From contig CAWKMY010000003.1 of assembly GCA_963851055.1 (NCBI GenBank), positions 28,261 to 92,260 on the forward strand: DNA of 64,000 nt, in the 5' to 3' direction. The translations under genes and the position numbers were made by a program. A model generated the notes under the pieces. That model was not told the origin of the DNA, did not search any database, and saw only the letters and a list, made by a program, of their open reading frames with translations. This document shows, in pieces, positions 1-64,000 of this stretch (positions are counted from its first letter, which is position 1; each line of letters begins with the position of its first letter). The stretch is from an uncultured bacterium. GTDB taxonomy: Bacteria; Patescibacteriota; Minisyncoccia; Phycocordibacterales; PALSA-1337.

Positions 1-597
1 CTCTTTCACCCAAATCTCAAGGGCTTCGATAACACGCTTTGAGACTTTTTTGATCTCTTTGAGCTCGTCCGGCTTAAAGTCGCCCAGAATAAACTTTTCT
101 ATCTTATCGTCGCCATGTGGAATCTTAGCAACGCCTTTAGCCGTAGCGGGAGCAGTGCCGACGCGTATTCTGGGAAAAGCTTCAGTCTTAACAGCCTTGA
201 TGACCGACTCCAGACCGTTATGGCCGCCGGAACTTTTATTATAAGAGATCTTGGCCCGGCCGATAGGCAATTGGAAATCGTCATAAATAACGATTAGGTC
301 GTCCGCCGTCTTCAACTTTAGCTTGGCATTATTCTTTACCTTCACCAATAGCCCGACTGCTTTGCCGGACTTGTTCATAAAAGTATCCGGCGCTACCAAT
401 ATCACTTTTTCTTTGCCGATCTTGATTTCAGAAACTTGGGCATTGAGCTTCTTGTCATATTCAAATACGCTTTTACCATTCTCCGTGCTTGCGCCGAATT
501 CTTTGGCAATTGCCTCCAAGACTATACGCCCACTATTGTGGCGAGTATTCTCGTATTCTTCTCCTGGATTACCAAGGCCGACGATGATGTAATTCAT
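1..597 (-). CDS. pth: Peptidyl-tRNA hydrolase (3' end runs off the window)
   Basis: Reverse-strand ATG at 597-595 translates to MNYIIVGLGNPGEEYENTRHNSGRIVLEAIAKEFG..., the canonical Pth N-terminal signature. The frame stays open to base 1, which explains its absence from the supplied ORF track. Confidence 0.85.
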   Translation of the reverse strand, partial: MNYIIVGLGNPGEEYENTRHNSGRIVLEAIAKEFGASTENGKSVFEYDKKLNAQVSEIKIGKEKVILVAPDTFMNKSGKAVGLLVKVKNNAKLKLKTADDLIVIYDDFQLPIGRAKISYNKSSGGHNGLESVIKAVKTEAFPRIRVGTAPATAKGVAKIPHGDDKIEKFILGDFKPDELKEIKKVSKRVIEALEIWVKE

Positions 598-938
598 TTT
601 AATATTTCAATAGACCTCTTGATAGCTACAAATCCGTAAGCCCATAGGAATGGCAACCACAACGGCATCATACCGAACAAGCTATTTCTTTGGAAAGTCT
701 CGACGCCGGTGGAAACGAAGAAATACTCGCAGATTATCATTATGATGAAACCGAAGAAAAAGACCTTGGTCTCATTCTTTTCTCGCTTGATCATGAAAGC
801 GAACGCTATGACTATCACATATGCTAGAGTTAGAACTATATCATTGGAAATAAGCGGAATGAGCACGATCATTATGGCCACAGGCAATGCGTTCAAAAGG
901 ATGTGATATGTTTTTATGACGCTAGTTGCCTTTATCAT
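594..938 (-). CDS. Small integral membrane protein, unknown family
   Basis: 114-aa ORF that is almost entirely hydrophobic, with 3-4 likely TM helices (e.g. LNALPVAIMIVLIPLI, VFFFGFIIMIICEYFFV). Its 3' end overlaps the pth start by 4 nt, suggesting an operon. Confidence 0.5.
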   Translation of the reverse strand: MIKATSVIKTYHILLNALPVAIMIVLIPLISNDIVLTLAYVIVIAFAFMIKREKNETKVFFFGFIIMIICEYFFVSTGVETFQRNSLFGMMPLWLPFLWAYGFVAIKRSIEILK

Positions 939-1021
939 TTTGGCGGATTATCGATAGAATCAGTATAAAACAGATAAAACTCTTGTGTCAAACGCATCTT
1001 GGTAGTAGAATACCAGACACC

Positions 1022-1651
1022 ATGAACCCTGACGCGCAAGCCAACACCGTAGGGAAACGCGAAAATCCTGCGCCGAAGAATAATTCCGCTTGGCATGCCG
1101 TGCGAGAATGGGTACAGGTCATCGTCATAGCTCTCGTCATCGCCATTCCCGTCCGATGGTTCATAGCCGAGCCTTTCATCGTGAACGGCGCTTCCATGGA
1201 CCCGACTTTCGCCACTGACCAATTCCTCATAGTAGATCGCCTGACCTATGATTTTAGCCAGCCGAAACGCGGCGATGTCATCGTCTTTCAATATCCTGAT
1301 TCAGGCCCGGGCACTGACATGCCGACCACCTACTATATAAAGCGTATCATCGTCCTTCCTGGCGAAACATTTTCGATCACTGACGGAAAAGTCTTCGTGG
1401 TGGATGCCGCTAACCCAAAAGGATTTACGGTGAGCGATTCTTTCGTCTCCAGTGACCATGCATCCTACGATGATATGGCCACGACCACTATGGACGCCAC
1501 GCATTACTTCGTCATGGGCGATAACCGTTCCCAGAGCTCCGATTCGCGCGCATGGGGTCCTCTAGACCGGCACTTCATCATAGGCCGCCCAATCCTAAGG
1601 CTGTTGCCGTTAGATACGATATCCGTATTGCCGGGAGAGGAGCAATTATAA
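1022..1651 (+). CDS. lepB: Signal peptidase I
   Basis: Carries the Ser box GASMDPTF, KRGDVIVF, the Lys box YIKRII and GDNRSQSSDSRAWGP, plus an N-terminal TM segment. I chose ATG 1022 over the track's TTG at 926. Confidence 0.85.
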   Translation: MNPDAQANTVGKRENPAPKNNSAWHAVREWVQVIVIALVIAIPVRWFIAEPFIVNGASMDPTFATDQFLIVDRLTYDFSQPKRGDVIVFQYPDSGPGTDMPTTYYIKRIIVLPGETFSITDGKVFVVDAANPKGFTVSDSFVSSDHASYDDMATTTMDATHYFVMGDNRSQSSDSRAWGPLDRHFIIGRPILRLLPLDTISVLPGEEQL

Positions 1652-1668
1652 TTCCAAAATTATATTTC

Positions 1669-2904
1669 ATGAAAAAGAAAAACAAGAAAAAGTCTGACGG
1701 AAAATTCATCGCTTATGATCATCTGGATAAGATCGGCGAGACTGCCGTCTACTACGGCTTCCATCCGACCAAGAGTCCGACCATAGACAAGAGCGACCTC
1801 GAAGCAGCCAAAGGCATAATGGAGGGAGATTTCGTGGATGATGAGATGGGTAAGCGTGGCCGTCTGCCATTGCATGCCGAAGAGAAGATATCTCTGATCC
1901 GGACTTATCATGAAGCGGGATGGCACAATGAATCACAACCGATCATGCTATATTTCAAAGATCCATATCGCGGATCATTGAAGAAGAGCGGCTATCATCG
2001 TTACGCCGACCTGGAGATACTCGGGGCTTCCGGTCCTATAGCCGAAGCTACACTCATCCAAGCCGCCAGAGCGATGTTAGCCGAAGAAGGTTACGCCGAG
2101 ACAGCCGTCGAGATCAATTCCCTCGGTGATCGCGATTCCATAGCTCGTTTTGCCAGAGAATTAACGGCGTATTATCGCAAGAATATAAATGAGATGACTC
2201 CGGAGGCTCGACAGCTTTTCAAGAGAGATATCTTCGACTTGCTGTCATCGCACGACGAATCGGTGAGAGAATTGAACGGCAAAGCGCCGCGCTCGATGGA
2301 CTTTCTGACCGAGACTAGCCGACGGCACTTGGAAGAGGTCCTGGAATATTGCGAAACTTTAAATATCCCTTACACCATCAATAACAGTCTGATAGGCAAC
2401 CGCAAATACTGCAGCGAGACCATCTTTGCCGTGGTGGACACCGGCGCCGGTCGGAAAGACCAGCGAATATTGGCCATAGGCGTGCGCTACAACGGCCTAG
2501 CTCGCAGGCTGGGCATGAAGCGCGACATTCAGGGCCTCGGCATGTCTCTCCTCATCAAAGGCAACGGCCCAAATCTCCGCAAACCTATTTCCAAGATGAA
2601 GCGTCCGATCGCCTCGTTCATGCAACTAGGAATGGAGTCGAAACTTGTCTCTCTGGACGTCATCGAACGCCTCCGTCAAGTCAAGATACCTTTGTATCTC
2701 TCTCTGGCCAAAGACCGCCTCGGTGCTCAAGTCTCCGCCAATGAAAAGCACCATACTCCTTACTCTATCGTCATGGGCAAGAAGGAGGCTGTTGAGAAGA
2801 CGGCCATCGTGCGTCGCACCGATACTCATGCCCAGGATATAGTCCCTCTCGACCAGTTGGCTAAATATATGAAGAAAGCGGAGACGGATTGGTGGGAGAA
2901 GTAG
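1669..2904 (+). CDS. Class II aaRS HisRS/HisZ-like protein with degenerate catalytic motifs
   Basis: Has a HisRS-like core (GYHRYADLEILGASGPIAEATLI; GVRYNGLARRLG resembling GGRYDGL) and a HisRS-type C-terminal anticodon-binding domain (SIVMGKKEAVEKTAIVRRTDTHAQDIVPLDQL). The expected RPE.T and R.ERPQ.GR.REF.Q motifs are not conserved. Start moved to ATG 1669, because the track start at 1552 overlaps lepB. Confidence 0.6.
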   Translation: MKKKNKKKSDGKFIAYDHLDKIGETAVYYGFHPTKSPTIDKSDLEAAKGIMEGDFVDDEMGKRGRLPLHAEEKISLIRTYHEAGWHNESQPIMLYFKDPYRGSLKKSGYHRYADLEILGASGPIAEATLIQAARAMLAEEGYAETAVEINSLGDRDSIARFARELTAYYRKNINEMTPEARQLFKRDIFDLLSSHDESVRELNGKAPRSMDFLTETSRRHLEEVLEYCETLNIPYTINNSLIGNRKYCSETIFAVVDTGAGRKDQRILAIGVRYNGLARRLGMKRDIQGLGMSLLIKGNGPNLRKPISKMKRPIASFMQLGMESKLVSLDVIERLRQVKIPLYLSLAKDRLGAQVSANEKHHTPYSIVMGKKEAVEKTAIVRRTDTHAQDIVPLDQLAKYMKKAETDWWEK

Positions 2905-2945
2905 TATTTGCACCTATAGCGAACCTGTGTTATCCTAGTCGAACA

Positions 2946-3194
2946 ATGATAAACGTAGAAATCACCCGCAACACAGGCGAGAATGCCATCAGCATGCTTC
3001 GCCGCTTCTCCAGGAAAGTCCAGTCTTCCGGCGTCATCGGCCGCAAGCGTTCTATCCGCTATTCAGGCCGCACCCAGTCTCCATACAAGGTAAAGCAAAA
3101 AGCCATGAAAGCTATCAAGCGCAGGTCTGATCTGGCAGAACTCGTCAAGCAAGGCAAGGCTCCGGTCAAACCGGAACGCGGTAGCCGCAAGTAA
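2946..3194 (+). CDS. rpsU: 30S ribosomal protein bS21
   Basis: An 82-aa basic protein, MINVEITRNTGENAISMLRRFSRKVQSSGVIGRKRSIRY...KQKAMKAIKRR, typical of S21. Internal ATG at 2946 chosen. Confidence 0.8.
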   Translation: MINVEITRNTGENAISMLRRFSRKVQSSGVIGRKRSIRYSGRTQSPYKVKQKAMKAIKRRSDLAELVKQGKAPVKPERGSRK

Positions 3195-3206
3195 GGACAC
3201 TGATCG

Positions 3207-3590
3207 ATGTTCAGAAACTTCAGGATAATTAATGAGACACGTGGCGCTTTGCCACGTTTTTCATTTGAGGAGATGAAAGACACTGTTCTCGGCAAGCGTT
3301 ACGACCTGACTCTGATCGTCACCGATTCAAAGCGTATCAAGAAGCTTAATACCATATATCGTGGCAAAGAAAATCCAACGGATATTCTAAGTTTTCCAAT
3401 ATCTGATAACGAAGGCGAGATATACATGTGTCCGGCCGAGGCCAAGAAAGAGGCGAGGAAGTTCAACCGATCTTACGATAATTTCTTCGCATACCTTTTC
3501 ATACACGGTTGTACACATTTGAAAGGATACGACCATGGGGGTATAATGGATAGCGTAGAAGCTAAAATACGAAGCAAATTCGGGATTTAA
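3207..3590 (+). CDS. ybeY: rRNA maturation endoribonuclease YbeY
   Basis: Zinc-binding H-x3-H-x5-H motif HGCTHLKGYDH near the C-terminus. The 127-aa size is typical. Confidence 0.85.
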   Translation: MFRNFRIINETRGALPRFSFEEMKDTVLGKRYDLTLIVTDSKRIKKLNTIYRGKENPTDILSFPISDNEGEIYMCPAEAKKEARKFNRSYDNFFAYLFIHGCTHLKGYDHGGIMDSVEAKIRSKFGI

Positions 3591-3644
3591 GAGATAAGAA
3601 TCAACCTTCTCTACTCTTATCTCATATCTCATAATTCCTATCTC

Positions 3645-4826
3645 ATGTCTCGAAACATCATCACCGGAATAGACATCGGCACATATCATGTCAAAGTCGT
3701 TATTGCAGACGCCAAAGAAAAGAATGAGAAGGGTTTACCCAAAGTCATCAGCGCCGGCATGGCAGACTCTCACGGATTGCGACACGGCTATGTGACAAAT
3801 GTAGAAGACGTGGCCCAAAGCATCCGCAGAGCTATTTCTATAGCCGAGGAGAAAGCCGGGGTCAAAGTCAAGAAAGCATTCGTGGGAGTCGGTGGCATCG
3901 GGCTTTCCGGTATAGCCGTCACTAGCTCCATCATGACTTCGCGTGCCGACGCGGAGATCACTTCCGTGGATCTCGCCAAGCTTCACGAGCAGTGCGAGAA
4001 AGACATTCCCCGCTCGGGTATAGCCAACCGCCGGATCATTTACAGCATCCCTCTCCAATACACTATCGACGGAATAGCGTCCTTGGGCAATCCGGAGGGT
4101 CTTTCCGGCAACAAGATCGAGCTTTCCACTCTATTTATAACTTGTCTGGACCACCACGTCGCCAACCTGATTCAGGCAGTGAATGAAGCGGGCGTTCAGG
4201 TGGAAGACGTCATGGCTGCTCCCGTAGTGGCCGGTTTCGTCACACTTTCCAAATCTCAAAAAATAGCCGGTTGCGTCTTGGCCAATATCGGCGCCGAGAC
4301 GGTCTCCATCGCCGTTTTTGAAAATAATATACCGACTTCATTGGAAGTCTTCCCTATCGGTTCTACCGACATAACCAACGATATCGCTCTCGGCCTCAAG
4401 GTGCCGTTGGAAGAGGCCGAGCAGATAAAGATCGGTGCTATCACAGGCTCATCTTATCCGCGCAAGAAGCTCGAGGAAATAATATCCGCCAGAGTTTCCG
4501 ATATATTCGATCTCATCGAAGCTCATTTGAAAAAGATCGGCAGAAATGGTCTATTGCCAGCCGGTATCGTCATCACCGGCGGAGGCTCTGGCATGCACTC
4601 GCTAGAGGATATGGCTCGGCTGGCCCTACGTTTGCCGTCGCGTATAGGTACGATCAATGATAATGGCAATAAAACCTCTTTCAAAGACGGCACTTGGGCA
4701 GTGGCTTACGGTCTATGTATTTGGGGTCTCCATACCGACGAAGGAACCGAAATAGACGGCTCCAGTAAGGTATGGAAGAGCGCTTGGAAAGCAGCTGTAC
4801 GATGGGTTAGGCAATTTTTGCCATAA
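3645..4826 (+). CDS. ftsA: Cell division protein FtsA
   Basis: Actin/ASKHA phosphate-1 motif ITGIDIGTYHVKVVIA and VITGGGSGM. Lies immediately upstream of the ftsZ neighbourhood. Confidence 0.85.
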   Translation: MSRNIITGIDIGTYHVKVVIADAKEKNEKGLPKVISAGMADSHGLRHGYVTNVEDVAQSIRRAISIAEEKAGVKVKKAFVGVGGIGLSGIAVTSSIMTSRADAEITSVDLAKLHEQCEKDIPRSGIANRRIIYSIPLQYTIDGIASLGNPEGLSGNKIELSTLFITCLDHHVANLIQAVNEAGVQVEDVMAAPVVAGFVTLSKSQKIAGCVLANIGAETVSIAVFENNIPTSLEVFPIGSTDITNDIALGLKVPLEEAEQIKIGAITGSSYPRKKLEEIISARVSDIFDLIEAHLKKIGRNGLLPAGIVITGGGSGMHSLEDMARLALRLPSRIGTINDNGNKTSFKDGTWAVAYGLCIWGLHTDEGTEIDGSSKVWKSAWKAAVRWVRQFLP

Positions 4827-4838
4827 TATAATCGGGAC

Positions 4839-5393
4839 ATGGTATTACCTGGACATTTGGCGGCAGGATATCTGGCAACGCGCGCTCTGCTGGCGATTTT
4901 TCATCCTGGATTCAGCTCAACGGAAATAGATGCACTTCTCATCATTGGAACACTGGCAGGAGAATTGCCGGATATAGATCTAGCCAAATTATATTTTGAT
5001 CATAAGCTCAAGCGGCCAAATCGTACCAACGATCATCGTGTCTACATAACTCACGCGCCACTCTTCTGGTTGATCATAAGCATTACCGTGGCTTTAGTCG
5101 GATTTCTAGTCAGCTCTATTTTCGTAGAATGGATAGGTTGGCTCATCTGGGCTGGCTCATGGACGCACCTCGCCATCGATTCTATAGAATATGGAGTAAT
5201 GTGGGCGTGGCCATTCTCAAAAAAACTTTTTGCTTTAAAAAAAGAAGTGCCTGTTGAAACTATAGATGCCAGACCCGGCTCGCCAAAATATCATTTCAAG
5301 TATATAAAAGAGGTATATCTCAAAACTGTCTCATTCTGGGCGGAGATCATCATTACACTGGCCGCGTTGTGGCTTCTTTTAACGGCGCTTTAA
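4839..5393 (+). CDS. Membrane-bound metal-dependent hydrolase-like protein (YdjM/DUF457-like)
   Basis: 184 aa with several TM segments. The N-terminal MVLPGHLAAGYLATRALL and the conserved H/D residues (WTHLAIDS) resemble the YdjM family. Assignment is from memory of the family pattern only. Confidence 0.4.
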   Translation: MVLPGHLAAGYLATRALLAIFHPGFSSTEIDALLIIGTLAGELPDIDLAKLYFDHKLKRPNRTNDHRVYITHAPLFWLIISITVALVGFLVSSIFVEWIGWLIWAGSWTHLAIDSIEYGVMWAWPFSKKLFALKKEVPVETIDARPGSPKYHFKYIKEVYLKTVSFWAEIIITLAALWLLLTAL

Positions 5394-5455
5394 TCTATTG
5401 GAGAGGTGGATTCCGCATTCTTGCGCCTTACGCCTCATATGTTAAGATAATCCGC

Positions 5456-6673
5456 ATGCCTCACATAACTCCTGATATCGAGACGTTTGCCCGCATCAAA
5501 GTCCTAGGCGTAGGTGGTTCAGGGCGTAATGCCGTTAACCACATGATCAATGCCAAGGTTAAAGGGGTTGATTTTATCGTCGTCAATACAGATGCCCAAG
5601 ATCTCCATGGATCACTTGCAAAGAAAAAAATACATATAGGCAAGAATATAACTCGCGGGCTTGGTACTGGTATGAACCCTGATCTCGGCCGCCGCGCAGC
5701 CGAAGAAACCCGCGATGAGATTCAGGAAGCTATCAAGGGTGCAGACATGGTCTTCGTCACTTGCGGTGAAGGCGGAGGTACTGGTTCGGGCGCGTCACCT
5801 ATGGTCGCTCGCGTAGCCAAGGAGCTCGGATGTCTCACTGTTGCCGTCGTCACCAAGCCTTTCTTCTTCGAAGGCCGCCAGCGTTCGCGCATTGCTGATA
5901 CCGCTCTGGAAGAACTTCGCAAAGAAGTCGACGCCATCATCGTCATACCTAACGATCGCCTTCTCTCATCTGTCAGCAAAGACACTACCGTCAAGAATGC
6001 ATTTGCCATGTGCGATGAGATATTGCGCCACGCTGTCGAAGGTATATCCGACCTCATCACTACTCCAGGACTCATCAACATAGACTTTGCCGACATCCGC
6101 ACAGTCATGGAGAATGCCGGATCAGCACTCATGGGCATAGGCTCAGCTACAGGCGAGAATCGCGCTATAGAGGCTGCCAAGGCCGCTATAAATAGCCCTC
6201 TTCTCGATGTTTCTATCACGGGAGCCAAGGGTGTACTCTTCTCCATTGCTGGTGGCGAGGACCTAACGATGTTCGAAATCCAAGATGCCGCCAAAGTCAT
6301 CACCGAATCTATCGACCCAGAAGCCAAGATAATCTTCGGTACAGTCCGCGACGACAAGCTCAAAAAGAACGAGGTCCGCGTCACTGTCATTGCTACAGGA
6401 TTTCCGGAACATGTAATGAATGCCAGGGCGGCGGGCTCTATGGTTTCCGCATCAGCGACAGAGGCTTCATCTAGCCCATTCGCCAAGGCTTCTGAGAAGC
6501 CGGTAAAGGAGCGCGGCAAGATATTCAATACTTTGACTGATAGGAATAAAGAGATACCTGTCGTAGAAAAAACTTCACCAGCCACAGCAGCCAAGAAAGA
6601 GGCTCCGAAAGTTGATGACGATGATGATTGGGGTGCAGTGCCGGCGTTCTTGCGAAGATCGAGGTTGAAGTAG
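5456..6673 (+). CDS. ftsZ: Cell division GTPase FtsZ
   Basis: IKVLGVGGSGRNAVNHM and the tubulin signature GGGTGSGASP, plus NTDAQDL and a C-terminal DDDDDWGAVPAFLRR peptide. ATG 5456 chosen, because the track start at 5369 overlaps the previous gene. Confidence 0.95.
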   Translation: MPHITPDIETFARIKVLGVGGSGRNAVNHMINAKVKGVDFIVVNTDAQDLHGSLAKKKIHIGKNITRGLGTGMNPDLGRRAAEETRDEIQEAIKGADMVFVTCGEGGGTGSGASPMVARVAKELGCLTVAVVTKPFFFEGRQRSRIADTALEELRKEVDAIIVIPNDRLLSSVSKDTTVKNAFAMCDEILRHAVEGISDLITTPGLINIDFADIRTVMENAGSALMGIGSATGENRAIEAAKAAINSPLLDVSITGAKGVLFSIAGGEDLTMFEIQDAAKVITESIDPEAKIIFGTVRDDKLKKNEVRVTVIATGFPEHVMNARAAGSMVSASATEASSSPFAKASEKPVKERGKIFNTLTDRNKEIPVVEKTSPATAAKKEAPKVDDDDDWGAVPAFLRRSRLK

Positions 6674-6853
6674 CGGCGGGCCCGCAAATAAAAAAGTGTT
6701 GCCAGTGGTATCCAATCTTCTTTTATCAGATTTTCTGCTTGACATAGTGTGTTTTGATAATGTGGTCTAGTTTGTCGAAGCACGGCTTCAATCCTAAACC
6801 TTTTAAAACACAATTCTGTATTTTTGTATATAAAAAATTCTAGGGAAACAGAG

Positions 6854-6883
6854 AAACGCCGCAGACCTGTGTCAGCGGCGTTT
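6854..6883 (+). terminator. Hairpin downstream of ftsZ (possible terminator)
   Basis: Perfect 9-bp inverted repeat aaacgccgc/gcggcgttt with a 12-nt loop, followed by acgattt. The U tract is weak. Confidence 0.4.
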
Positions 6884-6971
6884 ACGATTTCACTCAAAGA
6901 GCGCTCGTATAAATCTCCATTGCCTTTCGGCGAGCATACATTAAGCCGCATGCGGGGGCTTTGAACTGACT

Positions 6972-7715
6972 TCAGGCGGCAACTTCTTGTGCCGGTGCGG
7001 GCTCCTGCTCAACTTGTGGCGCCGGAATCATCTCCCACTCATGTGCCAGTGCTTCAGAGACAGCGTTGCGAAATTTACCAACCAAGGCAGCAATTTCGTT
7101 GCCGTAGTCTTCACGGCATTGCCGCTCGTTGACGACTTGACCTCCCTCGACTTTCGGCGAAACCTCAGCACGGACGAGTCGCCATATGTCGGCCGCAAGT
7201 TGCACAGCATTCACTGTGCAGGCGTTGACCAGCGACCACGGCTTTTCGTCTGGACTTAATGGATTCCAGGTGATCCTGGCCTTCTGGTCAGCATCGAAGG
7301 AGGTGTAACCATCCTTGGCGATTGCTTCGCCGATTTTAAGAATGGCATTCCCAATACGGCCGCCATTATCACGGGCCTGCCTGCGACACGATCCCAGAGG
7401 CGCCATAACCGGCCACACTTCGCTCGCTTGGCTAAGGAGATTTTCTACCTCCCGCCGCTGGCTTTGAGATGGTGCCGGATTTATATCGGTAGCCGCATCA
7501 ATGGTTGTCCGGATAAACGAAGGCACCTTGTCGCTTGAAAGTGCATTTAAGCACCAGCCGGCTGCCATGATGTGACCGATCGCTGCTTCAGGGCGAACTG
7601 CTCGTGGCCCAGGGCAGGATTTCCACGGTGAAACAATACGTAACTGACTGTTTTGGCGTTCATTGCAATGGAGTGCACTGTTCTGACTTGCGCCAGTGAA
7701 CATTCTCATGTTCAT
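6972..7715 (-). CDS. Hypothetical protein (visibly GC-richer orphan)
   Basis: 247-aa ORF with protein-like composition and no motif I recognise. Flanked by long non-coding spacers on both sides, with a GC-rich hairpin (gccgcatgcggg) just past its stop. Confidence 0.5.
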   Translation of the reverse strand: MNMRMFTGASQNSALHCNERQNSQLRIVSPWKSCPGPRAVRPEAAIGHIMAAGWCLNALSSDKVPSFIRTTIDAATDINPAPSQSQRREVENLLSQASEVWPVMAPLGSCRRQARDNGGRIGNAILKIGEAIAKDGYTSFDADQKARITWNPLSPDEKPWSLVNACTVNAVQLAADIWRLVRAEVSPKVEGGQVVNERQCREDYGNEIAALVGKFRNAVSEALAHEWEMIPAPQVEQEPAPAQEVAA

Positions 7716-7961
7716 CGGTAGTGCTACCGTTGTCTTTGGGATAATCCCCTTTAAGCTCAGACAACTCGCTACTACTCGACCTCGAGATAGCTTACTGCAT
7801 GCCTTTGTAGATTGTTAAATGAAAGACATGCAAAAAGCTATCCCGAACAGTGCTATTTATTTCAACGTTCTAAACTGCTACCATTATAGCACCATTTATA
7901 CCCATTTGTCAATACCACCGTAAATGGCTTCCCTCTTGGGTATTTGTTACACTATACCCCT

Positions 7962-8885
7962 ATGAAAACCTACGACCTAGCTATCATCGGCGGAGGACCG
8001 GCAGGGGCGGCGGCAGCCGTCTATGCGGCTCGCAAACGCCTTAAAACCGTATTTATAACCAAGGACTGGCTCGGCCAGAGCAATGTGTCTGAGAAGATAG
8101 AGAATTGGGTCGGAACCGTGGCCATATCCGGATTGGAACTGTCTCAAATATTGGAGAAGCATGCCAAGGCTTATGGCAAAGATATCATCGACTTCAAGGA
8201 TGGAGAAGGCTGTACAAAAGTCTCAAAGACTAAAGGTGGATTTTCGATAAGCACCGATAAAGGCTCTTATGAGGCTCGTTCTGTCCTCGTCACGTCAGGA
8301 AGCCGCAGACGCAAGCTAGATGTACCAGGTGCAGAAAAATTCGAGCACAAGGGACTGACATATTGCGCTACTTGCGATGGCCCGCTCTACTCCGATCAGG
8401 ATGTGGCTGTAATCGGCGGAGGCAATGCAGGTTTCGAGAGCGCGGCCCAGCTTCTTGCATACTGCAAGAGCGTCACATTGCTATCAAGAAGTGATTTCAA
8501 GGCTGATCCGGGAACAGTCGACGCTGTGACGAAAAACCCGAAAGCGCGCGTGGTAAAGTTCGCCGTGCCGAAAGAAGTTAAAGGCGATAAGTTCGTTACT
8601 TCCCTAGTCTATACAGATACAAAGGCCGGCAAAGATATAGAGATGGCTGTTACCGGAATATTCGCAGAAGTCGGTTCTATTCCAAATACCGATTTTCTTA
8701 AGGACGTAATAAAGCTAGACAAATTCGACCGCGTAGAAGTCGATGCCCGAAATCAACGCGCATCAGTAGATGGAATCTGGGCCGCAGGAGACGTTACGGA
8801 CGGCCTGTATCATCAGAACAATATAGCCGCAGGAGATGCGGTAAAGGCAGTAGAAGATATCTATATCTGGCTACAGAAGAAATAA
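7962..8885 (+). CDS. trxB: Thioredoxin-disulfide reductase
   Basis: FAD motif DLAIIGGGPAGAAAAVYAARK, redox-active CATCDG and NADPH motif VAVIGGGNAGFESA. Confidence 0.9.
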   Translation: MKTYDLAIIGGGPAGAAAAVYAARKRLKTVFITKDWLGQSNVSEKIENWVGTVAISGLELSQILEKHAKAYGKDIIDFKDGEGCTKVSKTKGGFSISTDKGSYEARSVLVTSGSRRRKLDVPGAEKFEHKGLTYCATCDGPLYSDQDVAVIGGGNAGFESAAQLLAYCKSVTLLSRSDFKADPGTVDAVTKNPKARVVKFAVPKEVKGDKFVTSLVYTDTKAGKDIEMAVTGIFAEVGSIPNTDFLKDVIKLDKFDRVEVDARNQRASVDGIWAAGDVTDGLYHQNNIAAGDAVKAVEDIYIWLQKK

Positions 8886-8895
8886 GTCTCAATCT

Positions 8896-8985
8896 TGGCG
8901 GAGAGGGGGAGATTCGAACTCCCGAGGAGCTTGCGCCCCTGCCACTTTTCGAAAGTGGTGCATTCGACCACTCTGCCACCTCTCC
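8896..8985 (-). tRNA. tRNA-Ser (anticodon CGA), CCA encoded
   Basis: Manual cloverleaf: acceptor GGAGAGG/CCTCTCC, anticodon arm CCACT-TTCGAAA-AGTGG, long variable arm, T arm GGGAG-TTCGAAT-CTCCC, 3' GCCA. Confidence 0.9.
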
Positions 8986-9095
8986 TTATTTACATTCAGA
9001 CCCTTCCCTTTCCGGCAATGTATTTCTGATGCCGAATGACATACACCTTAACATCTTTTGCTGATTTTTCAAAAAAATGATACTGTGAATCGCAC

Positions 9096-9167
9096 GGCCC
9101 TATCGTCTAACGGTCAGGACACGGCCTTTTCAAGGCTGTAATCGGGGTTCGATTCCCCGTAGGGCTA
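9096..9167 (+). tRNA. tRNA-Glu (anticodon UUC)
   Basis: GGCCCTATCGTCTAACGGTCAGGAC..., anticodon loop TTTTCAA, T arm GGGGTTCGATTCCCC. Acceptor pairs with a G1-U72 wobble. Confidence 0.85.
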
Positions 9168-9169
9168 CA

Positions 9170-18766: not shown

Positions 18767-19909
18767 TTAGCGAACAGTGGCTTGCAACTCCGTCTTCGTC
18801 TTATCTATAATCTGATCTTGAATAGCGTTCACCTCCTCATTTGTGAGTGTCCTTTCCGGTGAACGATATGTTATGCGGAATGTATAGCTGACTTTATCTG
18901 CGCCAAATTTCTTGGCGTCTTTGTAAGTATCCAACAATTTCACCTCTTCGATCAGATTGCCCGCGCATTCACGCACGATCTCATAATAGTTATTGAGCTG
19001 AACGTCAGCGCCGACAATAAATGATATATCGCGGACAACCGGCGGATACTTGCTTACTTCCTTGTATTGAGAGTCAATACTCGTAAATTGCCGAGTAATA
19101 CGCGGATCGTCTGACCAAAGTATGCGGATATCTGGAATACCCATCTTTATCATAGCCAACCTCTCGCCGAAGCCGAATGCCCAGCCATTGTAAATCTCTG
19201 GGTCTAATCCGAACTTCTTCAATACAATAGGGTTAACCAGGCCTGCCCCGTTGACCTCTAGCCAATTGCCATTGAACATGATATCCATCTCGAGGCTTTG
19301 GACTGTGTAAGGAAAATCGTCGTCGAGAAATTGATACTCTATTCCCTGTCCGAATATTCCCTTGGCTAGATCAACCTGAACTTCTTTCAAGTCATCCTGG
19401 GTGATTATCTTCTTGGATTTTTTGCATATCAAAAGGCCGTCTATCTGGTGAAAAGCCGGAAAATGGTGCCTATCTATCTCGTCTTTTCTGAAAACGATAC
19501 CAGGAGACAAAGCCTTAATTTCTCCTTCTGTCTCTAACCTTTTCAAGACTTCAGAATCTTTAAGATAGAAAGACCAGAAAGCAGTCATCTGTGTGCGCAG
19601 AAGGCGGTCTTCAGAGACATAATAAGTATCAGTCTCCCTCCTGGACGGATGATCTTTCGGCGTATTCAGAAGGTCGAAATCCTGTTCGACTGTGACTATG
19701 CGCGGAAAATCCACTATGTCGAAATCCTGGAATCTCGGCAGATCCAGAACCGCATCCACCAGAAATTTTACCGGCGAGCCTGGCTTCTTGGTCAGATCCG
19801 GCAAAGCCAAAAGGCGCTTCATGCGCAGGCTCTTGAAATCAGAGCGCTTATCCAATGCAGCAAGAACCTCTTTCTCCGCCTGATCTTTGATGGAAATTAT
19901 ATGCCTCAT
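18767..19909 (-). CDS. pheS: Phenylalanine--tRNA ligase, single-chain form (PheS catalytic core fused to FDX-ACB anticodon-binding domain)
   Basis: Class II motifs FRKDEIDRHHFPAFHQIDG and AFGFGERLAMIKMG. The C-terminal ~95 aa, YPPVVRDISFIV...KVSYTFRITYRSPERTLTNEEV, matches the FDX-ACB fold normally found at the end of PheT. No pheT lies adjacent. The alternative TTG start is at 19933. Confidence 0.85.
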   Translation of the reverse strand: MRHIISIKDQAEKEVLAALDKRSDFKSLRMKRLLALPDLTKKPGSPVKFLVDAVLDLPRFQDFDIVDFPRIVTVEQDFDLLNTPKDHPSRRETDTYYVSEDRLLRTQMTAFWSFYLKDSEVLKRLETEGEIKALSPGIVFRKDEIDRHHFPAFHQIDGLLICKKSKKIITQDDLKEVQVDLAKGIFGQGIEYQFLDDDFPYTVQSLEMDIMFNGNWLEVNGAGLVNPIVLKKFGLDPEIYNGWAFGFGERLAMIKMGIPDIRILWSDDPRITRQFTSIDSQYKEVSKYPPVVRDISFIVGADVQLNNYYEIVRECAGNLIEEVKLLDTYKDAKKFGADKVSYTFRITYRSPERTLTNEEVNAIQDQIIDKTKTELQATVR

Positions 19910-19966
19910 ATAGTGTGCATAGTACTCTAACAAAAAAGGCGGGATATTTCACCTACATTCAGTGAT

Positions 19967-19995
19967 TTGAGTAAAGCGCTGATTTGTAATACAAT
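19967..19995 (+). promoter_or_regulatory. Sigma70-like promoter (TTGAGT-17 nt-TACAAT) for the GT2 gene
   Basis: ttgagt at 19967-19972 and tacaat at 19990-19995, 9 nt before ATG 20004. Confidence 0.45.
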
Positions 19996-20003
19996 ACAAC
20001 CTT

Positions 20004-21245
20004 ATGAATCCAGTACTTTCGACTATAGTCGAGATATTCCTCTTTGCTTCGCTATATGTCCAAGTCTTTCTGATAATCACTCTCATTGAACACAGGGATA
20101 GCCTGAAGAATAAGCCGCAAAGGACGGCATTCAATTACCATTCTTTACCAACAGTCTCCGTCATAGTGCCATGTTTCAATGAAGAAGCCACGGTCATCGG
20201 CACAATAGACTCTCTGAAGAGGCTTAATTACCCTGCAGAAAAATTGTCGATCATCGCCGTAGACGACGGCTCTACTGACGACACCTGGTCTTATTTGAAA
20301 AGGTATGAAAATGATCCGCGGATAAAGATTTTGCAAAAAGAGAATGGCGGCAAGCATACAGCGGTCAATCTGGGTATCGCGAATAGCCAGAGCGACATTG
20401 TCGGCTGTCTAGATGCAGACTCTTTCGTTCACCCGGAAGCTTTAAATCGTATGGTGACATTATTCAACGATCCAAAAGTCATGGCCGTCACTCCGGCTAT
20501 CAGAGTCCGCACGCCTAAAAATATCCTCGAGCATATCCAGCACGCCGAATACAATATCGGCATATTTCTGCGAAAAATGTACTCGACTATCAACGCCATA
20601 CACGTCACGCCTGGACCATTCTCCATGTTCCGCAGATCGGTGTTCTCTATCGTAGGGCCATTCAAGAGCGCTTACAATACCGAGGATCTGGAGATGGCCC
20701 TTCGTTTGCACAGGCATAATCTGACTATAGAGAATGCGGAACATGCTTATGTCTACACAACTCCGCCATCTACTATTCGGGCTCTCATCAAACAGCGTGT
20801 CCGCTGGATCACGGGTTTTCTGCTCAATGTCCGGGACTACCGCGATATGCTCTTCAGCCGCAAGCATGGCCAGATAGGCACATTCACATTGCCGGCCGGC
20901 GTCCTGTCCCTCGTCACACTGATGTTCTTTGCCGGTTATTCTCTGGTCAATGCCGCTACTTCGACTGCTACAAATATCAGGCAGTGGCAACTCATAGGCT
21001 GGTCATGGCATTGGCCGACTTTCCAACTGTTCTTCGTCAATACAACGACTATCCGCCTTTTGACTTTTGCCTTGGTCATTTGTGCCGTAGCCTTCATCTT
21101 CTTCGGCAAACGCATAGCCAGTGGCTCATGGAAGCCGTCCCGGGATATGTTCGCCTATGCTTTGCTCTACGGCTTCATCGCACCAGTCTGGGTAGCGATA
21201 TCGTGGTGCAGAGCCGCGACACAAAGAGTTGGAAGTTGGCGATAA
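20004..21245 (+). CDS. Processive family-2 glycosyltransferase (cellulose/chitin/PNAG-synthase-like)
   Basis: VSVIVPCFNEE, DDGSTDDT, LDADS and the QRVRW (QxxRW) signature. TM helices at both the N- and C-termini. Confidence 0.8.
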   Translation: MNPVLSTIVEIFLFASLYVQVFLIITLIEHRDSLKNKPQRTAFNYHSLPTVSVIVPCFNEEATVIGTIDSLKRLNYPAEKLSIIAVDDGSTDDTWSYLKRYENDPRIKILQKENGGKHTAVNLGIANSQSDIVGCLDADSFVHPEALNRMVTLFNDPKVMAVTPAIRVRTPKNILEHIQHAEYNIGIFLRKMYSTINAIHVTPGPFSMFRRSVFSIVGPFKSAYNTEDLEMALRLHRHNLTIENAEHAYVYTTPPSTIRALIKQRVRWITGFLLNVRDYRDMLFSRKHGQIGTFTLPAGVLSLVTLMFFAGYSLVNAATSTATNIRQWQLIGWSWHWPTFQLFFVNTTTIRLLTFALVICAVAFIFFGKRIASGSWKPSRDMFAYALLYGFIAPVWVAISWCRAATQRVGSWR

Positions 21246-21299
21246 GACCAATAACCCAGACCATTTTGCCATAGCATTAGTGTATGCTAATGTCATCCC

Positions 21300-21995
21300 A
21301 TGACCTCCTACCGCAAATATCTGACCGCTTTCGTCATTACCGCCATCATATTCCTAGGCGTGACTTTGGTCAGCAATTATTTCGACAATCAGCGTATCAA
21401 TGAGATAAAGACTATTCAGGATGGTATATCCATGAACATACTTTCTTCCGAGACGCAATTCGACCTTCTAAAAGAAACGCCGTGCGATGACTTGAGTAAC
21501 TCTTCATTGTCACAGCAATTGGATACCCTCGGCGCTCAAGTTTCATATCTGGAAAGCACACGTGGTTCCGACGATGCCCAAGTCATACAGTTAAAGCAGG
21601 AATACTCTCTGCTCGAGATCAAGGACTTTATTCTCATGCAGAATCTAACTGATAAATGCGGCATCAAGCCTGTATTTGTATTGTATTTCTATTCCAATAA
21701 AGGCGACTGCCCCGATTGTTCAAATGCCGGTGCCGTCTTGACTGCTTTGCGCCAAGATTACCCGGAGGTGCGAGTATATTCATTCGACTATAATTCGGGT
21801 GTATCGGCAGTGGACACTCTAGAGGGTATATACAATGTCAAAGCCAAGTTTCCTGCTCTGGTCATACATAATAAGCCGACTTATGGCTTGAAATCGTTGT
21901 CGGATATTGAAGGATTGATGCCGGAGTTGGCCAAGATGGCGACGAGTACTGAGGCGACGACGACTATTGCAAATTTAAAAGAAGCAAATAAGTAG
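21300..21995 (+). CDS. Membrane-anchored thioredoxin-fold protein (CPDC motif)
   Basis: N-terminal TM helix and a C-terminal domain with YFYSNKGDCPDCSNAGAVL, a CxxC in thioredoxin-like context. Confidence 0.5.
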   Translation: MTSYRKYLTAFVITAIIFLGVTLVSNYFDNQRINEIKTIQDGISMNILSSETQFDLLKETPCDDLSNSSLSQQLDTLGAQVSYLESTRGSDDAQVIQLKQEYSLLEIKDFILMQNLTDKCGIKPVFVLYFYSNKGDCPDCSNAGAVLTALRQDYPEVRVYSFDYNSGVSAVDTLEGIYNVKAKFPALVIHNKPTYGLKSLSDIEGLMPELAKMATSTEATTTIANLKEANK

Positions 21996-22220
21996 GATCC
22001 GGGTGTTTTTTAATTAATTTGTTTATGTTTGTTGGCCCTGCAGACGAGTCTTCCTGGACAAAATTCGACAAGCAACAAATAAAAAGCCGCCAAGTCTATT
22101 GACGAGGCGGCGGAAATCGTAGGCAGCCCGAGGAAACTACATTGCGATCGCTGTCGCATCACGATCACGGTCGTGAATACATAGTTTCCATCGGGCGCCA
22201 AAATTATCATGATGAAGCAC

Positions 22221-22625
22221 TCAATAACCGTCATCACCCCACCGAGGCGAATAGACCCATTTTCCACTGATATAACGGTGGTAATTGCGGGTATGGCGAT
22301 GTCCCGGAACAGCCTTCCATCCTTCTTGCCCTTCAAATAAAACAGTGACGGGTTTAAAACCACGTCGCCGTTCAAAAACAGTTTCTAAGGCAACCATACT
22401 GTTTTGGACTTTTTCCAGTTCTGCGCGAGTAAGCCATTTATTCGGATCCAGAGGAGATCGGTGGACTTCAATACGGCCGGTTGAGCCGTTAAGCTTCCAA
22501 GCGACCTTGTCCTTGGATGTTGGAGCTGTGCCACCATAACGCTTGCGCGTAATCGGCAAAACTTGTTCGGTTTCAAGTTTGGGGACCGGTTGATCCCCCC
22601 TTAAGAGTCTTTGACTTAGCATCAT
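22221..22625 (-). CDS. Hypothetical protein, probably frameshifted at a T5 run near 22375
   Basis: The first ~83 codons look protein-like (…KWLTRAELEKVQNSMVALETVF). After the T5 run the R/H/W-rich tail looks out of frame, while the overlapping ORF 22010..22375 (NGDVVLNPSLFYLKGKKDGRLFRDIAIPAITTVISVENGSIRLGG) looks coding. Confidence 0.3.
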   Translation of the reverse strand: MMLSQRLLRGDQPVPKLETEQVLPITRKRYGGTAPTSKDKVAWKLNGSTGRIEVHRSPLDPNKWLTRAELEKVQNSMVALETVFERRRGFKPVTVLFEGQEGWKAVPGHRHTRNYHRYISGKWVYSPRWGDDGY

Positions 22626-22895
22626 ATTGATTTGTGTGGTTTGAAGGTTCTACATTCCGTCCTCATTCCCAACGCTATCACGCGGCGGGATGAACGAAAC
22701 GGGCGCCCTGTGGTTGGGAGCCCGTTTTTGTAAATAATTTCTCGAGAGATTCTTTACAAAGGCTGGCTTCCAACGCGCATGTCGACGACGACATACGAGG
22801 AGGTGACCTTAATTGCCTTGGTAAAGCGGATATTCATAGTTGTGTCCTAATGCTAGCGCTGACTAATCTCCGTGTCAAACGCAGGAAAAGTGGAT

Positions 22896-22930
22896 AAAAA
22901 AGACCGCCAGAAACCCAGTGTTTCGGCGGC
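22896..22930 (-). terminator. Rho-independent terminator after the transketolase C-terminal subunit gene
   Basis: The minus strand reads gccgccgaaac-actgg-gtttctggcggt followed by cttttttat. Confidence 0.7.
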
Positions 22931-22994
22931 TAGTGGCTCAAAATAGGAACAGAAGGAAATTATAAATGGGTAAACCGGTATCCGTATTTTTGCA

Positions 22995-24014
22995 CTACTT
23001 CCTCAACATGACCTTGTGGACAGCTTCAGTGATGCTCTTTTCCCCCATTCCATACAATTCTATAAGTTCTTCGGGCGTGCCGGATTGGCCGAACTGATCT
23101 CTGACGCCGATGAATTCGATCGGCACCGGGAAATGAGCAGCCAAGCATTCCGCCACCGCAGAGCCCATACCGCCGACTATTTGATGTTCTTCGACGGTTA
23201 CGATAGCGCGCGATTCATGTGCAAGTCTCACAATAGCGTCTTCGTCTAAAGGTTTTATGGTTGCCAAATTCATAACCACTACTTTCTTGCCGGCTTCATC
23301 CAATTTCTTCGCAACCAATAGAGCTTTGTGAAGTAATGCGCCAGTGGCAATGATACCGACATCGAGTTTTGCCTCCTCTTTTTTGCCAGCTTCCTGCTTC
23401 TTACTCCTAAATACTATCGCCGCCTTCCCTATAGCAAACGGCGTCTCTTCTGTGGTCATAATCGGCGTGTTATTACGTGCCAATCTAATATATGTCGGTT
23501 GATCAGTCTTGGCGGCCGCTACCGTAGCCTTACGTGCCTCAATGGCGTCGCACGGTGAGATGACAACCATTCTCGGAATAACACGTGTGATAGCAATATC
23601 TTCAATAGCCTGATGCGTGCCTCCATCAGGTCCGACTGAAATTCCAGCATGAGAACCAGCTATCTTTACCGGTCTATTATTGTAAGCAATAGTTGTCCTG
23701 ATCTGCTCCCAATTCCTGCCGGGGCTGAACATTGCATATGAAGTAATGAATGGGATCTTGCCCATAGCGGCCAAGCCTGAAGCAACACCTGCCATGCTCT
23801 GCTCCGCAATGCCAATTTCGATGAATCTATCAGGAAATTTCTGCTTGAAAGCCAGCATGTGCGTCGACTCGGTCAAATCTGCGCAAAGTCCAACCACGCG
23901 CTTGTCTGCTTCAGCTGCTTTGATCAAGCCTTCACCAAAACCTTTGCGGATAGGTTGAAGCTCGACGGTGACGTCGAAGAGTTTGGGATTGAGTTTTAAG
24001 TCGGGGGTAAGCAT
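22995..24014 (-). CDS. tkt: Transketolase, C-terminal (pyrimidine-binding) subunit
   Basis: FIEIGIAEQSMAGVASGLA and GSHAGISVGPDGGTHQAIEDIA, plus the C-terminal transketolase domain. Confidence 0.9.
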   Translation of the reverse strand: MLTPDLKLNPKLFDVTVELQPIRKGFGEGLIKAAEADKRVVGLCADLTESTHMLAFKQKFPDRFIEIGIAEQSMAGVASGLAAMGKIPFITSYAMFSPGRNWEQIRTTIAYNNRPVKIAGSHAGISVGPDGGTHQAIEDIAITRVIPRMVVISPCDAIEARKATVAAAKTDQPTYIRLARNNTPIMTTEETPFAIGKAAIVFRSKKQEAGKKEEAKLDVGIIATGALLHKALLVAKKLDEAGKKVVVMNLATIKPLDEDAIVRLAHESRAIVTVEEHQIVGGMGSAVAECLAAHFPVPIEFIGVRDQFGQSGTPEELIELYGMGEKSITEAVHKVMLRK

Positions 24015-24164
24015 TTATTTAAATTCCTCAATCATCTCCTCATAACATCGCTTACACACATGCCACTTCTTCACCATTCCATCCTTATCTGGCGGACTGA
24101 ATAATATCCCGCCAAATTGAGTCAATTCTTTCTTGCATTTGTCGCAGACAGGTTTAATAGCCAC
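24015..24164 (-). CDS. Possible 49-aa zinc-ribbon protein
   Basis: Hand translation from GTG 24164: VAIKPVCDKCKKELTQFGGILFSPPDKDGMVKKWHVCKRCYEEMIEEFK, with two CxxC pairs. Its TAA is directly followed by the tkt-C ATG (TAAATG). I saw no clear RBS. Confidence 0.35.
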   Translation of the reverse strand: MAIKPVCDKCKKELTQFGGILFSPPDKDGMVKKWHVCKRCYEEMIEEFK

Positions 24165-24185
24165 GCGTCAATTATACCACGACTA

Positions 24186-24473
24186 TTAAGCTCTCACGAT
24201 CTTGAGCTTCAGACCAAGTCCAGCCAAGAGCTTCTGGATCATGGCGAAAGTAGAACTGATGGAACCAGATTCTATGCGTGCCAAAGCAGATTGTTTGATA
24301 CCGATCTTTTCAGCCAATTGTTTTTGAGTCAGATTTTCCTTTATACGCGCTTCTATAATAGCATCGTAAATAGCAAACTCGGGCTCAAGGGCATCGTATG
24401 CCTCTTTATACCCCGGCCTTTTCATAAGTTCGGCGTGGACTTCTTTGTGAGTTGTTTGTCCTTTGAGTTTCAT
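24186..24473 (-). CDS. higA: XRE-family HTH antitoxin (HigA-like)
   Basis: The HTH reads LTQKQLAEKIGIKQSALARIESG. A 95-aa protein directly downstream of a RelE/HigB-like toxin gene. Confidence 0.8.
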   Translation of the reverse strand: MKLKGQTTHKEVHAELMKRPGYKEAYDALEPEFAIYDAIIEARIKENLTQKQLAEKIGIKQSALARIESGSISSTFAMIQKLLAGLGLKLKIVRA

Positions 24474-24500
24474 GATAGCTATTATAACATGGATGTTATA

Positions 24501-24812
24501 TCACGCAAGGTACTGTTTCGGGATATTCTGCGCGTATTCGATATCAGTTCTACGGATAGACCACCTCTTCTTAAAGAAAATATGAAGTAAAAGGGCTTCA
24601 TCCTTGTGAAAAGCATACATAACTCGTATTTGCCTGGCTCCTTTGACTCTTAATTCAAATAATCCGCCGCCTATGCCTTTTGAGTGGGGCATCCGTAATT
24701 CATTTCCGCACTTTTCCAATATCTTAATAACTTGGTCGACACGTGAAGCCGTCTGGCTGTCTAAGCCTAAAATAAAATCTCTTATGCCGCCGTGTGTATA
24801 AATTATTTCCAC
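24501..24812 (-). CDS. higB: RelE/ParE-superfamily toxin (HigB / phage Gp49-like)
   Basis: 103 aa. PHSKGIGGGLFELRVKGARQIRVMYAFHKDEALLLHIFFKK is the typical Gp49/HigB core, and the toxin-first gene order matches HigBA. Confidence 0.75.
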   Translation of the reverse strand: MEIIYTHGGIRDFILGLDSQTASRVDQVIKILEKCGNELRMPHSKGIGGGLFELRVKGARQIRVMYAFHKDEALLLHIFFKKRWSIRRTDIEYAQNIPKQYLA

Positions 24813-24862
24813 GCAAAAAAATCATGTTAATAACGATAACATCTGTAATTATACCATCCGTG

Positions 24863-25753
24863 TCAAGAATTATGCGGCGATTCAATACGACCTCCGAGCG
24901 TCCTAACCTCCCCAAGCGCCCGTCTTGCCGTCTCTATCTCCTCCGGCGTCGTCGGCGGCTTGCCATGCCATTCATACTTGCGCTCGAATTCAGGGATGCC
25001 CTTTGAAGGAATTGTATTGGCGATAATGACTGACGGCTTATCAAATACCGCTTGAGCCACACCTATTGCACGGTCAATATCGCGGAAATTGTGGCCGTCT
25101 ATCTCCTGCACATGCCAGTTGAATGCTCGCAATTTATCAGCTAAAGGATTGAGTGGCATTATATCTTCAGTAAAACCATCTATCTGTATATTATTTCGGT
25201 CGATTATGACTGTGAGATTCTGCAGCTTTTCTTTGCCGCCGAGCATGAATGCTTCCCAATTCATGCCTTCATCGAGTTCACCATCGCCGGTTAGACAGTA
25301 AAATTGTTTGCCGGACGAGCGACCATTATCCATTCTATCTGCTATGGCCATGCCGACAGCCTGCGACAATCCTTCGCCGAGAGGACCTGAAGAAGTCTCG
25401 AGCATCGGCAACCAATCGCGGTGAGGATGGCCCTGAAGGCGGCTGCCTAGCTTGCGCAAAGTCTTGAGTTCAGCTATAGGAAAATATCCAGCGTGTGCCA
25501 TGGTTGCATAAAGGACTGGGCAAATGTGGCCGTTGGAAAGTATGAGCCGGTCGCGATACTCCCAATCGGGCTTCTTTGGATCGTGCTTCAGTGCGTGGAA
25601 GTAAAGGTATGTAAATATGTCCGCCATATCGAGAGGGCCGGCGGTATGGCCGGATTTCGCTTCTATGAGCGATTCGAGTATGGAACGGCGGATGTCGAGA
25701 GCTTTCTTCGTAAGAAACGCGATTTTTTCGTCAGTGAGAGGGGTTGTGGGCAT
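24863..25753 (-). CDS. tkt: Transketolase, N-terminal (TPP-binding) subunit
   Basis: GHTAGPLDMADIF, LSNGH, GDGELDEG and IIDRNNIQIDG. Confidence 0.9.
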   Translation of the reverse strand: MPTTPLTDEKIAFLTKKALDIRRSILESLIEAKSGHTAGPLDMADIFTYLYFHALKHDPKKPDWEYRDRLILSNGHICPVLYATMAHAGYFPIAELKTLRKLGSRLQGHPHRDWLPMLETSSGPLGEGLSQAVGMAIADRMDNGRSSGKQFYCLTGDGELDEGMNWEAFMLGGKEKLQNLTVIIDRNNIQIDGFTEDIMPLNPLADKLRAFNWHVQEIDGHNFRDIDRAIGVAQAVFDKPSVIIANTIPSKGIPEFERKYEWHGKPPTTPEEIETARRALGEVRTLGGRIESPHNS

Positions 25754-25795
25754 CGCTATTATTATAACACTTTAGTTGACTAAAGCAGCTATGGT

Positions 25796-26476
25796 CTAGA
25801 GCATTTGAAATTCTGCAATAGCCGAAAGCGGATTCTCCGCTGCAAAAATGGCTGACCCGACAACGAGTCTATCTGCCCCAGCATCAATTAGCGAGCTCGC
25901 ATTATCTAGTGAGACGCCGCCATCTACGGAAATGAGCAAGTCTGGAAAAGCTTTTTTAATAGCTGCCACCTTTTTGACCACTTTTTCATCAAAAGCCTGA
26001 TGCTGGAATCCCACATTGTCTATGCCCATACATTGAACAAATTGGACCTTGCCTACAGCCACACCAAATTTCGGATCTTTAAGTATTTCGACTGGCGTAT
26101 CTATATTCAAAGCCAAACCAACATCTATGCGGCCAACTAACTTTTCAACCGCTTCCGCAACATTCCCTTTCGCCTCTATGTGGATGATCACGCGTGCGGC
26201 ACCAGCGGATACCCAGTCATCAACAATTTTCTCTGGATTATTCACCATGAGGTCGAACTCATAATCAACTTCTTCCCAAGCAGGCAATGCTTCATCTTCA
26301 CGGATGATTTGCTCAAAAGTATTATCTTTCTTCTTGTACGGCCAAGTAAAGCTCGGCACGAAATGTCCATCGCATATGTCCACCTGCACGATCTTCGTCG
26401 CGCCTTTTATGAGACTGACTTTATCTTCGATTTCGGCGAAGTCCTGCGGTAGGATGGCGGGGATGATTTCTGCCAT
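25796..26476 (-). CDS. rpe: Ribulose-phosphate 3-epimerase
   Basis: IIPAILPQ, VDICDGHFVP, DLMVNNPE and SVDGGVSLDN. ATG 26476 preferred over TTG 26485. Confidence 0.9.
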   Translation of the reverse strand: MAEIIPAILPQDFAEIEDKVSLIKGATKIVQVDICDGHFVPSFTWPYKKKDNTFEQIIREDEALPAWEEVDYEFDLMVNNPEKIVDDWVSAGAARVIIHIEAKGNVAEAVEKLVGRIDVGLALNIDTPVEILKDPKFGVAVGKVQFVQCMGIDNVGFQHQAFDEKVVKKVAAIKKAFPDLLISVDGGVSLDNASSLIDAGADRLVVGSAIFAAENPLSAIAEFQML

Positions 26477-26477
26477 A

Positions 26478-26939
26478 TTATTCAATTGAATCTATCTCCT
26501 CTATCCGTCTCTTATGCCTCTCTTCACCACTAAAAGGCGTCTCTAACCATTCTATAACAGCCTCTTTAGCCTCTTCTTCAGTAACAAATCCAGCACCAAT
26601 AGAAAGGACATTTGCATCATTATGCTCACGCGATAATTTCAACACTTCATGATTGCCGCCATACCAGACCGCGGCTCTGACTCCGGGATATCTATTCGCA
26701 ACGACGGCCTCACCTTCTCCGGACTTTCCGAATATTATCGCCCTTGAATGTCCACCCATGTCTTCTGCTATCTTCAGAGCCGCCTGCGACATGAATGCAG
26801 GATAATCGTCGTCTTCAACATATGCATGTGCGCCAATATCATCTATGGCAAAGCCTTTATCATGCAGGAAAGCCTTGATGGCTTCTTTCAACTTGAAGCC
26901 AGCATGATCTGAAGCGAGGATGATGGGATTATTTTTCAT
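26478..26939 (-). CDS. rpiB: Ribose-5-phosphate isomerase B
   Basis: ILASDHAGFKLKE and GKSGEGEAVVANRYPGVRAA. Size and family are typical of RpiB/LacAB. Confidence 0.9.
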   Translation of the reverse strand: MKNNPIILASDHAGFKLKEAIKAFLHDKGFAIDDIGAHAYVEDDDYPAFMSQAALKIAEDMGGHSRAIIFGKSGEGEAVVANRYPGVRAAVWYGGNHEVLKLSREHNDANVLSIGAGFVTEEEAKEAVIEWLETPFSGEERHKRRIEEIDSIE

Positions 26940-27027
26940 AAAGTAATTATAAAATGGTTGAAGTATCGCGTCTAGATTGACTGCTCAGTCTCCATTGATA
27001 GAATTATAGCATGCAAAATACAATCAC

Positions 27028-27519
27028 ATGAGCAGATTCAACCTTAAAAACCCGGAAGATTTTGCATCCGCCAGAACAAAGGCGGAAGTTTTTTACCATT
27101 CATTAGGCGAAGTCTATTGTCCGTATTTCAAAGAAAAGATCGCTTTCAATGCCAAGGGATGGGAACACTTGCAATTCAAGAATCGACAACGATCTAGGCC
27201 GCCAAATGAACAGTATGTTCGGTTCAAATTACTTCCGTTGGTACCGGATATCCTCTCTTTATCTCACACGCTTCAAGGGGTATGTCACACGAAAGGCTTT
27301 GAGTTAATGAACATTAATAGCCGATGGGACAACGTCTTGAAAGAAGTCACTTTCTGGGAATTCATGGCCGTAGCGGAAGACGTACGCATGCGAATAGTCA
27401 TTAAACAGATAGAAGGTGGCAACAAATATTTTTTCAGCGTAATTCCCTTCTGGAAAATAAAGCCTTTGACCAATGAGAGGCTTCTTTATGGTTATTCTTC
27501 TCTATCTTCAGCCGACTAA
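27028..27519 (+). CDS. Hypothetical protein (opposite strand, inside an insertion bracketed by rpiB 5' copies)
   Basis: 163-aa ATG-initiated ORF with protein-like composition and no recognised motif. Confidence 0.5.
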   Translation: MSRFNLKNPEDFASARTKAEVFYHSLGEVYCPYFKEKIAFNAKGWEHLQFKNRQRSRPPNEQYVRFKLLPLVPDILSLSHTLQGVCHTKGFELMNINSRWDNVLKEVTFWEFMAVAEDVRMRIVIKQIEGGNKYFFSVIPFWKIKPLTNERLLYGYSSLSSAD

Positions 27520-27644
27520 TCAAAAAACACCGCGAAGCGATGTCTTTTGAAAGCGTTTGGCTACAGCTTGGAGCCGTGAGAGGGCCTAAACCCTTCCAAA
27601 CGCTGGTACCATGATATCACAAAATATTTTCACAATGCAAGGGC

Positions 27645-27692
27645 CTTGAAGCCAGCGTGGTCGGAAGCGAGGATGATAGGGTGGGATTTCAT
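27645..27692 (-). pseudogene. rpiB: Remnant of a second rpiB 5' end (16 codons)
   Basis: 39 of 48 nt are identical to 26892-26939. It translates to MKSHPIILASDHAGFK, against MKNNPIILASDHAGFK in the intact gene, and then terminates (ALAL*). Sits 4 nt downstream of the preceding gene's stop. Confidence 0.65.
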
Positions 27693-27696
27693 GTTA

Positions 27697-27912
27697 TTAG
27701 ATTTTATTGATTGTTTTTCCATAAATCCAGCCAATCACACAGCCGATAATAAACCATATTAATAAGTTTCCTATAACTGTGATGTGAAGAATACCAGGAA
27801 TCAAATTCTGGATAGTATCTCTAGCAGAAAATGTGAGACCAACGAACAGCATTATAGCTACGTACCCAAGCAATACAATCACTCCGCCTCTTAACCAATA
27901 TCTTTTTTTCAT
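27697..27912 (-). CDS. Small two-TM membrane protein
   Basis: 71 aa: MKKRYWLRGGVIVLLGYVAIMLFVGL...LLIWFIIGCVIGWIYG. Confidence 0.5.
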   Translation of the reverse strand: MKKRYWLRGGVIVLLGYVAIMLFVGLTFSARDTIQNLIPGILHITVIGNLLIWFIIGCVIGWIYGKTINKI

Positions 27913-27926
27913 AGAATAATTTTATT

Positions 27927-28958
27927 TTACACCAACCTCCCCGCCTTTATGACATGATCCACCAATGTATACGTATACCCCATCTCATTGTCATACCAAG
28001 CCAAAACTTTAACCAAATTCCCACCAACGACGCGGGTAAAGGCCAGATCTGCTATAGAAGCATGACGATTACCGATGATATCGTGCGAAACTAGATCTTC
28101 TTCTGTGACTGTGAATATGCCATTCCAGCGAGGTGAGGCGGCGGCTTTCTTCAAAATGGAATTGACCTCTTCAGCAGTAGTATCCTTCTTGGAAATGAAT
28201 GTGACATCGACGATTGAGCCTGTAACAACTGGTACGCGGATGGAAATGCCGTCGAACTTTCCTTTTAATTGAGTAGCGACCTGAGTGACAGCGATAGCGG
28301 CACCTGTCGAAGACGGCACAATATTCTGGGCGGCGGCGCGGCCTTCACGGAGATCTTTCTTGGCTGGACCATCGACGAGAGACTGTGAAGCCGTGTAAGC
28401 GTGAACCGTATTGAGCAAAGCTTTTTCAATGCCGAGCGCTTCATCAAGAATGGCTATTAGGGGCGAACCTGCATTGGTCGTGCAAGAAGCATTCGAGGAA
28501 ATAGCGCAAGTCTCAAGCTTGTCCTCATTCATACCCATGAGAACGGTCACGCCTTTAACCCTGGAATCCGGAGCATCCTTGACTGGAGCGGTGACTACTA
28601 CCCTCTTGGCGCCGGCGTCTATATGAGCTTGAGCTTTCTCTGAAGTAGTAAAGAGGCCGGTGGATTCGACGACAACGTCTATGCCCATGGATTTCCAAGG
28701 CAAATGGGTCGGATCTTTTTCACTGATGAATTGGACTTCTTGACCATCTATGATGAGCAAGCTCTTTGCTTCATCACAGCTGACTTCGAATTGGCTGACA
28801 CCATATGCTGTATCGTATTTCAGCAAATAAGCGAAGTTCTTCAAACTACCAAGGTCATTGATAGCAACTAGCTCTATCTCTTCGCGGTCCTTGGCTATCT
28901 TGGCAAAGGCCCTGCCGATGCGGCCGAATCCGTTGATTGCTACGCGAGTTTTTTTCAT
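27927..28958 (-). CDS. gap: Glyceraldehyde-3-phosphate dehydrogenase, type I
   Basis: NAD motif RVAINGFGRIGR, catalytic SNASCTTN and WYDNEMGY. Confidence 0.95.
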   Translation of the reverse strand: MKKTRVAINGFGRIGRAFAKIAKDREEIELVAINDLGSLKNFAYLLKYDTAYGVSQFEVSCDEAKSLLIIDGQEVQFISEKDPTHLPWKSMGIDVVVESTGLFTTSEKAQAHIDAGAKRVVVTAPVKDAPDSRVKGVTVLMGMNEDKLETCAISSNASCTTNAGSPLIAILDEALGIEKALLNTVHAYTASQSLVDGPAKKDLREGRAAAQNIVPSSTGAAIAVTQVATQLKGKFDGISIRVPVVTGSIVDVTFISKKDTTAEEVNSILKKAAASPRWNGIFTVTEEDLVSHDIIGNRHASIADLAFTRVVGGNLVKVLAWYDNEMGYTYTLVDHVIKAGRLV

Positions 28959-29101
28959 AAATAAAGAAAGATTAGTCGGTTAAAGTTGTGGATTAATGGC
29001 TATGGAAATATTATAGCATAGTGTGTATACTCAAATATGGAATCTCAGGCATGGCGCTTGGGACTGAAAATACGGTTAACAAGAACGACCAACATTGAAA
29101 A

Positions 29102-29512
29102 ATGAACATACCAGCATTGAATAAACCTGAAATGGCCAGACAGATTATAATCCGTGCGTTTGATGACCTGAGAGCGAGGACGGATCTCGAACTCCAAGAC
29201 TTCAAGTGCACATCCGTCGGGAGATGGCTCGAATTCAAAGTGGTCTTGCACGGCGAATATTCTTTCCTGATGTATTTTGGGGCGACAAGGAAAGTATTGA
29301 GCCATTGCCGCAGAATGTGTCGCACTGGCCGCCGCTATGTGCAAGGTGTCGCCTTCGATATGAAACAAGGTTTTGAAGAACTTAAGAGAAAGATTGCCGA
29401 GCGCATAATTTCTGTCCGTCAAGCATTCTCATGCGGCAATCGGGCTGTTGTCAGCCACCCAGACGACGATGCTTTCGATCGTGATGAACCCAGTTTGGCT
29501 TTTGCACGCTAA
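29102..29512 (+). CDS. Hypothetical protein
   Basis: 136-aa ORF followed by a good plus-strand terminator at 29589-29616. No recognised motif. Confidence 0.4.
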   Translation: MNIPALNKPEMARQIIIRAFDDLRARTDLELQDFKCTSVGRWLEFKVVLHGEYSFLMYFGATRKVLSHCRRMCRTGRRYVQGVAFDMKQGFEELKRKIAERIISVRQAFSCGNRAVVSHPDDDAFDRDEPSLAFAR

Positions 29513-29588
29513 ACCCATGTTCCTTTCGAGCATGGCGCCACTACCGGCGCGTTGACCCAGCTCGGTATTTCAAATTTTAGTCTCTCAT

Positions 29589-29616
29589 GCGCGACTCTCC
29601 CAGTCGCGCCTTTTTA
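29589..29616 (+). terminator. Rho-independent terminator
   Basis: Stem gcgcgact/agtcgcgc, loop ctccc, followed by cttttta. Confidence 0.65.
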
Positions 29617-29673
29617 TTGCAATAAGTAATATTCCTTATTGGCCAAAACTGTAATGGCTACAATCAAGCTAAC

Positions 29674-30273
29674 ATGCAAGAATGGCTAGTCACCCTCGCC
29701 ACCCACTATCCGTATATCATATACGGCATTATCGTTGTCGTGGCCTGCTCAGAAGGCCCATATCTGTCCATGATATGCGGCTTCCTCCTGCGCTTTGGCT
29801 ATTTCGCATTCTGGCCACTTTACATAGCCCTAATGGTCGGCGACCTCATAGGCGACGTCATCTGGTATTACATAGGCAGGCATTATGGCCATCGCTTTAT
29901 CGCTCGTTTCGGAAAGTATTTCAATATTACCGAGGATAATGTCGGCAAGGTTGAGCGAGTCTTTCATAAATACAAGCATTCCATCTTATTCATTTCCAAG
30001 ATAAGTAATGGCTTCGGCTTCGCCCTGGTCACTCTGGTCACCGCCGGCATGGTCAAGGTGCCATTCTGGTTCTACATGTTGGTCAATGCCATCGGCCAAC
30101 TCATATGGTCAGGATTGCTCATTGGCGTCGGCTACTTCTTCGGGCACTTCTATGAACAAGCAAATGGGATACTAGCCAAAATGGCTGTATTCGCAGCTCT
30201 GGTCGTAGTATTCGCCCTATTCATGGGTTATAGGAAATATCTGGCCAAGAAAGCGGCAAGCATTAACGTATGA
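29674..30273 (+). CDS. DedA-family membrane protein
   Basis: Multi-TM protein with MVGDLIGDVIWYYIGRHYGHRF, the typical DedA/SNARE-associated motif. Confidence 0.8.
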   Translation: MQEWLVTLATHYPYIIYGIIVVVACSEGPYLSMICGFLLRFGYFAFWPLYIALMVGDLIGDVIWYYIGRHYGHRFIARFGKYFNITEDNVGKVERVFHKYKHSILFISKISNGFGFALVTLVTAGMVKVPFWFYMLVNAIGQLIWSGLLIGVGYFFGHFYEQANGILAKMAVFAALVVVFALFMGYRKYLAKKAASINV

Positions 30274-30324
30274 ATAATAAGCAATGCCCAATGATCATTG
30301 AAAATTGGTCATTAAATAATTAAC

Positions 30325-31068
30325 ATGATCTCCATCGTCATCCCAACATATAACGAAAAAGACGCCATCGAAGGCGCCTTGGCCCAATTCAAGTCCCTGA
30401 CTTTGCCGCATGAAATCATTGTCACCGATGATAAGAGCACTGATAATACTGTCGAATTGGCTCGGAAATACAGCGTTACAGTCCTTGTTCCTGAATCAAA
30501 GCATATTTCAATATCGGCCAATAGAAACGATGGCGTAAGACATTCCAATGGAGATTTTCTAGTCTTCATAGACGCTGACAGCAGGATAAAAGAGCCGCAA
30601 GCTTTCTTCATCAGGGCTTTGAAAGACTTTGACGATGATCCGAATCTAGTAGCCCTAACAGGCAAGCTCAATGTATCACCAGAGCTTGAAACATTTGGAG
30701 ACAAAATAGTTTATGCCATTTTCAATATAGTTCACCGAGTTAAAAATAATGTCCTGCATATGGGCGAAGCCCCGGGCAGGTTTCAGATGATGCGTCGAGA
30801 CGCTTTCGATAAGGTCAATGGATATCGCGAAGACCTGATCACGCGTGAAGACGGCGACATGTTTGCCCGGCTTTCCAAAATTGGCAGAACTATGTGCGAC
30901 CACAAGCTCGAGGTATTCCACAGCGGCAGGCGCGCGCACGCCATCGGCTGGCCGAAATTATTGACGATATGGATGGTAGAGACATTCTGGGTGGCCGCTT
31001 TCGGTACTACCAGATCCAAAAATTGGGAACGCTGGTGGGAAAAGGATGCTAAAGCGCGAAATAATTAA
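30325..31068 (+). CDS. Family-2 glycosyltransferase
   Basis: ISIVIPTYNEKDAI, TDDKSTDNT and IDADS. Confidence 0.8.
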   Translation: MISIVIPTYNEKDAIEGALAQFKSLTLPHEIIVTDDKSTDNTVELARKYSVTVLVPESKHISISANRNDGVRHSNGDFLVFIDADSRIKEPQAFFIRALKDFDDDPNLVALTGKLNVSPELETFGDKIVYAIFNIVHRVKNNVLHMGEAPGRFQMMRRDAFDKVNGYREDLITREDGDMFARLSKIGRTMCDHKLEVFHSGRRAHAIGWPKLLTIWMVETFWVAAFGTTRSKNWERWWEKDAKARNN

Positions 31069-31100
31069 GCACGCGATTTATTTAAAAGTATTTAAAGATC

Positions 31101-31835
31101 ATGAAAGTCTCCGTAGTCATACCAGCTCACAACGAAGAAAAGCGCATAGCAGGCGCCATTGAAGCACTGCTCAAACAAAATTATCATTGGTATGAGATCA
31201 TCGTCGTAGACAATGCATCTATAGACAGAACAACTCAAATAGCCAGCCAATTCCCTGTCACTGTGGTCTATGAGGGACGCAAAGGCCTGTTATGGGCACG
31301 GGAACGAGGACGCAAAGAGGCTGACGGCGATATCATAGCCAATATGGACGCCGACTGCAGACCGGAACCAGACTGGATATCCCGAGGGCTTTCTCACTTT
31401 CGGAGCAAGGATATAGTGGCCGTGACTGGACCGTATGATTATCATGATAGCGGAACATTCTTCAGATGGTCTTCGCTTGCGGCTCAGAGATTTATATACA
31501 GGCCAGTGTCTGCCATATTGCAGTCTAAGATGGTCAATAGCGGCGCAGTCCTGATCGGCGGCAACAACTTCATCCGAGCGGAAGTTCTGGAAAAGATGGG
31601 CGGATACAATACCGACCTTCTTTTCTACGGAGAAGACACCGACACGGCTAAGCGTGTTTCCAAGCATGGTAAGATAGTCTTCAGCCCAAAAATGGCCATA
31701 AAAACTTCCGCCAACAGATTCAAATCAGAAGGCTTCATAAACATTACGGCGAAATATTGGTTCCATTTCCTCAAACATATAGTAAAAGGGAAGGCGGTAA
31801 AAAAGGCAGATTCTGGTAAGAAAAAGGCTAAATAA
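31101..31835 (+). CDS. Family-2 glycosyltransferase
   Basis: VSVVIPAHNEEKRI, VVDNASIDRT and MDADC. Confidence 0.8.
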   Translation: MKVSVVIPAHNEEKRIAGAIEALLKQNYHWYEIIVVDNASIDRTTQIASQFPVTVVYEGRKGLLWARERGRKEADGDIIANMDADCRPEPDWISRGLSHFRSKDIVAVTGPYDYHDSGTFFRWSSLAAQRFIYRPVSAILQSKMVNSGAVLIGGNNFIRAEVLEKMGGYNTDLLFYGEDTDTAKRVSKHGKIVFSPKMAIKTSANRFKSEGFINITAKYWFHFLKHIVKGKAVKKADSGKKKAK

Positions 31836-31840
31836 AAAGA

Positions 31841-31870
31841 CCGCTTGAGTGAACAAGCGGCTTGTGCTTT
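31841..31870 (+). terminator. Probable terminator after the GT2 pair
   Basis: Stem ccgcttg/caagcgg, loop agtgaa, followed by cttgtgcttt (weak U tract). Confidence 0.45.
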
Positions 31871-31923
31871 ACGGCGCTTCCTGCTATAATACTTCACGCA
31901 CTTAACTATTAATCAAATTAACC

Positions 31924-32349
31924 ATGTCTACCCGTAAATCCAACACAACAGGAGATGACACGGCTTCCCTATTGATGTCCTTCACCAGGTCGCTACACCA
32001 GCATGTCCGGGCCACTTCGCCGGAGTACTCATTTCCCTGCATGAAGACGATGATGGTCGCCCGCGATCACGGTAACCCTACTATGACCCAAATAGCCGAG
32101 GAGATCGGTGTCTCTTCTCCTGCAATAACAGCCATCATCGATCGTCTTGTAGAAGACGGCGAGATGACGCGAGAAGAAGATCCGAGTGACAGGCGCGTGG
32201 TTCGAGTCTCCATGACTCCGCGCGGTAAGACGACTCTGGAGAAGTCCCTTAGGATTTGGCATAGCGCTATTACAGAGAGATTATCGGTATTGTCGAAAGT
32301 TGAACGTGAGAACTTGGCAAGCACTCTGAAGAAGCTGGTCGCGGCATAA
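31924..32349 (+). CDS. MarR-family transcriptional regulator
   Basis: Winged helix MTQIAEEIGVSSPAITAIIDRLVEDGEMTREEDPSDRRVVRVSMTPRGK. Heads an efflux operon. Confidence 0.8.
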   Translation: MSTRKSNTTGDDTASLLMSFTRSLHQHVRATSPEYSFPCMKTMMVARDHGNPTMTQIAEEIGVSSPAITAIIDRLVEDGEMTREEDPSDRRVVRVSMTPRGKTTLEKSLRIWHSAITERLSVLSKVERENLASTLKKLVAA

Positions 32350-32382
32350 TTATCATCGTCTTTAATAGAGCATAATAATCAC

Positions 32383-33957
32383 ATGGACCTGAAACAAAAA
32401 TACATATGGATCGGCATCGGCATAGTCGTTGTCGCTATAACGGTAGTCGGCATCATTTACGCATTTTCCAGGCACACATTGTCATACAGTACGGCGACAG
32501 TAGAGAGACGCGACCTCGCGGAAACAGTTTCAGTGACGGGAAATGTGGCGGCAAGCCAGACCGTATCTTTGGCTTTTGGCCTTCAAGGCAGGATAGCCGC
32601 CGTGAATGTCCAAACCGGAGACACGGTCAGCAAAGGCGAAGCTCTGGCTTTACTCGATCAGAACTCTATACAAGCCGGACTAGACGGAGCTGAAGCCGAT
32701 CTAGACGCCGCACAAGCGCAATTGGCCAAACTTCAGGAGGGCGCCAGACCGGAAGAATTGGACATATATCAGCAAAAATACAGCGATGCCTCTACCGCTC
32801 TCATCGTAGCCATGAACAATGCCTATCTACAGGTGAATGACGCCATCATAAACAAGACTGACGCACTATTCACCAACGGAGGCACGGTCAATCCCGTCAT
32901 AAATATAAGGACCCAGAGCGTGACGGAACAGTTGAATATAAATCAGGAAAGAGTGGCCTTGAAAGACACTCTAGACACTTGGAAGAGCGCTCTCTCGACG
33001 CTCTCCGCAGCCAATGTCGAAGGTGTCGCAACCTCGTCGGCCTCATTTGATTCGGCAAGAACTATCGCCGCGAACGCCCTTTCCAAAGCTCAGATATTCC
33101 TCAGCGACTTGAGCTCTATAGCCGGAAACATGTCAGTCGGCAATTCCGGACTTTCCCAAACGCAAATATCAACCGATACAGCCATAGTCAATGCCGCCAG
33201 CCAGGAAGTGACTGGTACAACCAATGCGGAAACGACTGCGGACGCAGCCTGGAGTTCGGCCAGGGATTCTCTTTCTCTGGAACAAGCCGGATCGCAAAGC
33301 CAAGATATCCAGTCGCAGCAGGCCGCGGTAGCCAAAGCTCAAGCTGAAGTAGAGTTGTATAAAAGCGAACTTACACAAAGCACTATCGCAGCTCCGTTCG
33401 ACGGAACTATCACCGAAGTCAGCATGAAAGTAGGACAAACATTCGTCCCGGGCTTGTCCGCGGGTGAAGATATCCAATTAGAGAGCTCTCCAGACTTCGA
33501 AATAGACGGCTATATGCCTGAAAATGATGTGGGTATAGTGGCCGCCGGCGACACTGCCACCGTTACTTTTGACGCTTATGGAGCCAATTCCGTATTTCCG
33601 GCATATATATCATTGGTTGATCCTGCCGAGACCGTGGTGAACGGAGTAAATTCATATAAAGTCACCTTGCGCTTCCCTACTCCCGATGCACGCATCAAAT
33701 CAGGTCTAACGGCCAATGCCGTTATCACCGCCGCCACGGCCACAAACGCTCTGGCTGTGCCTTCCAGCGCTCTCATCACCAAAGGCAATCAAATATTCGT
33801 CTTGGCGAAACGGACGGATGGTTCATTCACTGAACAAGCCGTCACCACGGGTATTTCGAGCGGAGATGGATATACTGAAATAACTTCTGGTCTGAACGAG
33901 GGAGATGCTATCGCCAGCTTCGGCGGCAGCGCCGATAACAGCGCCAATAATTATTAA
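32383..33957 (+). CDS. Efflux periplasmic adaptor / membrane-fusion protein (HlyD family, long coiled coil)
   Basis: N-terminal TM and a lipoyl-like hairpin half GRIAAVNVQTGDTVSKGEALALLD. A long Ala/Gln-rich coiled coil is followed by a second hairpin half APFDGTITEV and beta-barrel domains. Confidence 0.7.
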   Translation: MDLKQKYIWIGIGIVVVAITVVGIIYAFSRHTLSYSTATVERRDLAETVSVTGNVAASQTVSLAFGLQGRIAAVNVQTGDTVSKGEALALLDQNSIQAGLDGAEADLDAAQAQLAKLQEGARPEELDIYQQKYSDASTALIVAMNNAYLQVNDAIINKTDALFTNGGTVNPVINIRTQSVTEQLNINQERVALKDTLDTWKSALSTLSAANVEGVATSSASFDSARTIAANALSKAQIFLSDLSSIAGNMSVGNSGLSQTQISTDTAIVNAASQEVTGTTNAETTADAAWSSARDSLSLEQAGSQSQDIQSQQAAVAKAQAEVELYKSELTQSTIAAPFDGTITEVSMKVGQTFVPGLSAGEDIQLESSPDFEIDGYMPENDVGIVAAGDTATVTFDAYGANSVFPAYISLVDPAETVVNGVNSYKVTLRFPTPDARIKSGLTANAVITAATATNALAVPSSALITKGNQIFVLAKRTDGSFTEQAVTTGISSGDGYTEITSGLNEGDAIASFGGSADNSANNY

Positions 33958-33993
33958 TATCACGAATTATAATAATCATTAAACATAGATCAT

Positions 33994-34614
33994 ATGGGAA
34001 AATTAACTCAAAACATATATGTCATGACATGCTTGGCCGCTGTAATAGTGATCGGAGGAGCGGCGGGCCTGGCTTACTGGATAATATCTATGGGAAATAT
34101 TTACACCGACGCCGCCATTATATCGGCTGATACGACCAACATATCTCCATCCGCTCCTGGTACGCTAGAACAAGTCTTGGTCAATGTAGGAGATGAAGTT
34201 GGCCCAAATACAGTAGTAGCTCGCGTGGGCAACGAGCTCTTGAAAACCGGCGACACGGAAAGCGTGATCGTCGAGACGGATACAGCCATAGGTACCGCCG
34301 TCACTCCGGCTACTCCGGTAGTTCAAGTGATCGATCCTGGAAGTCTACGAGTAGTAGCTAGTGTAGACGAAGACAAAGGATTGAGTTCGATCAAGCTCGG
34401 AGATCAAGTGGTCTTCACTGTGGATGCCTTCGGCTCGCAGAAATTCCAGGGCATTGTGGATGAGATAAGCCCGACCGCCAAACAAGAGGACGTGGTCTTC
34501 AATATCTCCGACAAGCGCCAAACCAACCAATTCGACGTAAAGATCCGCTTTGACACGAATACCTATCCGCAACTGAAAAACGGCATGTCAGCCAAGGTGT
34601 GGATATATAAATAA
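33994..34614 (+). CDS. HlyD-family secretion protein (short EmrA-like adaptor)
   Basis: N-terminal TM, GTLEQVLVNVGDEVGPNTVVARV and GDQVVFTVDAFGSQKFQGIVDEISP. Confidence 0.65.
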   Translation: MGKLTQNIYVMTCLAAVIVIGGAAGLAYWIISMGNIYTDAAIISADTTNISPSAPGTLEQVLVNVGDEVGPNTVVARVGNELLKTGDTESVIVETDTAIGTAVTPATPVVQVIDPGSLRVVASVDEDKGLSSIKLGDQVVFTVDAFGSQKFQGIVDEISPTAKQEDVVFNISDKRQTNQFDVKIRFDTNTYPQLKNGMSAKVWIYK

Positions 34615-34622
34615 AGCTTCTG

Positions 34623-36122
34623 ATGAAGAAGAGTAACCTCCAATGGCTTGTCCTGTTAACCGTCATCATCGGGACTTTTCTTGGCCGCTTGGACCAGACC
34701 ATCGTCAACTTGGCATTGCCCAAGATGATCAATGATTTCGGCATCACAGTTACTTCCGCTGGCTGGATAGCCACGGCCTACATTATAGCCAACGCGGTCT
34801 TCGTGCCCGTATGGGGTAAGCTTGGCGATACCATCGGCCGCAAGAAGGTCTATATATTCGGTTTCGTCATGTTCATAGTGAGCTCTGTCTTCGCCGGTTT
34901 GGCATGGAATTTCCCTTCCATGATAGTCTTCCGCGTCATGCAGGCTATCGCCAGTTCTGCTGACTATCCCACGGCTATGGCCATATTGGCGGTGACTTTC
35001 ACCGACTTCAAACAGAGAGGCCAGGCTCTGGGCATATGGTCTTCGGCTTTCGCCGCTTCGGCTGTGCTAGGACCCTTGATCGGTGGCCCGCTCATAGACA
35101 ATTTCGGCTGGCGCTCGATATTCCTCCTGAACTTGCCTGTCGGCCTCATAGGTCTAGCCATGGCTCTGGCTTTCGTGGAAGAATCCGTCTCTGATAACAA
35201 GACTCGCAAATTTGACTGGTGGGGTGCCATCACTCTGGGCGGAGCATTGGCGTCGCTGGTCATGGTCCTAGACCAAGGTACAACTTGGGGCTGGACATCC
35301 ATGAACAGCATGCTCTCATACCTCGGTATCGCGGTATTTTCCATAGCTTTCGCCGTCATCGAGCGCAATCATGCAGAACCTATCGTCGATTTCAAATTCT
35401 TCAAAAATGAGACCTTCACAACAGCCCTCATCAATAACTTCATCATATTCATGGGAATGATGGGTAGCGTATTCATCATACCTATATTCGCTCAAACATT
35501 TCTGGGTATGACAGCCACGGAAGCAGGTTATCTCTTCATACCAATGGCCATCGGCATGATGATAGCCGCTCCTATAGGCGGTCGACTTATCGGCAAAGTC
35601 AAACCAAATTATATTATAGCGGCCAGCACATTTGGCGCTGCCGTGAGCATATATCTCTTCTCTATCCTGCTCGACCCGCGCTCTGGAGCCTTGGATATTA
35701 TCGTTCCCCTTTCTATGATGGCCTTCTCTATGGGCTTCGCCATGGCCCAGAGGACGAGCCTCATAACCAATTCCGTGCCGACGGCTGAAGTTGGCGTTGC
35801 GTCATCCATATTGGCTTTGGCTAGAAATATCGCTGGAGCAGTCGGTATAGCCATATCCGGCACTATCATAAACAATATGAGCAACAATATCGTCGTCAAC
35901 ATAGCTCGTTATAGCACACTGCACTTAACCAATCCTTCCCAGTTGTCCACGGCTATAGGTCTGATGGAACTCAAGGCTCAAGTGTCTGCATATGCCATGG
36001 TATTTAACATATCGGCCATAGTGGTATTCGTAGGCTTCATCGCGGCTTTCTGGATCAAGACCAAGCCGCGCGAAGGTGCTCCCGATCCTGTGGCTGAACA
36101 GGCGGCTATGATGGTTGAGTAA
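34623..36122 (+). CDS. MFS drug:H+ antiporter, 14-TM DHA2 (EmrB/QacA) type
   Basis: About 14 hydrophobic segments. MFS motif A is GKLGDTIGRKKV, and the N-terminus LDQTIVNLALPKM is typical of EmrB/QacA. Confidence 0.85.
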   Translation: MKKSNLQWLVLLTVIIGTFLGRLDQTIVNLALPKMINDFGITVTSAGWIATAYIIANAVFVPVWGKLGDTIGRKKVYIFGFVMFIVSSVFAGLAWNFPSMIVFRVMQAIASSADYPTAMAILAVTFTDFKQRGQALGIWSSAFAASAVLGPLIGGPLIDNFGWRSIFLLNLPVGLIGLAMALAFVEESVSDNKTRKFDWWGAITLGGALASLVMVLDQGTTWGWTSMNSMLSYLGIAVFSIAFAVIERNHAEPIVDFKFFKNETFTTALINNFIIFMGMMGSVFIIPIFAQTFLGMTATEAGYLFIPMAIGMMIAAPIGGRLIGKVKPNYIIAASTFGAAVSIYLFSILLDPRSGALDIIVPLSMMAFSMGFAMAQRTSLITNSVPTAEVGVASSILALARNIAGAVGIAISGTIINNMSNNIVVNIARYSTLHLTNPSQLSTAIGLMELKAQVSAYAMVFNISAIVVFVGFIAAFWIKTKPREGAPDPVAEQAAMMVE

Positions 36123-37049
36123 TTACTGCGTAGTCGTCGAAGCGGAAACCGAAGCACCTAATCCTTTATCGCTGCCAACAATGATCTTGATGATGGCTTG
36201 AACATCTTTCTCCGCGGCTTGAAGATCGCTCTGGGCCGTCTGGACCTTCGTGCGAGCATCTTTCAAAGCGGCAGTGTTAGAAGCGACTACAGTAGTGTCG
36301 CCATTATCCGGCTGTAATGATGAAGTTTCCGTTACAGCAGTATTGGCTTCCGTCGTGGCATCAGCTGTTTTTGAAGTTATATCGGAAAGATCAACTTGAA
36401 TGGTAGCATTGGAATTCAATGTCGCATCTGATGAGATCCTAGTCTGGATCTTTGTCACAACGGTACCGACCATGCTGACGATATTCAAGATACGATCGGA
36501 AGCGGCCGATATCTGGGCTTGAGGTTCGATCAAAGCATACACGCGATAAGATTTGGTGATGGACGCAACATCAGTTCTAAGACTTGTCGTGGACGTATCG
36601 CCGTTGACTTGAGTCTCAAGATTGGTGAGTGTGGTTATTTCCGTTTGGATAGAAGCGGCGAGAGAAGCCTGTTCAGAGCTTGAAAGCTTCTTCATACTCT
36701 GGATGCGGGTCAAAAGCTGATTCAAGCTGGCTATACGCTGGCTGATCATATTGTCTCCGCGGCCTTGGACGTATTGCATACGCTCTTCCGTCGTTGATCC
36801 TGTGCGAGCGGTTGTGGAACCTATTCGGGCGTCAATGCGACCTGAAAAAGGACGCGTACTTGAGCCCATTCTCATGGTGGTAGAAGCATATATGCCGGCT
36901 CGAATGCCTCGCACTGAAGCACTGATAGCGGTATTGACGCCGACACCGACAGCGGCGCTTTGGTCGGTTTGGGCGAATGCCGGAATACCGGCCATGAATA
37001 TGGCGGCTGCGGCAAGAGAAGTTGCTGTTGCTATAAGTTTGGTTTTCAT
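36123..37049 (-). CDS. Secreted alpha-helical Ser/Thr/Ala-rich protein
   Basis: Signal peptide MKTKLIATATSLAAAAIFMAGIPAFAQ (ATG 37049), then low-complexity helical repeats. No recognised family. Confidence 0.5.
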   Translation of the reverse strand: MKTKLIATATSLAAAAIFMAGIPAFAQTDQSAAVGVGVNTAISASVRGIRAGIYASTTMRMGSSTRPFSGRIDARIGSTTARTGSTTEERMQYVQGRGDNMISQRIASLNQLLTRIQSMKKLSSSEQASLAASIQTEITTLTNLETQVNGDTSTTSLRTDVASITKSYRVYALIEPQAQISAASDRILNIVSMVGTVVTKIQTRISSDATLNSNATIQVDLSDITSKTADATTEANTAVTETSSLQPDNGDTTVVASNTAALKDARTKVQTAQSDLQAAEKDVQAIIKIIVGSDKGLGASVSASTTTQ

Positions 37050-37050
37050 A

Positions 37051-37389
37051 TTATTGCGTTGATGAATTATTAACGCTCTGATTGACATTGGATGAATCGG
37101 AGTTCAAACCGTTCATCTGTGAATTTATGGATGATGCGTCGCTCTGTAAGGCTGAATCAGAAGAGTCCGAGGAAGAAGTGGTCAGGCCTGCTTCAGGAGC
37201 CGCGGCTGTAGTCTGAGCCGACGAGCCGTTATTGGAGGCGGAGGTCGAAGGCGAGGCAACGGCGGCAGCGCTTTGATCTGACGGCACTTGCGGCGCAGAA
37301 GACGATGAAGCGCTATACCATACCCAGCCGATGATAATGATGACGATGAGGACCACTAGGGCCGTTATCGTCTTTGCTGTATTTGACAT
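37051..37389 (-). CDS. Single-TM Ser/Ala/Asn-rich low-complexity protein
   Basis: MSNTAKTITALVVLIVIIIIGWVWY followed by an S/A/T/N-rich tail. Its stop lies 1 nt from the downstream gene's start. Confidence 0.45.
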   Translation of the reverse strand: MSNTAKTITALVVLIVIIIIGWVWYSASSSSAPQVPSDQSAAAVASPSTSASNNGSSAQTTAAAPEAGLTTSSSDSSDSALQSDASSINSQMNGLNSDSSNVNQSVNNSSTQ

Positions 37390-37504
37390 ATGTATTGAAA
37401 TTAACTTGTTAATTAATGCTAACGCAAGGATCATTCTACCACATCCTACTTGTAGTCAAGACGTACTGGTGCAAGACTTATTACCAAAGCACAAAATGCT
37501 GGTA

Positions 37505-37532
37505 TAAAAAACGCACCCGGTTAAGAGTGCGT
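37505..37532 (-). terminator. Rho-independent terminator overlapping the stop of the 37521..38756 gene
   Basis: The minus strand reads acgcac-tcttaaccgg-gtgcgt followed by tttttata. Confidence 0.55.
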
Positions 37533-38756
37533 ACCGCTTCCAACGATTTTTTGGAAAGCGGAGCTGATGCGGCCTCGCCTTTGAAAATAGATAGCTCCAA
37601 GCTCATATAGCCTGTCTATCATCTCCTTGCTCGTCTTCTTTTTGTTTGGCTGCCTAGGTTTCTTGGCTATGTTCCAGGCATCCACTTGTGCAGACATCGG
37701 AAACTTGACCAAAACTTTCAATATCTCCATGGTTATCCGATCACGATTATCTGAAGGCAGCTCCAGAAGCGGCCGGAGCGCCGGTTCTAGCTTGTCTACA
37801 GATCCGATTGCGGATACAAAGGCGCTGTATTCCCTCAATTCCCTAGCTATTTCGCCCTTGTTTCTCCCCGCCTTCAATTGTCGGCGTATCGCCTTCGAAA
37901 GGTCGAATGCGCTTCTACTGCCGCCGCAATGTTTATCCATGTAATCGATTATACAACGGCTGGTCTGCCAAACCGGTTTGAGACAGGCCGATTTCGGCAT
38001 GTATGTCGGAATAGGTGCTGCCTTAACCGTAAACCTTTCCACTGTGTTACTGGATACTGCATACTCGGATTTCCCTTTAGGTTGGGCTTCTGCTGACTGG
38101 CTCGCTGGTTCGGTCGGCGGCACTGTCGCCTTTTTAAGCGCTCTTTTGAACGGCACTATTGGCGCTGTTGATGCAATCGCTTTGCGAGTTTCCAAGATGT
38201 ATCCAATCATGGCTTCCGCCGTTGATGGCAGAGGCATTTCGATGTGACCAGGCACAGAACAATCATCATTAATTTTCGACAGTGGAGTCCTCTCGTTCGA
38301 TCTATCGGCGGCGTTACCGTCACCGGCGCAGAATGCTCCTGACTCCGGTATTACCGAGATAGATGACTCCATGGCTTTGATTTCCCAATGCGACACTTCT
38401 TCACCCTCAATGGTTATTTCCGATTCAGCCCCTTCTCCAGGAACAATGAACTGGACACGACCGGAGTCGATATCTTTAGGCCTGCCGCCAGAAATATGGA
38501 CAAGCCGACAAGGTTTGAAAGCTTTTTCGGGATGAGACTCATATTCGATCACGAAAACGCCATCTTTTCGGGATATTGGAGCAACAGCGGTAACATGACC
38601 ACCCGAGCGAGAAATGGACACGAATCCCGCTTCACGCAGGAATGTTTCGGCGGAAGACTGACTTTCCGTGTAGGCATCAGGGATGCTCACAGATATTACC
38701 TCCAGCAGAACCTTAGTCCCGCCAGATTTGGACGTGACTGATTTTTTCATTTTCAT
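37521..38756 (-). CDS. Hypothetical 411-aa protein (orphan at the edge of the accessory region)
   Basis: Long ORF with protein-like composition. The N-terminal half looks beta-rich; the C-terminal half is helical and basic (…AIRRQLKAGRNKGEIARELREY…). ATG 38756 (MKMKKSV) chosen. It has its own terminator. Confidence 0.5.
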   Translation of the reverse strand: MKMKKSVTSKSGGTKVLLEVISVSIPDAYTESQSSAETFLREAGFVSISRSGGHVTAVAPISRKDGVFVIEYESHPEKAFKPCRLVHISGGRPKDIDSGRVQFIVPGEGAESEITIEGEEVSHWEIKAMESSISVIPESGAFCAGDGNAADRSNERTPLSKINDDCSVPGHIEMPLPSTAEAMIGYILETRKAIASTAPIVPFKRALKKATVPPTEPASQSAEAQPKGKSEYAVSSNTVERFTVKAAPIPTYMPKSACLKPVWQTSRCIIDYMDKHCGGSRSAFDLSKAIRRQLKAGRNKGEIARELREYSAFVSAIGSVDKLEPALRPLLELPSDNRDRITMEILKVLVKFPMSAQVDAWNIAKKPRQPNKKKTSKEMIDRLYELGAIYFQRRGRISSAFQKIVGSGTHS

Positions 38757-38873
38757 AGGTGCTATTGGTTTGGTTGTGGTTTGTGAATCTAGAAAAACCC
38801 TACCATGAAAAAGAGTGGGAGGCAAGATTATTGAATTCAGCGAATTTAGTGAACTTAGCGTAGCCGAAATAAA

Positions 38874-39026
38874 TCAGTTTACGTCCATGTCTTCGGCTAT
38901 GGATCGGAGTTTCTCGATAGCCTCGGGGCCACCGTCCGCGAGCAGTGATTGGAGGTAGGCGAAATCAGGCTCACCATGTTCATTGCGCCAGTCTCTCATT
39001 CCATCAGTATTATTTTCTGGGTCCAT
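38874..39026 (-). CDS. Possible 50-aa acidic protein
   Basis: Hand translation: MDPENNTDGMRDWRNEHGEPDFAYLQSLLADGGPEAIEKLRSIAEDMDVN. Below the ORF-track cut-off. Confidence 0.3.
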   Translation of the reverse strand: MDPENNTDGMRDWRNEHGEPDFAYLQSLLADGGPEAIEKLRSIAEDMDVN

Positions 39027-39094
39027 AGGGTCTAAGTATAGCATTTATATGCCATGTCTGATTGGTAAGATCGTACGGGAGGAAGTTGGAACCA

Positions 39095-39607
39095 TTATGA
39101 ACCGGAAACTAGTCGGCGGTTCTTTATAAGATCATATAAGTATAAGATGGAGAGGGTTATGAGCACCCCCAAAAGTCCAAAGGTCAGATCGCCCATCGTG
39201 TCACTGTTGCTTGGTTGAGCGAGAAGATTCGGGTAGATCAAATTTATATGGAGTATATCCATTCTAAAGTGATCATAAGAGAATTCTAAAATCTCCCAGA
39301 CGACGCCGATGAGAGCGGCGATCCCCATGATCACTAATGCTTGCATCCATTTCTTATGAGAGAAAGCTGCCGCCTCCGGATAATAATGTCGAATCAAGAG
39401 GAGAGATACTGCGATGATTATTCCGCTTAAAAAATGAACAAGAGCGTCATAGCCGAAAAAACCGGCATTGCATCCCAGATACGTATAACATTTATCATTA
39501 CTCATGAGATGGAACCAGAAATCTCCGCTAAGTAAAGCAAAAATGTATATTGGCAAAAGGACCATGAGAACAATCCCTAGACGAGATCTGGTTTTAGAAC
39601 TTGGCAT
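39095..39607 (-). CDS. Membrane protein, YjdF/DUF2238-like
   Basis: 170 aa and multi-TM. The pattern YDALVHFLSG ... VWEILEFSYD ... SDTMGDLTFGLLG resembles my recollection of the YjdF family pattern. Confidence 0.45.
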   Translation of the reverse strand: MPSSKTRSRLGIVLMVLLPIYIFALLSGDFWFHLMSNDKCYTYLGCNAGFFGYDALVHFLSGIIIAVSLLLIRHYYPEAAAFSHKKWMQALVIMGIAALIGVVWEILEFSYDHFRMDILHINLIYPNLLAQPSNSDTMGDLTFGLLGVLITLSILYLYDLIKNRRLVSGS

Positions 39608-39685
39608 TGATGTTGTTTTTATTATATCTTAACTTATGCCAAATTAATTTGCTGGCCGGATGGGACGCTGTTGGAACCTATTTAG

Positions 39686-40297
39686 CTAGGATTTCTTCCC
39701 TATAATCTGAAGCCACGTGGTTTTACCTACCAATTCGCTATTTTCGTATACAATGCTCAATCCAAGATCGAAAAAGTGTTTCTTTAATTCATCCAGAGTG
39801 AAATAGCTGAAAAACCTCTCGTATTGATACCCGTAATCGTTTTCTTTTAGCACTTCTTCATCCTTTCCATCTGGTCTCGTACCTTTTACCGCTACATACA
39901 GATATCCGCCGGATATAAGGCATAATAATAGTCCTTTTAAAACATCAGAGATCTCTTTTTTAGGAATATGTAGAAGTGAGGCTTGTGCAAAAATACCGTC
40001 AAATTTGATACCAAGATTACTAACATCTTTCATATCCATTACATGAAATTGGGCACCGGGTACTTCTCTCTTAGCAATCTCAATCAATTTTTCTGAAAAA
40101 TCTATGCCGGTAACATTTAACCCTTTACCCGTAAGATATTTTGACTTAACTCCAGCTCCACAGCCAACATCAAGAATTTTCTTTTTATCTTTCAGAAATG
40201 AAATAAAAGTATTAGTTCCATCAACCCACCAATCGTCTCCCTTATGGTCATTGAACCAATCGGTTGCAATTCTATTGTAAGTATCTTTAAGATTCAT
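39686..40297 (-). CDS. Class I SAM-dependent methyltransferase
   Basis: Motif I ILDVGCGAGVKSKYL, post-I GIDFSEKLI and motif II FDGIFAQASLLHI. Confidence 0.8.
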   Translation of the reverse strand: MNLKDTYNRIATDWFNDHKGDDWWVDGTNTFISFLKDKKKILDVGCGAGVKSKYLTGKGLNVTGIDFSEKLIEIAKREVPGAQFHVMDMKDVSNLGIKFDGIFAQASLLHIPKKEISDVLKGLLLCLISGGYLYVAVKGTRPDGKDEEVLKENDYGYQYERFFSYFTLDELKKHFFDLGLSIVYENSELVGKTTWLQIIGKKS

Positions 40298-40317
40298 ATA
40301 ATTAAAAGATTAATAAT

Positions 40318-41007
40318 CTATTCAATAATGGGTAATTGATTAGAATTTGAAGAAGATGGTACTGGAGATTCTTGTTGAAGAACTTGTGGTTCAGTCAGTG
40401 GTAGTGGTTGCGCGGCCTTAAATATATTTTCTAATTCTGAATCTAAAGTAATATACATGTCAGACAATTTCGCTAGTTTTGTTTGAATCTTCTGTGAGCT
40501 ATCGAGAGCTGTAAGATAGACATTACCACCAAGATTCTGAACTGCCTCGAATAGTGGGATGTAATCCCTGTCATTTACTAGAAAGACAATATTAGACGCA
40601 CGTCCTCCAGCAAGAAGTAGCAGTACATCACATATTAATTTACTATCAAGCCCTTTCTCTGAGCGTGTAAAATAATCACGATATTCCGGCGAAAGTTTTT
40701 GCAGCTCGTCATCTGGGACAGCGTCAAGATTTTCTCCACATTGTTTGATCTGCCAATGATTTTTTGCGCCAGGCTCAGTTTCATTCGGTGTCTCCAACAT
40801 TGTTTGCAATCTTTTATCATTTTGCTTGAAATAATAAACTACACGAATTGTAGTACCTACCCATAAAGACCATTTGCGCATTAGCGCTTCTGTTAGGCGT
40901 TGTATATCCAATTTCCTGCTATTAAGAGTCGGTTTTGTCCTCCATATCTCAAAAATACTGGAAAATAAGTGAGAGCCATCTATTATAAAATAACCTTTAT
41001 TTTCCAT
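40318..41007 (-). CDS. NYN/LabA-like (PIN-related) ribonuclease-domain protein
   Basis: Conserved acidic positions appear in NYN order: FIIDGSHLF, EKGLDSKLICDVLLLA and VFLVNDRDYIPLFEAVQNLGGNVYL. The C-terminal tail is low-complexity. Confidence 0.65.
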   Translation of the reverse strand: MENKGYFIIDGSHLFSSIFEIWRTKPTLNSRKLDIQRLTEALMRKWSLWVGTTIRVVYYFKQNDKRLQTMLETPNETEPGAKNHWQIKQCGENLDAVPDDELQKLSPEYRDYFTRSEKGLDSKLICDVLLLLAGGRASNIVFLVNDRDYIPLFEAVQNLGGNVYLTALDSSQKIQTKLAKLSDMYITLDSELENIFKAAQPLPLTEPQVLQQESPVPSSSNSNQLPIIE

Positions 41008-41010
41008 AAA

Positions 41011-41307
41011 TTATTTAATGCCACATAATGGCCTATACTTTGTCCTTATAAGTCTTTCAAGTAACAGCCTGAAGTTCTGATCGTTGCTTATGTAAATAAA
41101 TAAGCCGGTATCATTACATCCATTACTATACCAGCAGGCCTTTCTTTCGTGGTTAATTAGTCGTGAATTTATATCGTTTGTTTCTCCAACGTCCACAACC
41201 TGATTTCTCCCATTTAAGATAATATACACACAGCCAAAATCTCGGTTAAATTTCCGAGTGTGATAGTACGGTCCTGTAAATGTATATCCCTCAACTTGAA
41301 TCGCCAT
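41011..41307 (-). CDS. Small GIY-YIG-like nuclease-domain protein
   Basis: 98 aa. GCVYIIL ... VVDVGETNDINSRLINH fits the pattern GIY-(~10)-YIG-x-T...R...H. Stop-to-start spacing to the NYN gene is 3 nt. Confidence 0.45.
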   Translation of the reverse strand: MAIQVEGYTFTGPYYHTRKFNRDFGCVYIILNGRNQVVDVGETNDINSRLINHERKACWYSNGCNDTGLFIYISNDQNFRLLLERLIRTKYRPLCGIK

Positions 41308-41322
41308 AATTTTGGAAATTTT

Positions 41323-42105
41323 CTAATTTTTATTGAATCGTTTGAAGTATGTATCAATCTCATCCCGGAGTTCAATACCAACCCTCTCAAAGCAATCAAG
41401 TAAGTCTTTGTATGTTCCCTTACCTCCAAGAAAATCCCAGAATTCATCTGCGACTTTGAGCTCATTTTCCAGATCAAGCATGCCACGCATTGTCCAGCGA
41501 GAATATTGTTCCGGCTCGTAAGGATTATAAGGAATAGCTATAAAAGTATGCACCTCTGCTTCCGGCTTGTTCGCCAAAATCACAGCCACCCACTCAAGCA
41601 GTGTGCGCTTGAATTCTTTAAAACCACCAGCATTTGGCTTTGCCGTTTTAATATCAAATAGATAAAAGGCACCGTCTTTTGATTCAAACATCAAATCTAC
41701 TTTTGTCGGCTTAACAGTTACCATCTTCCCTGTCTGGCAAACTTTTCTTATTCTCTCAATCTCTTTATTCTTATCGGGGGTACTCGTAGCAGTTGTAAGT
41801 CCATCTATAATTTTCTGAATCTCGCCTTGTGCCGCGGTACTGATCAATTCACCAGCTGTAGCTTGAGCAGTAGCCATTTTGAAATTCTTTTGTGCTAGAG
41901 CTAGGCCAACCGGCTCGAAAATACTGCTACCAAAATTGGTATTGAGTGAATGGATAAAAGAATACAACGCCAGTCTATCCTTTCCCAATAATCTGGTATG
42001 GAAAGGCATTGATGCCGGCTCCGGATTATAGTTCTGAAACTTATTGCGTAAACTAGCTTTTAATGTTTCCTCAACGGCTTTGATTTGTTCTTTAGATAAA
42101 GTCAT
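41323..42105 (-). CDS. Type II restriction endonuclease, TdeIII-like
   Basis: MPFHTRLLGKDRLALYSFIHSLNTNFGSSIFEPV matches my recollection of the RE_TdeIII family N-terminus. A PD-(D/E)xK-like VDLMFES...YLFDIKTAKPN is present. It starts 3 nt after the methyltransferase stop. Confidence 0.55.
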   Translation of the reverse strand: MTLSKEQIKAVEETLKASLRNKFQNYNPEPASMPFHTRLLGKDRLALYSFIHSLNTNFGSSIFEPVGLALAQKNFKMATAQATAGELISTAAQGEIQKIIDGLTTATSTPDKNKEIERIRKVCQTGKMVTVKPTKVDLMFESKDGAFYLFDIKTAKPNAGGFKEFKRTLLEWVAVILANKPEAEVHTFIAIPYNPYEPEQYSRWTMRGMLDLENELKVADEFWDFLGGKGTYKDLLDCFERVGIELRDEIDTYFKRFNKN

Positions 42106-42107
42106 GA

Positions 42108-43682
42108 TTATTTGAGTTTAAAATGGAAAATAATTTCTGAATAAGGGGTGCGATCACGCTCGGTTCGATTCAATACCGGCCTTTTGAATTGATTGACTAT
42201 TTTCATGCCGGTTTTTTCAGCAATCTGTGGATATAGGTTGTATTTATCATTCGCAACCAAGAATATATCCGGATTGTCAGTAAAGTATTTCTTGCAATTA
42301 TTGAGAACATCTGCAATCCCTTGAACATAAGATTGCTTAGCTTCAAAACCTTGACCTTTATAAAGTGGCCCTATTTCAAGATCGTCTTTACGCTTAAAAC
42401 CGAGCAGATCATAAGCATAAGCGTGTTGCTCGTGATAGTCAATTTGACCAACGTATGGTGGTGAGCAAAATATGCCGGAAATTTTTTGTTTCTTCAATAA
42501 TTTTGCAAACTCGGGATTATGCTTTTCTACCACCTCAAATATGTTTACTTTTCTAGAATCACCAGCAATAGCTGAATAATGAACAGGCTTACGCAACCGA
42601 TCGAACTCCTTCACTCGGCTCAATGTATCAAAAGCATAACGATTGAGCATTGCTTTAATCGAAAAAAGTGGTTTGCAGATTTTTTTATGTTTGAAACAGT
42701 AATAAGTCGTCAGTTGAGGTTCCTTGAGCGTAGCGAGATCGCTATGTGTCGTAGCTCTACATGATCGGATTGTTCGACTAAGAATAAGAGCCAGCATTTT
42801 TCTTGCTTTCAAATCTTTCTCAGACTTTACCGCCCTGAAAACGTGATCAATCTCTCTGCGAACACTATCCATAAACCATTTATCTAGAAATGATTTGGAT
42901 ATATCCTGCTTAATTTTCACAGAATATTTCTTAAGAAGATTTTGGTAAACTGGCAGGAATTCTTTTTCTTTTTTCACTGCAAATACATCTTCATTGACAT
43001 TATTTTGGTTCATCTCATATTTGTAGTCAGATCCAGGAAAATACTTATTGTTGAATTTAGCAAGTTCTACGAGTAATTCTTCCTCAAACTCATGAATCTT
43101 ATTATCGTGTTCAAAAGTCTGAAGCGCATCTATCATCTTTTTTATCGCCTTTTGTAGATACTCGTGATCATAATGCGTAGCTTTACAGCTTGCTATCATG
43201 CAGTTAAATTCTGATACATCTATGCCTACAGAATGAATTCCACTCTCAATAGATTGTATTATTGTTGTGCCGGATCCAAGAAATGGATCTAGAATAATGT
43301 CACCTTGCTTGAAATATACCTGTCTCTTGAAATCGTCGATATGACTATCAACGAAATACTCAACCAATTGAGGAATAAATTTGCCCTTGTATGGATGAAG
43401 ACGGTGTACATGCTTGGTCGTATCTTTTTCTCTCAGATTATCAAATGAAAGTGCCCAGTTTAGATCATCGCCTAACTTTTTTTTCCAATCAGCTTCACGC
43501 TTAGTGTTAGAAGATTTGTAATACCCCTTTAAATCATTGGTGTTGACCATCGTTGAACCATTTTCTCCATGCTTTTTAACCTTGCCATATTGAACAAGGT
43601 AGGAGATATTTGCGGGTGTAACCTCTTTTTCGAGATAATCAGTTGCCCACTTTGATGCTTCTGGAATAGTTATTAATGGCAT
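42108..43682 (-). CDS. DNA methyltransferase, alpha-class order (motif I ... TRD ... motif IV), SPPY type (N4-C or N6-A)
   Basis: HRLHPYKGKFIPQL (motif X) and ILDPFLGSGTT (motif I) lie about 260 aa before FCSPPY (motif IV). Confidence 0.85.
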   Translation of the reverse strand: MPLITIPEASKWATDYLEKEVTPANISYLVQYGKVKKHGENGSTMVNTNDLKGYYKSSNTKREADWKKKLGDDLNWALSFDNLREKDTTKHVHRLHPYKGKFIPQLVEYFVDSHIDDFKRQVYFKQGDIILDPFLGSGTTIIQSIESGIHSVGIDVSEFNCMIASCKATHYDHEYLQKAIKKMIDALQTFEHDNKIHEFEEELLVELAKFNNKYFPGSDYKYEMNQNNVNEDVFAVKKEKEFLPVYQNLLKKYSVKIKQDISKSFLDKWFMDSVRREIDHVFRAVKSEKDLKARKMLALILSRTIRSCRATTHSDLATLKEPQLTTYYCFKHKKICKPLFSIKAMLNRYAFDTLSRVKEFDRLRKPVHYSAIAGDSRKVNIFEVVEKHNPEFAKLLKKQKISGIFCSPPYVGQIDYHEQHAYAYDLLGFKRKDDLEIGPLYKGQGFEAKQSYVQGIADVLNNCKKYFTDNPDIFLVANDKYNLYPQIAEKTGMKIVNQFKRPVLNRTERDRTPYSEIIFHFKLK

Positions 43683-43720
43683 GCCACAAGTTTACCATTT
43701 ATTTTAAAATCAACGAAATT

Positions 43721-44029
43721 TCGCCTCCCGTTCTACCGCCTTTGGAGGGTAGGTGGTGCGCGAGACGCTTGGCAGATAAGGGCGCGTTGACCTCCGCCCG
43801 TCACTACGGATGTTGTTCGCGCCTAGCTCATGTTGGCATGGCGAGAGCGGCCGACTGTCTGTGTGTTACAGACTGTCGGGTAAGCGGAGCCATGCGAACA
43901 GGAGCGTAAGGCGCGCCACAATCGTTATTAGGGCGGAGGTGTACGCGCCCGTACTCTCTCCTGCCACGCGCTCTCGTGCAAGCGGCCGCGCACGACCTGC
44001 CCGGAAAAGGCGGTTGGAGCGGGAGGCAC
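43721..44029. other. GC-rich ~310-bp element with complementary termini (structured RNA or MITE-like element)
   Basis: Sharp GC-rich block between AT-rich genes. gcctcccg (43723-43730) pairs with cgggaggc (44020-44027), and accgcc (43735-43740) pairs with ggcggt (44009-14). Nested internal helices include ccgactgtctg-N7-cagactgtcgg. Only Arg/Ala-rich junk ORFs occur here. Confidence 0.5.
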
Positions 44030-44047
44030 CACAGGCACTTCATGGTT

Positions 44048-44076
44048 TTGACTTAGGGGCCAGATAGATGTAGATT
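44048..44076 (+). promoter_or_regulatory. Sigma70-like promoter (TTGACT-17 nt-TAGATT) for the serine hydrolase gene
   Basis: ttgact at 44048-53 and tagatt at 44071-76, 10 nt before ATG 44086. It lies downstream of the GC-rich element. Confidence 0.45.
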
Positions 44077-44085
44077 AAATACGTT

Positions 44086-45441
44086 ATGAATAACCAAATC
44101 TCAACAGCTATCCAACAGATCGGTCATATCGTAGACGCATGGATTCCTATGAAAATTAAATACGATAAGACGCCGGGAATTTCGATTGCCATTTCTCATG
44201 GCGGTAAAATTATTTACGCGAGAGGTTTTGGTTTTGCAGATGTTGCACATAAGCAAAAAGCGTCTGCCGAAACTTTGTATCATATTGCCTCGCATTCAAA
44301 AATGTTCACGGCGGTTGCTATTATGAAGCTTGTCGAGGAAGGCAAGCTCAGGCTCGATGACCATGTTTCTGACTATATTGACTGGTTTAAGGCAAAGGCT
44401 AAGCATAGCGATTCATCTCATATCACGCTTCGCCAATTACTGTCACATACGGCAGGTGTCTTTCGTGACGGTGATACGCCACATTGGGAAAACGGCAAGT
44501 TTCCAAAAGATTTGAAGAAATCTTTTTCTTCCAAGTCATTAGTCATCGAAAATCTGACTACATTTAAGTATACCAATTACGGCTATTCACTTTTGGGATT
44601 GGTGATTGAAAAGGCCTCTGGAATGTCGTATGAAGAATATGTGACAAAAAAGATTCTTAAGCCACTCGGTATGAAAAATACGTATGTAGATTACAAGAAA
44701 GAAATAAAACACATAGCTACCGGGTATGGTTCTGAAACACCGGATCAAAAGAGAATAGTTTTTAGCCATTACGCCACAAATGCTTATGCACCAGCCACAG
44801 GCTTTGTTTCAAACGCAACTGATCTGATAAAGTTCATATCATCTCTTTCGCTTAATCATGACTCACCACATGTCATCAACAGAGAATCTGTTAAAGAGAT
44901 GGGTAGACCCCATGCCAAGACGGAAGATGGCGATGAATATGGATTAGGTTTGGATATAAGCTATCTTGATGGCCGAAAAATCATAGGACACGGAGGCGGT
45001 TTCAATGGTTTCATCACGCGTACCGCTTTAGACACAAAAAATGATATTGGCGTTGTCGTCCTCACAAATACTTTGGGTTCAAATGCAAGCCAGATAACAG
45101 ACGGGTTGTTGGATTCTATTGATCGGATCATAAATAAATCTAAAGACTACTCCAGCCACTCAAAAATATCTTATGCGAAATATGAAGGTATATATCGAAG
45201 CGTTTGGGGAGACAGTGTGATATCTAGAGCTAAAGATATCCTGATAAGCTATGGTCCTAAGACTAATAATCCCTTAAAGGGCGCTCGTAGATTTATTCCT
45301 ACTTCGTCACCACACACTTTCGTAATGAAATCCAAATACGTTTACGGTTCGTACGATGAAGAGGCGGTATTCACAAATTTTAAGAACGGAAAAGCCCAAA
45401 AATTACTTGAGGCTTCTATGCCACTGAAAAGAATACAGTAA
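44086..45441 (+). CDS. Serine hydrolase of the class C beta-lactamase / PBP4* / esterase family
   Basis: The S-x-x-K nucleophile is ASHSKMFTAVA, the Y-x-N motif is YTNYGYSLLG, and the third box is GHGGGFNGF. Confidence 0.8.
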   Translation: MNNQISTAIQQIGHIVDAWIPMKIKYDKTPGISIAISHGGKIIYARGFGFADVAHKQKASAETLYHIASHSKMFTAVAIMKLVEEGKLRLDDHVSDYIDWFKAKAKHSDSSHITLRQLLSHTAGVFRDGDTPHWENGKFPKDLKKSFSSKSLVIENLTTFKYTNYGYSLLGLVIEKASGMSYEEYVTKKILKPLGMKNTYVDYKKEIKHIATGYGSETPDQKRIVFSHYATNAYAPATGFVSNATDLIKFISSLSLNHDSPHVINRESVKEMGRPHAKTEDGDEYGLGLDISYLDGRKIIGHGGGFNGFITRTALDTKNDIGVVVLTNTLGSNASQITDGLLDSIDRIINKSKDYSSHSKISYAKYEGIYRSVWGDSVISRAKDILISYGPKTNNPLKGARRFIPTSSPHTFVMKSKYVYGSYDEEAVFTNFKNGKAQKLLEASMPLKRIQ

Positions 45442-45452
45442 AGAGGAGCCAC

Positions 45453-46190
45453 TTACTTCTTCTTTATCTTGACTTTGCCTACTGCCGGCAACAATCCCGA
45501 AGCAAATTGGGCAAGCGGATTGGTGTTCATGAAATCCATCATATTCAGAGTTGCCTTTTGAATATCTTCCGGACTTCCTTTCATAGATTTGGTAATACCT
45601 CTACAAGATTTCAAATAGTTTGTATAGGGAATCGACATCGAACCAATTCATAGCATCGAGAAAATTCGATCCGTCGAAATACCTTATAGCTTTGCCGATT
45701 TCCATGTCGGTGATTTCATCATAGCCGTTAGTGATAGTCACCCCTTTCTTTTTGAGGTTGTTCAGATAATTCGGGATATGCTTGTCAATGTAATTCAGGA
45801 TATACCAGCCCCAGCGTTCAAACTCAATCTTCAATATTTTTCCATCGTTCAATAGGTAGATCTTCTTCGAAATCAGAGCGAGACCTTGTCCGAGATCTTG
45901 GCGAACCGCGGGTCTGAAAGCGTCTTCAAATAGCTCAAAAGAACAGCGAATAATTGCTGTGGCAGGATATCTCTCTGTTTGCCGACAAACGCACCTTCAA
46001 AATCTTTAATATCCCCTTTCTTGGATCTTTCCTCCACCTTTAAATTTTCCGGTCTTGTAATATTTATCTTCCGCCTGCACTGTTTTGATATTCTTCAAGT
46101 CCTCGTCCATCACTCTCACGGTGGCATCAAGGATTCTTGTTTGCCTAGAGTGACGTCAAAATCCAAGAGCAAGCTGATCAAATATTTATT
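45453..46190 (-). pseudogene. Series of short minus-strand ORF fragments in three frames (decayed gene)
   Basis: Protein-like segments switch frame at least three times: ...MDEDLKNIKTVQAEDKYYKTGKF / KGDIKDFEGAFVGKQRDILPQQLF / FELFEDAFRPAVRQDLGQGLALISKKIYLLNDGKILKIEFERWGWYILNYIDKH...DVDSLYKLFEIL* / SIPYTNYLKSCRGITKSMKGSPEDIQ.... The long segment has no proper start. Confidence 0.35.
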
Positions 46191-46538
46191 TATCAAGATC
46201 ATCGCCTACACTCACCGCTTCTTTTTGTTCCATACGGAATTTCTGGACAAAATAGGTGAATTTTTTCTGCAGGTCTATCCTTCTTGATCTGCTTCTCGCC
46301 ACTACTGGTCTACAATGCTCCCTGCATCGGTAATGTTTATCAGACAACTCCAATTCATGCCCAGATTCGCAAATACAAACTGCCTTTCTTGAAAAATGGC
46401 ATAGGCTCAATTCCTATTTCTTTGATAGTTTGTTTTCTCCTTCATTTTAATGAAAAATCCACAGACAAAATCCTTACTTTAAGCCATTCTCAAAATCTCA
46501 AAAGCATTTCCGCGAAACTCACCCTTTACGATACACCC

Positions 46539-46742
46539 ATGCAACAGTTTAGCCAATTACTAGAGCAGAGGGTCGTCGATTACTTCAAGCGCAAATACGG
46601 CTTGGAGATTTCGCCTGCTACCGCACAAGAATATCTTAACTCTTTTGCCGAATTGTTTCTAACCTGTGCAAGGTCAAGGAGAGGAAGCGTCCCGTCCAGC
46701 CAACGCTTTAGCGCGGCGGACGGGACGCGTATGACTTGCTAG
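46539..46742 (+). CDS. Possible 67-aa protein upstream of Rep
   Basis: MQQFSQLLEQRVVDYFKRKYGLEISPATAQEYLNSFAELFL... The C-terminal third runs through the GC-rich hairpin, so the true end is doubtful. Confidence 0.3.
   Translation: MQQFSQLLEQRVVDYFKRKYGLEISPATAQEYLNSFAELFLTCARSRRGSVPSSQRFSAADGTRMTC
46687..46728. repeat. GC-rich 42-nt inverted repeat (11-bp perfect arms gcgtcccgtcc / ggacgggacgc)
   Basis: Seen directly in the sequence. Inner pairs gcc/ggc and cgc/gcg extend the hairpin. It lies 38 nt upstream of the Rep start. Confidence 0.7.
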
Positions 46743-46765
46743 TTAACTAACATAATCAGATAGAC

Positions 46766-47528
46766 ATGGGCTACAACAAATTTATCAAATCCGGTAACAC
46801 ATTAGAAATATACTCATATGAACGATCTATCGAAATTCGTGAAGGACAACGCCGAGGTCATAAAGGCAGAAATGGTCTGTCGGGTGTGGCTTCTGGTGGA
46901 AGCAATTCATTATCACCCCAAGAATTCGAAGGAAAGCGCAAAGATAACGCGTCCCGCGCATCTATGGCTTTTAGACGGCTTATCCTATCTAACCTTGGAG
47001 GATCTGAATTACCTATACTCATTACTTGTACATACAAAGAGAACCAAACTGACATCAAGCAAGGATACTCGGATTTCACAGCTTTTGTCCAAGCTCTACG
47101 ATATAAATACGGACCACTTTTCAGGTACATCGCAGTACCAGAATTTCAAGCGCCGTGGAGCCGTTCATTTCCACGCTCTGTTCTGGGGGCTACCCGAAAC
47201 CACGGTTGAAACAGAGAGATATACCAGATTGGTTGCGGGGATGTGGGGACACGGATTCGTCTACGTCAAAATGACCGACGGCAACGAAAAGCTATCATCA
47301 TATCTTGCAAAATATATGGCTAAATCATTCATAGACTACAGATTGAAAAATCAGAAGGCATATACATGCTCTCGTAACCTTCTTCGCCCGCAGATCGTCG
47401 GCGGTATATCTTCATACAGCATTGATTGCTATTTGCAAGAATGCGGGGTGAAAAAACCGGAGGTTGATAAGTCTTACGATACGCATTGGTTAGGGCGAGC
47501 ACGACACAGGATTTACCAACTAGAATAA
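46766..47528 (+). pseudogene. Rolling-circle (HUH) replication initiator, split by a frameshift near 47147-47150
   Basis: Frame A gives ...PILITCTYKENQ (motif 1-like) ...FRYIAVPEFQ. The next frame continues KRRGAVHFHALFWG (HUH) ...SSYLAKYMAKS (Y-x-x-K-Y, two-tyrosine type). Neither ORF alone contains all the motifs. Confidence 0.65.
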
Positions 47529-47547
47529 ATTCGAGTATAATATTCTC

Positions 47548-47946
47548 ATGATTTTAGTTAAATCAAAAATTGGTCCAAGTAAAATCGAAGGTATCGGTTT
47601 ATTTGCAGATGAGCCTATTAGAAAAGGGACTAAAGTGTGGGGATTCGAGCCAAAACTGGATTTGGTACTCTCGAAGGATGAGGTTGAGAAATTATCGCCA
47701 GCTGCGCGAGAACAATTTTATAGATATGCTTATCTCGACAAAGTTCGACAAAAATATTTGCTGTGCGGTGATGATGCAAGATTTTTTAACCACTCGGATA
47801 GACCAAACTGTGATGAGACTACTGATAATGATTCAACCTTTGCGCTAAAAGATATTGACGTCGGCGAAGAATTGACAATCAATTACGGCGAATTTTACGG
47901 AAATATGAACGAGCATCCAGAGATCGAAAAAACAGCGGTCTTATAG
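47548..47946 (+). CDS. SET-domain protein (putative lysine methyltransferase)
   Basis: GIGLFADEPIRKGTKV, RFFNHSDRPNC (the NHS/CxPN box) and GEELTINYG (the ELxxxY box). 132 aa. Confidence 0.8.
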   Translation: MILVKSKIGPSKIEGIGLFADEPIRKGTKVWGFEPKLDLVLSKDEVEKLSPAAREQFYRYAYLDKVRQKYLLCGDDARFFNHSDRPNCDETTDNDSTFALKDIDVGEELTINYGEFYGNMNEHPEIEKTAVL

Positions 47947-47988
47947 AGTTCAGAAAATTTCTATTATCAACCTAAATTATTTAATTTC

Positions 47989-49497
47989 ATGAAATATATA
48001 CTTTACTGCCGAAAATCCACTGATACTGAAGACCGCCAAGTGCTTTCTCTTGATTCACAAGAAAAGGAGCTTTTGGCTATTGCGGAGAAGCTGAATCTGA
48101 AGATCGTAAAGGTATTCAAGGAAAGCCGCACTGCCAAGGAAGCAGGTCGTCCCATTTTCAATGAAGTGATTCAAATGATCAACGCCGGCAAAGCTGATGC
48201 TATTCTCTGCTGGAAACTAGACCGCCTAGCTCGCAACTTCTTGGACGGTGGACTCATCATGGATATGCTCCAGAAAGGCATCATTAAGGAAATACGTACC
48301 TACGAAGCCGTTCATCTGCCTAACGAGACATCATTCATCCTCGCCATGCAATTTGGTATGGCTAATCAGTACAGCCGTGACCTAAGCGTCAATGTGAAGC
48401 GTGGCAATCGTGAGAAATTATCCCGTGGCGAATGGCCGAATCATGCTCCGTTCGGATACCTGAATGACAAACCCACAAAGACGATCACTATTGATCCGAT
48501 TCGTTCAAAGTATGTCGTCCGTGCATTTCAGTTATACGCCACTGGCCGCTACGGCTTCAACGAAATCGCCAAAATCCTCTATGACGAAGGTTTGCGAACT
48601 TCATCCGGCAAAAAAGTATATCGTGGACACATTCATCGCTTCATCAGCCAGCCATTTTACTGTGGTCTCATGCTCCGTGAAGGTAAATACTATCCGGGCA
48701 AACACCAACCGCTCATTTCCAAGCAATTATTCGACGATGCTCAAAATGTTTTACATAACCGAAATCGCCCAAGGCTACAAAAGAAATTCTTCTCTCTCCG
48801 GGGATTCTTGAAATGCGAGAACTGTGGTTGTGCCTATACTGCCTCAACCAAGAAAGGCCACGATTACTATTACTGCACCAATGGAAAAGGCCACTGCGAA
48901 GCTCATTTGAAATACATGCGAGAAGCTACGATGTATGAATTGATCGCTCCAGTGCTTGATCAGCTTCGATATGATGAAGAAATCATTGACATCATGTTCA
49001 ATGCCGCCAAGGAACGCCAGCTCCATGACAACAGCTATGTCGAATCAATCGTAACTTCATGCCAGAGCCGTCTAGAATCGCTCAAGGCGAAAGAAGTACG
49101 CCTACTCGATACATTTCTCGATGGGCAAATTTCAAAGGAAATCTATGATGCTAAAGTCCTTGAAATACACAACGAAAAGATCTGCGCCGAAAAACAGATG
49201 AGCGAAGCTAAAACCAAGAATGACATTTTAACTTTGGAACCGACTAGAGAAGCATTTCTACTTGGAAACAGAGCCATGAAAAATTTTGTGGACGGAAATG
49301 ACAACGAAAAGCGTATCATAGCTTCAAAGTTACTTTGGAACCTTTCTATGAAGGACGGAAATATCGCTCAAGTAAGCTACAGAAGTCCGTATGACATCAT
49401 GGCAAAAGCACCCAAAACAGGTGATATTAAAACTTTGCTGCGGGGGAAGGAGTCGGACCTTCATACCAGGATTCAAAGTCCTGTGTCCTACCATTAG
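47989..49497 (+). CDS. Large serine recombinase (integrase)
   Basis: Resolvase N-terminus YCRKSTDTEDRQVLSLDSQ and WKLDRLARN, a recombinase domain, a zinc ribbon CENCGCAYTAS...YYYCTNGKGHCE and a coiled coil. The last 20 codons are antisense to tRNA-Gln. Confidence 0.9.
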   Translation: MKYILYCRKSTDTEDRQVLSLDSQEKELLAIAEKLNLKIVKVFKESRTAKEAGRPIFNEVIQMINAGKADAILCWKLDRLARNFLDGGLIMDMLQKGIIKEIRTYEAVHLPNETSFILAMQFGMANQYSRDLSVNVKRGNREKLSRGEWPNHAPFGYLNDKPTKTITIDPIRSKYVVRAFQLYATGRYGFNEIAKILYDEGLRTSSGKKVYRGHIHRFISQPFYCGLMLREGKYYPGKHQPLISKQLFDDAQNVLHNRNRPRLQKKFFSLRGFLKCENCGCAYTASTKKGHDYYYCTNGKGHCEAHLKYMREATMYELIAPVLDQLRYDEEIIDIMFNAAKERQLHDNSYVESIVTSCQSRLESLKAKEVRLLDTFLDGQISKEIYDAKVLEIHNEKICAEKQMSEAKTKNDILTLEPTREAFLLGNRAMKNFVDGNDNEKRIIASKLLWNLSMKDGNIAQVSYRSPYDIMAKAPKTGDIKTLLRGKESDLHTRIQSPVSYH

Positions 49498-49508
49498 ACG
49501 ACCCCGCA
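49438..49508 (-). tRNA. tRNA-Gln (anticodon UUG) with atypical T loop
   Basis: Acceptor TGCGGGG/CCCCGCA (U1-A72), D arm GTCT-AATGGTA-GGAC, anticodon arm CAGGA-CTTTGAA-TCCTG, T arm GAAGG-TCCGACT-CCTTC. The loop is TCC rather than the usual TTC. CCA is not encoded. Confidence 0.8.
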
Positions 49509-49527
49509 ATGGTGAAACAAGAACATA

Positions 49528-50580
49528 CTACTGACAAATCCTAATTACGGCAAGCTCCAGTGGCAATGCCTCTATGCGTGCCCTGCCAACGCCGTCCGCG
49601 GCTTCAAGAAGTGCCGCTAGTGTAACCGGAGTCAAAGCCTTCTTCCCTGCCTGTGTTTCTATGAATACCCAATCATCAGGAGAGACACGCTCTTTGACTG
49701 ATGCTTGAGACGATTGAGAATGCTGTATCAAAAGAATAAAACGGGCCTTTTCTAACACTAGAGTGACGAAAGTACTCATTGAAATGCCAGATTTTTCTGC
49801 TTCACCAAGAACTTTCAAGGCCGCATCAGCATTCTTGGCGATCAATCCTTCAATGAAACTATTAACCAGACCGGCTCGAGGGGCACCTGTAATGGATTCG
49901 ACGATGTCGCGATCGATTACCATATTCGTTCCACCTTTAGCGCCCTTAATGTGACCACCAGCAGGAGTGGCGGCAATAACTTTTTCTAACATGCCAAGCG
50001 CGTCGCGAAATGATCCGTCGCCCAGCAATGCAATCAAATCTGCGGCGCCAGCGTCCAGAGAATAGCCCTCTTCCTTGGCAATCTTAACCACTTGCTTGCC
50101 GACAATGTCACGCGGCGGTTTGCGGAATGCAAAAGTCTGGCAACGGGAAATGATAGTCTCCGGCACTTTATCGAGTTCGGTTGTGGCCAATATAAAAATG
50201 ACGTGTTTCGGTGGCTCCTCAAGAGTTTTCAGAAGCGCATTCCAAGCGTCCTTGGAAAGCATGTGAACCTCGTCAATAATATAAACTTTGTATTTGCTGG
50301 AAAATGGTAGAACTGCCACATGTTCGCGGAGTTCACGAATATCGTCTATGCCGCGATTAGAAGCGGCATCTATTTCATTTACATCTTCATCGGCGGTTTT
50401 AAGCTCATGCGCCATGATGCGAGCAACTGTAGTCTTGCCTGTACCGCGAGAGCCAGAAAATAGATAGGCATGGGCTACACGGTCGTTAGATATGGCATCT
50501 TTGAGGGCTTCGACAATATGATCCTGGCCCATGACTTCAGACCATTTGGCTGGGCGGTATGTTCGGTAGAGGACGGGCAT
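49528..50580 (-). CDS. dnaX: DNA polymerase III gamma/tau subunit (short form)
   Basis: Walker A GSRGTGKTT, IIDEVHML and SRCQTFAF. 350 aa. Confidence 0.9.
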   Translation of the reverse strand: MPVLYRTYRPAKWSEVMGQDHIVEALKDAISNDRVAHAYLFSGSRGTGKTTVARIMAHELKTADEDVNEIDAASNRGIDDIRELREHVAVLPFSSKYKVYIIDEVHMLSKDAWNALLKTLEEPPKHVIFILATTELDKVPETIISRCQTFAFRKPPRDIVGKQVVKIAKEEGYSLDAGAADLIALLGDGSFRDALGMLEKVIAATPAGGHIKGAKGGTNMVIDRDIVESITGAPRAGLVNSFIEGLIAKNADAALKVLGEAEKSGISMSTFVTLVLEKARFILLIQHSQSSQASVKERVSPDDWVFIETQAGKKALTPVTLAALLEAADGVGRARIEALPLELAVIRICQ

Positions 50581-50600
50581 GGGGGTATTCTATCACAACA

Positions 50601-51668
50601 TTATCTATTCAAATATTCATCGACAATTTTCTTAACCTCCTTGAAGTTGTTAGTCTCCATCAGCTTCGCGCGCAACTCCTTGGCCCCATCCCAACCAGAA
50701 ACGTATGCCTTGAAATGTTTCTTCATTACTGCAAAGTTCTTTATGTGCTTGCGGCCACGCTTGCTTCGTCTGCCGGCAGGTATGCCGCAGAAAGTTTTCT
50801 CGAATAGTTTTGTGTGCTCGAGAAGGATTTTGAGGCGCTCCTCGGGCGTCTTCTCGGATGACTTCTTCAAAGTGTCAACTTTCTTGACACTTCTATGGAG
50901 ACTCTCAAAGAACCACGGCTTGCCGAAAATACCCCGCCCTATCATCACCCCATCACAACCATATTTTTTGCATTTAGCATCGGCGTCTTCCAACGATTCC
51001 ACATCGCCATTACCGATTATCAGCGTACGCTCGACCGGCTTCATGTCAGTCTGAATCTCATCTCGCATTTTCACGATTTCTGGCATCAATTCCCAATGTG
51101 CCGGCACGTCCGACATTTCTTTGCGAGTACGCAAATGCACAGTTAAAGCCGGCAACCTTTGCCCGAGAAGCAACTTGATCCATTCTAAGTCAATCTTGTT
51201 ATAACCAATTCTTGTTTTAATGCTGACTGGAATCTCCTTACTCCTAACTCCTAACTTCTCGCTCCTTACCCCTTCCTGCGCCGCCTGTAATACTTCCAGT
51301 GCCTTTTCTTGCTCCTTCATATGCGCCGCCCCGCCTCCCTGCTTCTCGACTGATCGATCAGGGCAACCCATATTTATGTCCAGACCGTCAAAACCGAGCT
51401 TGGCCGCAAGCGTCGCCGCTTTCCTCATGGCTTCCGGATGACCCGTGAATAATTGCGCAACTATAGGCCTCTCCTTTTCTGAATAAACCAAGTCATTCAA
51501 TAGATTCTTCCTGCCAGGCGAAACTAGGCCGTCAGCAGAAACGAATTCCGTCCACATGACATCCGGCTTGCCATACTTGGCTATGAGCCTGCGGAAAACA
51601 CTATCTGTAACATTGGCCATAGGGGCCAAGACAAAAAATGGCCTTGGCAGTGTTTTCCAGAAATTCAT
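50601..51668 (-). CDS. dus: tRNA-dihydrouridine synthase
   Basis: FVLAPMANVTD, DINMGCP, SIKTRIGY and LTVHLRTR. ATG 51668 chosen. Confidence 0.85.
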   Translation of the reverse strand: MNFWKTLPRPFFVLAPMANVTDSVFRRLIAKYGKPDVMWTEFVSADGLVSPGRKNLLNDLVYSEKERPIVAQLFTGHPEAMRKAATLAAKLGFDGLDINMGCPDRSVEKQGGGAAHMKEQEKALEVLQAAQEGVRSEKLGVRSKEIPVSIKTRIGYNKIDLEWIKLLLGQRLPALTVHLRTRKEMSDVPAHWELMPEIVKMRDEIQTDMKPVERTLIIGNGDVESLEDADAKCKKYGCDGVMIGRGIFGKPWFFESLHRSVKKVDTLKKSSEKTPEERLKILLEHTKLFEKTFCGIPAGRRSKRGRKHIKNFAVMKKHFKAYVSGWDGAKELRAKLMETNNFKEVKKIVDEYLNR

Positions 51669-51763
51669 AGATATCCACAGTAGCATGCTTTTTGGCCACA
51701 ATAAATGTTTTCACAGGAGTATAATTAATTAAACCAAGTCAACCAAGAAAGGGCCTCCTTACT

Positions 51764-51886
51764 ATGAGAAAAATTCTGAAAGGGTTATTGGCCATACTAA
51801 CGGCCAAACTGGAAGAAATTCCAGTCGGTTACCAAGATGAGTTCGGGTTTCACTCGGGCGCACCGGCCTGGAGCTTCGAAATCTGA
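51764..51886 (+). CDS. Possible 40-aa protein or small transcript
   Basis: MRKILKGLLAILTAKLEEIPVGYQDEFGFHSGAPAWSFEI, followed by a plus-strand hairpin. No strong RBS. Confidence 0.25.
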   Translation: MRKILKGLLAILTAKLEEIPVGYQDEFGFHSGAPAWSFEI

Positions 51887-51902
51887 ATCATTCTCTGTGT
51901 TC

Positions 51903-51940
51903 CGCCGCTCCCTCTTGCTTTGCAAGATCGGGCGGCGTTT
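51903..51940 (+). terminator. Hairpin/terminator after the small ORF
   Basis: Pairs cgccgc/gcggcg with inner cttgc/gcaag, followed by tttcatat. Confidence 0.4.
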
Positions 51941-51962
51941 CATATCTGGACTATTCACTTCA

Positions 51963-52901
51963 CTATTTGACCTTATCTAACAACCTGATGACATCTCCAT
52001 CTCTGTCATCACTATTCAAAACAACAACGGCGTACACATCTTTATCCGGCCCAACATAGAAAAGCGAGGCACCCGTATCTTTGGCCTCCGGCAGATAGCC
52101 ATTCTTCCCCCCTATATAATATGACCAACTCAAGAAGTGAGTGGGATTTATCCATGTATGTGAACGGATAGTTTCGGCATGTATGGCAGTGGTAGCTATG
52201 ATAGCCGGATCATTCTTGCGGATCCAATCCAAGATCAGAGCCATGTCATTGGCTGTTGAGACATTTTCCGGATCAAGGCCGGATGGATCGGCGAAGGAAG
52301 TGCGATATGCGCCTATGGACTGGGTGAAGTCGTTCATTGCTTGGATGAATTTGGCTCGGCCATAAAATTGGGCGTATGCCTCGGCGGCATCGTTGGAGGA
52401 GACCATGAGCAGAGGATACAGAAGATCGGCGGCGCTAAAGGTTTCGCCTGCCCGGAAGTCGGCAGTGTTGCCATATGTTGCCATAACCGACCCTGTGATA
52501 GTGATCCTGGCGCTGTCAGGAATGAGTCGACGGGCAATGACGGCCGTGACAAGTTTGGTAAGAGAGGCGATAGGAAGAAGCCTAGCTGCATTGCTCTGAA
52601 GAGCCGTCGAACCGGTAGTCAAATCCTTAACGATATAAGCAGAAGCGGTTATATTCTTGGCTATGCCTGATGGCAATGCTAGAGCCGCTTCGTCTATGAG
52701 ATTTTCTTCTTGGTCAGCAGTATAACGGACGACTCTGTGAAAGCCGGAAACTGATGTGCCGTCAACAGGCTGGAACGCGGCACCGGCCGCGGCCATAAGA
52801 TAAGGACCTTTTTGCAAGGCGAAAGAGCCGGCTCTCGAGAGACCAAAAATGAACGCCATTAGCGCGAGACCTCCGAACACTACATAGAAAAAATTCTTCA
52901 C
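51963..52901 (-). CDS. D-alanyl-D-alanine carboxypeptidase (peptidase S11, PBP5-like)
   Basis: N-terminal anchor, SxxK in PIASLTKLVTA, SxN in MVSSNDAA, and a KTG-like GGKNGY. Confidence 0.8.
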   Translation of the reverse strand: MKNFFYVVFGGLALMAFIFGLSRAGSFALQKGPYLMAAAGAAFQPVDGTSVSGFHRVVRYTADQEENLIDEAALALPSGIAKNITASAYIVKDLTTGSTALQSNAARLLPIASLTKLVTAVIARRLIPDSARITITGSVMATYGNTADFRAGETFSAADLLYPLLMVSSNDAAEAYAQFYGRAKFIQAMNDFTQSIGAYRTSFADPSGLDPENVSTANDMALILDWIRKNDPAIIATTAIHAETIRSHTWINPTHFLSWSYYIGGKNGYLPEAKDTGASLFYVGPDKDVYAVVVLNSDDRDGDVIRLLDKVK

Positions 52902-52905
52902 CTCT

Positions 52906-53757
52906 TTACTTTATCATCTTATAGACCACATTGTCTCCGTAACGCAAATCTACATAGTCGAAGGTAGAATGCATATGCGGCCAGAATACCGTCAGATTTA
53001 AAAGCTCATGAGATATGCCCGCGACATCATTGAAATATATAACAGTCGTAGAAGCGTACAGCTCATATTCCCCGTCGTCTTTCATCAATATAGCTTGAAC
53101 CGGAATACCGGCGGAAATGGCGCCGGCCATAAATGATTGCAGAGCAGAGAACTCATCCGTGGAAGTGGCATATGAACCGATATTATTTACGAGATCTGGC
53201 GCGTAATATACATTGTAAGGAAGTGAGTATACGCCGCTCGAAGATGATGTTCCGTCTCCGTCGAATGAATGAGCGCTCTGGAAAATCAGTCCTGACGCAT
53301 CGACATCATAACAGCCGCTATCCTGGTCGAAGACGAGCCTATTGCCGTCAAAGTCAGGCAGAGTGGCGCAAACTATGGCTGCCGGCACTTTCTGACTGAC
53401 GGTGATGACGATGCCGTGCAAGCCAGCGCGATTGACATTTACGTTCAGCACGCGCGGTGAAGCGGCTTTTACAGCGGCGATGATGCCGGACTTCGGATAT
53501 ATGAGAGTGCTGTAACGATGGAAAAGCCCTAGATAACTGCCGTTCAAGGTTTGTTCCGCGGCTCTTTGCAATGCCGGAGTGATATCGGCGTCAGCACCGA
53601 AAACTTTTACATCATCTATGGCAAAAGCGCTGAGACGCGTCAGGAAAGAAAGGGCTGATAGCCATGAGGCAATGATCAAAATGACGAGCGCCAGAGTCCA
53701 GTAGAACTTCTTGCGCCTTTTTCTGGTGAATGAGTGTGACTGAAGGTTTCTGGACAT
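52906..53757 (-). CDS. ftsQ: FtsQ/DivIB-like cell division protein
   Basis: Basic N-terminus plus a TM segment, then a POTRA-like IDDVKVFGADADITPALQRAAEQTL...VNVNRAGLHGIVITVSQKVPAAIV. Assignment is by architecture. Confidence 0.5.
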   Translation of the reverse strand: MSRNLQSHSFTRKRRKKFYWTLALVILIIASWLSALSFLTRLSAFAIDDVKVFGADADITPALQRAAEQTLNGSYLGLFHRYSTLIYPKSGIIAAVKAASPRVLNVNVNRAGLHGIVITVSQKVPAAIVCATLPDFDGNRLVFDQDSGCYDVDASGLIFQSAHSFDGDGTSSSSGVYSLPYNVYYAPDLVNNIGSYATSTDEFSALQSFMAGAISAGIPVQAILMKDDGEYELYASTTVIYFNDVAGISHELLNLTVFWPHMHSTFDYVDLRYGDNVVYKMIK

Positions 53758-53793
53758 TCTTATGTAAATACAAAACGAATATACTTGCGGGCT

Positions 53794-55077
53794 TTATTTA
53801 CTTATCGAGTCCTTGCCGAGATATTTCACCAATACCTGTGGAATCTTTATGGAGCCGTCAACTTGCTGGAAATTTTCGATGAGAGAAACCAGGATACGCG
53901 GCGTAGGAATAGCTGTTGAATTGAGAGAATGAGCGTAACGAAGCTTGCCATCGGCGTCTTTGTACCGGATATTGAGCCTGCGAGTCTGAAAATCATGGAA
54001 ATAAGAAGCGGATGATATTTCGCGGTACTTCCCTTCTTTTGGCACCCAAAGCTCGATGTCGTATTTCTTCACTTGACCAAGACCGAGGTCGGCACCACAA
54101 TTGATAACCGTATGATATGGAATACCCAATGACTCGATGAACTCTTCTGTATTTCGATTTAGCTCTTCATGGAATTTTACCGAGGTCTCGTGGTTGGCCT
54201 CGCAAAGCACGAGCTGTTCGAATTTGTAGAATTCATGAACACGGATAAGGCCACGAACATCTTTGCCATGTGCACCAGCTTCACGGCGATAACAAGGCGA
54301 GAATCCGAGATAGCGCTTTGGCAATTCAGTTGCGGCCAAAACTTCTTCGGCATGCATGCCCATAAGCGGAACTTCAGCTGTTCCAGAAAGCGCGTCTCCA
54401 TCTTGGGTCATATAGAAATCCTCCACATCCCCTGGTAGATGAGCAGTGCCGTACAGATTAATCTTGCGAACTATAGTCGGCGGCATGACCGGAACGAAAT
54501 TTTTGCCAGCGGAACCGGCCGCTCCGGCAAAAAAATCCATGGCATAATTCCAAATGGCAAAACACAACCTAACCCCATCGCCAGTCAGATAATATCCACG
54601 AAAACCGTGAACTTTTCCACCACGCTCAAAATCAACCATTCCTAGACGTGTCATCAATTCAACGTGATCTTTCGGCTCAAATGAGAATTTTGGCTTTTCA
54701 CCCCAAGCTTTTACCTCCTTATTATCCGCTTCGGTCATACCGTCTGGAACTGACATATCCGGTACATTCGGTACATGGAGCATCATATCCTGCCAAGACT
54801 TCATGGTTTCTTTGAGTTTGACCTCATCATTTTCCAGATCGGCTTTAACAAGCTTCATTTCAGCTATGAGCTCGGCGCGCTCTTCTGGACTCTTGGCTTG
54901 TGCGACTTTGTCATTTGCGGCATTCTGGACTGCGCGCTTCTTCTCCGATTCTGTCATGAGCGTGCGGCGCGTATCATCCAGAGCTATGAGCGCATCTATG
55001 TCTATAGCCACATGCTTCTTTTTAGCCGCAGCCGCCACGATATCCTTGTTTTCCCGTATGAATTTGATGTCTAACAT
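53794..55077 (-). CDS. serS: Serine--tRNA ligase
   Basis: N-terminal coiled-coil arm and class II motifs: GTAEVPL, SPCYRREAG, IRVHEFYKFE and NSTAIPTPRILV. Confidence 0.95.
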   Translation of the reverse strand: MLDIKFIRENKDIVAAAAKKKHVAIDIDALIALDDTRRTLMTESEKKRAVQNAANDKVAQAKSPEERAELIAEMKLVKADLENDEVKLKETMKSWQDMMLHVPNVPDMSVPDGMTEADNKEVKAWGEKPKFSFEPKDHVELMTRLGMVDFERGGKVHGFRGYYLTGDGVRLCFAIWNYAMDFFAGAAGSAGKNFVPVMPPTIVRKINLYGTAHLPGDVEDFYMTQDGDALSGTAEVPLMGMHAEEVLAATELPKRYLGFSPCYRREAGAHGKDVRGLIRVHEFYKFEQLVLCEANHETSVKFHEELNRNTEEFIESLGIPYHTVINCGADLGLGQVKKYDIELWVPKEGKYREISSASYFHDFQTRRLNIRYKDADGKLRYAHSLNSTAIPTPRILVSLIENFQQVDGSIKIPQVLVKYLGKDSISK

Positions 55078-55208
55078 GGATAATATTGTAGCACTTTTAG
55101 CGGCGCCGGGAAACTTCGACGTTTCTTAGGCGTTTCTTTATCAAAAATTAGGCGTTTTTTGATTTCTTTTTGAGCGTTTCTTTATCTGGCGCATGTTATG
55201 GTGAGGCC

Positions 55209-56117
55209 ATGGACATAGATATAGACAAAATTTATCCAATCAAAGATTTATTGCCCGGGGATTATCCGGAAACATTGCTTAATTCTAAAGGCAAGCCACG
55301 ATCGTTATACATACGCGGATCATTGCCACCGGCGCACTATAAATATCTCTGCGTGGTCGGTTCGCGGCACCCGGACGCCTATGGAGAAGAGGTTGTGGCC
55401 AAATTGATAACGGGGTTGGCTGGTTATCCTATATGCATTGTATCAGGCTTAGCCATAGGCATAGACGGCATGGCTCATACGGCTGCCTTGAACACCGGAC
55501 TTCCAACCATAGCTTTCCCAGGTTCAGGTCTCAACAAAAATATCCTATATCCTCCGTCAAACAGAAAGCTGGCGGTCAAAATGCTTGAGGCCGGTGGTGC
55601 CATCGTATCCAAGTTCCAACCCGATTGGGAGATGAACGATTCCAATAAATGGTCCTTCCCCGTTAGGAATGAAATCATGGCCGGCATATCCCACGCCACC
55701 CTGGTCATCGAAGCTCGCGAGGATTCGGGAACATGGTCCACCACAGACTCGGCTCTAAAGATCGGTCGCGACGTAATGATAGTGCCCGGCTCTATATTCT
55801 CGGAATTGTCAGCCACGCCCCTCAAGCTACTGAAAGACGGAGCTCATCCCGTGACATCATCTAAAGACATACTGGTGATGCTGGGCTTGGTGTTACCGGA
55901 AAATGCTACTAGCTCGAATAGCCTGTTCGAAAAGCATGCTGACCCTTCCTTGAGCGATGAGGAGAGAAAGATAGTTGACCGCATACGTTCTCCAGTATCT
56001 CGTGACGACCTCATAAGAGAATTAAACTTGCCTGCGGGATATATAAATTCCATCTTGGTCGAGTTGGAGATAAAAGGGATGATCGTGGAGAGACAAGGAA
56101 TGTTGATGGTCAATTAA
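55209..56117 (+). CDS. dprA: DNA processing protein DprA (Smf)
   Basis: CVVGSRHPDAYGEEV and SGLAIGIDGMAHTAAL, with a C-terminal winged-helix-like tail. The dprA-topA pair is conserved. Confidence 0.85.
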   Translation: MDIDIDKIYPIKDLLPGDYPETLLNSKGKPRSLYIRGSLPPAHYKYLCVVGSRHPDAYGEEVVAKLITGLAGYPICIVSGLAIGIDGMAHTAALNTGLPTIAFPGSGLNKNILYPPSNRKLAVKMLEAGGAIVSKFQPDWEMNDSNKWSFPVRNEIMAGISHATLVIEAREDSGTWSTTDSALKIGRDVMIVPGSIFSELSATPLKLLKDGAHPVTSSKDILVMLGLVLPENATSSNSLFEKHADPSLSDEERKIVDRIRSPVSRDDLIRELNLPAGYINSILVELEIKGMIVERQGMLMVN

Positions 56118-56164
56118 GACGCTCCTTTTGCACTTTTCCGGCAACTCGTGTAATACTACCTCCA

Positions 56165-58645
56165 ATGAAACTCGTCATCGTCGAATCACCTTCGAAAGCA
56201 AAGACTATTTCCAAATACCTTGGAAAAGATTTTGTCGTGGTCGCGTCCGTCGGTCATGTGCGCGATCTGCCTAAGTCGAACAAGAAAGCCATAGATATAG
56301 AGGCCGGTTTCGTGCCAAATTATGAGATAGTACCGAAGAAGGTCGTCATCATAGACGAGATTCGCGCTGATGCTGCCAAAGCTGACGAAGTTCTCATAGC
56401 GACCGACCCCGACCGTGAAGGCGAGGCTATTGCTTGGCATTTACGTGAATTATTGACCAATAAAAAGTTGGGAGGTTCCACCCCGAAAAAAGAGATAAAA
56501 CGCATCACTTATCATGAAGTAACGAAGGAAGCAGTTGAAGAAGCCTTGAAACATCCGCGCGCCATAGATGATCATTTGCGCGAAGCACAGGAAGCCAGGC
56601 GCGTTTTGGACAGGCTTGTCGGTTATGATCTATCTGGTCTCATATGGAAAAAAGTGCGTTACGGTCTCTCCGCCGGCCGCGTTCAATCACCGGCTCTCCG
56701 CATAATAATGGAGCGCGAGCGCGAGATCAGGGCTTTCAAGCCTGAGGATTATTGGGCCATAGAAGGCACATGGAGTTTGGAGTTGGGAGTTGGAAGAAAG
56801 AAGGCGGAGACATTGAAACTTACTTGTGTAGAAGAACCTCGCGACAAGAATGAAGTCGACCGCATCCTAGAAGTCGCTCGCGCCGCTTCGTGGCAAGTCA
56901 AAGACATAGAAGAAAGCGAACAAAAACGCCAACCGCGCGCGCCATTCATCACTTCTACTCTCCAGCAGGCCGCTAGTTCTCGGCTCGGCTTTTCTCCTTC
57001 GCGCACTATGGGTATTGCCCAGAAATTATACGAGTCAGGATACATTACTTATATGAGAACCGACTCGACCAACCTTGGGGCACAAGCTCTAGCCCAGATC
57101 GGCGCAGTCGTGACCAAAGAATATGGCAAAGAATATCTGCAGTTCAGAACTTATTCCGCCAAGAGCAAGAATGCCCAAGAAGCTCACGAAGCTATCCGTC
57201 CTTCGCATTTCGATAAATTGTCGGCCGGCCATAACGATGAACAAAAGAAACTTTATCGTCTCATTTGGCAACGCGCAGTAGCTTCGCAAATGGCGGATGC
57301 GAGGGTTGCGAGGACGAAGATAATTGCGAACGTAATTGCCGGGGCGATTCCTGATTTCATCGCCAATGGTTCGCGCGTCATATATGACGGCTGGTTAAAG
57401 GCTGATCCGGAATCAAATGGTGAAGAAGTCACTCTGCCAAAATGCGCCAAAGGTGAAGAGCTCAAACTTATATCCGTTGATGCATTGGCCAAGCAAACCC
57501 AGCCACCTGCAAGATATACAGAAGCTGGCCTTATCAAGGAATTGGAGAAGCGTGGCATTGGCAGGCCTTCTACTTATGCATCCATCTGCAGGACTATAGA
57601 AGAGCGCGGCTATGTGGAGAAAGAGGGCCGCTCGCTCAAGCCGACTGATACCGGCGATGTTGTATCATCTTTCTTGGAAGAATACTTCCCTACTTATATT
57701 GGCGATACATTCACAGCCGAGATGGAAAATGAGCTCGACGAAATAGCCGCCGGCGAACGCACATATGTAAAGACGTTGACTGATTTTTACGGGCCTTTCT
57801 CCAAAGAAGTTCAGTCCAAAGATAAATTGGCCAAAGCCACTAATCTCGGCGCCGCTGATCCGAAATTCAAATGTCCGAAGTGTGGCACCAGCCCCATGCA
57901 GATCAAGCTCGGCCGTGGCGGAAAATTCCTGTCATGTTCTCGTTATCCTGATTGTGACGGCTCGCTTAGCCTGGACGGCATGGAGTTCAAGAAAGACGAG
58001 CCTATCGGAATTGATCCAACGACAGGGTTGCCGATATTTGTACTGAATGGCCGCTTTGGGCCGTATGTACAGTTGGGAGTGAAATTGCCTAAAGAAAAGA
58101 AAGTCCGCGCCCAAAAATCTTCCGCGAAAAAAGTTCCGGCAGGAAAAAAAGTTGCCGCAAAGGAGGGACTGACGAGCGGTGGTGAGGAGAAAGAGTCCCT
58201 AGGCAAAAATGACACTTCACCTGACACTTTTACTGCTCAACACGGGCATATAACTAGACCTGAACAGAGCCACGAATCTGTCACCAAAAGTGTCATTTCT
58301 GCATATGTAGAGAAAGAGGCTATCACCCCGATCGCCTCAACCACGCCCGCACCCATAAAACCTCGCATGGCCTCTATCCCAAAGACAATGGACCCTTCCA
58401 AGGTGACCATAGCTGACGCCCTCAAATATTTGAGCTTGCCACGCATTCTCGGCACCGATCCCGCTACAGGCAAGAATATAACCGCCTCCATTGGCCGCTT
58501 CGGGCCATATATAGTGCGCGACGGAGAATTCCGCTCGCTCAAAGGCTTGGATAGCCCATATGACATAACCCTCGAAAGAGCCCTCGAATTATTGGCTATA
58601 GCAAAAAAGCCTAGAGGATTTGCCAAAAAGAAAAAAGTCGAATAG
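56165..58645 (+). CDS. topA: DNA topoisomerase I
   Basis: Toprim MKLVIVESPSKAKTISKYLG, DPDREGEAIAWH, the active-site Tyr region GYITYMRTDS, a Zn ribbon CPKCG...CSRYPDC and two RFGPY repeats. Confidence 0.95.
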   Translation: MKLVIVESPSKAKTISKYLGKDFVVVASVGHVRDLPKSNKKAIDIEAGFVPNYEIVPKKVVIIDEIRADAAKADEVLIATDPDREGEAIAWHLRELLTNKKLGGSTPKKEIKRITYHEVTKEAVEEALKHPRAIDDHLREAQEARRVLDRLVGYDLSGLIWKKVRYGLSAGRVQSPALRIIMEREREIRAFKPEDYWAIEGTWSLELGVGRKKAETLKLTCVEEPRDKNEVDRILEVARAASWQVKDIEESEQKRQPRAPFITSTLQQAASSRLGFSPSRTMGIAQKLYESGYITYMRTDSTNLGAQALAQIGAVVTKEYGKEYLQFRTYSAKSKNAQEAHEAIRPSHFDKLSAGHNDEQKKLYRLIWQRAVASQMADARVARTKIIANVIAGAIPDFIANGSRVIYDGWLKADPESNGEEVTLPKCAKGEELKLISVDALAKQTQPPARYTEAGLIKELEKRGIGRPSTYASICRTIEERGYVEKEGRSLKPTDTGDVVSSFLEEYFPTYIGDTFTAEMENELDEIAAGERTYVKTLTDFYGPFSKEVQSKDKLAKATNLGAADPKFKCPKCGTSPMQIKLGRGGKFLSCSRYPDCDGSLSLDGMEFKKDEPIGIDPTTGLPIFVLNGRFGPYVQLGVKLPKEKKVRAQKSSAKKVPAGKKVAAKEGLTSGGEEKESLGKNDTSPDTFTAQHGHITRPEQSHESVTKSVISAYVEKEAITPIASTTPAPIKPRMASIPKTMDPSKVTIADALKYLSLPRILGTDPATGKNITASIGRFGPYIVRDGEFRSLKGLDSPYDITLERALELLAIAKKPRGFAKKKKVE

Positions 58646-58671
58646 AAAATTCGACATCATATAAGCGACAA

Positions 58672-59649
58672 CTAAATCGAGAAATTTTTCAAGGAATATA
58701 TGTCCTCATTCTCCTCTTTCTTGACCTCTTGAATGGAACGATCGTCTACTGCAATAGTCGGCGCGACATCATTCGTAGCGTTCACGTTAGCCATATTTGT
58801 GGCATTAGGATTGTTCTTATTCGTATTATTCAATCTCTCAAGAAGCGCCCTCAAATCATCCGGATTGAAAAAGTCTATTGTAACCTTCCCTCCTTCTTTG
58901 CCTTTTTCTATGCGAACACGCGTTCCTAAAGTCTCGGTGAATGACTTCTCCATTTCAATGATGACCGGATCTAGATATTTTTCTTTATTGCGAATACGAT
59001 CCGTAGCTACGCGGCGAGATAATGATTCGGCCTCGCGAACAGTCAATTTCTTGGCCATGATCTCCTTGAATATGACCATCTGCTCTTCCGGCTTATCGAC
59101 GAGCATTAGAAGTGGCCTGGTATGACCTTCCGATATTTTACCTTCACCGAGCGCGGTTATGATCTCTTCCGGCAAAGACAAAATACGCAAAGTATTGGCG
59201 ACATATTCGCGACTCTTGCCAATTTTGGCGGCGACATCAGCCTGCTTCAATTTGAATTCCTTTATGAGTCGGCTAAAAGCTTGGGCACGCTCAACCGGAT
59301 TTATATCTTCACGTTGAAGATTTTCAATAATGGCTATCTCGAGTTTCTCGCGGGCACTTTCCTCGCCGCTTCTTATGAGAACTGGCACTTGCGAGAGCCT
59401 CGCCAGCTTGGCCGCGCGCAATCGGCGCTCTCCGGAAATGAGCTCATATTCGACAGTCATGCCTGCGCCATCATGGAAGACTTCTTTGCGGGTGACGACA
59501 AGCGGCTGCAGAATACCATAGGTTCTGATCGACTCCGCCAAGCTCTGCAAAGCCATTTGCTCGAATTCCCTACGCGGCTGATACGGGTTCGGACTGATCT
59601 TTTCCACCTCTACCCAAAAGATGGCGTTGTTCACGTATTGATTGGACAT
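58672..59649 (-). CDS. parB: Chromosome partitioning protein ParB
   Basis: NPYQPRREF, GILQPLVV, ELISGERRLRAAKLA and the HTH QADVAAKIGKSREYVANTLRIL. ATG 59649 chosen, because the track start overlaps tRNA-Leu. Confidence 0.9.
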   Translation of the reverse strand: MSNQYVNNAIFWVEVEKISPNPYQPRREFEQMALQSLAESIRTYGILQPLVVTRKEVFHDGAGMTVEYELISGERRLRAAKLARLSQVPVLIRSGEESAREKLEIAIIENLQREDINPVERAQAFSRLIKEFKLKQADVAAKIGKSREYVANTLRILSLPEEIITALGEGKISEGHTRPLLMLVDKPEEQMVIFKEIMAKKLTVREAESLSRRVATDRIRNKEKYLDPVIIEMEKSFTETLGTRVRIEKGKEGGKVTIDFFNPDDLRALLERLNNTNKNNPNATNMANVNATNDVAPTIAVDDRSIQEVKKEENEDIYSLKNFSI

Positions 59650-59725
59650 AGGTGTATTATAATACGGAATTGACCTAATTTCTAATTGACCTAATCGACC
59701 TAAACAGATAGACTCTTGGATACAT

Positions 59726-59809
59726 GCCGGAGTGGTGAAATTGGCAGACACGTAGCACTCAAAATGCTATGAGCGCAAGCTCTTGTGGGTTCAAGTCCCA
59801 CCTCCGGCA
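59726..59809 (+). tRNA. tRNA-Leu (anticodon CAA)
   Basis: Acceptor GCCGGAG/CTCCGGC, anticodon arm TAGCA-CTCAAAA-TGCTA, long variable arm, T arm GTGGG-TTCAAGT-CCCAC. Confidence 0.9.
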
Positions 59810-59820
59810 CTGTAAAAAAT

Positions 59821-60495
59821 ATGATAAGAAGATATAAACCTAGAAAGGTGCTTAGTTTTGATTGGTCGCCTAAACTCGCTTATGCAGTCGGGCTTATTGC
59901 TACTGATGGATGTCTGTCGTCAAATCAAAAGAATGTCATATTTACTTCTAAAGATATAGAACAAATTGGCAACATAAAGCGAATCTTGAATATGAACGCA
60001 AAGATTGGCTTTACACGTAACACTAAAAGTGAAACATACCGACTTCAATTTAGCAGTGTACAGTTGTGGGACTGGCTTTTTAGTATTGGACTTACGCCGC
60101 ACAAATCTTTGACGATTGACGCATTGAAAGTTCCTGATAAATACTTCATCGACTTCATACGTGGAAATCTTGATGGCGATGGTTCAATCACAACCCTCAC
60201 TGATTATTATAATGTAAGAAAAAACCCGAAATACATCTACGAACGCCTATTTGTGCGATTCTTTTCTGGTAGCAAAGAATATCTGTTATGGTTACAAGAG
60301 AAGATTATTGAATTGATTGGTGTTTATGGAAGATTGCACACTACTAAACCCGCTTATACCGGCAATTCAATGTACATATTGAAATTCGGTAAGAAGGAAT
60401 CCTTAAAACTTTTAGAAAAGGTATACTATGTGGACGGTTTACCTTGTCTTTCACGCAAAAAGTCTATTTACATGGATTTCCTAAAAACACTATGA
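59821..60495 (+). CDS. Free-standing double-motif LAGLIDADG homing endonuclease
   Basis: Two dodecapeptide motifs: LAYAVGLIATDGCL and FIRGNLDGDGSI. AT-rich. ATG 59821 lies 12 nt after tRNA-Leu, and the stop overlaps the miaA ATG (ATGA). Confidence 0.8.
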   Translation: MIRRYKPRKVLSFDWSPKLAYAVGLIATDGCLSSNQKNVIFTSKDIEQIGNIKRILNMNAKIGFTRNTKSETYRLQFSSVQLWDWLFSIGLTPHKSLTIDALKVPDKYFIDFIRGNLDGDGSITTLTDYYNVRKNPKYIYERLFVRFFSGSKEYLLWLQEKIIELIGVYGRLHTTKPAYTGNSMYILKFGKKESLKLLEKVYYVDGLPCLSRKKSIYMDFLKTL

Positions 60496-61454
60496 CAAAC
60501 AAACTAAAACTCCTCGTCATCACCGGCCCTACCGCCAGCGGCAAAAGCGACTTGGCTGTAAAACTAGCTCAATGGATTGAGAAAGAGAAGATTGGTGGCT
60601 ATGCAGGAGCCGAGATCATTTCTGCCGATTCACGCCAAGTATACAAAGGCCTCGATATCGGTACAGGCAAAATCACACAGAAAGAAATGCAGGGCGTGCC
60701 GCATCACCTCCTAGATGTAGCCGATCCGCACCAACGCTTCACAGCCATGGATTGGAAGGAAATGGCGGAAAAAGCCATAACAGACATAGCTTCGCCGACC
60801 GAAAACGGTGGCAAACAAAATAAATTGCCGATAATATGCGGAGGTACCGGATTTTATATTTCAGCTCTCATTGACGATCTCGGCTTTCCTGATGTAAAGG
60901 CGGACAATGATGAACAAGAAAAGCTAGAGGCGAAATCAGCCGAGGAATTATTCGAGGAGTTGAAGAAGCTCGATCCGGTTCGCGCCGCTACGATTGAGTT
61001 GAAAAATAAGCGCCGACTAGCCAGAGCTATAATAATTGCACGAGAATTGGGATCAGTGCCGGCTGTTAATAAGCCAAAGGAGTCTAAATATGACGCACTA
61101 TTAATAGGTATAGCCCCGACAGGCGCGGAACTTCGTCAGCGCATAAACGCACGCCTGAATCGCCGCCTCAATGGCGGCATGATAGCCGAAGCCGAACGAT
61201 TGCATGCTCCACCGCCAACCGGCATTTCACTACTATATGAACGCATGGATGAGCTCGGCCTTGAATATAAGTACATTGCTCAATATCTCCAAATGCAGTT
61301 GGCATTGAGCGACCTCAACCGCATTCTCATGAATAAGATATGGCAATATTCAAAGCGCCAGATGACCTGGTGGAAAAAAGACGCGAGGATCAAATGGTTC
61401 AAGCCGGAAGAAACCCAAAAAATAGAAGCGGCCGTTAGAGCTTTTTCCTCTTGA
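60492..61454 (+). CDS. miaA: tRNA dimethylallyltransferase
   Basis: P-loop ITGPTASGKS, SADSRQVYKGLDIGTGK and GGTGFYI. Confidence 0.9.
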   Translation: MTNKLKLLVITGPTASGKSDLAVKLAQWIEKEKIGGYAGAEIISADSRQVYKGLDIGTGKITQKEMQGVPHHLLDVADPHQRFTAMDWKEMAEKAITDIASPTENGGKQNKLPIICGGTGFYISALIDDLGFPDVKADNDEQEKLEAKSAEELFEELKKLDPVRAATIELKNKRRLARAIIIARELGSVPAVNKPKESKYDALLIGIAPTGAELRQRINARLNRRLNGGMIAEAERLHAPPPTGISLLYERMDELGLEYKYIAQYLQMQLALSDLNRILMNKIWQYSKRQMTWWKKDARIKWFKPEETQKIEAAVRAFSS

Positions 61455-61899
61455 GCCAGAGATGCGCCAATGAATATTTACCCGGCCCACCTATGTAAAG
61501 CGAAAGCAAAGTCAGAAGCAGAAAGAATTCAAATGAATGTCCCCAGAAGGCACCGCCATGAGCTGGCACGCCCCAGACGACTACGGCCATATCTATGGCG
61601 AGCGCCACGCATACTGGCTTGGCCAAAAGTCCAAGTAGGATGAGAATACCGCCGATGAATTCGGTGTAGGCGACGAGATAAACCCAGAAGTGAGTGGTCA
61701 GGCCGAGCGTGGCGAAGAAATGTTCCGTGCCGGCTATGCCATTTAATTTCGTCCAACCTTCGGATATGAAAAGCAAGCCGAGAGCTACACGCAATATGAG
61801 AGCGCCTCCGGAAGGCTTGTGATGCCTATATAACTGCTTAATGAAGCCCTTCCAGCCGCCTATCTCTTTCAAATTCCAGTTTTCATTTTGGTCTGTCAT
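61435..61899 (-). CDS. DoxX-family membrane protein
   Basis: Four TM helices, LRVALGLLFISEGWTKL and EFIGGILILLGLL. The 3' end overlaps miaA by 20 nt (convergent). Confidence 0.8.
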   Translation of the reverse strand: MTDQNENWNLKEIGGWKGFIKQLYRHHKPSGGALILRVALGLLFISEGWTKLNGIAGTEHFFATLGLTTHFWVYLVAYTEFIGGILILLGLLAKPVCVALAIDMAVVVWGVPAHGGAFWGHSFEFFLLLTLLSLYIGGPGKYSLAHLWLKRKKL

Positions 61900-61926
61900 G
61901 GTAGAATAATACCATAACTAAATACC

Positions 61927-62079
61927 ATGATTCCACTAATATCCATAGTGATCGGAGTCTGTATCTATTACGCGACATACGGCTGGACCATAGCCACAGT
62001 ACCGACTTATGGCTTGTTTTGGTCAGGATTTTTCCTACTAATAGCCATGGTGCTCATATTGAAGAAGCCGAGGGATTAA
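61927..62079 (+). CDS. Possible 50-aa two-TM peptide
   Basis: MIPLISIVIGVCIYYATYGWTIATVPTYGLFWSGFFLLIAMVLILKKPRD, followed by a bidirectional terminator. Confidence 0.35.
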   Translation: MIPLISIVIGVCIYYATYGWTIATVPTYGLFWSGFFLLIAMVLILKKPRD

Positions 62080-62116
62080 AAAACCGCGCAGCATCCGAGA
62101 TGCACGCGCGGCTTTG
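62078..62116. terminator. Bidirectional terminator hairpin between convergent genes
   Basis: Stem ccgcgc/gcgcgg (62084-89 with 62106-11), flanked by aaaaaa on one side and ctttgatt on the other. Confidence 0.55.
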
Positions 62117-62138
62117 ATTGGACCAGAGTCCTAGGCGG

Positions 62139-62486
62139 CTATTGCGCCGACAAAGATGAAATGTGAACCACCGATGATTCCAGCGATTCCGCAACGCTAA
62201 TCTTCCAGAATCCGTTGGGTATGGCCAGCCAAGAGAGACTAAAGCCATGCATGGCAGCCATGTTCTTGACCTTCTCAAAGACCTTGATGTCTCCCTCGAA
62301 AGACGAAGTCCGAGGAACTTCGAAACTAGATTCACTGCCATCCCAATCCAGATTCTCGAGATAGTCATCGTTCAGCCGAGCCACCAGCTGGTCGAACATG
62401 AGTTCCTGCCGGGCATTGAAGCCGGCTGGGTGTGAGTGGAGTGTCGCCGTAAAGGCGAATGGGACCGTTGTGCGATGTAAGCACAT
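62139..62486 (-). CDS. Hypothetical protein
   Basis: 115-aa ORF. The acidic central segment is DDYLENLDWDGSESSFEV. No recognised family. Confidence 0.4.
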   Translation of the reverse strand: MCLHRTTVPFAFTATLHSHPAGFNARQELMFDQLVARLNDDYLENLDWDGSESSFEVPRTSSFEGDIKVFEKVKNMAAMHGFSLSWLAIPNGFWKISVAESLESSVVHISSLSAQ

Positions 62487-62581
62487 AGTTTATTCCTTTG
62501 TTAATTTTTTCTGTTTACCTTATATCTACCATACCTATCTATATCTGTCAACAAAAAGGAGGCTCTAGGCCTCCGCGAAAT

Positions 62582-62863
62582 TTAGACGACTTTCGGTTCC
62601 ACTGTAAATATGGCACCTTCACCATCTAATGAATAGTCAGCTTTGAGTCCGACTGATTCGCTATTGCAATGAGCTTCGAGTGCATTGAGCACGGCAACGT
62701 CGTCAGTATCCAGCCTCACATCAACGGATCCTTCTAGGAAATCCTCCTTATCGATGACTTCCTGGATCTTTTCCGCGCATACACCCAAGATGCGGATCTG
62801 GGTCGCATTCATGCTTTTGGGAATAACGATCGGCTCATCCCCGAGAAAAATATTTGCGTTCAT
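62582..62863 (-). CDS. Hypothetical acidic protein
   Basis: 93-aa ATG-initiated ORF with protein-like composition and no recognised family. Confidence 0.45.
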   Translation of the reverse strand: MNANIFLGDEPIVIPKSMNATQIRILGVCAEKIQEVIDKEDFLEGSVDVRLDTDDVAVLNALEAHCNSESVGLKADYSLDGEGAIFTVEPKVV

Positions 62864-62981
62864 AAATAGGTTCTTTGTTTAGATTTCTACCACATTATGA
62901 ATAATAGGTCAACAAAAAACGCGACCGGTAATAAAAAGCGCCAACCCCTCGAGGAGATTGGCGCGATGAGAACAATGAAGA

Positions 62982-63467
62982 TTAGAGCGTGACTTTTAGG
63001 GACGAACACGTATCAGTCTCACCATAATCTACTAAGAACACTCGTCCTCTACGCTTGGCGAATTGGTGCCGTAGGCCGTAACGGACCGTGGGGCGAAACT
63101 CTCGTGAAATAGTTCCGAGAGGATGAGAGTCGTGAAGTTCACTGTCCGACACCGGCTCACCTCTTGTCTGCACGATCACAAGATATCCTATGAACCTACT
63201 TGTAACTGGCATTACACGAGAATCATGAGTCTGGTTCCAGTATTCGAATTCATTCCGATTCGCCATCAGTCCCCAGACTACGTAATTGACCAACCCCTTT
63301 GGAATGTGGCCATACCTGTTATAGAATCTGGCCCTCTTGGATGCTGACTGAAATGGGAAAAGTAACATCCTTAACAGTAGCCGAACCGGCCTTAGCCGCG
63401 CGATTTTGAAAGCCTTGTCGCCCCAAAGGACAACGATCCTAGTTCCGCCGCACAATATAAGATGCAT
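62982..63467 (-). CDS. Hypothetical basic protein with faint kinase-like pattern
   Basis: 161 aa. GGTRIVVLWGDKAFKIAR (Gly-rich, then Lys), NEFEYW and GRVFLVDYGE (DFG-like). Inference only. Confidence 0.45.
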   Translation of the reverse strand: MHLILCGGTRIVVLWGDKAFKIARLRPVRLLLRMLLFPFQSASKRARFYNRYGHIPKGLVNYVVWGLMANRNEFEYWNQTHDSRVMPVTSRFIGYLVIVQTRGEPVSDSELHDSHPLGTISREFRPTVRYGLRHQFAKRRGRVFLVDYGETDTCSSLKVTL

Positions 63468-63577
63468 ATGTATCCTTGTGAAGTGAATTGTTTACTGCTA
63501 GATGTGATATTCCCACATATCACCTATTATTTCAACTTCCTCTTCAAATACCTCTTCCCCTTCAATTTTTCCGGCAA

Positions 63578-63610
63578 CAAAAAATGCGCCAACCCGGGTG
63601 GGGCTGGCGC
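63578..63610 (-). terminator. Rho-independent terminator after the RNR gene
   Basis: The minus strand reads gcgcca-gccccacccgggt-tggcgc followed by attttttgtt, 20 nt after the stop at 63631. Confidence 0.65.
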
Positions 63611-63630
63611 GATAAATAAGTTTCGGCGAT

Positions 63631-64000
63631 TCAACCAGATGGAGGAGATTGCTCAAGGCTCGGAGGTTGCTGCGCCTGCTTATAACCAGGAATGAATTCG
63701 TTTCCCATCCAACGGAAGATGTAAGCCAGAATAGACGGGGCACTCCTGATATCCGGGTTTCTGGTAAAGCCGCTTGGCTCAAACCGCCGGCCTACGAACT
63801 TCTTGACCAAGACCTCGAGCGGCACGCCGTATTGGAGACTCAAACTGGTAAGTGTCCCAATACCATCGAGAAAGCCGTCGATGGTCGAGCCTTCCTTGGC
63901 CATAGTGATGAACAATTCACCGGGCTTTCCGTCCTCGAACAAGCCGACGGTGATATAGCCTTCGTGACCGGCAATGTCGAATTTGTGGGTTACGGCTGTT
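63631..64000 (-). CDS. nrdJ: Adenosylcobalamin-dependent (class II) ribonucleotide reductase, C-terminal fragment (5' part outside window)
   Basis: The frame is open to base 64000: ...KFDIAGHEGYITVGLFEDGKPGELFITMAKEGSTIDGFLDGIGTLTSLSLQYGVPLEVLVKKFVGRRFEPSGFT..., the conserved class II RNR C-terminal region. Confidence 0.85.
   Translation of the reverse strand, partial: TAVTHKFDIAGHEGYITVGLFEDGKPGELFITMAKEGSTIDGFLDGIGTLTSLSLQYGVPLEVLVKKFVGRRFEPSGFTRNPDIRSAPSILAYIFRWMGNEFIPGYKQAQQPPSLEQSPPSG

What the first reader, a model, noticed from the sequence alone, without database searches (positions are those of the whole stretch)
18767..19909. Single-chain PheRS: PheS core fused to the FDX-ACB domain, no pheT alongside
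Bacterial PheRS is normally an (alpha-beta)2 enzyme with pheS-pheT adjacent. Here the ~380-aa protein has the complete class II catalytic core and then the ferredoxin-fold anticodon-binding domain that normally ends PheT (YPPVVRDISFIV...SYTFRITYRSPERTLTNEEV). This is the architecture known from mitochondrial monomeric PheRS. The flanking genes are unrelated to pheT.
Basis: partly seen in the sequence, partly recalled or inferred. Interest (0 to 1): 0.55.

Follow-up and report, generated by a model that had tools for sequence, protein, structure and literature searches.

The report
Mitochondrial-type single-chain PheRS in Parcubacteria
This ultra-small (candidate phyla radiation) bacterium encodes a one-piece phenylalanyl-tRNA synthetase built like the mitochondrial enzyme, and in related genomes it sits where the normal two-subunit bacterial enzyme used to be, so it is very probably their working PheRS.

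Summary
Window 18767-19909 (-) encodes a 380-aa protein with a class II PheS core (Pfam tRNA-synt_2d, 2.4e-51) fused to an FDX-ACB anticodon-binding domain (4.2e-26). There is no pheT or second pheS in the 64 kb.

A high-confidence AlphaFold model (pLDDT 95.9) superposes over its full length on human mitochondrial PheRS (TM 0.80). The Phe-pocket and ATP motifs are kept.

The gene belongs to a very conserved Parcubacteria family found in at least 104 GTDB species. It is as conserved as GyrB and lies among housekeeping genes (rpsB-tsf, gyrB, tyrS, valS). No canonical pheS or pheT core occurs in 1.28 Mb of flanking sequence.

In Moranbacteria-like relatives the gene directly follows a 142-165-aa remnant of PheT (B1-B2 only). 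Sister genomes carry intact pheS-pheT in the same secD-secF neighbourhood. This points to displacement of the (alpha-beta)2 enzyme.

The family is distinct from NCBI's "mystery ligase" SrmL, which occurs as a separate paralogue in one relative.

Genome-wide absence of pheT could not be tested with these tools, and some other Parcubacteria keep pheST. I found no paper describing a bacterial single-chain PheRS. Verdict: real, probably the sole PheRS, a new bacterial member of the mitochondrial-type kind.

The parts
18767..19909 (-). Gene for the 380-aa single-chain PheRS. ATG at 19909, stop codon at 18767-18769.
   Evidence: ORF list. Homologues are 380 aa with 100% coverage. Pfam finds two domains.
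19775..19909 (-). N-terminal 45 residues: a short strand plus two helices ending in the family motif LALPDLT. This replaces the long coiled-coil N-domain of canonical PheS.
   Evidence: AF2 secondary structure. PF02912 is not detected. The motif is conserved in the family.
19085..19756 (-). Class II catalytic core (tRNA-synt_2d), residues 52-275.
   Evidence: Pfam 2.4e-51. Foldseek matches PheS alpha cores.
19436..19495 (-). Motif 2 region VFRKDEIDRHHFPAFHQIDG. It contains R141 and Q155/D157, the equivalents of the Arg and Gln/Glu of canonical PheS.
   Evidence: Translation. Alignment with E. coli PheS, human FARS2 and 120 relatives. R141, H154 and Q155 are near-invariant.
19304..19315 (-). 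FPYT, the wall of the phenylalanine pocket. F199, Y201 and T202 correspond to T. thermophilus F258, F260 and V261.
   Evidence: Translation. Alignment. Residue roles from PMC3275996. The family splits 60 FPYT to 22 FPFT.
19160..19186 (-). Motif 3, GWAFGFGER, one residue shorter than the universal GxGxGxER. A244 corresponds to E. coli A294, and R250 is the motif 3 arginine.
   Evidence: Translation. Alignment. The deletion is present in 75 of 82 GTDB relatives and in 120 of the 120 closest homologues.
18770..19054 (-). FDX-ACB (ferredoxin-fold anticodon-binding) domain, residues 286-380. It is homologous to domain B8 of PheT.
   Evidence: Pfam 4.2e-26. TIGR00472 positions 695-798. tblastn with E. 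coli PheT residues 696-794.
18328..18648 (-). Context: 106-aa coiled-coil ORF (weak DUF16 match) between the PheRS gene and gyrB.
   Evidence: Small unannotated ORFs occupy this position in relatives, there on the opposite strand.
15475..17688 (-). Context: gyrB, downstream on the same strand. This linkage is conserved across the family.
   Evidence: Translation. GyrB is present in 44 of 82 loci, about 20 of them with gaps of only 9-130 nt.
20004..21245 (+). Context: divergently transcribed GT2 glycosyltransferase. It is not pheT.
   Evidence: Pfam. The same divergent neighbour is found in 10 relatives.

Best explanation
**Claim.** The gene encodes the housekeeping phenylalanyl-tRNA synthetase of this Parcubacteria (Paceibacteria, CPR) bacterium, in a single-chain form built like the mitochondrial enzyme.

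**Proposed mechanism.**
- One polypeptide carries the class II catalytic module, which activates Phe with ATP and transfers it to A76 of tRNA-Phe.
- The same polypeptide carries a C-terminal ferredoxin-fold domain that reads the GAA anticodon.
- As in human mitochondrial PheRS, the anticodon domain probably packs on the catalytic domain (closed form) and swings away when tRNA binds.
- There is no beta subunit and therefore no B3/B4 editing site, so Tyr-tRNA-Phe would not be corrected in cis.

**History.** In this lineage the enzyme has displaced the ancestral (alpha-beta)2 PheS/PheT. In some relatives only the B1-B2 tRNA-binding fragment of PheT survives, as a separate gene directly upstream.

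**Shown.** Domain architecture, fold, conserved catalytic and pocket residues, phyletic spread, synteny, and the PheT remnant.

**Inferred.** Enzymatic activity, monomeric state, lack of editing, and absence of pheST elsewhere in this genome.
For: **Architecture and fold**
- Pfam finds tRNA-synt_2d plus FDX-ACB.
- The AF2 model has pLDDT 95.9 and pTM 0.91.
- Foldseek's best hits are human mitochondrial PheRS in the closed form (3CMQ, 5MGV), with TM 0.80, rmsd 3.0 A and E 1e-34. Bacterial PheS alpha matches only the core.

**Active site**
- Motif 2 R141, FHQ(I)D, FP(Y/F)T, A244 and motif 3 R250 align with the residues that bind ATP and Phe in T. thermophilus, E. coli and human mitochondrial PheRS (residue roles from PMC3275996).
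- Tyr at the second aromatic position is the state of eukaryotic cytosolic PheRS, described there as a conservative change.

**Housekeeping behaviour**
- At least 104 GTDB species carry it, across Taylor-, Nealson-, Staskawicz-, Wildermuth-, Ryan- and Moranbacteria, with one copy per locus.
- Mean pairwise identity is 72%, against GyrB 69%, Tsf 65%, RpsB 59% and ThrS 56% in the same genome pairs. Divergence correlates positively with that of the neighbours (r 0.3-0.6), which indicates mostly vertical descent.
- Neighbours are rpsB-tsf upstream, gyrB directly downstream, or tyrS-x-gene-valS.

**Displacement**
- No canonical pheS or PheT core (B3/4-B5-CLM) occurs in the window or in 84 loci totalling 1.28 Mb. 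This holds with both E. coli and CPR queries.
- At least 11 contigs (9 GTDB loci plus L096 and L097) have a 142-165-aa gene immediately upstream, 10-25 nt away in most of them. It matches TIGR00472 positions 1-155 at 176 bits.
- That gene is 58-64% identical to the N-terminus of genuine PheT from sister Moranbacteria.
- L093 has secD-secF-small ORF-pheS-pheT. Related L096 (SecF 70% identical) has secD-secF-small ORF-...-tyrS-pheT'(B1-B2)-single chain.
- The canonical loci nearest in sequence have no single-chain gene within 6 kb.

**Other support**
- A Paceibacteria MAG with canonical pheT-pheS shows no second PF01409 or PF03147 protein among at least 750 annotated genes.
- A true SrmL (400 bits, cut-off 300) is a separate gene in L077 and forms its own clade at 100% bootstrap. 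This family is therefore not the 'mystery' paralogue.
- tRNA-Phe(GAA) in a relative is a normal bacterial tRNA-Phe with A73.
Against: - Genome-wide absence of pheS/pheT was not tested. The window is 64 kb, and the tools could not read the rest of any complete relative such as OY969557.1 (876 kb).
- If pheST lay at a random place in a 0.7-0.9 Mb genome, only about 1.5 occurrences would be expected in the sampled flanks. The flanks are also syntenic and so not independent. Zero hits is therefore weak evidence.
- Some Parcubacteria, including Moranbacteria and a MAG whose best match is a Nealsonbacteria PheT, do keep pheST.
- Motif 3 has lost one residue in this subclade, with unknown effect on ATP binding.
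- The protein scores below the curated cut-offs of TIGR00469 (237.6 vs 258.35) and TIGR00468 (158 vs 237.45). NCBI annotates the family as 'hypothetical protein'.
- Single-chain relatives in other bacteria (Oligoflexia L088, L092) sit in non-housekeeping contexts and may be accessory paralogues.
- No biochemical data exist.
Confidence: 0.75

Rival explanations
1. It is an accessory PheS-like paralogue, similar in kind to SrmL, that coexists with a canonical pheS-pheT encoded elsewhere. It would ligate something other than Phe to tRNA-Phe, or Phe to another acceptor.
For: - The best NCBIfam hit by score is the 'PheS-related mystery ligase SrmL' (246 bits), and the protein falls below every PheRS cut-off.
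- Motif 3 has a one-residue deletion.
- Single-chain relatives in Oligoflexia and another bacterium lie in non-housekeeping contexts.
- Canonical pheST exists in some Parcubacteria.
- Absence of pheT in this genome is untested.
Against: - The SrmL cut-off is not met (246 vs 300). A genuine SrmL (400 bits) is a different gene in L077 and a separate clade at 100% bootstrap.
- SrmL has changed pocket residues (HPYT, PHQMD) where this family keeps FP(Y/F)T and FHQID.
- Conservation equals that of GyrB, and synteny is with translation and replication genes.
- PheT is reduced to a B1-B2 stub right beside the gene in some relatives.
- A 0.6-0.9 Mb CPR genome rarely keeps redundant synthetases (general knowledge).
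Confidence: 0.15
2. It is the PheRS catalytic subunit but does not act alone. It works with a separately encoded tRNA-binding partner, the PheT-derived B1-B2/YtpR-like protein, so the enzyme is a two-gene system rather than a true monomer.
For: - The 142-165-aa B1-B2 gene lies 10-25 nt upstream on the same strand in most of at least 11 contigs.
- It is well conserved, with 33 invariant columns, and it passes the YtpR cut-off (137 vs 100).
- Standalone copies are common in Parcubacteria.
Against: - Most relatives, and the window itself, have no such gene nearby.
- It always co-occurs with tyrS just upstream. NCBIfam also has a TyrS-associated family of PheT-N-terminal-domain proteins (TapR), so its partner could be TyrRS. 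A B2-TyrRS fusion in CPR is described in PMC5370408.
- Mitochondrial PheRS needs no partner (PMC3275996).
- B2 is missing from many CPR PheT proteins.
Confidence: 0.08
3. It is a eukaryotic (mitochondrial FARS2-type) sequence that reached the contig by contamination, chimeric assembly or very recent transfer, and it is not a working bacterial gene.
For: The closest solved structures and one of the two best curated models are mitochondrial.
Against: - The gene lies inside bacterial operon-like contexts in more than 100 independent assemblies, including a closed 876-kb chromosome.
- It has no presequence, and composition across the region (GC 0.44-0.48) is within the window's range.
- The family is monophyletic (100%) and groups with other bacterial forms (82%) rather than inside the mitochondrial clade.
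- It is under strong purifying selection.
Confidence: 0.01

Closest known systems
Mitochondrial monomeric PheRS (human FARS2, yeast MSF1; TIGR00469 pheS_mito; PDB 3CMQ, 3TUP)
   Same: - One chain made of the PheS catalytic module plus a B8/FDX-ACB anticodon-binding domain.
- No coiled-coil N-domain and no editing domain.
- Full-length fold match (TM 0.80).
- It is the best sequence match among solved structures (E 1e-53).
- Thr at the V261 position, as in the human enzyme.
   Different: - It is encoded in a bacterial genome with no targeting peptide and is shorter (380 vs 415-451 aa).
- Its N-terminal region carries an LALPDLT motif instead of the IGRNLHxxxxHP motif.
- It lacks the insertion between motif 2 and the FPFT strand.
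- Motif 3 is one residue shorter.
- It scores 237.6, below the 258.35 cut-off.
- It belongs to a bacterial clade separate from the mitochondrial-type clade (82% bootstrap).
Canonical bacterial (alpha-beta)2 PheRS: PheS (TIGR00468) plus PheT (TIGR00472)
   Same: - The catalytic core is homologous to PheS (33-37% identity to E. coli PheS).
- The C-terminal domain is homologous to PheT domain B8 (26% identity to E. coli residues 696-794).
- The Phe-pocket logic is the same.
   Different: - The two pieces are fused in one chain.
- PheS N-domain, PheT B1-B7 and the editing site are all absent.
- There is no adjacent pheT.
- It scores 158, below the 237.45 cut-off.
- Canonical operons in CPR look like L085 (thrS-infC-rpmI-rplT-pheS-pheT) or L093.
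SrmL, 'PheS-related mystery ligase' (NCBIfam NF051887)
   Same: - The two-domain layout is the same over the whole profile (positions 14-344 of 349 are matched).
- It is bacterial and falls in the same bacterial single-chain clade.
   Different: - The cut-off is not met (246 vs 300).
- A genuine SrmL (400 bits) is a distinct gene 7 kb from this family's gene in L077, next to a LysRS-like paralogue.
- SrmL has altered pocket and motif 2 residues, and it forms a separate clade at 100% bootstrap.
YtpR / TapR / Trbp111-type free-standing tRNA-binding domains (relevant to the upstream gene in some relatives, not to the window gene itself)
   Same: The upstream 142-165-aa gene in Moranbacteria-like relatives passes the YtpR cut-off (137 vs 100) and carries Pfam tRNA_bind.
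   Different: - It also covers the B1 part of PheT (TIGR00472 positions 1-155, 176 bits).
- It is 58-64% identical to true PheT N-termini of sister lineages, so here it looks like a PheT remnant.
- It is absent from the window.

Membership tests
Mitochondrial-type single-chain PheRS (TIGR00469 / FARS2 kind) | Class II PheS catalytic core with motifs 1-3 | tested here: met
   Pfam tRNA-synt_2d at 175 bits. Motif 2 R141 and motif 3 R250 are present. Motif 3 is one residue short.
Mitochondrial-type single-chain PheRS (TIGR00469 / FARS2 kind) | FDX-ACB (B8) anticodon-binding domain fused C-terminally in the same chain | tested here: met
   Pfam FDX-ACB at 91.7 bits, residues 286-380.
Mitochondrial-type single-chain PheRS (TIGR00469 / FARS2 kind) | Whole-chain fold and domain arrangement of human mitochondrial PheRS | tested here: met
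   AF2 pLDDT 95.9. Foldseek to 3CMQ gives TM 0.80 and rmsd 3.0 over 388 columns.
Mitochondrial-type single-chain PheRS (TIGR00469 / FARS2 kind) | Score above the curated equivalog cut-off of TIGR00469 | tested here: not met
   237.6 bits vs 258.35. The nearest 50%-cluster representative, P0121, does pass (264.3).
Mitochondrial-type single-chain PheRS (TIGR00469 / FARS2 kind) | Active as a monomer without a beta subunit | not testable with these tools
   This needs biochemistry. Indirect evidence only: there is no PheT core near 84 relatives.
Mitochondrial-type single-chain PheRS (TIGR00469 / FARS2 kind) | Placement inside the mitochondrial/eukaryotic clade | tested here: not met
   The NJ tree places it in a bacterial clade (82% bootstrap) beside, not within, the mitochondrial-type clade. 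The tree is rough, and the taxonomy of the metagenomic representatives is unknown.
Canonical bacterial PheS alpha subunit (TIGR00468) | N-terminal coiled-coil domain (PF02912) and a score above the cut-off | tested here: not met
   PF02912 is absent. The score is 158 bits vs 237.45.
Canonical bacterial PheS alpha subunit (TIGR00468) | Partner pheT (B3/4, B5, CLM, B8), usually adjacent | tested here: not met
   None is found in the window or within 10 kb in 84 relatives. The rest of the genome was not tested.
SrmL (NF051887) | Score above the curated cut-off of 300 bits | tested here: not met
   246.2 bits. A true member in L077 scores 400.
SrmL (NF051887) | Same orthologous group or clade | tested here: not met
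   The SrmL clade and this family are each monophyletic at 100% bootstrap. Both genes occur on one contig.
Functional PheRS (EC 6.1.1.20), irrespective of form | Phe-binding pocket residues (tt F258, F260, V261, A314 equivalents) retained | tested here: met
   F199, Y201 (F in 22 of 82 relatives), T202 and A244 are retained. Residue roles from PMC3275996.
Functional PheRS (EC 6.1.1.20), irrespective of form | Charges tRNA-Phe with Phe | not testable with these tools
   An aminoacylation assay or complementation test is needed.

The most novel reading that the evidence does not exclude
**Claim 1.** Large parts of the candidate phyla radiation, including many Parcubacteria orders and the UGA=Gly (code 25) lineages, translate with an editing-free, mitochondrial-type single-chain PheRS that displaced pheS-pheT.

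**Claim 2.** The PheS-core plus B8 chimera was therefore invented in bacteria. The mitochondrial enzyme of all eukaryotes would descend from such a bacterial donor rather than being a eukaryotic innovation.
Probability: 0.2. Interest if true: 0.8.

Novelty: new member of a known kind. Interest (0 to 1): 0.6.

Why it matters
Reviews of PheRS state that the heterotetramer is conserved in all known prokaryotes. They also state that the mitochondrial enzyme is the only monomeric synthetase with a class II catalytic module (PMC3275996).

A bacterial lineage that relies on the single-chain form would have four consequences.
- It would overturn that generalisation.
- It would supply free-living-type bacterial relatives for asking where the mitochondrial enzyme came from. 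In the tree made here, the bacterial and mitochondrial-type clades are sisters.
- It would imply that these bacteria lack cis-editing of Tyr-tRNA-Phe, which bears on translation fidelity in reduced genomes.
- It would affect practice. pheT (TIGR00472) is, to my knowledge, used as a single-copy marker for bacterial phylogeny and completeness, and it would be systematically missing from such genomes. NCBI's pipeline meanwhile labels the real PheRS 'hypothetical protein'.

The 380-aa enzyme is also a compact candidate for engineering.

Tried and rejected
- **Single-sequence AlphaFold.** pLDDT was 37, so the model was unusable. It was replaced by a run with a 104-sequence alignment.
- **Literature (papers read).** Nothing was found on a bacterial or CPR single-chain PheRS, or on SrmL. 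The only Patescibacteria paper that mentions PheRS uses pheS as a counter-selection marker.
- **Weak E. coli PheT hit at window 25832-26155.** This is ribulose-phosphate 3-epimerase, so it was rejected.
- **The 826-aa ORF at 56165-58645, checked as a possible PheT.** It is topoisomerase I.
- **Genome-level co-occurrence test.**
  - P0214 led to a Microgenomates pheS-pheT operon. Its PheT homologues are all Microgenomates, with no contig in common with the single-chain family.
  - P0232 is from an ordinary bacterium, and P0234 sits on a 1-kb contig.
Complete chromosomes such as OY969557.1 therefore could not be scanned for pheT.
- **Metagenome scan with the B1-B2 alignment.** Ordinary full-length PheT dominated the results. 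It yielded only the negative result that the nearest canonical loci lack the single-chain gene.
- **Supplement of the Minisyncoccus paper.** The stored part is truncated and contains no PheRS entry, so it is uninformative.
- **afdb50 fold library.** It was not available.
- **E-to-D in FHQID and S-to-T in the QMT motif as signs of changed specificity.** Rejected, because both states are common among mitochondrial-type sequences.
Full report
**1. What is in the window.**
- The minus strand carries an ORF at 18767..19933.
- The ATG at 19909 gives a 380-aa product.
- Pfam finds two domains and nothing else: tRNA-synt_2d at residues 52-275 (E 2.4e-51) and FDX-ACB at residues 286-380 (E 4.2e-26).
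- The coiled-coil N-domain of canonical PheS is absent.

**2. No pheT nearby.**
- The gene is flanked by a 106-aa coiled-coil ORF and then gyrB downstream, and by a divergent GT2 glycosyltransferase upstream.
- tblastn with E. coli PheS and PheT hits only this gene in the 64 kb. A CPR-type PheT gives no hit at all.
- One weak PheT hit is ribulose-phosphate epimerase. The only ORF of about 800 aa is topoisomerase I.
- The window looks like a Parcubacteria (CPR) genome. It has a split transketolase, DprA-TopA, SerRS and five tRNAs.

**3. What the protein resembles.**
- By sequence, the best solved relatives are human mitochondrial PheRS (E about 1e-53). Bacterial PheS alpha chains follow at 1e-38, and PheT chains match only through the last 100 residues.
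- NCBIfam places the protein between families, below every cut-off:
  - SrmL ('PheS-related mystery ligase'): 246 bits, cut-off 300.
  - pheS_mito: 237.6 bits, cut-off 258.35.
  - pheS: 158 bits, cut-off 237.45.
- A single-sequence AlphaFold run failed. A run with a 104-sequence alignment gave pLDDT 95.9 and pTM 0.91.
- Foldseek against the PDB ranks the closed form of human mitochondrial PheRS first (3CMQ, 5MGV: TM 0.80, rmsd 3.0 A, 388 columns, E 1e-34). Bacterial PheS alpha matches only the core, with TM about 0.55.

**4. Is the active site intact?**
- I aligned the protein with E. coli PheS, human FARS2 and about 120 relatives. Its two long segments agree with the PDB alignment printed.
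- The residue roles come from the review PMC3275996.
- The protein keeps these residues:
  - Motif 2 Arg (R141) and FHQ(I)D.
  - The aromatic wall FPYT. F199, Y201 and T202 correspond to T. thermophilus F258, F260 and V261, and human mitochondrial PheRS also has Thr at the last position.
  - A244, which corresponds to E. coli A294.
  - Motif 3 Arg (R250).
- Tyr at the second aromatic position is the state of eukaryotic cytosolic PheRS. 22 of 82 relatives have Phe there.
- The D-for-E and T-for-S variants are common among mitochondrial-type sequences.
- One real oddity exists. Motif 3 reads GWAFGFG(E/D)R, one residue shorter than GxGxGxER everywhere else.
  - The deletion is present in 75 of 82 GTDB relatives and in all 120 closest homologues.
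  - Four family members, and the nearest outgroups, keep the full length.
  - Its effect is unknown.

**5. Distribution and selection.**
- The protein database holds thousands of relatives at 74-91% identity (the 120 listed), nearly all of them 380 aa. NCBI calls them 'hypothetical protein', and JGI calls them 'PheRS alpha chain'.
- A scan of GTDB species representatives found 104 species. They span Taylor-, Nealson-, Staskawicz-, Wildermuth-, Ryan- and Moranbacteria, and they include a closed 876-kb chromosome.
- In the same genome pairs the protein is as conserved as GyrB (72% vs 69%). It is more conserved than Tsf (65%), RpsB (59%) and ThrS (56%). Its divergence tracks that of its neighbours (r 0.3-0.6), which indicates mostly vertical descent under strong constraint.
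- Neighbourhoods are housekeeping:
  - gyrB lies directly downstream on the same strand in about 20 loci.
  - rpsB-tsf lies upstream in 20 loci.
  - The order is tyrS-x-gene-valS in 8-9 loci.

**6. Relation to canonical PheRS.**
- No canonical pheS or PheT core is present in 1.28 Mb around 84 relatives.
- On its own this is weak evidence. About 1.5 chance occurrences would be expected, and the flanks are syntenic.
- A stronger result came from the same search.
  - In nine Moranbacteria-like loci, a 142-165-aa gene lies directly upstream, 10-25 nt away in most of them.
  - It matches PheT positions 1-155, that is domains B1-B2 (TIGR00472, 176 bits). It also passes the YtpR cut-off.
- Its homologues include the N-termini of real PheT proteins of sister Moraniibacteriota at 58-64% identity.
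- Three states are visible:
  - L093 has secD-secF-small ORF-pheS-pheT.
  - L094 has a pheT split into a B1-B2 gene and a B3/4-to-B8 gene.
  - L096 has secD-secF-small ORF-(two genes)-tyrS-B1-B2 gene-single-chain PheRS. It is related to L093, with SecF 70% and SecD 59% identical.
- The canonical loci nearest in sequence have no single-chain gene within 6 kb.
- In these lineages PheT has therefore been cut down to a stub that sits beside the single-chain gene. This is what displacement of the (alpha-beta)2 enzyme would leave behind.
- Conversely, a Paceibacteria MAG with canonical pheT-pheS shows no second PheS-core or FDX-ACB protein among at least 750 annotated genes.
- The window's own lineage has no stub nearby, so for it the inference is by homology with the rest of the family.

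**7. Relation to SrmL and to mitochondria.**
- One relative (L077) carries a second, divergent two-domain gene that is a bona fide SrmL (400 bits). It lies next to a LysRS-like paralogue. SrmL is therefore a separate paralogue, with altered pocket residues.
- A search of 1.84 billion cluster representatives found 238 relatives at E <= 1e-30.
  - The nearest are other bacterial single-chain forms.
  - Next come sequences that pass the mitochondrial model.
- A neighbour-joining tree with 100 bootstraps gave these supports:
  - All single-chain forms apart from canonical PheS: 100%.
  - This family: 100%.
  - SrmL: 100%.
  - A bacterial clade containing both: 82%.
  - The mitochondrial-type clade: 44%.
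- The fusion therefore seems to have arisen once. The direction of transfer between bacteria and eukaryotes is unresolved.
- One bacterial relative (P0126) has in-frame TGA at conserved Gly positions. That points to the code-25 CPR lineages.
- Relatives in an Oligoflexia MAG and in another bacterium sit in non-housekeeping contexts. One sits in a virus-like contig.

**8. Mechanism.**
- The proposed mechanism is that of mitochondrial PheRS (PMC3275996).
  - The catalytic module forms Phe-AMP and transfers Phe to tRNA-Phe.
  - The ferredoxin-fold domain reads the anticodon.
  - The two domains open on tRNA binding.
  - There is no editing site.
- Architecture, fold, residues and genomic behaviour are shown.
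- Activity, monomeric state, lack of editing and sole-enzyme status are inferred.
- tRNA-Phe in a relative is a normal bacterial tRNA-Phe(GAA) with A73.

**9. Novelty and limits.**
- Nine of the ten allowed full-text searches found no description of a bacterial single-chain PheRS. [quoted passage not shown] - I file it as a new (bacterial, probably housekeeping) member of the mitochondrial-type kind.
- The untested point is genome-wide absence of pheS-pheT.
- My confidence is about 0.75 that it is the working and sole PheRS of this organism.

Noticed in passing
L040 9493-9990, L096 6001-6429, and also L026, L031, L032, L042, L043, L046, L047, L079: A 142-165-aa gene lies directly upstream of the single-chain PheRS gene and always downstream of tyrS. 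It equals the B1-B2 N-terminus of PheT: TIGR00472 positions 1-155, above the YtpR cut-off, and 58-64% identical to real PheT N-termini of sister Moranbacteria. It is either a PheT remnant or a trans-acting tRNA-binding partner.
   Followed up: yes
L077 15195-19031: This cluster holds two dCTP-deaminase-like genes, a LysRS-like class II paralogue (482 aa, below all NCBIfam cut-offs) and a genuine SrmL 'mystery ligase' (371 aa, 400 bits). It lies 7 kb from the housekeeping-type single-chain PheRS. A similar pair of dCTP-deaminase-like genes sits beside the code-25 single-chain form in L091.
   Followed up: partly
L094 2463-4903: pheT is split into two adjacent ORFs in a Patescibacteria MAG: a 245-aa B1-B2 gene and a 564-aa B3/4-B5-CLM-FDX-ACB gene. 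Three unrelated genes lie between pheS and pheT.
   Followed up: partly
L091 9463-10833: The single-chain PheRS relative P0126 has about 14 in-frame TGA codons, several at positions where relatives have conserved Gly (for example in motif 3). This indicates genetic code 25 (Gracilibacteria/Absconditabacteria). The database translation shows them as Trp.
   Followed up: partly
L087 8001-9065: A 354-aa single-chain PheRS that passes the mitochondrial model (TIGR00469) sits in a 160-kb virus-like contig. That contig has a one-strand gene array of mostly unknown genes, plus eIF-1A, dCMP deaminase and PcfJ.
   Followed up: no
window 22995-24014 and 24863-25753: Transketolase is encoded as two separate genes (C-terminal half and N-terminal half) on the minus strand. 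They are separated by about 850 bp that holds a 157-aa ORF on the other strand.
   Followed up: no
window 9956-11278: TsaD/Kae1 is 440 aa, and the Pfam match is broken into two stretches. This suggests an insertion of roughly 100 aa relative to the usual bacterial TsaD.
   Followed up: no
window 19937-19954 (minus strand): A terminator-like hairpin followed by a T-run lies about 20 nt upstream of the PheRS start codon, in the 94-nt gap to the divergent GT2 gene. No Rfam family (such as a T-box) matches there.
   Followed up: no
L007, L014, L016, L017, L050 and others, about 30-350 nt upstream of the gene: A tRNA-Thr(UGU) gene lies directly upstream of the single-chain PheRS gene on the same strand in many relatives. 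This is not so in the window.
   Followed up: no
record titles (e.g. L005, L027, L032, L039): Several MAGs that carry this Parcubacteria gene are titled Saccharibacteria, Gammaproteobacteria, Bdellovibrionales or Nanoarchaeota in their public records. These are probably mislabelled or mis-binned assemblies.
   Followed up: no

Follow-up and report, generated by a model that had tools for sequence, protein, structure and literature searches.

Mobile elements of Patescibacteria (CPR) are poorly described. We analysed a 64-kb stretch of patescibacterial DNA (64,000 nt, the window) in which a small island is integrated at a tRNA gene. The island carries a restriction-modification (R-M) operon, a beta-lactamase-family hydrolase with its best relatives in Patescibacteria, a small protein (F4), a rolling-circle Rep and a large serine integrase (Table 1). 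Between the operon and the hydrolase lies a block of about 310 nt, which proves to be a genuine structured element, conserved and not catalogued before. We call it the hairpin.

Table 1. Features of the island, in positions of the window
Feature	Position	Strand	Remarks
Cargo R-M operon (N6/N4 methyltransferase and TdeIII-type endonuclease)	41323..43682	-	transcribed away from the hairpin
Rod-like hairpin element of ~310 nt, conserved	43721..44029	+	same sense as rep, int and nick motif; from fold, homologues and covariation
Basal (closing) helix, 5' half	43723..43743	+	pairs with 44006-44027
Central large internal loop, 5' side	43800..43817	+	GUCACYACGGA-N5-UU; opposite side 43916-43930
Apical hairpin	43851..43879	+	ccgactgtctg/cagactgtcgg
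Unpaired pyrimidine-rich 10-nt bulge GUACUCUCUC	43951..43960	+	from the type-1 alignment
Basal helix, 3' half	44006..44027	+	partner of 43723-43743
Hydrolase gene and promoter-like site	44033..45442	+	inserted at the hairpin 3' edge relative to L019
F4, small two-helix protein, marker of the island family	46539..46742	+	from homology, AF2 model and gene order
Putative double-strand origin	46705..46752	+	GC-rich repeat GCTTTAGCGCGGCGGACGGGACGC, then nick-site-like ACTTGCT
Rolling-circle Rep gene (HUH motif, PF23343)	46766..47528	+	interrupted by a 1-nt frameshift near 47152-47156
Large serine integrase of the island	47989..49497	+	3' end overlaps the tRNA gene
tRNA-Gln, integration target and right island end	49437..49508	-	overlapped by the integrase 3' end

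The island family and its two non-coding elements

We searched for homologues of the hairpin in a collection with a single genome for each species, using a degenerate 21-mer that fits both hairpin ends. This returned two contigs of one MAG, a Saccharibacteria MAG, another MAG and an 876-kb chromosome. A 20-mer taken from an invariant stretch gave nine further homologues in JGI metagenomes, and divergent types were found on contigs retrieved via the marker protein F4. Detection of homologues used nhmmer profiles of the element. There are 15 distinct full-length sequences, all apparently on Patescibacteria-type contigs (other loci are given by L numbers). Comparison by blastn with the 72,556 plasmids of PLSDB revealed no sequence similar to the hairpin, and the same search of the INPHARED phages gave merely a 25-nt chance match in Bordetella phages. 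Scans of IMG/VR with 18-23-mers returned only chance matches of seed length in GC-rich phages.

All copies sit in small islands of one kind, in which cargo genes are usually followed by the hairpin, an optional variable gene, F4, a nick-like motif, a rolling-circle Rep and a large serine integrase. Cargo genes are usually on the strand opposite to the hairpin, and the same methyltransferase and endonuclease are cargo in the window and in L042/43. Variable genes start directly at both sides of the hairpin, while the core formed by F4, the putative double-strand origin, Rep and the integrase is constant. F4 has 60-80 aa and 185 homologues, and its AF2 model (pLDDT 82) places helices at residues 6-20 and 26-48. 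The island Reps match PF23343 or Phage_CRI PF05144, with distant relatives in Firmicutes plasmids of 1.5-7 kb. The overlap between the integrase 3' end and a tRNA gene recurs elsewhere, with tRNA-Lys in L020, tRNA-Ile in L024 and a tRNA in L030. L009 contains, 2.1 kb left of its hairpin, a 21-nt repeat of the tRNA-Lys 3' end. The hairpin is therefore internal to the island and does not mark its end, and we rejected it as the att site of the integrase on the same grounds. The islands look like integrative rolling-circle replicons. They form a family of minimal tRNA-integrating elements in which a serine integrase and rolling-circle replication are apparently combined. An excised, circular form should show a terminal repeat, which was found in none of the fetched contigs.

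The islands have two conserved cis elements, the hairpin and the nick-like motif. The latter is non-coding, begins at the F4 stop codon immediately upstream of rep and has the form GCTTTAGCGCGGCGGACGGGACGC-N5-8-TGACTTGCT, with the consensus ACTTG[A/C]T. It is 86-98% conserved in L009/L020, L010/L023, L011, L015, L024 and L036, and occurs as the variants GACTTGATAT in L026 and GACTTGATTA in L030. Its core matches the CTTG/ATA nick site of pC194/phiX174-type Reps, and we take it as a presumptive nick site. Islands with a CRI-type Rep have in its place a perfect 10-bp hairpin, CCCTAGGTGT-TAGTA-ACACCTAGGG. The origin-like sequence adjoining rep differs by Rep type, with one per type. This also rejects the idea that the double-strand origin or nick site lies within the large hairpin itself (in the TACTCT bulge): a separate, Rep-type-specific sequence adjoins rep, and L026-29 have kept Rep and nick motif while the hairpin is absent.

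These two non-coding elements are the best-conserved parts of the islands. Between the window and other islands, identity is 83-93% for the hairpin and 86-98% for the nick motif, against 68-72% for rep and 63-76% for int (63-69% for alignments longer than 900 nt). The hairpin is always upstream of the nick motif and on one strand with it, Rep and integrase. Its presence is independent of the Rep type, since it occurs with two unrelated ones. What we call type-1 hairpins accompany a PF23343 Rep in the window, L010, L015 and L019, a Phage_CRI Rep in L018 and L040, and no Rep at all in L009/L020, L024 and L036, which retain the nick motif. Conversely, L026-29 have an intact F4-Rep-Int core, no hairpin and no other strongly folding region. 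By this comparison the hairpin appears dispensable and modular, as sso elements are (see below).

Fold, covariation and strand preference of the hairpin

The GC content of the hairpin is about 65%, against 33-40% in its surroundings. In 200-nt windows it is 0.565-0.62 across 43700-44099 and 0.33-0.40 in the flanks, and the 150-nt maximum within the block (0.667) is the highest 150-nt value of the 64 kb. The original prediction of an abrupt GC-rich block is thus borne out by the scan. It had also described complementary ends and nested helices. The imperfect terminal inverted repeat is confirmed, with 13 bp formed between 43723-43735 and 44015-44027 and further pairs between 43736-43743 and 44006-44013. 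The nested helices were right in that the block is structured, but understated its extent, because the entire block forms a single rod of 112 base pairs. The rod has a minimum free energy of -199.8 kcal/mol, whereas dinucleotide shuffles reach -132.6±5.0 (z -13.5; 0/100 shuffles as good). The proposed ccgactgtctg/cagactgtcgg helix is confirmed as the apical hairpin. The ggagg/cctcc helix is outside the conserved fold, where GGAGGGTAGGT pairs with ACCTGCCC. The tcgtgc-N10-gcacga helix finds no support either: GCACG finds its partner in the 5' arm, and in L015, L011 and L021 the supposed partner changes without compensation.

Comparison of homologues reveals that the structure is under selection. 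In the alignment of the ten type-1 sequences, pairing holds in 95.7% of cells. Changes on both sides affect 21 of 101 pairs, whereas shuffles give 8.4±2.0 (0/500 reach 21) and slid controls 3-7. Four of the pairs altered on both sides are in the basal helix (helix 1). When divergent copies are added, compensatory changes are observed in 27/49 pairs of the central and apical domains. Helices showing no variation in type 1, e.g. ACCUCCGCCC/GGGCGGAGGU, are rebuilt from different sequence in L030, L013 and L042, and other self-complementary sequences replace the apical hairpin in L021, L024, L030 and L013. Some unpaired stretches are conserved as well. The bulge GUACUCUCUC is nearly invariant over the ten aligned type-1 copies (single substitutions in L018), UAAG/CAAG bulges recur, and the 5' side of the central internal loop has conserved ends and a variable middle. 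Terminal loops are CGU, GAA or GAUUA. A protein-coding origin of the block was rejected: it has stops in nearly all frames, varies without 3-nt codon periodicity and accumulates compensatory substitutions.

The folded strand is the + strand. The opposite strand folds at -176.3 kcal/mol (z -9.6), and with DNA parameters the values are -113.1 (z -11.7) for the + strand and -99.4 for its complement. All 15 copies (15/15) are more stable on the strand of Rep and the nick motif, by 6-28 kcal/mol. The hairpin alignment contains 59 G-U cells versus 14 A-C cells, and four wobble pairs stay G-U in 7-9/10 type-1 sequences. A symmetric cruciform in double-stranded DNA is disfavoured because this asymmetry is so consistent.

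Single-strand origin, RNA or promoter

Rolling-circle replicons need two cis elements: a double-strand origin specific to the Rep and, on the displaced strand, a single-strand origin (sso) that depends on the host. An sso is orientation-specific, structure-dependent and exchangeable (PMC4595007), and the integrative element ICEBs1 carries one that is orientation-specific and structure-dependent (PMC4595007). The location of the hairpin, its strand, size, covariation, independence of the Rep type and dispensability all fit, and we therefore rank first the reading that it is a new type of sso, i.e. a start signal for the second strand made of folded single-stranded DNA. This is the most likely reading, and we hold it with about even confidence. 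The decisive context, absent from the original prediction, is that of a rolling-circle replicon with a nick-like motif on the same strand, which makes a function in single-stranded DNA at least as likely as one in RNA. Sequence alone cannot separate an sso from a stand-alone RNA. Indeed, the authors of the GEBRO study state that single-stranded DNA and RNA motifs are not reliably distinguishable by bioinformatics (PMC5737381).

As an sso, the hairpin would work as follows. The serine integrase would first release a circular form of the island from the tRNA gene. Rep, judging from its family and the motif, would nick the + strand at ACTTG(C/A)T upstream of rep, and leading-strand synthesis would presumably peel the + strand away. 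Since 43721-44029 is upstream of the nick site, it would be displaced late. Once single-stranded, it is expected to collapse into a GC-rich rod of ~150 bp, the step to which the observed fold, conservation and strand preference speak. The rod, with its conserved bulges, may remain free of SSB and be recognised by the priming machinery of the host (RNA polymerase or primase), and this recognition would start synthesis of the complementary strand. Because recognition would be by the host and not by Rep, the same hairpin could serve different Rep families and act as an exchangeable module.

The resemblance to plasmid ssoA, ssoU, ssoT and ssoW and to sso1 of ICEBs1 (PMC4595007) has several components. 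Like them, the hairpin is non-coding, has a few hundred nucleotides and pairs extensively within the strand (z -11.7 in the DNA fold). An HUH Rep (PF23343/PF05144) and a putative double-strand origin (ACTTG(A/C)T) are on the same element, with the window rep being frameshifted. The orientation is fixed relative to the leading-strand origin, a specificity seen by bioinformatic proxy only (constancy of the strand and 15/15 in stability). Structure appears to matter more than sequence, the element appears modular and dispensable, and, as for ICEBs1 sso1, it resides in an integrative element that seems to replicate by rolling circle. There are also differences. The hairpin is one long GC-rich rod, whereas known sso consist of several stem-loops, and it contains no recognisable promoter mimic for RNA polymerase. 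Similarity to ssoA (RSB, CS-6), ssoU, ssoT or ssoW was not found, nor was there a match among the PLSDB plasmids. The CS-6-like TAGCG that the hairpin does contain is inside the stem rather than in a terminal loop, where CS-6 is found. The hosts are Patescibacteria, and the function of the hairpin is putative.

Several observations count against an sso. The stem has no -35/-10 mimic of the kind present in RNA-polymerase-dependent sso, in Frpo and in M13 minus origins. The conserved G-U wobble pairs fit RNA somewhat better than DNA. No similar sequence is in PLSDB, none of the fetched contigs has a circular form and the rep of the window is frameshifted. Some islands with a hairpin lack a Rep gene, and one lineage with a Rep lacks the hairpin.

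In Ff phages, the intergenic region consists of the packaging hairpin A and the minus-origin hairpins B and C, followed by the plus-origin nick site upstream of gene II. The islands share this succession of large plus-strand hairpin(s), nick site and G2P-type Rep, and their Reps belong to the G2P/ORF2 families (PF05144, PF23343). They differ from Ff phages in having a serine integrase and no recognisable coat or assembly genes, and in that the gap between hairpin and nick site can hold 1-3 kb of genes.

An appreciably less probable but still serious reading is that 43721-44029 encodes on its + strand a stand-alone or processed non-coding RNA of ~310 nt, as cargo or regulator of the island. Possible roles are a 6S-like rod with a central bubble that binds RNA polymerase, a substrate of RNase III, or a decoy for host or defence proteins. 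The steadily more stable + strand, the conserved G-U pairs and the strong covariation are compatible with such an RNA, and so are the conserved unpaired stretches (the GUACUCUCUC bulge, the UAAG/CAAG bulges and the ends of the central loop). The element is GC-rich relative to its surroundings, like the tRNAs of the window (GC 0.56-0.58). However, the terminal loops are not the GNRA or UNCG typical of structured RNAs, and the fixed orientation and the co-conservation with the nick motif are more directly explained by a role in replication.

Transcription signals give a similarly mixed picture for an RNA. The window has a promoter-like ATGCCA-18-TAAAAT at 43681-43710, ending 10 nt before the element, and several loci have U-runs 10-20 nt past the hairpin. 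Yet the AT-rich upstream flanks of the homologues are non-homologous and could not be aligned, with -10-like hexamers at variable distances of 4-21 nt, so that the hairpin has no positionally conserved promoter among homologues. We found no intrinsic terminator for it. A promoter scan of both strands revealed no promoter-like site inside 43721-44029. The proposal of a stand-alone structured RNA closed by a terminal helix is thus upheld as regards the discrete element and its long closing helix, and fails to gain a positionally conserved promoter, a terminator or an Rfam relative. A bidirectional terminator or insulator is unlikely because the flanking genes mostly face away from the hairpin.

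The search of Rfam that had been suggested for the element turned up nothing. Rfam 15 has no family matching the hairpin at gathering score, and at E<=10 there was no hit on 43600-44150, including 6S and GEBRO; the models of 6S, GEBRO, HEARO, SRP and RNase P do not match it. Like 6S RNA, the hairpin is a rod whose long irregular helices enclose a large central internal loop. 6S RNA differs in its length (~185 nt versus ~310 nt), and the hairpin does not match its model, is carried by a mobile island and comes with no evidence of transcription. GEBRO (GC-Enriched, Between Replication Origins; pUA140; Weinberg et al. 2017, PMC5737381) is also a GC-enriched, structured, non-coding element of a few hundred nucleotides from rolling-circle replicons, and is suspected to act as single-stranded DNA or as RNA (PMC5737381). 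It differs from the hairpin in taxa and architecture, besides the lack of a match at E<=10.

What follows from the two leading readings is different. If the hairpin is an sso, it would be, to our knowledge, the first candidate for the phylum, and would provide a handle for replicating vectors in organisms currently without genetic tools. As an RNA, it would represent a new class of large non-coding RNAs, rod-shaped and specific to islands. Under either reading this previously uncatalogued ~310-nt motif, with its strong covariation, is a sequence tag for finding the islands and their defence cargo, such as R-M systems.

We consider it unlikely that the hairpin is a promoter in single-stranded DNA of the Frpo/ssi type, in which RNA polymerase starts in the hairpin with the + strand as template. 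It is just as unlikely that such a promoter expresses the leftward genes, starting here with the R-M methyltransferase, while the second strand is still missing, with the potential to prime replication too. Frpo/ssi elements of the leading regions of conjugative plasmids are long imperfect hairpins that function on one strand and often adjoin methyltransferase or anti-defence genes (Masai & Arai 1997; PMC11541004), which they drive (PMC11541004). The island hairpin is likewise long, imperfect and on the displaced strand. Most island types have, next to its 5' end, a gene on the other strand, which is a methyltransferase in the window, L019 and L042, and the folded strand is the template for adjacent genes in the window, L009, L010, L015, L018, L019 and L042. 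But the 5'-side genes are co-directional with the hairpin in L030-34 and L036-39, where the folded strand is not their template. Besides this mixed gene orientation, the folded stem yields no -35, -10 or UP elements (promoter scan, both arms inspected), and conjugation machinery or an oriT is not evident.

Signs of gene exchange at the hairpin edges

A stretch comprising the R-M operon and the initial ~35 nt of the hairpin shares 90.6% identity with L042/L043. Beyond it the hairpins diverge, and in L042/L043, too, the operon abuts the divergent hairpin. That the identity is confined to the left flank and ~35 nt indicates recombination, not transposition, and the breakpoint pattern therefore points to an exchange of modules by recombination within or beside the hairpin. 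At the other edge, the hydrolase gene was inserted later, together with its promoter, as comparison with L019 shows. The insertion is flanked by GGAGGCACCAC (44023-44033) and AGAGGAGCCAC (45443-45453), which form an 8/11 direct repeat of the hairpin end. This agrees with the original view that the element is outside the hydrolase transcript, whose proposed promoter at 44048-44076 was recovered by our scan as a promoter-like TTGACT-17-TAGATT. A conserved leader of the hydrolase was rejected, since the 73%-identical hydrolase of L003 has no such element upstream and the gene has been inserted relative to L019.

These junctions might suggest that the hairpin is an exchange site or hotspot for cargo genes, a recombination module rather than a replication signal, which we regard as improbable, below the promoter in rank. 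Variable genes begin at both of its edges beside a constant core, the hydrolase was inserted exactly at the 3' edge next to a direct repeat, the L042 breakpoint is ~35 nt inside the basal stem, and the two copies of L013, the one island with more than a single copy, bracket one gene. Against this, serine integrases use short double-stranded att sites, the att repeat of L009 is 2.1 kb away, and homologous recombination would passively use any conserved sequence common to the islands; moreover, few junctions were observed. A cassette system with attC-like folded strands for cargo capture or swap, operated by the rolling-circle Rep or the serine recombinase, is equally doubtful. An integron attC is a 57-141-nt imperfect palindrome used by a tyrosine integron integrase, with one per cassette in an array. 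The hairpin has ~310 nt, occurs with a serine recombinase and forms no array (two copies in L013 only), and was rejected as an attC site.

A MITE-like non-autonomous element with terminal inverted repeats, as originally considered, would account for complementary ends and for copies in several genomes, and can nevertheless be dismissed as highly improbable: there is no target-site duplication (flanks ...aaatttc and accacag..., as had already been noticed), each island has one copy at a constant position relative to the F4-dso-Rep-integrase core, the many copies that a MITE predicts are missing (no second one in the 64-kb window, homologues only in island context), and complementarity is full-length and kept by compensatory changes, not merely terminal.

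The island in the window looks decayed. Three fragments at 45453-46410 correspond to a 374-aa gene which L019 has intact, and rep is broken by an extra C just before the HUH motif. The hairpin copy of the window is therefore either a still-intact relic or dependent on a Rep provided in trans.

Junctions and extra copies of the hairpin

The hydrolase gene inserted at the 3' edge of the hairpin, the conserved GC-rich rod of ~310 nt, is flanked by a direct repeat in which the 3' end of the hairpin recurs imperfectly: the two copies match at 8 of 11 positions (coordinates of all features are in the table). At the 5' side, the window and the related contig L042 are 90.6% identical over the R-M operon and ~35 nt at the start of the hairpin, while the rest of the hairpin and the Rep of L042 are very different. 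Because the identity ends at this point, we place a recombination breakpoint inside the basal stem, the helix that closes the hairpin. L013, a single chromosome of 876 kb, carries two hairpins, a divergent full copy and a second one truncated after nt 107. A gene for a 420-aa surface protein sits between them, and a gene of the MNT/HepT toxin-antitoxin type adjoins the truncation point of the shorter copy.

Putative origins near rep and a reading frame inside it

The stop codon of F4, the two-helix protein (60-80 aa) that marks this island family, is the start point of a conserved non-coding motif in which a GC-rich repeat precedes ACTTG(C/A)T. The motif is kept also where islands lack a Rep gene. 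We take ACTTG(C/A)T to resemble CTTG/ATA, the core at which Reps of the pC194/phiX174 type nick, and the motif with its repeat is a putative double-strand origin. For the CRI-type Rep (Phage_CRI, PF05144), a candidate origin is an inverted repeat in L040 whose 10-bp arms match perfectly around a loop of 5 nt (CCCTAGGTGT-TAGTA-ACACCTAGGG); it lies directly upstream of rep and overlaps the sequence for the F4 C-terminus (conserved LTLGVSNT peptide).

Islands with this Rep also have a non-coding stretch of ~240 nt between hairpin and F4, conserved across L040 and L042, which are divergent elsewhere. Across islands, rep also contains a conserved alternative-frame ORF of ~149 aa that stays open; it may be a gene overlapping rep, or its conservation may simply follow from that of the nucleotides.

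Coordinates of features in the window and in related islands
Feature	Window	Related islands
Direct repeat flanking the hydrolase insertion	44023-44033 (GGAGGCACCAC); 45443-45453 (AGAGGAGCCAC)	
R-M operon and hairpin start, 90.6% identity	41306-43755	L042 1732-4180
Full hairpin copy		L013 2777-2593 (-)
Truncated hairpin copy		L013 1129-1016 (-)
GC-rich repeat and ACTTG(C/A)T	46705-46752	L009 6663-6711; L026 7160-7215; L030 6752-6704
Inverted repeat		L040 1655-1682
Hairpin-F4 stretch		L040 1204-1443; L042 4452-4675
ORF inside rep	46818-47150	L010 1380-1829, L015 1648-2097 (oriented coordinates)
Split rep	46766-47528	
1-nt insertion	near 47152-47156	
374-aa gene	45453-46410 (-), in pieces	L019 11074-12198 (-), intact
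-10-like boxes	44071-44088; 43683-43720	L009 5700-5723; L015 near 3555-3575

Extent, apparent decay and transcription of the window island

The island spans about 37500-49500 and has a low GC content (~38% versus 46% for the window). Besides the R-M system, its cargo includes NYN-domain, GIY-YIG, SAM-methyltransferase and SET-domain genes. The left boundary was not located; a search for at least 12 nt of the tRNA-Gln 3' end repeated elsewhere found none. Immediately before the HUH motif, a 1-nt insertion (caagcgCCgtgg) splits rep, such that the N-terminal 129 aa (62% identity to the L010 Rep) and the catalytic part fall in different frames; the gene may be a pseudogene, or else the split is an assembly error. 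Three short ORFs are pieces of a 374-aa gene that L019 has intact, a further sign of decay in this island.

On both sides of the hairpin, the adjoining genes lack a Shine-Dalgarno sequence, and their -10-like boxes lie only 4-9 nt ahead of the start codon, which suggests that mRNAs in these islands are leaderless.

Follow-up and report, generated by a model that had tools for sequence, protein, structure and literature searches.

The window, a stretch of 64,000 nucleotides from an uncultured bacterium of the Patescibacteriota, contains five tRNA genes. One of them is a tRNA-Gln(UUG) on the minus strand, which was placed at 49437-49508 by ARAGORN and at 49438-49508 by the Rfam tRNA model; its Rfam score was 62.2 bits (gathering score 29), with four stems and no non-canonical pairs flagged, and no further tRNA-Gln was found within the 64-kb window. 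Transcribed towards this gene is the open reading frame of a serine recombinase (int), so that both are in convergent orientation. Codon 484 of the recombinase (CTG) begins exactly at the tRNA 3' end (49438) and its TAG stop (49495-49497) lies opposite the tRNA D loop, resulting in an overlap of 60 nt (20 codons including the stop). Here, the coordinates of the reading frame agree with those of ARAGORN and Rfam and confirm the earlier note on this DNA, which had described the last 20 codons of the recombinase as antisense tRNA sequence. All features of the locus are collected in Table 1.

Table 1. Features of the element, its attachment sites and the adjoining tRNA gene (positions in the window)
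Feature	Position	Strand	Evidence and remarks
Second, outer P'-like arm CGGGAGGAAGTTGGAAC	39076-39092	+	15/17 matches to the family consensus TGGGACGAAGTTGGAAC
DUF2238-like membrane protein gene	39095-39607	-	Weak Pfam DUF2238 match; between the two P' arms
Left core copy TTTGCTG (left junction)	39648-39654	+	Exact repeat of 49434-49440
P' arm of the element, GCCGGATGGGACGCTGTTGGAACC...	39655-39682	+	Left-end block conserved with L001
SAM methyltransferase	39686-40297	-	Pfam
NYN-domain protein	40318-41007	-	Pfam
98-aa ORF	Between NYN gene and TdeIII gene	-	
TdeIII restriction endonuclease	41323-42105	-	Pfam
N4/N6 DNA methylase	42108-43682	-	Pfam
GC-rich structured non-coding block	43770-43966	+	Conserved in L001 and L002
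Beta-lactamase-family serine hydrolase, cargo	44086-45441	+	PF00144, E=5e-72; unaligned to L001/L002
Pseudogene of a conserved 341-aa element core gene	45463-46410	-	tblastn with L001 and L002 proteins
Rolling-circle-type replication initiator (REP_ORF2-G2P)	46818-47528	+	Pfam, E=2e-9
SET-domain protein, cargo between rep and int	47548-47946	+	PF00856, E=1e-16
Large serine recombinase, integrated (hybrid) form, 502 aa	47989-49497	+	Resolvase, Recombinase and Zn_ribbon_recom domains
att-site P arm within the int CDS (codons ...PKTGDIKT)	49410-49433	+	Identical in L001
Right core copy TTTGCTG	49434-49440	+	49438-49440 = G73, A72, C71 of the tRNA
Host tRNA-Gln(UUG)	49438-49508	-	T loop UCCGACU, C55 at 49456; U1-A72, G73; CCA not encoded
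B' arm, host DNA	49441-49459	+	Antisense of tRNA positions 52-70 (acceptor 3' strand, T stem, T loop)
Promoter-like site upstream of the tRNA	49538-49566	-	Consensus scan, 9/12 matches; weak

The recombinase matched PF00239 with residues 4-149 (E=2.4e-19), where the motif YCRKSTDTEDRQVLSLDSQ includes a serine (Ser10) that is nearly invariant in an alignment of 44 sequences, and additionally PF07508 (E=2.7e-14) and PF13408 (E=6e-8). This combination of Resolvase, Recombinase and Zn_ribbon_recom domains classifies the 502-aa protein as a large serine recombinase. An AlphaFold2 model contained the long helices of the coiled-coil insertion (residues 330-377 and 383-410), and the best solved relative was the SPbeta integrase (9dxh, E=3e-8). 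The protein search returned thousands of relatives, whose source names point to Patescibacteria. By searching IMG/VR with the family alignment, we found two moderately related matches (43 % and 36 % identity) and otherwise distant serine recombinases; with such a thin yield the family is not evidently phage-borne.

The region from about 39.2 to 49.4 kb stands out by a GC content of 0.33-0.43 compared to 0.47-0.50 in the flanks, and the host genes dnaX, Dus, D-Ala-D-Ala carboxypeptidase and SerRS follow to its right. In the cargo block on the minus strand (39686-43682) GC values were 0.33-0.42. The beta-lactamase-family gene is absent from two related elements (L001 and L002), while the position of the Rep gene ahead of int is shared with L001, L002, L007, L008, L013 and L016. 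For the structured block, 61 base pairs were predicted, 13 of them with compensatory changes, and no Rfam match was obtained, making it a candidate single-strand origin or non-coding RNA. The 341-aa core gene is recognizable at 47-48 % identity, but is spread over two frames and interrupted by in-frame stops. This loss of a core gene indicates that the element may be decaying and may no longer be mobile; the copy in the window is an ordinary, partly decayed member of its family.

The limits of the element became apparent by comparison with L001, where the integrase is 93 % identical and the dnaX-Dus-SerRS flank is syntenic. Both loci are near-identical through ...TTTGCTGCGGG / ...ATTAAAACTTTGCTGCGGG, followed by a sharp divergence 7 nt into the tRNA. 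The tRNA-Gln of L001 has a canonical T loop and stems unlike those in the window. Accordingly placed in the host part, the B' arm departs from L001 from 49445 on and is identical in the element-free loci L004 and L006. At the left end, the only block common to the window and L001 is 39648-39682 (TTTGCTGGCCGGATGGGACGCTGTTGGAAC, 97 % over 35 nt), and the P' motif was also detected at the left element ends of L002, L013, L014 and L016.

The targets of the related elements are tRNA-Gln(UUG) in L001, L016 and L019, tRNA-Gln(CUG) in L002, tRNA-Tyr in L013 and tRNA-Ser in L014, with int head-on to the tRNA. The same geometry of int and tRNA was seen at every integrated locus examined and persists with a 36 %-identical integrase. 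Going by these loci, this Patescibacteria family appears to target the 3' ends of tRNA genes (Gln, Tyr, Ser). The repeated cores, TTTGCTG in the window, AACTTTGCTG in L001, TGCTGC in L002 and TGTGC in L013, are short (5-10 bp in five of six loci; 20 bp in L014). Placed in register on the P' arm, three of the elements have only TGCTG of their cores in common; on the tRNA strand, this corresponds to C71-A72-G73 and two trailer nucleotides. This comparison of loci would confine the crossover to TGCTG and the exchange to at most three tRNA nucleotides, which are the same in both partners. With the exchange limited to the core, the tRNA would be left intact and would still be host DNA.

The earlier note had favored a different course of events, in which the 3' half of the tRNA was rebuilt from element DNA. 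An element bringing its own tRNA 3' half would have replaced the T arm and the acceptor strand of the host, as tyrosine-integrase islands do, and C55 in the T loop would be derived from the element. Of the tRNA, the T arm lies closest to the element, and in the L014 subfamily at tRNA-Ser, where attP and attB share 20 nt into the T stem, a deeper crossover is conceivable. For the window, we consider this hardly credible: the shared core covers only C71-A72-G73 and the trailer, identity with the near-identical L001 element ends 7 nt into the gene, the P' arms of both loci are the same whereas their T arms differ at many positions, and the C55 tRNA is present in L004 and L006 without the element. 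Moreover, a displaced tRNA fragment was not found in the window, as a search for the 24-nt tRNA 3' end with up to three mismatches returned only the gene itself. A general direct-repeat search of the window gave chance repeats only, and an Rfam scan of 39-50 kb at a permissive threshold found the tRNA alone. Taken together, the locus very probably harbors a 9.8-kb integrative plasmid-like element (39648-49440) at the 3' end of a tRNA-Gln gene that is host DNA, with attP located inside int. It comprises the rolling-circle Rep, the large serine recombinase and a cargo of a restriction-modification system and further genes, and its Patescibacteria host probably belongs to the Saccharibacteria.

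The left side of this element is more complex. A second, outer P'-like arm lies beyond the left core copy, the GC content starts falling around it, and the DUF2238-like gene between the two arms is 38 % identical (E=3e-40) to a gene located just left of the P' arm of L014. The outer arm is probably the relic of an earlier integration, and the island probably extends outwards to near 39.07 kb. Because of this second arm at 39076, we dropped the assumption that the DNA left of 39648 is a pristine host attB; the sequence just left of this position may not be original host DNA, which also makes the reconstructed left arm of attB uncertain.

U55 is almost universal in the T loops of tRNAs. Alignment to the Rfam model gave the T arm GAAGG-UCCGACU-CCUUC for the tRNA-Gln in the window and verified the replacement of U55 by C that the earlier note had pointed out: the loop reads U54-C55-C56-G57-A58-C59-U60 and not the canonical U54-U55-C56-R57-A58, while the four other tRNAs of the window have canonical UUCGAAU, UUCGAUU or UUCAAGU loops. 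Using the 3' half of the tRNA as query, with positions 55 and 59 unconstrained, we searched genome and metagenome collections and obtained three loci (L004, L005 and L006), none of which shows synteny with the window on the left side. Two of them, a Saccharibacteria MAG (L004) and a JGI contig (L006), contain a C55 tRNA-Gln with the same T arm and one different base in the D loop. In both cases, dnaX lies 5' of the tRNA, matching the order in the window, and on the 3' side there are ordinary genes and no recombinase. The presence of C55 in loci without the element indicates that it is a conserved host trait and speaks against the earlier proposal that C55 is a mark of the integration event; it is the kind of result that the note itself had named as refuting this part of its interpretation. 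Based on these loci, the C55 T loop appears to be a trait of the host lineage that is unrelated to integration.

A tRNA-Gln with C55 could also be a non-functional or specialized copy, acting for example off the ribosome, with the working tRNA-Gln encoded elsewhere in the genome. The rarity of such a loop and the single tRNA-Gln visible in the 64-kb window would fit this explanation, but we regard it as improbable: the gene reaches 62 bits, has no disrupted stem and retains U1-A72 and G73, it holds the conserved position next to dnaX, and it is 98.6 % identical between genomes whose neighboring dnaX proteins are only about 62 % identical. Furthermore, the sister genome L005, likewise a Saccharibacteria MAG, has the same gene with a canonical UUCGAUU loop. 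A conserved host gene is therefore our preferred reading, and the C55 tRNA-Gln represents a separate small curiosity for tRNA biology.

Joining the two ends of the element placed attP inside int and resulted in a 500-aa open reading frame ending ...LLAGWDAVGTYLARISSL / TLLAGWDAVGTYLARISSL, whose tail is unrelated to that of the 502-aa integrated form. In this free form, the native tail of the integrase is read from the P' arm and stops at 39703-39705. The reconstructed tail (LLAGWDAVGT...) fits the tails of homologues on tRNA-free contigs: on L007, L008-L011 and L012, the P arm, the core and the P' arm are contiguous without a tRNA, and all of these contigs encode tails of the WDxVGT or LDxVRT type. 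L007, whose genes include Rep, the integrase and a restriction-modification system of the BglII type, closes as a circle of 7,962 bp via a terminal overlap of 15 nt, and an open reading frame runs in frame through the join. The contiguous P-core-P' arrangement in the reconstructed and free forms indicates that attP lies inside int and that the integrated protein is a hybrid, with codons 1-483 consisting of element DNA and codons 485-502 and the stop of antisense host tRNA. The core runs from the third base of codon 482 to the end of codon 484. Thus, two further proposals of the earlier note, an attP within int as in Mx8 and a hybrid C-terminus created by integration, were supported by the flanking core repeat and by the agreement of the reconstructed tail with the tRNA-free homologues.

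The predicted attP junction is GGTGATATTAAAACTTTGCTGGCCGGATGGGACGCTGTTGGAAC, and the predicted attB junction joins the tRNA 3' end ...CTCCTTCCCCCGCAGCAAA to DNA outside the element. Scans of the genome and metagenome collections recovered neither an excised circle nor an empty site of the window's own organism, and an exact-match search with the window dnaX returned one 1.1-kb contig and nothing else. As both the integrated and the contiguous-attP configuration exist among relatives, integration by attP x attB recombination is supported indirectly for the family.

Homologues of the integrase share a conserved C-terminal stretch, ...SPYDI(L/M)AKAPKNGDISTLL, beyond which three types of tail can be distinguished. 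We counted these in the best 120 homologues out of thousands: 72 continue with D/E-S-N-P/Q, the translated antisense T loop GGTTCGAAT, and 34 of these run on to ...SYH and a stop codon, corresponding to the antisense D loop of tRNA-Gln. Eight have the WDxVGT or LDxVRT tail, and in 40 the tail is very short or absent. With a chance of about (61/64)^20 = 0.4 for a run-on of 20 codons, a single overlap such as the one in the window is not improbable; the antisense T-loop motif in 72/120 tails shows that the arrangement recurs in the family. We had considered the 40 short-tailed homologues as free forms, but rejected this since the sole one checked (P0053, L016) is integrated at a tRNA-Gln and owes its short tail to an early TAG in the tRNA T stem.

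The AlphaFold2 model of the integrase has high confidence up to about residue 483, and for residues 485-502 the pLDDT is below 50, a value that is expected regardless where tails differ among the aligned sequences. According to the model, the swapped segment is located outside the folded domains, and the 18-residue tail derived from the tRNA is most likely an unstructured by-product of the att geometry. The swap could instead be a regulatory device of the kind proposed for Mx8, in which the native tail would be required for integration or for controlling directionality and the tRNA-derived tail, or the convergent transcription, would alter the activity or the expression of the integrase once integrated. 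This would be in line with the retention of attP in int across the family down to 36 % identity, with the promoter-like site of the tRNA that faces int, and with the precedent of Mx8, where int acquires a different 3' end upon integration and the properties of the integrase change (review PMC6070905). Conservation of the native WDxVGT tail is, however, equally explained by a DNA constraint on the P' arm, the integrated tails vary freely in sequence as well as in length, with 2 to about 45 residues according to the tRNA involved, and the tRNA-derived tail is predicted to be disordered. We therefore judge a regulatory function to be rather unlikely and favor the by-product.

In the integration mechanism that we propose, attP would straddle the end of int, with the P arm corresponding to about residues 475-482 and the P' arm to the native last 16 residues. 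Recombination of attP with attB would exchange the strands within the core, whose overlap with the tRNA would be C71-A72-G73 plus 2-4 trailer nucleotides. After integration, int would read through the antisense tRNA to the TAG opposite the D loop. The arms themselves suggest how the target may be recognized. Counted from the reference triplet, the 8-mer TTSGAAC(C), or a variant with one mismatch, began at 11 nt in B' and at 16 nt in P' in each of the six integrated elements (6/6), and the P' arm of L014 is identical to the tRNA arm apart from an additional TGAAG between the T stem and the T loop. For the Listeria integrase, the motif of the zinc-ribbon domain is at positions 16-24 in attP and 11-19 in attB (Rutherford et al., 2013, PMC3783163). 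With the crossover set at CT (tRNA A72-G73), the arms described here fit this numbering, although the apparent symmetry of attP (AACAG...CTGTT) is centered 1-2 nt off the best-fitting center. The matching offsets of 11 and 16 nt suggest that the integrase recognizes the acceptor and T arm as B'. In terms of the att sequences, the acceptor and T arm of the tRNA would be the B' half-site of the integrase, and the P' arm would be a mimic of the T arm with a 5-bp insertion, putting the putative zinc-ribbon motif 5 bp further from the crossover in attP compared to attB.

The left half of attB showed no conservation, which may explain tandem insertions. New arrivals would integrate between the tRNA and the copies already present and would leave arrays of P' arms and captured single genes. 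Extending this to all Patescibacteria, we tentatively suggest a large and hitherto undescribed family of serine integrases specialized on tRNAs, in which the T-arm mimic would permit shifts between tRNA species, the tail would report the free or integrated state and newcomers would leave P' arrays; this broader picture is possible, though well short of the confidence that we have in the element itself. Independently of this, the tRNA site in the window is occupied even though its C55/C59 loop matches the motif less well.

Tyrosine integrases are classically known for landing in tRNA genes, and here a well-populated family of serine integrases appears to use the same kind of target. Its att-site anatomy is readable from sequence alone and seems to follow the structural rule of phage serine integrases, providing a natural example of how a serine integrase can target a conserved RNA gene and leave it intact. 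The family offers attP/attB pairs that could be used directly for integrating DNA in Patescibacteria and Saccharibacteria. In annotation, it is relevant that many "502-aa recombinases" in the databases bear junction-derived tails that are foreign to the native protein. In 2014, serine integrases were stated as not known to target tRNA genes (Islander paper, PMC4383910). Our literature search on tRNA-targeting serine integrases, on attP sites within genes of serine integrases and on elements of this kind in Patescibacteria found none, and this absence from the searched literature is weak evidence for the novelty of the family.

Similar to the Islander class of tyrosine-integrase islands, the element adjoins the 3' side of a tRNA, its int is proximal to the tRNA and the tRNA is intact after integration. 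In contrast to these islands, which carry a tRNA fragment replacing the displaced 3' part, the element in the window has none and would exchange at most three tRNA nucleotides, and the only recombinase of the island is a serine and not a tyrosine recombinase; without a duplicated tRNA fragment, the element is not of the Islander type. Mx8 Int is a tyrosine recombinase as well. Its attP lies within the int coding sequence, and integration generates a recombinant gene with a new 3' end (intP/intX; PMC6070905). Unlike in Mx8, only about 16-18 terminal residues outside the predicted folded domains change in the present case. Integrases of the SSV1 type target tRNA genes. The att site of these fusellovirus integrases is also inside the int gene (PMC5861418), but in contrast to these archaeal tyrosine recombinases, whose gene is split by integration, int stays essentially whole here. 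With the large serine integrases of phages and ICEs (A118/LI, phiC31, Bxb1 and SPbeta SprA), the protein shares the Resolvase, Recombinase and zinc-ribbon domains and the long coiled-coil insertion. The motif is offset by 5 bp between P' and B', as in the model of Rutherford et al. (2013), and the short core identity in the window would fit these integrases, which lack long direct repeats. Unlike them, the integrase described here uses the 3' end of a tRNA as target and has an attP overlapping its own int stop region, and it belongs to a small Rep-encoding, plasmid-like element of Patescibacteria rather than to a phage.

The tRNA-Gln(UUG) with C55 and C59 in its T loop is kept in three assemblies, that of the window and those of L004 and L006, two contigs without a recombinase beside the tRNA gene, although the proteins of the neighbouring host gene dnaX are only ~62% identical. 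In a fourth assembly (L005) the same tRNA carries the canonical loop UUCGAUU. CCA is encoded by the tRNA gene in L004 and L005, and not in the window or L006.

The elements carry at their left end two P'-type arms, resembling the element-side half of the att site, that enclose one or two genes, in the window a DUF2238-like gene. The same bracketing was found in L007, which is apparently free and circular. The double arms may result from serial integrations beside the tRNA or be a means of capturing single genes. In L016/L017, a second and different large serine recombinase (~600 aa) was detected, whose gene terminates within the P' arm of the adjacent Rep-integrase element, indicating that two elements lie in tandem at one tRNA-Gln. 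The older integrase of this tandem has regained a tail resembling attP, the site inside int in the free form.

Features of the window element and of related loci (L numbers, fetched loci or contigs)
Feature	Coordinates	Remark
P'-arm-bracketed gene(s)	window 39076-39682; L001 364-1232; L013 564-1507; L007 3756-4308; L012 1515-3341	
Pseudogene of 341-aa gene, function unknown	window 45463-46410	minus strand
SET-domain (lysine methyltransferase-like) gene	window 47548-47946	inserted between rep and int
tRNA-Gln(UUG), T loop with C55 and C59	window 49438-49508; L004 4967-5040; L006 6069-6141	
Second large serine recombinase gene ending within P' arm	L016/L017 1-1173 and 1123-1148	
Conserved non-coding block	window 43770-43966; L001 4428-4712; L002 7577-7770	GC-rich, ~0.54

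The 341-aa gene adjoins rep, the rolling-circle-type replication initiator gene, and is conserved in the related loci L001, L002 and L003; the window copy changes frame and is interrupted by several in-frame stops. L001 and L002 are without the SET-domain gene at the corresponding position between rep and the recombinase gene int.

The otherwise low-GC element also contains the GC-rich non-coding block, which adopts a long hairpin-like fold. Of its 61 predicted pairs, 13 show compensatory changes among the only three distinct sequences compared. A search of Rfam returned no match for this block, which could provide the rolling-circle Rep with its single-strand origin or encode a non-coding RNA. 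Distant from both element and tRNA-Gln, tandem repeats of 12 nt (GGAGTAGGAGTA-type) and 48 nt (window 11879-12064) are probably a repetitive coding region.

As cargo of the related element in L002 (2452-3900), we found bAvd together with a reverse transcriptase (RVT_1), a pair that looks like a diversity-generating retroelement.
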